From an uncultured Methanosarcinales archaeon (lineage in GTDB: Archaea > Nanobdellota > Nanobdellia > Woesearchaeales > JACPBV01), in assembly GCA_964492935.1 (NCBI GenBank), contig CAZBLF010000002.1, forward strand, positions 45,449-65,448: DNA of 20,000 nt, given 5' to 3'. The notes under the pieces were generated by a model. It was not told where the DNA came from and made no database searches. It saw only the letters and a list, made by a program, of their open reading frames with translations. Position numbers and translations under genes: made by a program. Positions within the stretch are counted from its first letter, which is position 1; the number at the start of each line of letters is the position of its first letter. Positions 1 to 20,000 of the stretch are shown here, piece after piece.

Positions 1-741
1 ATATTGCAGGAAAAACAATTCCTCGAGATGAAGGGTGCCGACTTCGAAAAAGTCCTCGAAGAGTATGATATTTCTAAATTACCAAAGAAAAAGACGCTAT
101 GGCAAATAGGAGAAATTAGAGCTCTCTATAGAAGAAACCTCGCCCTCTCTGATGAAGAAAAAGTCAGAGCGTTCAAACAACTGCTTGACGAGATGGGACC
201 CGTAAGACTTGAGAAATATTACCGGAGAATTTTTCTCATCATGACAAAAGCGGAGAAGATACTAGTCAAACTTAAAAAAGCCAATCCCGGAAATGCCTTA
301 ATCAAGGAAAGCGAAAAACCCATGGAAGTTCCAGAAGTAGTAGACGGCCCAGAAGTTCCCAAGGAGATCATTGTCCCCTATCCAAAAGAAAAACTACCTT
401 CCATGGACGATATTGGGTTTCTGATAACACATGGCACCCTATTTTCTATTTTTACTGCATCACTTACAGGTGGACTGTGGACGGGTGCTTTTTCGTTTAT
501 GTCAGCAATTCAATATATAGGGTGGGCCTCCGGACTAGTTCCTCTTGCCTTAGTCATCGCCATATCATTTTGGTTTGTGAAAAAAAAAGATGATGAGGTA
601 TCCAACACTCATAAAAAAGACATTAAATCTCATAGCATTTCTAACACAAGGCGGATCCCTCAAAATATACGATACAGAGGGTATAATCCCCGAACCTGGA
701 CCGATAAGAGTATAGAATTCGACCAAACTCAAGCAGGATAA
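1..741 (+). CDS. Hypothetical membrane protein, 5'-truncated by the window edge
   Basis: The frame is open from the window start to TAA at 739-741. A charged helical N-part is followed by two hydrophobic segments (IGFLITHGTLFSIFTASLTGGLW; WASGLVPLALVIAISFWFV followed by KKK). Confidence 0.6.
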   Translation: MLQEKQFLEMKGADFEKVLEEYDISKLPKKKTLWQIGEIRALYRRNLALSDEEKVRAFKQLLDEMGPVRLEKYYRRIFLIMTKAEKILVKLKKANPGNALIKESEKPMEVPEVVDGPEVPKEIIVPYPKEKLPSMDDIGFLITHGTLFSIFTASLTGGLWTGAFSFMSAIQYIGWASGLVPLALVIAISFWFVKKKDDEVSNTHKKDIKSHSISNTRRIPQNIRYRGYNPRTWTDKSIEFDQTQAG

Positions 742-792
742 AAAAGAGCATCAAAATCAAGAATACTAAAAAAAATAATTCTTTTCTAGCAT

Positions 793-2082
793 CTAACCCA
801 ACCCATAATCATCAAGAACTTCTCGCTCATTAATCTCTCCACGCAAATTAGTAACCATCAACCGCTTAATCTGTTCAGGATCTTTATAATTGCCAAGCAA
901 CCAAGACAATTTAATGAGTGCAGTCTCCGGAAGCATATCATTACAGTAAAGACATCCTATCGATGACAACCTGCGCAAATTAACATACACAGACGGATGC
1001 ACCCCACCAAAGAGACATTGCGAGGTTACCGCAACAAACCCTCCTTCTGCAATATACTTTTTGAGCGTAGCATGATTCTTCAGATTCTCTTCGCCTAGAT
1101 TGGTAGGCGCGTGTCCCAGGCCCGTCCCCTCAAGCACAAAACCTTTGTAATGACCAGCAAAAAATTCGTACAACCGATTCTTCATGACGGGATGTACTTT
1201 CAACAATCCCGTATCTTTTTCGAAGCGATCCTTCACAATGAGTGTATCGTCTTCAGTTTTCCTACCATAGTCCTGCTTCAGATAGTTGATATCTTTTGTC
1301 TTATAATTGACCAACGCAAGGGGAGTATCATTAATCGCCTTAAACGCATCTCTCCGCGAGGTATGCATCTTTCTTGTTTTCGTTGCCGGAAGGATAGCAC
1401 ATTCATCATCGTTGACCGAATTATGCATACAAATGGCTACACCTGTAAAATCAGTTTTGGCAATAAATTCCGCAGCGCAAATCAAGTTCATAGTGGCATC
1501 CGTACTTGCCCTATCCGGAGACCGCTGCGCACCAACAATGATCACAGGAATATTTATCTTCTCAAACACAAAAGCGAGAGCAGCCGCCGTATACGCAAGT
1601 GTATCAGTACCATGACCGATAATGACGCCCTGAACCTTTTGTTCCGCATACTTCCGAACTGCATCAGAAATTTTCTTGTAATCCTCAATCAACATATCCT
1701 CGGACATCATATTGGCGACAAGTTCAGTTTCAATGTTCGCAATATCTCGAAGCTCGGGAACCATTGCAAGCATATCCTCAACCGAGAATTTAGCAACAAC
1801 TCCACCCGTCTCATAATCCACTTTACTTGCTATCGTACCACCCGTATGCAATATCGCAATGGTCGGCAATCCCTTTTTACTAACAACCTTCTCGAACGTT
1901 TCAGTATGTTCCTTTCGAGCACCAACCGTTTTCACAGAAGTAATCTTCTCTTTGGCAATCCCCATATTATATCCAGAATCAAGCTTCAAAACAACCGCAT
2001 CCGTCTCCTCATTCGGCATCAACGTACCAGAAAAAGTCTTGTCCTTAGTAACAACCTCAACCGTATCTCCAGGATTCGCCAT
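793..2082 (-). CDS. gatD: Glutamyl-tRNA(Gln) amidotransferase subunit D
   Basis: GatD N-domain (VVLKLDSGYNMG) and asparaginase motifs HTGGTIASKVDY, HGTDT, GAQRSPDR and KMHTSRRDAF. Likely start is MANPGD at 2082, with a TTTATA box ~25 nt upstream on the minus strand, rather than 2106. Confidence 0.95.
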   Translation of the reverse strand: MANPGDTVEVVTKDKTFSGTLMPNEETDAVVLKLDSGYNMGIAKEKITSVKTVGARKEHTETFEKVVSKKGLPTIAILHTGGTIASKVDYETGGVVAKFSVEDMLAMVPELRDIANIETELVANMMSEDMLIEDYKKISDAVRKYAEQKVQGVIIGHGTDTLAYTAAALAFVFEKINIPVIIVGAQRSPDRASTDATMNLICAAEFIAKTDFTGVAICMHNSVNDDECAILPATKTRKMHTSRRDAFKAINDTPLALVNYKTKDINYLKQDYGRKTEDDTLIVKDRFEKDTGLLKVHPVMKNRLYEFFAGHYKGFVLEGTGLGHAPTNLGEENLKNHATLKKYIAEGGFVAVTSQCLFGGVHPSVYVNLRRLSSIGCLYCNDMLPETALIKLSWLLGNYKDPEQIKRLMVTNLRGEINEREVLDDYGLG

Positions 2083-2119
2083 ACTCAAGATAGAACCAAG
2101 ATGCAATATAAATCTTCCG

Positions 2120-2542
2120 CTACTTTACCCGAGCGCCATCAACAAGACTGGCAATCGGTTTCCGATCAAAAAACGTCTCATCGATCTCATGCCAAAAGCT
2201 AACCTGCTTCTCGCCCAACTGCCAACATAACAGAATATCACGTTTATTAAACTTAGAAAAGAAATACACAATCCCCTCCTCGACCGAATGCACCACCGCA
2301 CCCAATCGAAACAACTTCTCATGCTCATTAAAGAACTGAAACGAAAGCTGGTGAAACTTCTTATCATACTGCACATCATACGTCACCGCATCATAATAGT
2401 CATCATACACCACCTCAATTGAAGAAAGCGTATTCAAAGCATTATCCAACCGAATCATCTTCCGTAAAGAACGTTTAACCGTGCCAAGCATACGATTAGC
2501 CTGTTGTAAAGAAAGATACCGCTTAGGTATTTGAAGAACCAT
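2120..2542 (-). CDS. DUF2203-family protein
   Basis: N-terminal 'YLSLQQANRML' and C-terminal 'GIVYF...ILLCWQLGEKQVSFWHEIDETFFDRKPI' match the DUF2203 pattern as I recall it. Confidence 0.75.
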   Translation of the reverse strand: MVLQIPKRYLSLQQANRMLGTVKRSLRKMIRLDNALNTLSSIEVVYDDYYDAVTYDVQYDKKFHQLSFQFFNEHEKLFRLGAVVHSVEEGIVYFFSKFNKRDILLCWQLGEKQVSFWHEIDETFFDRKPIASLVDGARVK

Positions 2543-2571
2543 ACCGATTTAGAATCAAACAAACTATAAAA

Positions 2572-2875
2572 ACATTTGTTTTCCCCAGTCTATACAACCG
2601 GGAAAGGAAATGTGTTCAGTCACCACAAGTTACTGACACATTTGTTTTCCCCAGTCTATACAACCGGGAAAGGAAATGTGTTCAGTCACCACNNNNNNNN
2701 NNNNNNNNNNNNNNNNNNNNNNNNNNNNNNNNNNNNNNNNNNNNNNNNNNNNNNNNNNNNNNNNNNNNNNNNNNNNNNNNNNNNNNNNNNNNAAGTTACT
2801 GACACATTTGTTTTCCCCAGTCTATACAACCGGGAAAGGAAATGTGCTCAATCGCCGAAGGTTATTGACATATTT
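2572..2875. repeat. Tandem 66-bp repeat of double-hairpin units, interrupted by a 100-N scaffold gap (2693-2792)
   Basis: Unit ACATTTGTTTTCCCCAGTCTATACAACCGGGAAAGGAAATGTGTTCAGTCACCACAAGTTACTGAC starts at 2572, 2638 and 2804. The last copy diverges in its 3' third (TGTGCTCAATCGCCGAAGGTTATTGAC). Confidence 0.85.
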
Positions 2876-2888
2876 CTGTACTCAAACA

Positions 2889-4007
2889 TCAAAACAGATG
2901 CTTCACATACCGAGCCAGACGCGGCTCAGCAAAGAATAACTTCAACAAAAACGAAGCAGGATATTCGCGGTCACTCTTCCGCATCACCTTCTGCACCCGC
3001 TTACTCCCCATATACGAAATCAGTCTATTATAATCTGCATCCGAGAAAGTATCCAACATCTGACGGATCTTCAGGTGCGTGAACAAATTAAAGCCCGTCT
3101 CCTTTCGCCACGCTCGATCATAAGACGTGCCATCTTTCAAGGCCGACACCAAACCTCGAGCCGCCTTCATCCCCGGAATAATGCCTCCACCGGTCGTAGC
3201 CTTCACGTGACCGCCAGCATCGCCAACCAAATAAATCCCGTTCTCGTAACAAGTAATCAAACCATCATACCTCGGAATTAAACCACCCAGATAACGAACC
3301 ACCTCCTCCTTGTACGACTTCCCAAAGCGCATCTCCATAAACTTCTTGAAATGAAAGGAAGCACGAGAACGAACAGCAAGCCCCACAACCGCAGTTGTCG
3401 AAGACGAAGGAACCACCCAAGCAAAGAACCCCTTACAAAAGTCATTGTTCAAATACACCTCATACTGACCCTTATCAAAGCTACCCGAAATAACCGCCTG
3501 CGGCCCAATCCAGTGCTTCCGAGTAAGATCAGGATTCAACAACTTAGCGAGAGAAGAATTCGGACCATCAGCCCCCACTAAAGTATCAAAAGAATGCTCC
3601 TCCTCTTTCCCCTCATGCGAAATAACAAACTTTTTCTCCTTCACATCACAAGAAACCATCTTATGCGAGCGATGCAGCTTAGCGCCCTCTTTCACCGCAA
3701 GACCCACAAAGTATTCATCCAACTTAACCCTATCTACCACAATATCATTTGTCGGCAAAATACAAGACTTCCCATTCGGCCCAATCACCTTCACCGAAGT
3801 CAATTTATTAAGCAACACATCCGAAGGCAAATCCACCATCTTCAAAATTGAGGAAGTAATAATGCCGGTACAATGACACGGCTCCCCAATCACCTTGTGA
3901 TCTTCATAAATAGAAACCGAATATCCAGCCTTCCCCAAGAGATAGCCAGAATACCCACCAATCGTGCCAGCACCGATGAGTGAAACTTTTTCATTTTTCT
4001 GAGCCAT
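2889..4007 (-). CDS. Geranylgeranyl reductase-family NAD(P)/FAD oxidoreductase
   Basis: GAGTIGG Rossmann motif, PCHCTG, DRVKLD, VGADGPNS, FFAWVVP and LVGDAGGHVKATTGGGI. Confidence 0.85.
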   Translation of the reverse strand: MAQKNEKVSLIGAGTIGGYSGYLLGKAGYSVSIYEDHKVIGEPCHCTGIITSSILKMVDLPSDVLLNKLTSVKVIGPNGKSCILPTNDIVVDRVKLDEYFVGLAVKEGAKLHRSHKMVSCDVKEKKFVISHEGKEEEHSFDTLVGADGPNSSLAKLLNPDLTRKHWIGPQAVISGSFDKGQYEVYLNNDFCKGFFAWVVPSSSTTAVVGLAVRSRASFHFKKFMEMRFGKSYKEEVVRYLGGLIPRYDGLITCYENGIYLVGDAGGHVKATTGGGIIPGMKAARGLVSALKDGTSYDRAWRKETGFNLFTHLKIRQMLDTFSDADYNRLISYMGSKRVQKVMRKSDREYPASFLLKLFFAEPRLARYVKHLF

Positions 4008-4060
4008 GATGTAGCGGATACACTAATTCTATTTATATCTTAGTGCATAGCAATCAAGAA

Positions 4061-5716
4061 CTATGCAGCAAGTGACATGATTTTCTCAGAAACGGCATAC
4101 TGCTTACCCTCTGCAAATCGTTCAATTTGCTCCAAACAAAATTGAATCTCTAAAAGACGATCAACCTCTTCAGCGTGGAAGTAGGGAGTTTTGGAGTCAA
4201 TTTTGCTCTCAAAGAATTCAACGAGAGTTGACCCATGCTGCTGCGAAAATTGAGTATCATTTTTCATGAGTTGAGCCACTTTATCTAATAGCTTCTGAGA
4301 ACTTTTTACGATGATCAGATAGAGTCGCATGGCGTAGAGATTGGTTCCCTCCAATTCAATGTTCAATACTGATTTGTATCCATGAAAAAAGTTCGTGATG
4401 GTCTTCTCAACGAACGCATTATCAAGTTTCTCCTTAAATTGCCAGTTGCGAATAGATGCAACGACCCTCCCCACATCGGCCAATGGATCTCCCGGTTTAG
4501 AGTCATCATAATCGACAATAATCACTGTTTCGGGGTGAGCGACAAAAAAGAAATTATCCAGGTGTGCATCTCCATGGATAATCGAGAGATAGTGTGTCTT
4601 GTATCTGTCTCGAATACGCATGAATTCCTGGTACACCTGCTCAGATAACAACCCCTCTCGCTCTAAGAGTTTAATATGATTTTTTAATCGCTCAAAATCC
4701 TTAGTATACCCTTTACTAAAGAGAAGGCGAGGACTATATGACGAGACTTTATTCAGCGTCCTCTTATGTATCTGCGCAAGTGATTGACCGAGTGTGTAAA
4801 ATGCAATATTGGTCTGTCGGGAGCGAGAAGTCAAAAGCTTTCTAATTGGCAATCCTTTCACCTTCTCACAAACAATCTCATTATCACTGACCCGCACGAG
4901 TTTGGGAATGAGGCCACCGGCAGCCGCAATAAATTTACGAGCCCGACGAGACTCATCAAATGCCCCTTCCTCCGTGAATGCCTTTGCTACGTATTCGCAA
5001 TCGGAGCTCGTTTTTACAAGCAGCACAGGATTCTTAAATCCTCCGCCAAGTTTAATTCTCTTTTCGATAGAGAAGTCTACACGGTCACCATCAAATTCCT
5101 TCAACTCTCGTTCGAGTTCCTTTGCACAGACCTCATAGGTATTTTCCTGAATAACCTCAAGATCGTAGGTTTTAAGAAGATCTGTTATCTGAAAAAGTAA
5201 GTCATTAAGATCCTCAGATTGGATTGAATACAAAATAGCACCTTCCCGCTTAATCAAATATACTAGCTTATCCTTGGCGTTGTTCTGATTGATCATACCG
5301 CTATATTTTCGAAACCACTTCACCTGAAGGTAAATTGTCTTCTCAAGAATTCGAAGCTGTCGGAAAAGGGTGCGAAGATCCTTGATGATCTTTTCTTCCC
5401 GAACCTTCTTTTTTGAGTTTATCTCTTTGTCGCAAATTTCCATGAGCGCACGAATATTTTTTCCTATACCCACAATTTCCTTTTGAATCAGTTGATCTTC
5501 GGTAAGATTTACTCCCATGATCTCCCCGAACTCATCCCGCATTCGGATAAGCTCTTCTTCATCCCACTTCTCAGAAAAAGCCTGCACCAGTTGAAGTTTC
5601 CTTTTATACTCCTGAAGATAGGTCTTGATCGCAGATATATGTTTTTTCGCAGAGGTGTTTAAGAATGCTATCGATTCACGAGAAAGAACATTTCCAAACA
5701 AGCTATGAATGACCAC
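4061..5716 (-). CDS. Aminoglycoside-phosphotransferase/choline-kinase-like protein kinase-fold protein with long N-terminal helical region
   Basis: Kinase-fold motifs LGGGFKN, YVAK, LAQIH, IIHGDAHLDN, IVDYDD and GDPLADVG. The start codon is uncertain. Confidence 0.7.
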   Translation of the reverse strand: MVIHSLFGNVLSRESIAFLNTSAKKHISAIKTYLQEYKRKLQLVQAFSEKWDEEELIRMRDEFGEIMGVNLTEDQLIQKEIVGIGKNIRALMEICDKEINSKKKVREEKIIKDLRTLFRQLRILEKTIYLQVKWFRKYSGMINQNNAKDKLVYLIKREGAILYSIQSEDLNDLLFQITDLLKTYDLEVIQENTYEVCAKELERELKEFDGDRVDFSIEKRIKLGGGFKNPVLLVKTSSDCEYVAKAFTEEGAFDESRRARKFIAAAGGLIPKLVRVSDNEIVCEKVKGLPIRKLLTSRSRQTNIAFYTLGQSLAQIHKRTLNKVSSYSPRLLFSKGYTKDFERLKNHIKLLEREGLLSEQVYQEFMRIRDRYKTHYLSIIHGDAHLDNFFFVAHPETVIIVDYDDSKPGDPLADVGRVVASIRNWQFKEKLDNAFVEKTITNFFHGYKSVLNIELEGTNLYAMRLYLIIVKSSQKLLDKVAQLMKNDTQFSQQHGSTLVEFFESKIDSKTPYFHAEEVDRLLEIQFCLEQIERFAEGKQYAVSEKIMSLAA

Positions 5717-5902
5717 GAATAGATTTTAGCAGAGGGAGTTAAAAGCTTTTCGGTGAATTGAATTAGTTAAAGGAAAACCCATATATTTATTAATGCTCCG
5801 CTACTACACAAGCTAATGAAATTCATGCAAAAGCTCAAACAAAAAATGCATGACAACAAGTTCCAGAGAGAAGCAAAAAACAGAAGAAACAAAGGTGATA
5901 CC

Positions 5903-6682
5903 ATGTCAGCATCTATCGATTTAAAAGGAAAAAAAGCAGTTGTCTTTGGAGTAGCAACCGACAAATCTATCGGATGGTCCATCGCAAAAGCGTTAAACGA
6001 CGCAGGCTGCCAAATAGCATTAGGCTATCAAGAACGAGCAGAAGAATACGTAAAAGAACTAGCAAAAGAATTGAAAGACCCCTTCCTAGCACCCTGTGAT
6101 ATGGTTGCAGACGAATTCATAGAAAACTTCTTTGAAAAAGTAGAAAAAGAATTCGGAAAGTTCGATTTCTTAATCCATTCAGTAGCCTTCGCAAAGAAAG
6201 ACTACTTGCAAGGAAAATTCTACGAAGTGCCTCGTAGAGCCTACAACACTGCTCAAGAAGTCTCAGCCTATTCACTTACCGCCATCACCAGAGAATCCGT
6301 AAAGAGAAAACTGCTCAACAAAGACGGAGCAATCCTGAGCATGACCTATCTAGGAAGCGTAATGGCCGTACAAAATTACAACGTCATGGGTGTAGCAAAA
6401 GCAGCCCTTGAATCCATTACCCGCTATCTAGCAATGGATCTAGGCGAGAACGGAATCAGAGTGAATGCAATCTCCGCCGGCCCCATCGCAACGATGGCCG
6501 CATCTGGCATCACCGGATTCGAAGACATTCTAAAACACGCAGAAAAGAAAGCACTCCTTAAAAGAAACATTAGCGCAGAAGACGTCGGCAATACCGCCCT
6601 CTTCCTCTGCAGCGACATGAGCAAGAACATCACCGGCCAAGTAATCTATGTAGATGCTGGATATAGCGTTAATGGATTATAA
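5903..6682 (+). CDS. fabI: Enoyl-ACP reductase (FabI-type SDR)
   Basis: GVATDKSIGWSIA, HSVAFA, SAYSL, MTYLGS, YNVMGVAKAALE (YxxMxxxK) and RVNAISAGPI. SD AGGTGA at 5893-5898 precedes ATG 5903. The frame is also open from ATG 5816. Confidence 0.9.
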   Translation: MSASIDLKGKKAVVFGVATDKSIGWSIAKALNDAGCQIALGYQERAEEYVKELAKELKDPFLAPCDMVADEFIENFFEKVEKEFGKFDFLIHSVAFAKKDYLQGKFYEVPRRAYNTAQEVSAYSLTAITRESVKRKLLNKDGAILSMTYLGSVMAVQNYNVMGVAKAALESITRYLAMDLGENGIRVNAISAGPIATMAASGITGFEDILKHAEKKALLKRNISAEDVGNTALFLCSDMSKNITGQVIYVDAGYSVNGL

Positions 6683-6684
6683 TC

Positions 6685-6873
6685 ATGGAACCAGGACTTC
6701 AAGACAAGTTAATCACAATGCAGCCAGATGTAAAACTGACTTCACTGGCAGACGCACTTAGCGAAGTAGCCGAACTGACAAAGTCAGGCAGTATTGATGA
6801 AGTCCTTGATGCCATGACTAAAATAGCGCCCATTCAGCCCCATCTCACGAGCGCATTGAATAAAAAGCCATGA
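6685..6873 (+). CDS. Small hypothetical protein (62 aa)
   Basis: ATG 2 nt after the fabI stop, with protein-like composition. Confidence 0.5.
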   Translation: MEPGLQDKLITMQPDVKLTSLADALSEVAELTKSGSIDEVLDAMTKIAPIQPHLTSALNKKP

Positions 6874-6924
6874 TTAGCAGTATTAGGACAAGCCGGAAAG
6901 ATTTTTAGAGCATATGGGACTCTC

Positions 6925-7284
6925 GTGAAAGCAGATAAAAAATACGCTGAATCAACCAAAGGCTATAATGCACACATAGCACACCGCCAGAATTATCCTG
7001 AAATACCTCAAGCAGTGATGGATCAATTCATGCAGGCGATGTCAGCGAAGAGAAAGTATCATGACTTCATCGTAGCCATGATCGATGGACAAGAGATTAT
7101 TTCTGGATCCTCTGGACCGGATTTCTGGGCGGCTAAGAAGAAGGTAGAGGGTTCAGTAGGGATTGTATCTCCTACCTCATTTATGGCATACCTCATAAGA
7201 GGGAAAGGAGACCCTCCAATCTACAATCGTCTTGATTCAGACGGCCAACCAGTAACTCCACCACCACACCCAACCAAAACCTAA
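6925..7284 (+). CDS. Hypothetical protein (119 aa)
   Basis: GTG start ~20 nt after an AAAGATTTTTAG promoter-like box. No recognisable motif. Confidence 0.5.
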   Translation: MKADKKYAESTKGYNAHIAHRQNYPEIPQAVMDQFMQAMSAKRKYHDFIVAMIDGQEIISGSSGPDFWAAKKKVEGSVGIVSPTSFMAYLIRGKGDPPIYNRLDSDGQPVTPPPHPTKT

Positions 7285-7308
7285 GACATAACCATTCTCA
7301 AACAACAA

Positions 7309-7318
7309 TATTTATAAA
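7309..7318 (+). promoter_or_regulatory. Putative archaeal TATA box upstream of carA
   Basis: TATTTATAAA at 7309-7318 in the intergenic region. SD AGGAGG at 7413-7418 precedes carA. Confidence 0.5.
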
Positions 7319-7423
7319 GCATTTCAGAGTCTATCTTATTTTTGAGATGACGTTACGATTTTCACCCAATCCCATTCTAAAGTTCGTTCTAAACATCTCT
7401 ATTTCTGACGTAAGGAGGCTACA

Positions 7424-8500
7424 ATGTACGCAGTTCTAGCCCTCAAAGACGGAACTATTTTTGAAGGCAAAGGCTTCGGTGCTATTAAAGAAACCGCCGG
7501 CGAAGTAGTCTTCAACACCTCCCTCGTCGGCTATGAAGAGTCACTTACCGACCCCTCTTACAAAGGCCAGCTCCTAACACTAACCTATCCGTTAGTAGGA
7601 AATTACGGCGTAAGAAAAGAACATTTCGAATCAGACAAAATCCAGGTGCAAGGATTTATCGTACGCGAGTTCCAGGAACACCACGCCCATAAAGACGCAA
7701 CCAAAACCATTCACGAATTTCTAAAGGAACACAATATTCCAGGCATCTCAGATATCGACACCCGTATGCTTACAATCAAAATCAGAGAGCACGGAGTCAT
7801 CAATGGTTGCATAAAAACCAGCGACAAACCCATAGACACCGCAGCATTAGTAAAAAAAGCAAAAGAGCTAGATGACTACGGAGAAAAGAATCTCCTACCA
7901 GAAGTTTCTGTTCGCGCCCCCGAGTTCATCGATGCAAAAGGAGAAAAAACAATCGCCATGATCGACACCGGAGTTAAACTTTCAATCATCAGAAATTTCA
8001 CGAAAAGAAAAATTAACGTTTGGAGATTTCCCTACAACACTACAGCAAATGAAATAAGAGAAAAGAACGTACAAGGACTCTTCATCGCCAACGGCCCAGG
8101 CAATCCAGAACAAGCAACAGAAGCAATCGAGGCAGTAAAACAACTAAAGGAAGAACTCCCCATCACCGGAATCTGCCTAGGAAATCAGATAGTTGCTTTA
8201 GCATTAGGCGGAAAAACCTACAAATTAAAGTTCGGCCACCGTGGAACAAATCAACCGGTAAAGAATATCAAAGAAAACAAAGTCTACATAACGAGCCAGA
8301 ACCACGGATTCGCCGTAGACAAAGAATCACTACGCAACACAGACTTAGAAGTCTCTTATATCAATCTCAACGATGGCAGCGTAGAAGGAATGCAACATAA
8401 ATCTCTACCCATCCAAACCGTCCAGATGCACCCCGAAGCGAATCCCGGACCGCAGGATACAAACGGATTTTTTGATGACATAGTGAGGAATCTAAAATGA
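7424..8500 (+). CDS. carA: Carbamoyl-phosphate synthase small subunit
   Basis: GEVVFNT, YEESLTDPSYKGQ, TYPLVGNYG, NGPGNP, catalytic GICLGNQ, KFGHRG, TSQNHGF and HPEA. Confidence 0.97.
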   Translation: MYAVLALKDGTIFEGKGFGAIKETAGEVVFNTSLVGYEESLTDPSYKGQLLTLTYPLVGNYGVRKEHFESDKIQVQGFIVREFQEHHAHKDATKTIHEFLKEHNIPGISDIDTRMLTIKIREHGVINGCIKTSDKPIDTAALVKKAKELDDYGEKNLLPEVSVRAPEFIDAKGEKTIAMIDTGVKLSIIRNFTKRKINVWRFPYNTTANEIREKNVQGLFIANGPGNPEQATEAIEAVKQLKEELPITGICLGNQIVALALGGKTYKLKFGHRGTNQPVKNIKENKVYITSQNHGFAVDKESLRNTDLEVSYINLNDGSVEGMQHKSLPIQTVQMHPEANPGPQDTNGFFDDIVRNLK

Positions 8501-9782
8501 CCCAAGCGATGCCCAATAACAACACTCTTCATCAAGCTAACAACAGTTTTAAGAACTTCAATATTCCAATAATAGGCAATCTTATGAATAATGAACTTAA
8601 ACCAAATGAATCTGAGATGAAAGAAATACATTTTTGGGAGCTTCCAGACACAGTCAGATTGAGATTAAATCTTGAATCTTTACATCATCTATTCAAATCC
8701 TCTGATCCAGTGAGTACAGCGGAGAGGTTGGGGATATCGAAATCATATCTAAACCATTTGAAGAATGGCAGGCACGCAATAAAGCCCTCTCAACTACTAA
8801 TCCTTACGAGGCTTTTTGAGAAAGACCCCTTAGAAGTAGAGAAGCAAATAATTTCGATGAACTCAACTCGAGGAGGGCAAGCAAGATGCACGTTACCAAT
8901 CGGGCAAATGAAGAAATTGCCTCGCTGATAGGCCATTACTATGGAGATGGAAGCATCATTACAAAAAAGCCCCAGTTCAAATTTTGCAATTTTGATAAGG
9001 TCTCTCTAAACGAAGTGAAATTGTTAGTAGCAAAGCAATTCGAGTCAACACCCATTAATGTAACTGAGACTACAGTTACTTATTCCACAATTATCGGAGA
9101 GATACTCCTTCTATTTGGTGCACAGCGAGGAAGTAAACTTAAGCTAAAAAATGATGTCCCTACCTGGATCACAAACGGAAGCGATGGTGTGAAAAGCAGG
9201 TTTGTGAGAGCGTTGTTTGACGACGACGGATCAGTTTCTTCTTCCGGGAACAATAAGAACATTAATTTCCACCAAATAGTCTTCGATGAGTACAATCAGT
9301 ACTCTATAAGATTCTTAAAATCCGTGGTCAAGATACTAGAAGGATTTGAGATAATTACTCATGGACCTTACTTATCCAGAAAATACCAGATTAGCCAAAA
9401 GGAAAGGAATGTAAATTTCTTAATTATCTCGGACTGGAAGAGTCTGGAAAATTATAAGAGGAAAGTAGATTTTTTTCACTCAAAGAAAAAGAAAAGAATA
9501 ATTGATGTATTATCAAGAAAAAAGACACTGGGAAAACACGAAAGAAATCTCTTATACAAAAAGATTATCCACTTGTTCCATCCTGAAGAAGAACCATTAT
9601 CAACGGCATTCATTTCCGAAAAATTGGACATCTCCACAAGAGCAGCCCTCAAAAGGTTGAAGAATCTTCAAAGCAACAAAAAAGTGACCTTCGAAGGAAG
9701 AGTCCGAAACCGATCATTTTTATGGAAACTAAATGGAGGTGAAACCAAATACCCAAAAGACAAGATATCAAAAAAATCTTAG
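8497..9782 (+). mobile_element. Free-standing LAGLIDADG homing-endonuclease gene (HTH + two LAGLIDADG motifs + C-terminal winged HTH), split by a -1 frameshift near 8900
   Basis: ORF 8497-8928 has an HTH (TAERLGISKSYLNHLKNG). ORF 8886-9782 has ASLIGHYYGDGS, RFVRALFDDDGS and a C-terminal HTH. TTA CCA ATC GG GCA AAT GAA GAA is one base short of a continuous LPIxANEEIASLIG. A TTTTAAGA box at 8547-8554 lies upstream of in-frame ATGs at 8584 and 8617. It sits between carA and carB, which are commonly adjacent. Confidence 0.8.
9735..9742 (+). promoter_or_regulatory. Strong Shine-Dalgarno GGAGGTGA for carB, inside the endonuclease ORF
   Basis: GGAGGTGA lies 6 nt before ATA CCC AAA AGA (the MPKR start of CarB) at 9749. 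Confidence 0.75.
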
Positions 9783-12700
9783 TGATTGGTTCAGGCCCAA
9801 TTCAAATCGGACAAGCCGCTGAATATCCTTAATAGGAATCAGAGTCGACTACTCCGGTACGCAAGCCTGCAAAGCACTAAGGGAGGAAGGCTATAAAGTT
9901 GTTTTAGTAAATAGCAATCCAGCCACAATCATGACCGATGCCGACATGGCAGACGCAGTCTACATAGAACCCCTAACCGTAGAGATCGTAGAAAAAATAA
10001 TCATAAAGGAAAAGCCAGATGGCATTCTGCCAACGATGGGCGGCCAAACCGGATTAAATCTAGCAGTACAGCTACACCAACAAGGAATTCTCAAAAAACA
10101 CCACGTAGAACCACTCGGAACATCAATAGAATCCATCGAGCAAGGAGAAGACAGAGAACTGTTCAAAAAACTCTGCATAGATATTGGAGAACCTATTCCC
10201 GAATCAAAAACCGTAGAAAATCTCAAACAAGCAAAAGCATTCGAGAAAGAATGCGGACTCCCGATAGTCATCCGTCCAGCCTACACCCTCGGAGGCACTG
10301 GAGGAGGAATAGCACATACACCAGAAGAATTCGAAACCATTACCCAACACGGAATCAATCTCAGCCCCATCAAGCAAGTCTTATTAGAAAAAGCAATCCT
10401 TGGCACCGAGGGCTGGGGAGAATTCGAGTTTGAAGTGATGCGCGATAAGAACGACAACTGCATCATCATCTGTCCCATGGAAAACCTCGACGCCATGGGC
10501 ATCCACACCGGCGAGTCCATTGTAACGGCTCCAACGCAAACCCTCAACGATAAAGAATTCCAAACTCTAAGAACATCCGCAATCAAAGTAATCAGAGCAC
10601 TAAAAGTAGAGGGCGGCTGCAACATCCAGTTCTCATTCAACTACCATACTGGAGAATACGTCATCATCGAAGTCAATCCGCGTGTCTCACGATCATCAGC
10701 CCTAGCATCTAAAGCAACCGGCTACCCCATAGCAAGAATCGCTACAAAAATTGCAATAGGAATGACACTAGATGAAATTCCTAACGATGTAACCAAAGAA
10801 ACCAAAGCATGCTTCGAGCCCACAATCGACTACACCGTAGTCAAAATTCCGAGATGGCCCTTCGACAAATTCCCTACCGTAGACAAGCGCATCGGCACCC
10901 AGATGAAATCCACCGGAGAGACCATGGCGATCGGCAGAACGTTCGAAGAAGCCCTCCAAAAAGCAATCAGATCGCTAGAAGTAGACAGATTCGGATTAGG
11001 CCACGACCCCAAAGACCGCATCTGCGAAAACAAAGAGGAAATCATTCAAAATCTCAAAGTTCCAACACATAAAAGACTCATGTATATCCGAGATGCGTTT
11101 GCACTCGGCATGAACGAAGAAGAAGTAAAAGCACTCACCGGCATCAACACCTGGTTCCTCACCAAAATAAAAAACATCTACGAGCACGCCAACACCATCA
11201 CCAAAGAAAAAGAATCAATAAGAGAAGCAAAAAGAAAAGGATTTTCCGACGTCCAAATAGCAAAAATCACAAACACAAGTGAAAAAGAAATCAGAACGTT
11301 AAGAAAAGAACACAACATCCTCCCTACCTACAAAATGGTAGACACGTGTGCCGCAGAGTTCGAAGCAAAAACGCCCTATCTCTATGGAACCTACGAGCAA
11401 GAAGATGAATCCAAACCCACCAACAAAAAGAAAGTAATCATCATTGGTGGAGGCCCCATCCGAATCGGCCAAGGAATAGAATTCGATTATTGTTGTGTCC
11501 ACAGCGTCTTTGCCTTACAAGAAGAAGGCTACGAAGCCATCATTGTAAACAATAACCCAGAAACCGTTTCAACCGACTTCGATACCTCTGATAAACTCTA
11601 CTTCGAACCCTTAATTTTCGAAGACGTCATGAATATCATCGAACGAGAGCAACCGCATGGAGTAATCCTACAATTCGGTGGACAAACGCCCATTAACATG
11701 GCGATGCGCCTACAAGAAGAGGGAGTCAAAATACTGGGAACACAACCCGGGAGCATCGACACCGCAGAAAATAGAGATAAGTTCGGCGCAATCCTAGAAA
11801 CATTAAAGATTCCCAGTGCCCCCTGGGGAACCGCGAGATCAATAAATGAAGCCTTACTCAAAGCAGGCAACATCGGCTATCCCGTACTCGTAAGACCTTC
11901 CTACGTTCTCGGAGGTAGAGCAATGCAAATCGTAACGAGCGATGAAGAATTAAAGGCATATATGGAGGAAGCCGTAAAGATTTCCCCCGACCATCCCGTT
12001 CTCGTAGACAAGTACCTAGCAAACGCACTAGAACTTGATGTAGATGCATTGTGCGATGGCAAGCAAGTCTATGTCGCAGCCATCATGGAGCACATCGAGG
12101 AAGCCGGCGTACACTCCGGAGATTCAGCCTGCGTCATCCCTCCACAAAGCCTTAAACCAGAAGTCAAACAAAAAGTCATCGACTACACCAAGAAACTAGC
12201 TCTAGCTCTCAAGACAATTGGATTAATCAATATCCAATATGCAGTAAAGGATGACGTCGTCTATATTCTAGAAGCAAATCCTCGTTCATCAAGAACCATC
12301 CCCTATGTCAGCAAATCCATAGGAAAGCCCATGGCAAAAATTGCAACCCAGGTACTTCTTGGAAAAACCCTAGACGAACTAAATCTAGGAGACTATACCG
12401 AACCCACCTTCACCACCGTCAAGCAAGTCGTCTTTCCCTTTCTTAAATTACAGGGAGTTGATCCCATACTAGGACCAGAAATGAAATCCACCGGAGAGGT
12501 CATGGGAATAGATACCTCCTTCGGCAAAGCCCTCTTCAAAGGCTTCGAAGCAGCCCAGATGAAACTGCCGAAGCAAGGCAACATCATGGTTGCAATCGGA
12601 AGAGATGACCACAAAGAACAAGCCGTGGACTGGGCAAAAAGCCTAATCGAGATGGGCTTCAAGCTCTTTTGCACACCCGGAACGCGAGACGTCTTCATCA

Positions 12701-12972
12701 AGCACAACATCCCTTCAACCACCGTACCCAAAATCAGAGAGGACCCCATGATACTTGACATGATGAAGCGCAACCAAATTCATATGGTGATCAACCTCCA
12801 TCGCGGCTCCCATCCAAGAACCGACAGCTACACCATAAGACGAAAGTGCATAGAATTAAACATCCCTCTACTAACACGAATGCCCACCGCAAAAGCCGCA
12901 ATAAAAGCAATCACTTCGATGAAAGACCAAGAGTATGATGTAAAGTCGCTGCAAGCCTTTTACGCAGACTGA
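9749..12972 (+). CDS. carB: Carbamoyl-phosphate synthase large subunit; join(9749..9824, 9845..12972), 1067 aa, ATA start
   Basis: Exon 1 reads (M)[24 protein letters not shown]. Exon 2 continues (F)[31 protein letters not shown] into the 9931-12972 ORF, which has [34 protein letters not shown] and an MGS domain. Confidence 0.93.
9825..9844 (+). other. Putative 20-nt bulge-helix-bulge (tRNA-type) intron in carB mRNA
   Basis: Removing ATCCTTAATAGGAATCAGAG restores GAA TTC GAC TAC (EFDY) and the frame. The central helix CTGA(9819-22)/TCAG(9839-42) is flanked by 3-nt bulges AT^A and AG^T, with inner stem TCCT/AGGA and exon stem AGCCG/CGACT. Confidence 0.85.
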
Positions 12973-13039
12973 CACACACCACAATTTCTCAAACAAAAGA
13001 CTAACACATAAAAACAAACCCTAATTAACTCACCACTTC

Positions 13040-13108
13040 GTGACGAAAAAACCTATACAACTACTTGAAAAGCCGAAAAATATTGACGGAAAGCATTTAA
13101 GGGAGTAA
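13040..13108 (+). pseudogene. Short ORF MTKKPIQLLEKPKNIDGKHLRE*, possibly the stranded original 5' end of lhr
   Basis: GTG start ~27-30 nt after an ACATAAAAA box. AAT ATT GAC GGA AAG C resembles lhr AAC ACG GAC GAA GAG C (11/16 identical), and PKN occurs in both. Confidence 0.4.
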
Positions 13109-13134
13109 CACACTCCGTATTTTCCCAGTCATTC

Positions 13135-13162
13135 TGAAATCCATACTCAAGCGGTGATTTCA
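13135..13162 (+). promoter_or_regulatory. Hairpin overlapping the SD of the second LAGLIDADG gene
   Basis: TGAAATC (13135-41) pairs with GATTTCA (13156-62). The SD GGTGA is at 13153-57 and the ATG at 13164. Confidence 0.5.
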
Positions 13163-13163
13163 A

Positions 13164-14231
13164 ATGAAAAAAGAAAAAAACGAAAACAAAAGTGTCCTTT
13201 ACGATGGGCTTTCTCGCCGAGAAATTATTGGCGCTTGGAAGAACACAATGGACACCAGAAAGAAGACTGGACTTGGACAGAGAGAGCTAGCGAGGCTTCT
13301 ACTAACTGAGCACCAACTAGAGATCTCAGAAAGCACTATATCGGGATGGATTCATAAGCATGTTGTTCCCTTTGCGCAAGAGAAAACACAATTCAAACCA
13401 AAACCTATTCCTCCAAAAAAGGTGCTCGAAAAGCTGTATATCCACAATCAGAAAAGTGCAAGCACGATCGCAAAGAAGTTCCATGTGTCTACAATTATTG
13501 TTATCAATTGGCTGAAAAAATACGGGGTCCGAGTAAGATCTCACACAGAATCCATGAATACAAGTATTATCCAGAGCGTATTAAGGGATCAAAAAGTGAC
13601 TAGGCCCACCAGAGAGTATGGTAAGCTCTCTCCCGAAAAGGCATATATTCTTGGAGTACTCTGCGGCGATGGATACATCGATCATAAATTCATGAAGCTC
13701 GAGATTAGAAGAGACCTTGATTTTATGAACGAATTCATTAGATGTGTTGAGGAGGTATACGGTTTACGATACAAGCACTATTACTACAAGCACAGAAATA
13801 GCTATATTGTGAACGTGAACGCTCAAATTATTTGCAAAGATTTACTCAACCACGACACCTTCCGAACTCGAACATGGAGAGTCCCTAAAGCAATATCTGA
13901 ATCAAAGAGCAAGGGAGTGGTGAGCCATTTCCTAAGAGCACTCTTTGACAGCGATGGTTCTTCTAGTGGATCAACCGTAAACATGACGCTTGCGAATGGA
14001 AGTGCATTAAGAGAGGTATCGTCGCTTCTTACAAAACTAAACATTTCCAATAGGGTGAAAACTCGAAGCCCTTACAGCACACTAACGATATCACATAAGG
14101 ACAACCTAAGAAAATTCATAGAAGAAATCGGATTCACCATTCAAAGAAAAAATGATAGAACCAAAAAATACATACAACACGGACGAAGAGCTGTACGGTC
14201 TTTTGCACCCCATAGTCAAAAAGTGGTTTAA
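13164..14231 (+). mobile_element. Free-standing LAGLIDADG homing-endonuclease gene with two N-terminal HTH modules (intact, 355 aa)
   Basis: HTHs GLGQRELARLL...ISESTISGWI and LEKLYIHNQKSASTIAKKFHVS..VINWLKKYGV. LAGLIDADG motifs AYILGVLCGDG and HFLRALFDSDGS. Overlaps lhr by 80 nt. Confidence 0.85.
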
Positions 14232-16737
14232 GAGGAAGTTTAAGACGTTCGCGAAAGCCCAGAAATGCGCGATAATGCCAATCCATAATCGCGAGAACGT
14301 GTTAGTTTCATCTCCAACCGGATCCGGCAAAACGTTAACAGCATTCATGGCCATTCTCAACGAATTAGTAGACTCCTCGGAAAAGAACATTCTTGAGGAT
14401 AGAGTTTATGCTGTTTACATAAGTCCGCTTAAGGCACTTTCTTCAGACATCCACCACAATCTCATCGAACCCCTAGAAGAGATGGAAAAATCCGCAAAGA
14501 AAGAGCTCAATATCAGAGTTGGTGTACGAACCGGCGACACCACCCCCTACCAACGATCAAAGATGCTCAAGAACCCGCCCCACATTCTCATCACAACGCC
14601 AGAATCCCTAGCTATCTTAATCTGCTCCCCAAAATTCCAGGAACATCTCAAAAAAGTAGAGTGGTTTATCTTAGATGAAGCCCACGCCATCGCAGAAAAC
14701 AAGCGAGGAGTCCACGCATCTATCGTCATGGAACAACTCTCCCAACTCTCTCCCCACATGTGTCGCATCGGATTATCCGCAACCATCTCACCACTCGAAA
14801 AGATAGCACATTTCCTTGTCGGTAACGATAAGGGTAAACCAAGACCTTGCAAATTAGTAGATGTGCAATACCTCAAAGAAATCGACCTCAAAGTCATGTC
14901 ACCCGTCAAAGATCTCATTGGCGTCGAGCACACCTTAATGCACAACTCCATGTACAAGTTAATTAACAAATTAGTACAAGACCACAAGACAACCCTAATC
15001 TTCACCAACACCCGAGCTGCAACCGAACGGGTAGTCCACAACCTCAAAGATAAATATCCGAAAAACTACGACGAAAACATAGGAGCACATCACGGTTCTC
15101 TAAGTAAAGAACTCAGATTAGATATCGAAGAAAGATTACGAGCAGGAAAAGTAAAGGTAGTTGTTTGTTCAACCTCTTTAGAATTAGGAATCGACATCGG
15201 TTCTATTGACTTAGTTATCTGCCTAGGCTCTCCAAAATCAGTTGCGCGAGCATTACAACGAGTAGGACGATCCGGTCACCGACTAACAGCAAAAACCAAG
15301 GGAAGAATAATTGTACTAAACCGAGACGACCTCATCGAATGTTCCGTCTTAGTAAAAGATGCAATCGAAAAGAAGATCGACCGCATCCACATCCCGAATA
15401 ACTGTCTCGACGTCCTAGCCCAGCAAATCTACGCAATAGCCATCCAGGATAAAATCCAAGTAAATGACCTTTTCAACATGATTACGAGATCATACTGCTA
15501 CCGAGATCTAGACCGAAAAGACTTCCAGGACGTTATAGATTACTTAGCAGGCAAGTTCGTCTCCTTAGAAGACCGCTACATCTACGCCAAGATCTGGTAC
15601 GACGAAGACACCGGCATGATTGGTAGAAAGGGAAAGATGGCAAGAGTCATCTACATGACCAACATCGGAACCATCCCAGAATCAATTGCTGTACGCGTTA
15701 AAATCGGCGATCAACCCGTAGGTACCATTGAAGAAGCCTTTCTAGAAAAGCTCAGACCAGGAGACGTCTTCCTATTAGGTGGAAACACCTACCAGTTCAA
15801 GTTTGCGCGCGGGATGGTCGCCCAAGTCTCTGCGTCCGTCAACCGACCACCCAATGTTCCGGCATGGTTCTCCGAAATGTTGCCATTAAGCTATGATCTA
15901 GCAAGCGACATCGGCAAGTTCAGAAGACTTATTAGCCAACAATTCGATGCAAATAAGAAAAAGCCAGAAATTCTAGAATGGATTCACGAGTATCTCTATG
16001 TAGATCAAAAAGCGGCTGAATCAATTTACAGTTACTTCGACGAACAACACAAGTTCGCAAAAATCCCCTCAGATTCCAGAATCATTGTCGAACACTACAT
16101 CGATGGAACCGGAAAACGATTTTCCGTCTTCCATTCCCTCTTTGGTCGCAGGGTAAACGACTGCCTATCAAGAGCAGTAGCCTTCGCCATCGGCAGAACC
16201 CAACACAAAGACGTAGAGATCGGCATCAGCGACAACGGCTTCTATATCATCGCTCCCGGAAAAGTAAATGTGCTGAAAGCCTTTAAACTCCTAAAAAGCA
16301 AAGACCTCAGAAAAGTAATGAATATGGCCATTGACAAAACAGAAGTTCTGAAACGAAGATTCAGACACTGCGCAGCACGTTCACTCATGATCTTAAGAAA
16401 CTACAAAGGCAGAAGAAAGTACGTTGGCAGACAACAAGTAAGTTCAATGATCCTATTAAGCGCTGTAAGAAGAATCTCCCAACACTTCTCCATCCTCAAA
16501 GAAGCCAGAAGAGAAGTCCTAGAAGACTTAATGGATATCGACAATGCCCAAATCATCGTAGAAAAAATAGAGAAGAAAGGCATCAAGATAGAGGAGTTCA
16601 CAACGGAAATACCAAGCCCCTTCGCATTAAATCTAGTAACACAAGGCAAGACCGACATCATGAAGATCGAAGACAAAACAGAATTCTTACGAAGAATGCA
16701 CAATGAGATTCTGGCAAAGATTAGTTTGAAGAAGTGA
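14152..16737 (+). CDS. lhr: Lhr-like ATP-dependent SF2 helicase
   Basis: SPTGSGKT, YISPLKAL, RTGDT, ITTPESL, DEAH, GLSAT, FTNTR, HHGSLS, SLELGIDIG, QRVGRSGH and LDVLAQ. Confidence 0.92.
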   Translation: MIEPKNTYNTDEELYGLLHPIVKKWFKRKFKTFAKAQKCAIMPIHNRENVLVSSPTGSGKTLTAFMAILNELVDSSEKNILEDRVYAVYISPLKALSSDIHHNLIEPLEEMEKSAKKELNIRVGVRTGDTTPYQRSKMLKNPPHILITTPESLAILICSPKFQEHLKKVEWFILDEAHAIAENKRGVHASIVMEQLSQLSPHMCRIGLSATISPLEKIAHFLVGNDKGKPRPCKLVDVQYLKEIDLKVMSPVKDLIGVEHTLMHNSMYKLINKLVQDHKTTLIFTNTRAATERVVHNLKDKYPKNYDENIGAHHGSLSKELRLDIEERLRAGKVKVVVCSTSLELGIDIGSIDLVICLGSPKSVARALQRVGRSGHRLTAKTKGRIIVLNRDDLIECSVLVKDAIEKKIDRIHIPNNCLDVLAQQIYAIAIQDKIQVNDLFNMITRSYCYRDLDRKDFQDVIDYLAGKFVSLEDRYIYAKIWYDEDTGMIGRKGKMARVIYMTNIGTIPESIAVRVKIGDQPVGTIEEAFLEKLRPGDVFLLGGNTYQFKFARGMVAQVSASVNRPPNVPAWFSEMLPLSYDLASDIGKFRRLISQQFDANKKKPEILEWIHEYLYVDQKAAESIYSYFDEQHKFAKIPSDSRIIVEHYIDGTGKRFSVFHSLFGRRVNDCLSRAVAFAIGRTQHKDVEIGISDNGFYIIAPGKVNVLKAFKLLKSKDLRKVMNMAIDKTEVLKRRFRHCAARSLMILRNYKGRRKYVGRQQVSSMILLSAVRRISQHFSILKEARREVLEDLMDIDNAQIIVEKIEKKGIKIEEFTTEIPSPFALNLVTQGKTDIMKIEDKTEFLRRMHNEILAKISLKK

Positions 16738-16823
16738 ATCAAAGAGCTGAAGTTACATCGAAAGAGATACAATTGATAATAAATTTCCCACACAGAACTT
16801 TCGATAACTTCTTAAGAACTTAC

Positions 16824-17138
16824 TTAATTTACATCAGATGGTCGATAATCATAAACCAGCCATAGCAAACCAACGATATGAGTAGCAGCTTCCTCTTCAC
16901 GAATTTCTGTATTCCTACGAATGCAGTCGGCTATGTGACCTGTGACGCAGCGCAAATAATCCTTAAACGATTCTTCTTCAAAGCGTTCATCAATAATATC
17001 TTTATGTGACCTGCCAGTGAGTTGCGCCGTGGTGAATGCATCGCGTGTAACCGGATCGATAAGATCCTCAATATGCTGATCAACGTCAAAGCCGCGGGCC
17101 ATAAAATACGCCTTTGCTTCTTCACACTTAGGGTGCAT
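16824..17138 (-). CDS. Hypothetical protein (104 aa)
   Basis: ATG-initiated ORF with a TTTATAAA box ~25-30 nt upstream on the minus strand. Confidence 0.55.
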   Translation of the reverse strand: MHPKCEEAKAYFMARGFDVDQHIEDLIDPVTRDAFTTAQLTGRSHKDIIDERFEEESFKDYLRCVTGHIADCIRRNTEIREEEAATHIVGLLWLVYDYRPSDVN

Positions 17139-17237
17139 TGCATATTTCTCACTAACAAGTAACTCTTTATAAACGTTACTATTTTAACTACTAGATGATA
17201 GTAAAAAACTTAAATCGAAAGTAAATCCATTTCAGCC

Positions 17238-18314
17238 CTAACACTCACAATTAGCAATTACTTTCAACTTCTTCTTCCCACCAAACTTAGCTAAATAAAG
17301 TGGCAAAGAATTCAACATCTGTTCTTTATACGCATCAGAAATCGGCAAAGCATTAATCTCCTTCTCCCAATCAACATCAACCTGCTCAGTAATATTACCA
17401 ACAAACTCACGACCCGCATCCTCAATCAGCTTCTTTACCGCAATAGAACTTTCATTTCCAAACTCTTTCAAAAGTGGAAATTTAGTAATTCCATTAGCAC
17501 CCGCCTTCATATACAAACCAGATTCCTCAGCACGACGCAAATTCGTGCCAGCAACAATCTCAATCTTAGGAAACTCAACTCTTACACGTGACATCCACTT
17601 CAAAAACTCATCCGTCGAAGGACCAGTAGTGTAACGTGTTCCACGAACCGGTTTCAAAGGATACATCGTAATTCTATCAAGCTCATGCTCCTTAATAAAA
17701 TCAAGAAGATAATGAATATCAGAATAGCTATCACCCAAACCAACAATAACAGCTATTGACTTCCTAAACCCTTTTAATTTCTTGAACATATCAGAAAACG
17801 GTTTAATCGGCTTGCTCGGACACGTCTCATCATGGAGTTTTGGATGCAACGTCTCCATGCTCCCGCATACACCCTCAACATACGGACGAAGTTCTTCAAT
17901 CTGCTCCTCTGAAAAGCCACCCAAGTTCAACCATACTTTAGAACCATACACATCCGAAATAGCTTTAATATGCTCAACCAATTCAGGAAACGGCATAATC
18001 CCTAAACCACCAGTGATAAATTCCAATGGCCAGTCAAACGTTTTAGAAAATAAAGCCTCTAACAAAACAGAACCCATAGAACGCTTAGCTTTCTTCGGAT
18101 TGCCCTGCTTATGTTTTATCACGCTTCTATAACAAAAGTCACAATCCGCAATCGAGCAATACCAACTCAAGAAAATACACCGACCAGCGTACGCAGTTGC
18201 CGGAAAATTCTTCGAATACACAACAGAAGCTTTAGACATCAATTCTTTAGTTTCCGAACTAAGACTAACATCTTTAATTCGAACAAAATCGTCCGGATTG
18301 TATTCTTTTTGCAT
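17238..18314 (-). CDS. Radical SAM protein, archaeal biotin-synthase-like family
   Basis: RCIFLSWYCSIADCDFCY (CX4CX2C variant), EFITGG, VWLNLG, IVGLG, YPLKPVRGT and AGANGITKFP. Probable start MQKEY at 18314. Confidence 0.8.
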   Translation of the reverse strand: MQKEYNPDDFVRIKDVSLSSETKELMSKASVVYSKNFPATAYAGRCIFLSWYCSIADCDFCYRSVIKHKQGNPKKAKRSMGSVLLEALFSKTFDWPLEFITGGLGIMPFPELVEHIKAISDVYGSKVWLNLGGFSEEQIEELRPYVEGVCGSMETLHPKLHDETCPSKPIKPFSDMFKKLKGFRKSIAVIVGLGDSYSDIHYLLDFIKEHELDRITMYPLKPVRGTRYTTGPSTDEFLKWMSRVRVEFPKIEIVAGTNLRRAEESGLYMKAGANGITKFPLLKEFGNESSIAVKKLIEDAGREFVGNITEQVDVDWEKEINALPISDAYKEQMLNSLPLYLAKFGGKKKLKVIANCEC

Positions 18315-18366
18315 ACAGTCAAAAACGAGCAACACTATTTAAAAGTAGACTATTATTTCCCACCTC

Positions 18367-19623
18367 ATGGTAGAAATTATGGCGCCAGCAGGCTCATTTG
18401 AGTCATTACACGCAGCAATCAAAGCAGGCGCAGATTCAGTCTATTTCGGCATCAAACAATTAAACATGCGTTCTAAAGCAGCAAATAACTTCCAGTTAAA
18501 AGACCTCAAAAAAATAAGTGAGATAGCAAAGAAACACAAAATAAAAACATACCTAACAGTAAACACCGTAATGTACGATAACGATCTACAATTATTAAAC
18601 AACATCCTAGATGCAGCAAAAGAAAACAAAATAACAGCAATCATCGCATCCGATATCGCAGCCATACAATTAGCAAGAAATAAAAACATAGAAGTGCATA
18701 TTTCAACCCAAGCAAATGTTTCAAACATCGAAGCAGTAAAATTCTTCGCAAATTTCGCAGATGTTATAGTCCTAGCCAGAGAATTAAGACTCAGCCAAAT
18801 AAAGAAGATAACCGCCGCAATCAAGAAAGAGAAAATCAAAGGACCCAAAGGAAAACTAATCCAAATAGAACTTTTCGTCCACGGCGCATTATGCGTTGCC
18901 GTTTCCGGAAAATGTTTTATGAGCCTTGCAACATATAATCACTCCGCAAACAGAGGCATGTGTCTTCAAAACTGCAGACGCTCCTACAAAGTAACCGATA
19001 CAGAAACAGGAGATGAATTAATTCTAGACAACGAATACGTTATGTCGCCAAAAGATCTCTGTACAATAAGCGTTCTAGACAAACTCATCCACGCAGGAAC
19101 CGAAATATTCAAGCTAGAAGGTCGCGGCCGTTCCCCAGAATATGTCTACACCGTAACCAAAGTGTATAAGGAAGCTGCAAAAGCAATACAAAATAAGACA
19201 TACACAAAAAAGAAGATAGATAACTGGATCAAAGAACTAGAAACCGTCTTCAACAGAGGCTTCTGGCACGGCGGCTACTACCTAGGAAATAAGATGGGAG
19301 AATGGAGCGAGGCATACGGCTCAAAAGCAACAGAAAGAAAAGTCTACCTAGGAAAAGCACTCAACTACTATACAAAAGCAAAGATTGCCCACTTCCAGCT
19401 AGAAACAAAGGGAACAAAAGTAGGAGATAACATCATCATCAGCGGACCCACCACAGGAATCATCAAAGCAACAATCAAAGAGATGAGAGTAGATGAAAAG
19501 AAAGCAAGTACAGCAAAAAAAGGACAGGAAATCACGCTGCCGATAAAAGAACTAGTCAGAAAGAACGACAAACTCTTCAAAATAATCAAAGCAAAGGACG
19601 CACCCATAACAGCATTACAGTAG
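18367..19623 (+). CDS. Peptidase U32-family protein (TrhP/RlhA-like Fe-S hydroxylation enzyme)
   Basis: EIMAPAGS, AGADSVYFG, HISTQAN, VLAREL, ELFVHGALCVAVSGKC, SANRGMCLQNCRR, MSPKDLC, KLEGRGR and a C-terminal beta-barrel. Confidence 0.9.
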   Translation: MVEIMAPAGSFESLHAAIKAGADSVYFGIKQLNMRSKAANNFQLKDLKKISEIAKKHKIKTYLTVNTVMYDNDLQLLNNILDAAKENKITAIIASDIAAIQLARNKNIEVHISTQANVSNIEAVKFFANFADVIVLARELRLSQIKKITAAIKKEKIKGPKGKLIQIELFVHGALCVAVSGKCFMSLATYNHSANRGMCLQNCRRSYKVTDTETGDELILDNEYVMSPKDLCTISVLDKLIHAGTEIFKLEGRGRSPEYVYTVTKVYKEAAKAIQNKTYTKKKIDNWIKELETVFNRGFWHGGYYLGNKMGEWSEAYGSKATERKVYLGKALNYYTKAKIAHFQLETKGTKVGDNIIISGPTTGIIKATIKEMRVDEKKASTAKKGQEITLPIKELVRKNDKLFKIIKAKDAPITALQ

Positions 19624-19666
19624 TAACAACAATCACCTTTTTAAGCAAAAAAGCATTCTTGAAGGT

Positions 19667-20000
19667 ATGACTTTAACCCAGTTACTGGATGTAAATTTAC
19701 AGGAGGTAACTCCTACAAGAAGATCCTTTGTAGGAGGTGCACTTAAAGGAACATTCGCAGCGGCAGCCTCCACAGTACTCCCCTCAACCGCGCATGCAGA
19801 GCAAGAGCAAACATTCGCTGATTGGCACAAAGCACATTCACCCGAAGAAAAAGGGGAAGAATTTGTCCACTCCCATCTAAAATCATATACGCTCAACCCT
19901 TCGAGAGATGAAATAGAATCTATAGATAATATACTGGGAAGGTACCTGGAGCTTGATGAAGTAGATTTTCAAAGTAAAATCAAAAAGAGAGAGATTATTC
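19667..20000 (+). CDS. Twin-arginine (Tat) signal-bearing protein, 3'-truncated; not in the ORF track
   Basis: MTLTQLLDVNLQEVTPTRRSFVGGALKGTFAAAASTVLPSTAHA|EQEQ..., open to the window end. It has a TRRSF motif and an AHA cleavage site, with a TTTTTAAG box upstream. Confidence 0.7.
   Translation, partial: MTLTQLLDVNLQEVTPTRRSFVGGALKGTFAAAASTVLPSTAHAEQEQTFADWHKAHSPEEKGEEFVHSHLKSYTLNPSRDEIESIDNILGRYLELDEVDFQSKIKKREII

Follow-up and report, generated by a model that had tools for sequence, protein, structure and literature searches.

Introns with a bulge-helix-bulge (BHB) structure in archaeal rRNA and tRNA genes encode LAGLIDADG endonucleases, among them I-DmoI, I-PorI and I-Tsp061I. In phages, accounts of collaborative or trans homing describe a free-standing endonuclease paired with a group I intron that is ORF-less or defunct, as for F-CphI with the psbA intron of cyanophage S-PM2 and MobE with the nrdB intron of T4 (PMC2790892, PMC6083498). 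The success of this kind of homing is reported to hinge on the closeness of the cut site and the intron (PMC2790892). A related arrangement is presented for phage T4, in which MobA and the 50-nt bypass insert of gene 60 form a mobile cassette (bioRxiv 10.1101/2022.08.31.505936). For introns in archaeal protein-coding genes, the papers cited in the reference passage of PMC12397907 are those on cbf5, whose pre-mRNA in Crenarchaeota has a BHB intron that was gained and lost among relatives (PMC2738675).

Here, we analyzed a stretch of 20,000 nucleotides (the window) from a tiny marine archaeon, in which the essential gene carB is interrupted by 20 nt a short distance downstream of a free-standing LAGLIDADG gene. 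We propose, with a probability of roughly 60%, that in this DPANN archaeon (Nanoarchaeia) the gene and the ORF-less BHB intron together form a selfish cassette of two parts. We found no such case of an endonuclease with a BHB mini-intron in the published literature.

A 20-nt insert with bulge-helix-bulge geometry in carB

The insert, ATCCTTAATAGGAATCAGAG (9825-9844; all features described here are on the plus strand), interrupts carB within a conserved motif, between AAE and FDYSG. From the sequence and comparison with relatives, exon 1 spans 9749-9824 and ends with the first base of a Phe codon, while exon 2 (9845-12972) encodes the remainder of the large chain of carbamoyl-phosphate synthase. 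Folding of 9805-9865 gave an h-B-H-B-h' arrangement as both the MFE and the centroid structure. In this structure, the central helix pairs CUGA 9819-9822 with UCAG 9839-9842 at four of four positions and is bordered by two 3-nt bulges on opposite strands (AUA 9823-9825 and AGU 9843-9845). The inner hairpin h' is formed by UCCU 9826-9829 and AGGA 9834-9837 with one extra A at 9838, and the exon-exon helix h (CG/CG) is accompanied by an outer helix (AUCGGA/UCCGGU). Shuffled controls of the same segment folded as well in 2 of 200 cases (z = -2.56). In tRNA introns, BHB structures are cut between the second and the third base of each bulge. Applied here, the rule predicts cuts after 9824 and 9844 that join GAA to TTC and restore IGQAAEFDYSG, and this is the single exact placement that satisfies both the rule and the conserved motif.

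The same position, hereafter site B, carries an intron in 11 further loci. The cut rule holds in all 12, with introns of 18-42 nt and unrelated loops. Ten of the 11 further loci have four of four pairs in the central helix and one (G227) has three of four, and the helix sequences differ by compensatory changes (CTGA/TCAG, GGCG/CGCC, GGCG/CGCT, GGCG/CGTC and GGTG/CACC). The genome from which the window derives (G000) also encodes EndA (C25; PF01974, 99.8 bits) and RtcB (C27; PF01139, 575.7 bits). Geometry, covariation and the two host enzymes therefore agree with the BHB intron of the original prediction, and on these grounds the insert is a BHB intron, with predicted splicing.

Two other accounts of the insert were weighed. 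It contains stop codons and shifts the carB frame, as it might if carB were a pseudogene or the 20 nt an assembly artifact. We give this account next to no credence. Contigs from four runs in as many studies (X4, X8, X9 and X12, one of which may be the source) carry the same sequence across the intron and across a frameshift in the upstream gene (see below); with no differences among them at either place, neither is an assembly slip. Moreover, exon 2 is intact: its frame is open from 9845, removal of the 20 nt joins exon 1 in frame with a 1013-aa ORF (9931-12972), and this ORF contains all CarB domains, CPSase_L_D2 (7.7e-100) among them. Both exons are likewise open in the 12 diverged loci, where compensatory changes have kept the BHB. 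Separately, we considered translational bypass of the MobA/gene 60 type and rejected it: from a take-off codon GAA at 9821-9823, the only later GAA (9836-9838) leads into S-E-S and not F-D-Y-S-G.

The LAGLIDADG gene between carA and carB

Upstream of carB lie carA, which encodes the carbamoyl-phosphate synthase small chain (7424-8500; Pfam CPSase_sm_chain 4.7e-53, GATase 4.1e-47), and the LAGLIDADG gene, whose ATG at 8497 shares an ATGA overlap with the TGA stop of carA. At the junction read in the endonuclease-free congener G001, the carA stop overlaps the carB ATG instead. The 5' part of the LAGLIDADG gene (8497-8928) has an N-terminal XRE-type HTH (HTH_3, 2.4e-5) and is 42% identical to residues 1-139 of an intact 363-aa homologue in G011. 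The 3' part (8886-9782), with both LAGLIDADG motifs and a C-terminal winged HTH (LAGLIDADG_3, 8.1e-6; HTH_11), is 57% identical to the same protein. The two parts are in different frames: at 8900-8910 the homology switches from ...TLPIG to NEEIASLIGH... in the -1 frame, and alignment with the G011 homologue places the frameshift near 8902-8907. The gene ends at TAG 9780-9782, within carB exon 1, and 42 nt separate this stop from the intron, which at 20 nt is too small for an ORF. This layout is the one originally predicted, with the gene ending at 9782 over carB and the intron 42 nt further on. The sequence of the frameshift site is also present in a metagenome contig (L061), and the gene is intact in five other loci (G011, L080, L022, G150 and G198). 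The copy in the window is probably dead and, as it is frameshifted in the contigs of all four runs, the local pair is best read as a relic and not as an active system.

The window gene scores 26.5 bits with LAGLIDADG_3 (PF14528), above the cut-off of 22.5, and the G011 homologue scores 33.3 bits. The two motifs of the window gene, as in a single-chain enzyme, read LIGHYYGDGS and VRALFDDDGS; six homologues all share G153-D154-G155 and D246-D247-G248, which include the acidic residues of the motifs, and five of the six have DDDGS. The fold was examined on the G011 protein, for which the structure model (pLDDT 82.4) gave 75 Foldseek matches in the PDB at E <= 0.001, LAGLIDADG endonucleases on top. 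The best of these were 7qsu (3.1e-10), I-Tsp061I, PI-PfuI, PI-SceI and I-DmoI, which are intein- and intron-encoded enzymes; I-Tsp061I (2dch) is intron-encoded according to its entry title, and so is I-DmoI (4un7, 2vs7) as background knowledge has it. A phmmer search against PDB sequences gave no match. Motifs, Pfam and the predicted fold of the intact homologue concur with the family assignment made at the outset: the gene belongs to the LAGLIDADG homing-endonuclease family, and its product is a predicted nuclease.

The model also matched structures of WhiA (8dy9_I, 2.3e-6; 3hyi, 1.2e-5), and the window protein has HTH domains on both sides of its LAGLIDADG core, so that it could be a domesticated WhiA-like regulator of carAB rather than a nuclease, with the intron an unrelated regulatory device. 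The invariance of the acidic residues in both motifs makes this very unlikely, as does the distribution of the gene, which is absent from most carB-bearing relatives, frameshifted here and located beside unrelated genes elsewhere. A gene that is patchy, frameshifted and variously placed behaves as a selfish gene and not as a conserved regulator.

Exon 1 of carB has no ATG. At the position of the relatives' start Met stands ATA 9749, and a standard carB start codon is absent from the window, G011 and L080. The carB frame is open from 9743 and is closed upstream by the TGA within GGAGGTGA, a Shine-Dalgarno-like sequence that we read at 9735-9742, inside the 3' end of the endonuclease gene and 6 nt upstream of the ATA; G011 and L080 are arranged likewise. 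An alternative start is GTG 9782-9784. Over 12 exon-1 codons, the alignment of the window with G011 shows 6 synonymous and 3 replacement changes. The lack of an ATG would be accounted for if the whole endonuclease gene lay in one large BHB intron, like those of archaeal rRNA, with the ATG at 8497 or 8509 spliced to CCCAAAAGA at 9752, and ATGCCCAA at 8509 does resemble ATACCCAA at 9749. We hold such splicing to be extremely improbable. A central helix with four of four pairs was found for 93 of 6300 tested 5'/3' position pairs, and the sole one to give M...PKR has flanking helices of 1 and 0 bp and no homologous pair in G011. Also against it, the window, G011 and L080 each have a perfect GGAGGTGA 6 nt before the codon in question, ATA or ATC.

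Joint occurrence of the gene and the intron

The original prediction proposed examining whether the two elements co-occur in related genomes, and the outcome was favorable. All six carB loci with a LAGLIDADG gene upstream (G000, G011, L080, L022, G150 and G198) have the site-B intron. In our phylum sample, 44 carB genes are uninterrupted, and the gene is adjacent to none of them. The six loci come from two deep carB lineages, their endonucleases are as little as 29% identical, and loci from both lineages were found by searches blind to the intron. The phylum sample comprised 401 genomes, of which 54 had carB; 53 carB genes were assessable and 8 had the site-B intron. The LAGLIDADG gene was adjacent in 3 of these 8 compared with 0 of the 45 others (Fisher p ~0.002, calculated by hand and uncorrected for kinship); because the genomes are related, the counts do not represent independent events. 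When 32 upstream frames taken from 26 uninterrupted carB loci were scanned with Pfam, no LAGLIDADG domain was detected, and the gene was not found beside carB in G001 or in the loci of 10 other relatives. Both parts are absent from the congener G001 and from two congeners of G011. Within one genus, G150 and G295 differ in the presence of the endonuclease and in the site-A intron.

Among the remaining six of the 12 site-B loci, five have no upstream endonuclease gene and one (G414) has an unrelated HNH-repeat gene, indicating that the LAGLIDADG endonuclease is not needed for the intron to persist. One locus (L048) retains the intron together with a 17-nt remnant of the endonuclease 3' end. The idea that both parts spread together is supported insofar as every endonuclease locus has the intron, and has to be qualified insofar as the intron outlives the endonuclease in 5 of 12 loci.

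These data also bear on a rather unlikely alternative, namely that intron and endonuclease are independent: the intron would be old and vertically inherited, the endonuclease would home to the carA/carB junction or to the 5' end of carB with a target that has nothing to do with the intron site, and their pairing would reflect descent or chance. The intron is the commoner of the two (8 genomes with the site-B intron, 3 with the LAGLIDADG gene). In addition, the LAGLIDADG family, present in 36 of the 401 genomes beside various genes, is found at the 5' ends of many genes without a visible intron; for most of the other members examined, by reading and not systematically, this was true of the downstream gene (glmS, a TOPRIM-type gene, a GTPase and PHP-type genes). 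Nor was a clear co-conversion tract found around the site: within 35 nt, G000 differs from G011 at 1 position and from G001 at 7, and all 7 fall in bases that are constrained anyway by the BHB and the outer helix. Against independence, an intron present in only 8 of 53 assessable carB genes occurs in every one of the endonuclease-adjacent loci, across both deep lineages, and similar pairings recur with another endonuclease family and another gene. A second carB intron site, after GSGA(L), has an unrelated HNH_repeat gene upstream in G248 and G414, two of the three HNH-repeat loci. In G194 and G047, cysS has the same LAGLIDADG family upstream and a 31-nt insert that follows the BHB rule, between CGP and TVYD. 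An HNH_repeat endonuclease-type gene also lies beside the uninterrupted carB of G233, so not every endonuclease at the carB locus need be accompanied by an intron.

The proposed cassette and its relation to known systems

We favor the two-part cassette, which may have worked as follows. The endonuclease gene would have inserted between the original start codon of carB and codon 2, thereby taking over the translational coupling of carA and carB, and its 3' end would supply a new ribosome-binding site for carB. Position and co-occurrence suggest that the endonuclease would cut intron-less carB DNA, in which GGACAAGCCGCTGAAT is followed directly by TCGACTACTCC, at or near the E-F junction. Repair from a cassette-bearing copy would transfer both the intron and the endonuclease gene, the two being copied together because both would fall within one short conversion tract, and the intron would protect the carrier allele by splitting the recognition site. 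EndA and RtcB would remove the intron from carB mRNA, so that the interruption would cost little. After fixation, the endonuclease gene would decay, as may be seen in its frameshifted copy here and its deletion elsewhere, and the harmless intron would remain. Collaborative homing, the interpretation first put forward for this locus, thus draws support from the BHB intron, the LAGLIDADG family and the co-occurrence, and is tempered by the frameshift in the local endonuclease and by the 5 of 12 loci in which the intron stands alone. The recurrence in distant relatives suggests one possible route by which mini-introns enter archaeal protein genes.

With the introns of archaeal rRNA and tRNA genes, the locus has in common a BHB intron and a LAGLIDADG enzyme in an archaeon. 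There, however, a long intron in a stable RNA gene contains the endonuclease gene, whereas the carB endonuclease lies outside an ORF-less mini-intron of a protein-coding gene. The cbf5 intron is in another gene and another phylum, and its abstract mentions no endonuclease partner (PMC2738675). Like MobA and gene 60 as described for T4, the carB pair places a free-standing endonuclease gene next to an essential gene that is interrupted by a short non-ribozyme insert, and host machinery would neutralize this insert; in T4 the ribosome skips it, whereas the carB insert has the geometry of an RNA-splicing substrate. As in the published descriptions of phage collaborative homing, a free-standing endonuclease gene lies by a conserved gene with a nearby intron that has no working endonuclease, and the proposed logic is the same, with intron-less alleles cut and both parts in one conversion tract. 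In contrast to the phage cases, the host is a cellular archaeon, a LAGLIDADG enzyme takes the place of HNH or EndoVII-like ones, and cleavage and protection are predictions. Instead of a self-splicing group I ribozyme, there is a 20-nt BHB element that host EndA and RtcB would remove. Being much shorter than any ribozyme and having BHB geometry, this element stands apart from group I introns. By analogy, then, the carB pair would work like collaborative homing while falling outside the kind that has been described.

The carA-carB locus and its 20-nt insert

In the window, carA (7424-8500) is parted from carB by a 1.25-kb insertion whose content is one gene split over two frames: the first (8497-8928) carries an XRE-type HTH, and the second (8886-9782) a LAGLIDADG_3 match of 26.5 bits (cut-off 22.5) and a C-terminal HTH_11. 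The ATG of this gene overlaps the carA stop (ATGA), and in the congener G001, which lacks the endonuclease, the ATG of carB overlaps the carA stop in like manner. The TAG stop of the endonuclease gene (9780-9782) lies within the carB reading frame, which opens past the TGA of GGAGGTGA (9735-9742) and is interrupted at 9825-9844 by ATCCTTAATAGGAATCAGAG; the 1013-aa CarB frame continues to 12972. Read directly from the sequence, the intron lies 42 nt beyond the endonuclease stop; this distance and the coordinates given in the original prediction are correct.

The start of carB is unusual. At the place of the relatives' start Met the window has an ATA codon (9749), and ATA or ATC replaces the ATG in the three loci closest to one another among those carrying both gene and intron: the window (9735-9751), L019 from the relative G011 (5707-5723) and the metagenome locus L080 (reverse strand). 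In all three, a perfect GGAGGTGA stands 6 nt before this codon. Synonymous changes show that the carB frame is in use over these codons; carB therefore has either a non-canonical or an internal start. Candidate internal starts are GTG 9782, overlapping the endonuclease stop, in the window and an ATG in G011.

The original prediction held the 20-nt insert to be an intron of the bulge-helix-bulge (BHB) type, the substrate geometry of the archaeal splicing endonuclease EndA. MFE and centroid folds of 9795-9865 and 9805-9865 agree on an outer exon-exon helix, a 4-bp CUGA/UCAG helix, two 3-nt bulges on opposite strands and a 4-bp inner hairpin, and 2 of 200 shuffled sequences fold equally well (z = -2.56). 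BHB motifs of tRNA introns are cleaved after the second base of each bulge. Applied to the window, this rule predicts cuts after 9824 and after 9844, and a single exact placement of the cuts both obeys it, with 4/4 central pairs, and restores QAAEFDYSG. The window's own genome (G000) encodes a splicing endonuclease (PF01974, 99.8 bits, in the region C25:11548-11808) and the ligase RtcB (575.7 bits, C27:14240-15535). Fold, cut rule, host enzymes and the relatives described below all speak for the predicted BHB intron. The possibility that the endonuclease gene lies within one large BHB intron was also examined in the window and found no support.

In four runs, each from a different study and one of them possibly the source, the contigs span the intron and the frameshift of the endonuclease gene without any difference, and a metagenome contig matches the window at 4032 of 4032 bases. 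Because they are identical in all of these contigs, insert and frameshift are not an assembly error. The contigs of the four runs, which drop rare variants, contained no joints showing intron-less or endonuclease-less forms. The sequencing runs listed as carrying this stretch comprise 20 DNA runs and 0 RNA runs; in run X4 the organism reaches a word depth of 54.

The endonuclease gene and its homologues

An intact homologue of 363 aa occupies the same place in G011 (L019 4652-5743), and intact homologues are likewise so placed in L080, L022, G150 and G198. Alignment with these homologues locates a frameshift in the window copy at about 8902-8907; the window's own endonuclease gene is broken. 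Programmed frameshifting was considered for this position, and no X_XXY_YYZ slippery heptamer was seen in the zero frame. Both LAGLIDADG motifs are present, and their acidic residues are invariant in the alignment. The fold comparison was made on the G011 homologue, not on the broken window copy. The AlphaFold model (mean pLDDT 82.4, pTM 0.79) best matched intein- and intron-encoded LAGLIDADG endonucleases (7qsu at 3.1e-10, I-Tsp061I, PI-PfuI, PI-SceI, I-SceI and I-DmoI), with WhiA also among the matches, and a phmmer search of the same protein against PDB sequences gave no match. Motifs, profile and the homologue's predicted fold agree in pointing to a LAGLIDADG homing-endonuclease gene beside carB, as had been claimed from the window alone.

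A second free-standing LAGLIDADG gene (13164-14231, plus strand; 355 aa; LAGLIDADG_3 3.8e-14), with N-terminal HTH-like regions, sits between carB and an Lhr-type helicase gene (lhr, 14152-16737), so that two endonuclease genes flank carB. It overlaps the start of lhr by 80 nt, and the lhr frame beside it is apparently unbroken. Neither of two further LAGLIDADG-like frames of G000, on C1 and C10, has a broken gene beside it among the open frames listed. The genome also contains an HNH_repeat match (C2:26199-26345, minus strand, 31 bits) about 19 kb before the window.

Introns and endonuclease genes in relatives

Inserts between the Glu and Phe codons of AAE|FDYSG in carB (site B) occur in 12 loci: the window, G011, the fetched loci L080, L048 and L022, and the relative genomes G150, G198, G414, G387, G295, G328 and G227. 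They are 18-42 nt long, with unrelated loops, and at every one of the 12 loci the BHB rule predicts exactly the excision needed to restore G[EQ]A[AG]EFDYSG. All four central pairs form in 11 loci and three of the four in G227, and the two strands of the central helix change in step (CTGA/TCAG, GGCG/CGCC, GGCG/CGCT, GGCG/CGTC, GGTG/CACC); for eight of the loci, the MFE fold contains this helix and the bulges. Six loci have a further insert after GSGA(L) (site A), 29-35 nt in length, with long inner hairpins and 3-4 of 4 central pairs.

We examined the co-occurrence of gene and intron, a test proposed in the original prediction, in two samples. Among 41 relatives, 13 carB 5' loci from 11 genomes were readable. 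Two of these (G000 and G011) were interrupted, both with the endonuclease gene; the other 11, two of them from unpublished genomes (G005 and G013), were uninterrupted and had carA, a NUDIX gene or the end of another carB copy upstream. In the second sample, 401 genomes of the phylum, carB was found in 54. Nine copies, each checked in sequence, were interrupted, eight by a site-B insert and one (G248) at site A only; 44, including those of the unpublished G005 and G380, were uninterrupted, with an N-terminal match from query residue 1-8 and without stops; and that of G036 was not assessable. A degenerate DNA pattern that we initially used to find carB genes with an insert was too narrow, matching 10 of the 401 genomes, with carB only in G000 and G227; it missed the IGEAGE-type carB genes that a protein query found later.

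The LAGLIDADG family is present in 36 of the 401 genomes and adjoins carB only in G000, G150 and G198, all three with a site-B intron. A carB-adjacent endonuclease gene thus accompanies three of eight site-B introns versus none of the 45 other carB genes (hand-computed Fisher p ~0.002, ignoring kinship), counts that overstate independent events because the genomes are kin. As a control, we read the upstream frames at 26 of 29 fetched uninterrupted loci (three lacked an anchor), keeping 32 of 45 frames of at least 100 aa after shorter overlapping ones were dropped. These 32 comprised carA, NUDIX, GDPD, MazG, TauE, one family-less frame and one HNH_repeat protein, and no LAGLIDADG gene.

Wider searches added three loci. 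Across 185,579 species genomes, the endonuclease query returned one more relative, L022 (29% identity), whose immediate downstream neighbour is a carB carrying a site-B insert of 42 nt. A metagenome search for the intron gave 69 stretches, 66 of them chance matches, and yielded L080, with endonuclease and a 21-nt intron, and L048, with the intron only. In total, the predicted association held in the sequences surveyed: all six carB loci with an adjacent LAGLIDADG gene have the site-B intron, and none of the 45 carB genes without it has the gene adjacent.

The distribution is patchy, and the loci form a decay series from intact genes through the frameshifted window copy to introns without a gene. 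In L048 (1090-1230, reverse strand), 17 nt identical to the 3' end of the window's endonuclease gene and the carB ribosome-binding site are joined to a NUDIX gene's end; after them come a hairpin and an ordinary ATG-started carB, and this remnant looks like the scar of a deletion. In G150 (L104 2400-2560), no stop separates the endonuclease frame from carB exon 1, and the frame reads on as far as a TGA within the 21-nt intron. Judging from the sequence, unspliced RNA would terminate the endonuclease at this TGA, and spliced RNA would fuse both frames unless translation restarts at an internal GTG.

Several observations count against a link between endonuclease and intron. The 12 site-B loci include six with a LAGLIDADG gene and one with an HNH-repeat gene, and in the remaining five the intron is present with neither. 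In G233 an HNH_repeat gene adjoins an uninterrupted carB. Most other LAGLIDADG-family members examined, in an unsystematic reading of open frames, had a downstream gene without visible break. Within 35 nt around the intron site, the window differs from G011 at one place and from G001 at seven; a conversion tract sought there was not separable from structural constraint, since all seven differences from G001 are at bases that the BHB and outer helix would hold constant in any case.

Similar arrangements occur elsewhere. HNH_repeat proteins (PF18780, three repeats) stand directly upstream of carB in G248 (site A only), G414 (sites A and B) and G233, in stop-to-stop frames of 429-458 aa (L167 1391-2731, L163 845-2194 and L161 201-1487, respectively). 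A mini-intron follows GSGA(L) in two of these three loci and is absent from G233. In G414 the first 17 carB codons are repeated at the start of the HNH_repeat gene, the copy reaching just beyond site A. LAGLIDADG-family members also lie directly upstream of cysS in G194 and G047, where a 31-nt insert with a stop interrupts CGP|TVYD (L111 2724-2754 and L116 2715-2745); the BHB rule, with 3/4 central pairs, restores this motif.

Two further features of these genes were seen. In G119 (L131, reverse strand, about 723-1900), a LAGLIDADG-family gene starts with a copy of the first ~28 GlmS residues (MCGIIGYIG...LEYGG) and precedes a complete glmS, which has a start of its own (MCGIAGYVG...); two copies of the glmS 5' end therefore bracket the inserted gene. 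A GHWT(S) motif recurs near the start of both LAGLIDADG- and HNH-repeat-type frames (L104, L106, L111, L163 and L167).

A proposed route and its relation to known systems

The carB locus and its relatives suggest a concrete, testable route for BHB introns into mRNAs, in which mobility would come from a homing endonuclease, and immunity and harmlessness from a tiny insert that uses the tRNA-splicing machinery. We propose that the enzyme would cut intron-less carB close to the E|F junction and that the intron would divide this cut site. With 40-110 nt between them, endonuclease gene and intron would be copied as a pair.

It is a tentative reading, to which we give a probability of roughly one in three, that BHB mini-introns in archaeal protein genes are shields of homing-endonuclease target sites, arising by a general, repeated process in DPANN. 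On this reading, each endonuclease lineage would have its own intron site, carB site B and cysS for the LAGLIDADG type and carB site A for the HNH-repeat type. The insert may even originate at the break during repair, and would survive by chance being, or soon becoming, a substrate of the tRNA-splicing enzymes. If so, introns outlasting a decayed endonuclease would explain mini-introns in conserved codons without a neighbouring endonuclease gene. In practice, automatic gene calling in DPANN genomes will leave genes such as carB and cysS truncated or split, and metabolic reconstructions therefore understate these pathways.

Neither a carB intron of the BHB type nor the pairing of such an intron with a free-standing endonuclease turned up in a literature search, with subscription journals outside its coverage. 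For introns in archaeal protein-coding genes, the accessible text of a 2025 study of archaeal splicing endonucleases refers to cbf5 work alone (PMC12397907). The proposed carB mechanism shares its logic with phage collaborative homing, in which, according to the accessible part of that account, success depends on the proximity of cut site and intron (PMC2790892), and with the T4 MobA/gene 60 cassette as far as the available excerpt describes it (bioRxiv 10.1101/2022.08.31.505936). It differs from the phage cases in how the insert would be removed, which is predicted to be by protein-catalysed splicing of the tRNA type. If confirmed, the carB cassette would extend the phage principle of an endonuclease plus a protective insert to cellular archaea, and would place protein-catalysed RNA splicing as a third mode of removal beside ribozyme splicing and ribosomal bypass.

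Follow-up and report, generated by a model that had tools for sequence, protein, structure and literature searches.

We examined a 20-nt insert, at 9825-9844, that interrupts carB in a 20,000-nucleotide stretch of DPANN archaeal genome (hereafter the window), and we propose, with a probability of about 0.8, that it is an intron of the bulge-helix-bulge (BHB) type in the carB pre-mRNA. The carB message is very probably spliced; cleavage and ligation themselves we infer from the predicted fold and from the enzymes encoded in the genome. A first-pass annotation had reached the same reading, which is supported here by the modelled geometry and its register, the presence of EndA and RtcB, the confirmation of the insert as real DNA, purifying selection on carB and covarying inserts in relatives. 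The locus comprises the following features:

7424..8500, + strand: intact carA (small subunit), from ORF and domain search
8497..9782, + strand: HTH-LAGLIDADG homing-endonuclease gene between carA and carB, from HTH_3 and LAGLIDADG_3 domains and homologues
9735..9742, + strand: Shine-Dalgarno-like GGAGGTGA, ending six bases 5' of ATA 9749
9749..9824, + strand: carB exon 1, 25 residues and the first base of a Phe codon, from translation aligned with the MPKR.../MKR... starts of relatives
9825..9844, + strand: candidate 20-nt BHB mini-intron in carB, phase 1 (GAA-T / TC-GAC), from stops, frameshift and fold
9845..12972, + strand: carB exon 2, about 1,042 codons, open up to the stop codon ending at 12972
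13164..14231, + strand: LAGLIDADG ORF unrelated to that at 8497-9782, located between carB and lhr, from domain search

The insert splits the CarB motif GQAAE/FDYSG and brings in two stops and a frameshift, as the first-pass annotation had recognized. In the frame that runs from 9743, the protein ends in YP at the tandem stops TAA (9830-32) and TAG (9833-35), and DYSGTQACK resumes from 9847 in a different frame. Removal of 9825-9844 joins GAA T to TC GAC and yields EFD, the neighbouring 20-nt registers giving EVD or EYD, and the second half of carB does contain the paralogous GQGIEFDY cited in favour of this register. Removal of exactly these bases is the sole BHB solution here that restores the consensus protein with its invariant Phe, with the predicted spliced junction GCCGCTGAAT joined directly to TCGACTAC. 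The expected loss of 54 amino acids to a gene caller is correct when the ORF starts at ATG 9931.

The predicted RNA structure around the insert consists of these elements:

9814..9850, + strand: BHB motif, in minimum free energy (MFE) and centroid structures, with a shuffle control
9814-9818/9846-9850, + strand: outer exon-exon stem with one mismatch, C9816-A9848
9819-9822/9839-9842, + strand: 4-bp central helix CUGA/UCAG, MFE and centroid
9823-9825, + strand: 5' bulge AUA, 3 nt, MFE and centroid
9843-9845, + strand: 3' bulge AGU, 3 nt, opposite strand, MFE and centroid
9826-9829/9834-9837, loop 9830-9833, + strand: inner hairpin UCCU-UAAU-AGGA, 4-bp stem

The MFE fold of 9808-9862 matches the structure drawn in the first-pass annotation exactly. 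As in a BHB motif, two 3-nt bulges lie on opposite strands with a 4-bp helix between them, and both bulges are closed by flanking helices, the outer one exon-exon and the inner one within the intron. In the outer stem, two pairs stand on each side of the C-A mismatch, followed by four more distal pairs. An extra unpaired base, A9838, on the 3' strand between the inner and central helices makes the motif slightly less than ideal. By its energy alone the fold does not stand out (z = -1.56; 17 of 200 shuffles as good or better). The BHB geometry at the required register is rare by chance, at about 2 to 8 in 10,000: a 4-bp central helix at that register arose in 2,714 of 200,000 shuffles of the insert, and in 47 of the 200,000 it was directly joined by an inner helix with 4 or more pairs, while 168 of 200,000 random inserts of genome composition had both the central and the abutting inner helix. 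Covariance models gave no Rfam match at E <= 1 across 7300-14400, and a group I or group II intron in the 1.25-kb insertion was rejected on this ground.

If the transcript folds as predicted, exon bases CUGA (9819-9822) would pair with intron bases UCAG (9839-9842), leaving the AUA and AGU bulges on either side of the central helix. EndA would then cut at 9824/9825 and 9844/9845, in each bulge between the second and third bases, and RtcB would ligate the exons into GCU GAA UUC GAC UAC (GQAAEFDYSG), giving full-length CarB. On the modelled fold, these cut sites, which had been predicted earlier, coincide with the junctions that would restore GQAAEFDYSG in frame. The genome encodes both EndA (99.8 bits) and RtcB (575.7 bits), and we found only one gene of the EndA family, a 219-amino-acid ORF on contig 25. 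The rtcB gene of this genome has no interruption.

Inserts recur in related genomes. Within the host's DPANN order, carB is present in 101 of 401 genomes, and 15 of the 101 loci carry inserts at two sites, E/F (site 2, the one studied here) and GSGA/L, both of which are invariant protein motifs; for all 15, a BHB solution restoring the consensus protein exists. The E/F-site inserts (n = 25, this genome and 24 others) range from 17 to 42 nt and all fit the BHB rule. The central helix is 4 bp long in 22 of them and 3 bp long in the other 3, and an inner helix abuts it in 25 of 25, with 24 distinct inner segments. Exon and intron strands of the central helix covary at this site (GGCG/CGCC, GCCG/CGGC, GGUG/CACC and CUGA/UCAG), and RNAalifold, run on 16 of the 25, recovered the BHB with compensatory changes at four inner pairs. 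Structure rather than sequence is conserved among these homologous introns. The suggestion in the first-pass annotation that aligned relatives might reveal covarying introns at this position is thus borne out in 24 further genomes. The same-genus genome G001 has a carB with no insert and no endonuclease gene.

We consider it fairly probable that the intron is one half of a mobile cassette whose other half is the upstream LAGLIDADG gene. This is a free-standing gene adjoining the interrupted one; its LAGLIDADG_3-containing ORF 8886-9782 stops 43 nt before the intron, and its stop codon (TAG 9780-9782) overlaps carB exon 1. In counts drawn from related genomes, which are not independent samples, the first ORF upstream encodes LAGLIDADG_3 in 6 of 12 site-2-intron loci versus 0 of 86 intron-less loci; no upstream endonuclease gene is present in five of the 12, and the one remaining, L122, reaches a contig edge and is unjudgeable. 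Likewise, carB directly follows the endonuclease homologue at 18 of 20 loci, and a site-2 BHB insert is present at 18 of these 18. Presence and absence contrast within genera (G000/G001, G360/G389, and G011 versus the unpublished G005 and G013), suggesting that endonuclease gene and insert have been gained and lost together across genomes. In such a cassette, carB alleles lacking the intron would be cleaved by the endonuclease where they encode the conserved GQAxEFDYSG, the intron would shield its own allele by splitting the endonuclease target, and repair would copy gene and intron jointly, as in collaborative homing.

An intact endonuclease gene, as a currently mobile cassette would carry, is not what we found at this locus. 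Compared with the intact 363-amino-acid gene of G011, the gene has lost 1 nt near 8905-8910, a deletion that breaks it into two ORFs, 8497-8928 and 8886-9782, and two other assemblies cover this point unchanged. The cassette is therefore probably no longer mobile, and the carB intron here is probably a fixed passenger that the host must splice.

The alternative that survives best, although we regard it as unlikely, accepts a spliced intron and denies that it protects the endonuclease's target. The endonuclease gene would home by itself to the carA-carB junction, with the intron co-converted because it lies 75 nt away, or the intron would once have contained the gene. The five intron-bearing loci that have no upstream endonuclease gene fit this explanation, as do G370 and G191, which have introns at both sites and only one type of endonuclease; ATGCCCAA (8509-8516) and ATACCCAA (9749-9756) also resemble a carB start duplicated at the point of endonuclease insertion. 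Against it stand the 18 of 18 carB-adjacent LAGLIDADG homologues with an E/F intron, the location of both intron sites in protein motifs that are invariant, as is typical of homing targets, and the pairing of two endonuclease families with two intron sites, LAGLIDADG with E/F and HNH-repeat with GSGA/L. Against the cassette itself counts one HNH-repeat locus, G086, where the insert is missing. In the 35 nt flanking the intron there is one difference from G011 and there are six from same-genus G001, while elsewhere the gene is more similar to that of G001. We did not count this as a co-conversion tract, because the flanking bases are those of the BHB helices and structural constraint explains the similarity equally well.

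It is improbable that carB is instead a recent pseudogene, in which the insert and an ATG-to-ATA change would be two lesions and the BHB-like fold incidental. This explanation draws on two defects within the first 100 nt, the stop-carrying insert and a non-canonical start, on the restriction of carB to about a quarter of the genomes of the order (the 101 of 401 given above), and on the frequent loss of biosynthetic genes in DPANN archaea. By inspection of the sequence, no in-frame ATG, GTG or TTG precedes 9782, and the codon at the expected Met is ATA; the start is likely this ATA, at 9749-9751, with GTG 9782 as the alternative. Without a canonical start codon, expression of carB would need a second unusual step. 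The spacing from GGTGA to the start codon is, however, identical in G011 and G007, which start with ATC and ATT respectively, so that AT-initial starts of this kind recur in relatives, a point against a lesion here. The absent canonical start, the adjoining LAGLIDADG gene and the widespread DPANN family of carB introns had not been part of the first-pass annotation.

The body of the gene also speaks against decay. Exon 2 encodes the CPSase_L_D2, D1, D3 and MGS domains, and its roughly 1,042 codons contain no stop or frameshift. CarB is 91% identical to that of G001 over residues 26-1069, with a dN/dS of 0.054 at a dS of 1.12 (1,041 codons); carB is under purifying selection and is not a dead gene. 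We found a single copy of carB in the genome, and both carA and a carbamoyltransferase gene are present and intact. A pseudogene would in addition have to arrive by chance at the rare geometry in the required register, and it would leave the 24 further genomes, with inserts at the same site that follow the same cut rule with compensatory changes, as coincidence.

A still less probable explanation, which we consider highly doubtful, is that the insert is kept in the mRNA and skipped in translation, through ribosome hopping of the kind seen with gene 60 of phage T4 or another form of recoding. The stop soon past the break and the hairpin inside the insert superficially resemble gene 60, and phage T4 endonuclease-plus-insert cassettes reportedly use bypassing. 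However, we found no matching take-off and landing codons, and landing at the downstream GAA/GAG would enter the wrong frame. Furthermore, insert length varies freely between 17 and 42 nt while the 4-bp helix and two 3-nt bulges are conserved and covary with the exon, which fits a structure-specific RNA endonuclease and not a ribosome. An origin of the 20 bases in assembly or sequencing error has a negligible probability, since contigs from four runs of four studies, one of which may be the source sample, span 9814-9850 with 0 differences, no missing letters and no joints. The host of the interrupted carB is a tiny marine archaeon.

Parallels to the proposed cassette exist in phages. In collaborative homing, a free-standing endonuclease is combined with an endonuclease-less intron, as with F-CphI and the psbA intron of cyanophages, and MobA with gene 60 of T4 forms a bypass cassette. 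The carB locus resembles both in having a free-standing endonuclease gene beside a short insert in a conserved gene, predicted here to be removed without harm, the two being co-present or co-absent. It differs in that its insert is a predicted host-spliced BHB intron, in contrast to a self-splicing group I intron (psbA) or a translational bypass (gene 60), and in that its hosts are cellular archaea rather than phages. LAGLIDADG endonucleases are also encoded in archaeal rRNA BHB introns, I-DmoI being an example. Such rRNA introns with LAGLIDADG endonucleases are mentioned in PMC2738675. They share with carB the association of a LAGLIDADG endonuclease with a BHB intron, but they are long and contain the endonuclease gene, whereas here it lies outside the interrupted gene and the intron is 20 nt. 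The carB intron resembles archaeal tRNA BHB introns in size range, hBHBh' geometry, a central helix that pairs 5' exon bases with 3' intron bases, and the EndA and RtcB enzymes; unlike them it sits in an mRNA reading frame, so that its cut register is also constrained by codon phase.

In the literature searched, the archaeal protein gene documented as spliced by tRNA endonuclease is cbf5 of Crenarchaeota only. EndA cuts the cbf5 BHB intron (Watanabe 2002; Yoshinari 2006; Yokobori 2009, PMC2738675) between the second and third bulge residues. The cbf5 intron shares with that of carB a BHB fold that includes exon bases, a variable interior and a patchy distribution among relatives; most cbf5 introns are relaxed, whereas the carB motif is nearly canonical (PMC2738675). 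The two differ in host gene and in lineage, which is DPANN (Woesearchaeota-type) here and not Desulfurococcales or Sulfolobales, and only the carB intron co-occurs with an adjoining free-standing homing-endonuclease gene. Splicing of carB is predicted from DNA sequence and modelled fold, whereas that of cbf5 was shown by cDNA.

If the proposed splicing is true, an enzyme of core metabolism has come to rely on the machinery that splices tRNAs. A second BHB-spliced protein gene, with many independent instances in several DPANN lineages, would make BHB splicing of mRNA more than a crenarchaeal curiosity, and it would account for apparent carB pseudogenes or truncations in metabolic reconstructions of DPANN. 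The carB introns would also supply natural EndA substrates of 17-42 nt in a coding context. A partnership with homing endonucleases would give a concrete and testable route for the origin and spread of such introns. The odds are about even, in our judgement, for the broader proposal of an archaeal collaborative homing in DPANN, in which free-standing endonucleases (LAGLIDADG at E/F, HNH-repeat at GSGA/L) spread with host-spliced BHB introns that split their targets, and tRNA-type mRNA introns arise as the immunity inserts of selfish endonucleases.

The first-pass annotation had anticipated that a genome-wide scan might reveal other genes interrupted in this way. Our scan, based on BHB geometry and ORF joining, returned 17,344 raw candidates and 422 after stricter filters, mostly gene boundaries. 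It recovered the carB intron; two checked candidates beside other LAGLIDADG genes, an Obg-like GTPase (C36) and a ribulose-phosphate epimerase (C6), proved false, having normal N-termini. We also considered, and rejected, a long BHB intron that would connect ATG 8497 or 8509 with CCC 9752 and so explain the missing start codon of carB. Inspected by eye, none of the six registers that the repeated CCCAA allows offers a central helix, and the Shine-Dalgarno sequence six bases before ATA better explains the conserved upstream bases.

None of the 100 other carB loci holds a homologue of the second LAGLIDADG ORF (13164-14231), and carB adjoins lhr directly in G001; this ORF may thus lie outside the carB cassette. 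An in-frame insert in lhr, 3' of this ORF, was rejected, as residues 7-400 of lhr align with G001 over 394 codons and leave no room for one. LAGLIDADG genes also adjoin intron-bearing tRNA genes in the same genome, and if collaborative homing is true, these would represent that system at work on tRNA genes.

The 20-nt insert that breaks carB in the window (bases 9825-9844) is a genuine bulge-helix-bulge (BHB) mini-intron, one member of a family that extends across DPANN and is linked with a homing-endonuclease gene. We put the probability of splicing in the manner set out below at roughly 0.8. The window spans bases 45449-65448 of contig 2 of G000, an archaeal assembly of 1.15 Mb with 42% G+C and 84.8% completeness, and the metagenomes that contain its DNA are marine, seawater and hydrothermal-vent samples. 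The genes concerned lie in the following order.

Genes around carB (window coordinates)
7424-8500: carA
8497-8928 and 8886-9782: HTH-LAGLIDADG gene, as two overlapping ORFs, between carA and carB
9743-12972: carB, from the opening of its frame to its end
13164-14231: second LAGLIDADG ORF (355 aa), between carB and lhr
after the second LAGLIDADG ORF: Lhr-type helicase gene (lhr)

The carB frame that opens at 9743 is broken within GQAAE/FDYSG, and a second frame is open from 9847 through 12972. Deletion of 9825-9844 yields GAA-TTC-GAC, and both adjacent deletion registers replace the invariant Phe with Val or Tyr, confirming the register that the first-pass annotation had chosen. The BHB fold proposed there was reproduced by RNAfold on 9808-9862, where it is both the minimum-free-energy and the centroid structure: an exon-exon outer stem, a central helix (CUGA/UCAG), bulges of 3 nt each on opposite strands (AUA and AGU), and an inner UCCU/AGGA hairpin that leaves one A unpaired. 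As in pre-tRNAs, the central helix is formed by 5'-exon and 3'-intron bases. The cleavage rule set out in PMC2738675 places the cut just after the second residue of a bulge, before the third. The z-score of the fold energy is modest (-1.56); among 200,000 shuffled versions of the insert, 47 combined a central helix of 4 bp at the protein-required register with an inner helix of 4 bp or more directly beside it, as did 168 of 200,000 random inserts. An Rfam search of 7300-14400 matched no family, and hence no group I or II intron. Ribosome hopping was rejected, as matching take-off and landing codons are lacking.

Mapping of DNA reads had been proposed at first pass to confirm the insert. In assembled metagenome DNA it is kept unchanged: Logan contigs from four runs in four studies, of which X4 may be the source sample, span 9814-9850 with zero differences, gaps or joints. 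We found no second carB copy in the G000 assembly. In the same-genus relative G001, carB is uninterrupted and its ATG start overlaps the carA stop; the two genes have a dN/dS of 0.054 (dS 1.12; 1,041 aligned codons) and their products share 91% amino-acid identity. We accordingly reject both an artefactual origin of the insert and a pseudogene reading of carB. The G000 genome encodes the tRNA splicing endonuclease EndA, the ligase RtcB and a carbamoyltransferase.

carB is present in 101 of the 401 genomes of the order, G000 counted. The 101 loci compared comprise 94 of the order's carB genomes, 6 family members and the window; G317, G178, G094, G137, G083 and G036 were left out (carB N-terminal part at a contig end, or C-terminal half only). 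Fifteen loci carry inserts between GSG and DYSG, and the remaining 86 are intron-less, five of them from unpublished genomes (G005, G013, G325, G145 and G220).

Insert-bearing carB loci (G numbers are genomes)
Site 2 (E/F) only, 8 loci: window, G011, G297, G368, G040, G360, G262, G330
Site 1 (GSGA/(L/I)KIG) only, 3 loci: G163, G156, G174
Both sites, 4 loci: G370, G396, G283, G191

A BHB cut can restore the consensus protein in all 15, under a loose filter (three or more of the four central pairs) that also admits alternative two-intron solutions at the site-1 loci and at two site-2 loci. The single-intron solution is unique in six of the eight site-2-only loci, including the window. Site 1 lies 24 nt upstream of site 2; its inserts measure 29-35 nt (loci L090/G163, L110/G156, L122/G174 and L137-L140), and its BHB is relaxed, with 3 bp, a G-A mismatch and a nearly absent outer helix. 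Further carB breaks were seen as frame changes near residues 146-162 and 320-338 in G359 (L141) and near residues 476-537 in L163, and G016 (L076) has ~280 extra bases in frame; frameshift errors, additional introns or inteins may account for these.

Scanning the closest upstream ORF with 100 or more residues against Pfam, feasible at 98 of the 101 loci, identified LAGLIDADG_3 at six (window, G011, G297, G360, G330 and G370), all with a site-2 intron, and at none of the 86 intron-less loci. HNH_repeat (PF18780) is upstream at four loci, three with a site-1 intron (G163, G156 and G191) and one without insert (G086), and so stands in place of LAGLIDADG at 3 of the 7 site-1 loci. Five intron-bearing loci have ordinary upstream neighbours (NUDIX, HAD, NYN or a small ORF). 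When a profile built from the six LAGLIDADG proteins was scanned on one genome per prokaryotic species, it returned 20 loci, 18 with carB directly downstream; every one of these 18 has an insert at site 2, 17-42 nt long, for which a BHB solution exists. Five are genomes already counted and 13 are new, labelled Micrarchaeota, Iainarchaeum and one 'Methanosarcinales' MAG, among others. Although kin are not independent, the cassette of intron and upstream endonuclease gene is patchy at the genus level: it is present in G000 but not G001, in G360 but not G389, and in G011 but in neither G005 nor G013 (both unpublished). We lean slightly towards a protective-cassette mechanism for the pair. The literature searched, supplementary files aside, yielded no paper on BHB introns of carB or of protein-coding genes in DPANN archaea; for the rRNA genes of DPANN, PMC6125680 describes group I introns accompanied by LAGLIDADG genes.

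The relatives' carB genes had been suggested as a place to look for covarying introns, and same-site BHB inserts were indeed found there, with a central helix that tracks the exon. Across the 25 site-2 introns this helix has 4 bp in 22 and 3 bp in three, and its intron strand follows the exon (GGCG with CGCC, CGCU or CGUC; GCCG/CGGC; GGUG/CACC; CUGA/UCAG in the window and G011). The 3-nt bulges of all 25 were built into the search; in each, the bulge is adjoined by an inner helix of 3 bp or more. The 25 introns show 24 different interiors, whose stems comprise eight or more unrelated sequences. The window and G011 have AAEF instead of AGEF and an intron one base later, in phase 1; the remaining 23 are in phase 0. 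RNAalifold on the 16 introns of 17-23 nt recovered the outer, central and inner helices, with two-sided changes at four inner pairs; the two phase-1 sequences appear broken in the central columns because the alignment offsets them by one base.

Compared with the intact 363-aa homologue in G011, a single base near 8905-8910 is missing from the window's endonuclease gene, which is therefore split into an HTH ORF and a LAGLIDADG ORF. Contigs of the metagenome runs X4 and X7 cover this point unchanged, which suggests that the gene is probably decaying; homing-endonuclease genes, once fixed, decay. Its reading frame starts at an ATG overlapping the carA stop, and a few codons into the ORF, at 8509-8516, lies ATGCCCAA. 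The carB start at 9749-9756, ATACCCAA, is the same eight bases save ATA for ATG. This repeat looks like a carB 5' end duplicated upon insertion of the endonuclease gene, which would now use the carA-coupled start codon.

No ATG, GTG or TTG occurs in the carB frame before the GTG at 9782. The ATA at 9749-9751 aligns with the Met of the relatives' MPKR, and GGAGGTGA lies six bases before it. The corresponding codon is ATC in G011 (L005) and ATT in G007 (L007), each at the same spacing from a GGTGA Shine-Dalgarno core six bases upstream, and ATG in relatives. Because of this position and shared spacing, we prefer initiation at AUA 9749, as read from the gene sequences. Alternatively, translation may re-initiate at GUG 9782, a codon that shares a base with the stop of the endonuclease gene (TAGTG). 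The ATA, ATC and ATT starts suggest that this carB family may initiate at near-cognate AUH codons. G007 has neither endonuclease gene nor intron, and its carA-carB gap of ~214 nt may be the scar of a lost cassette.

The second LAGLIDADG ORF (13164-14231) overlaps the start of lhr by 80 nt. It has no homologue next to the other 100 carB loci, and in G001 carB adjoins lhr without it. We saw no insert in the first 400 codons of lhr.

Elsewhere in G000, aragorn predicts introns of 1,063 nt in a tRNA-Glu gene (C4:3226-4386) and of 1,316 nt in a tRNA-Leu gene (C18:10423-11830), neither of which contains a LAGLIDADG_3 match. The genome has 18 such matches in about 16 places (contigs C1, C2, C6, C11 and C16 among them). 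At four of them a tRNA gene with an aragorn-predicted intron is no more than 150 nt away (Gln, C2:42228; Lys, C6:16679; Asn, C1:88348; Leu, C16:9335); another is ~530 nt from a tRNA-Met gene on C11. tRNA genes, too, may be subject to the pairing of an endonuclease with a BHB intron.
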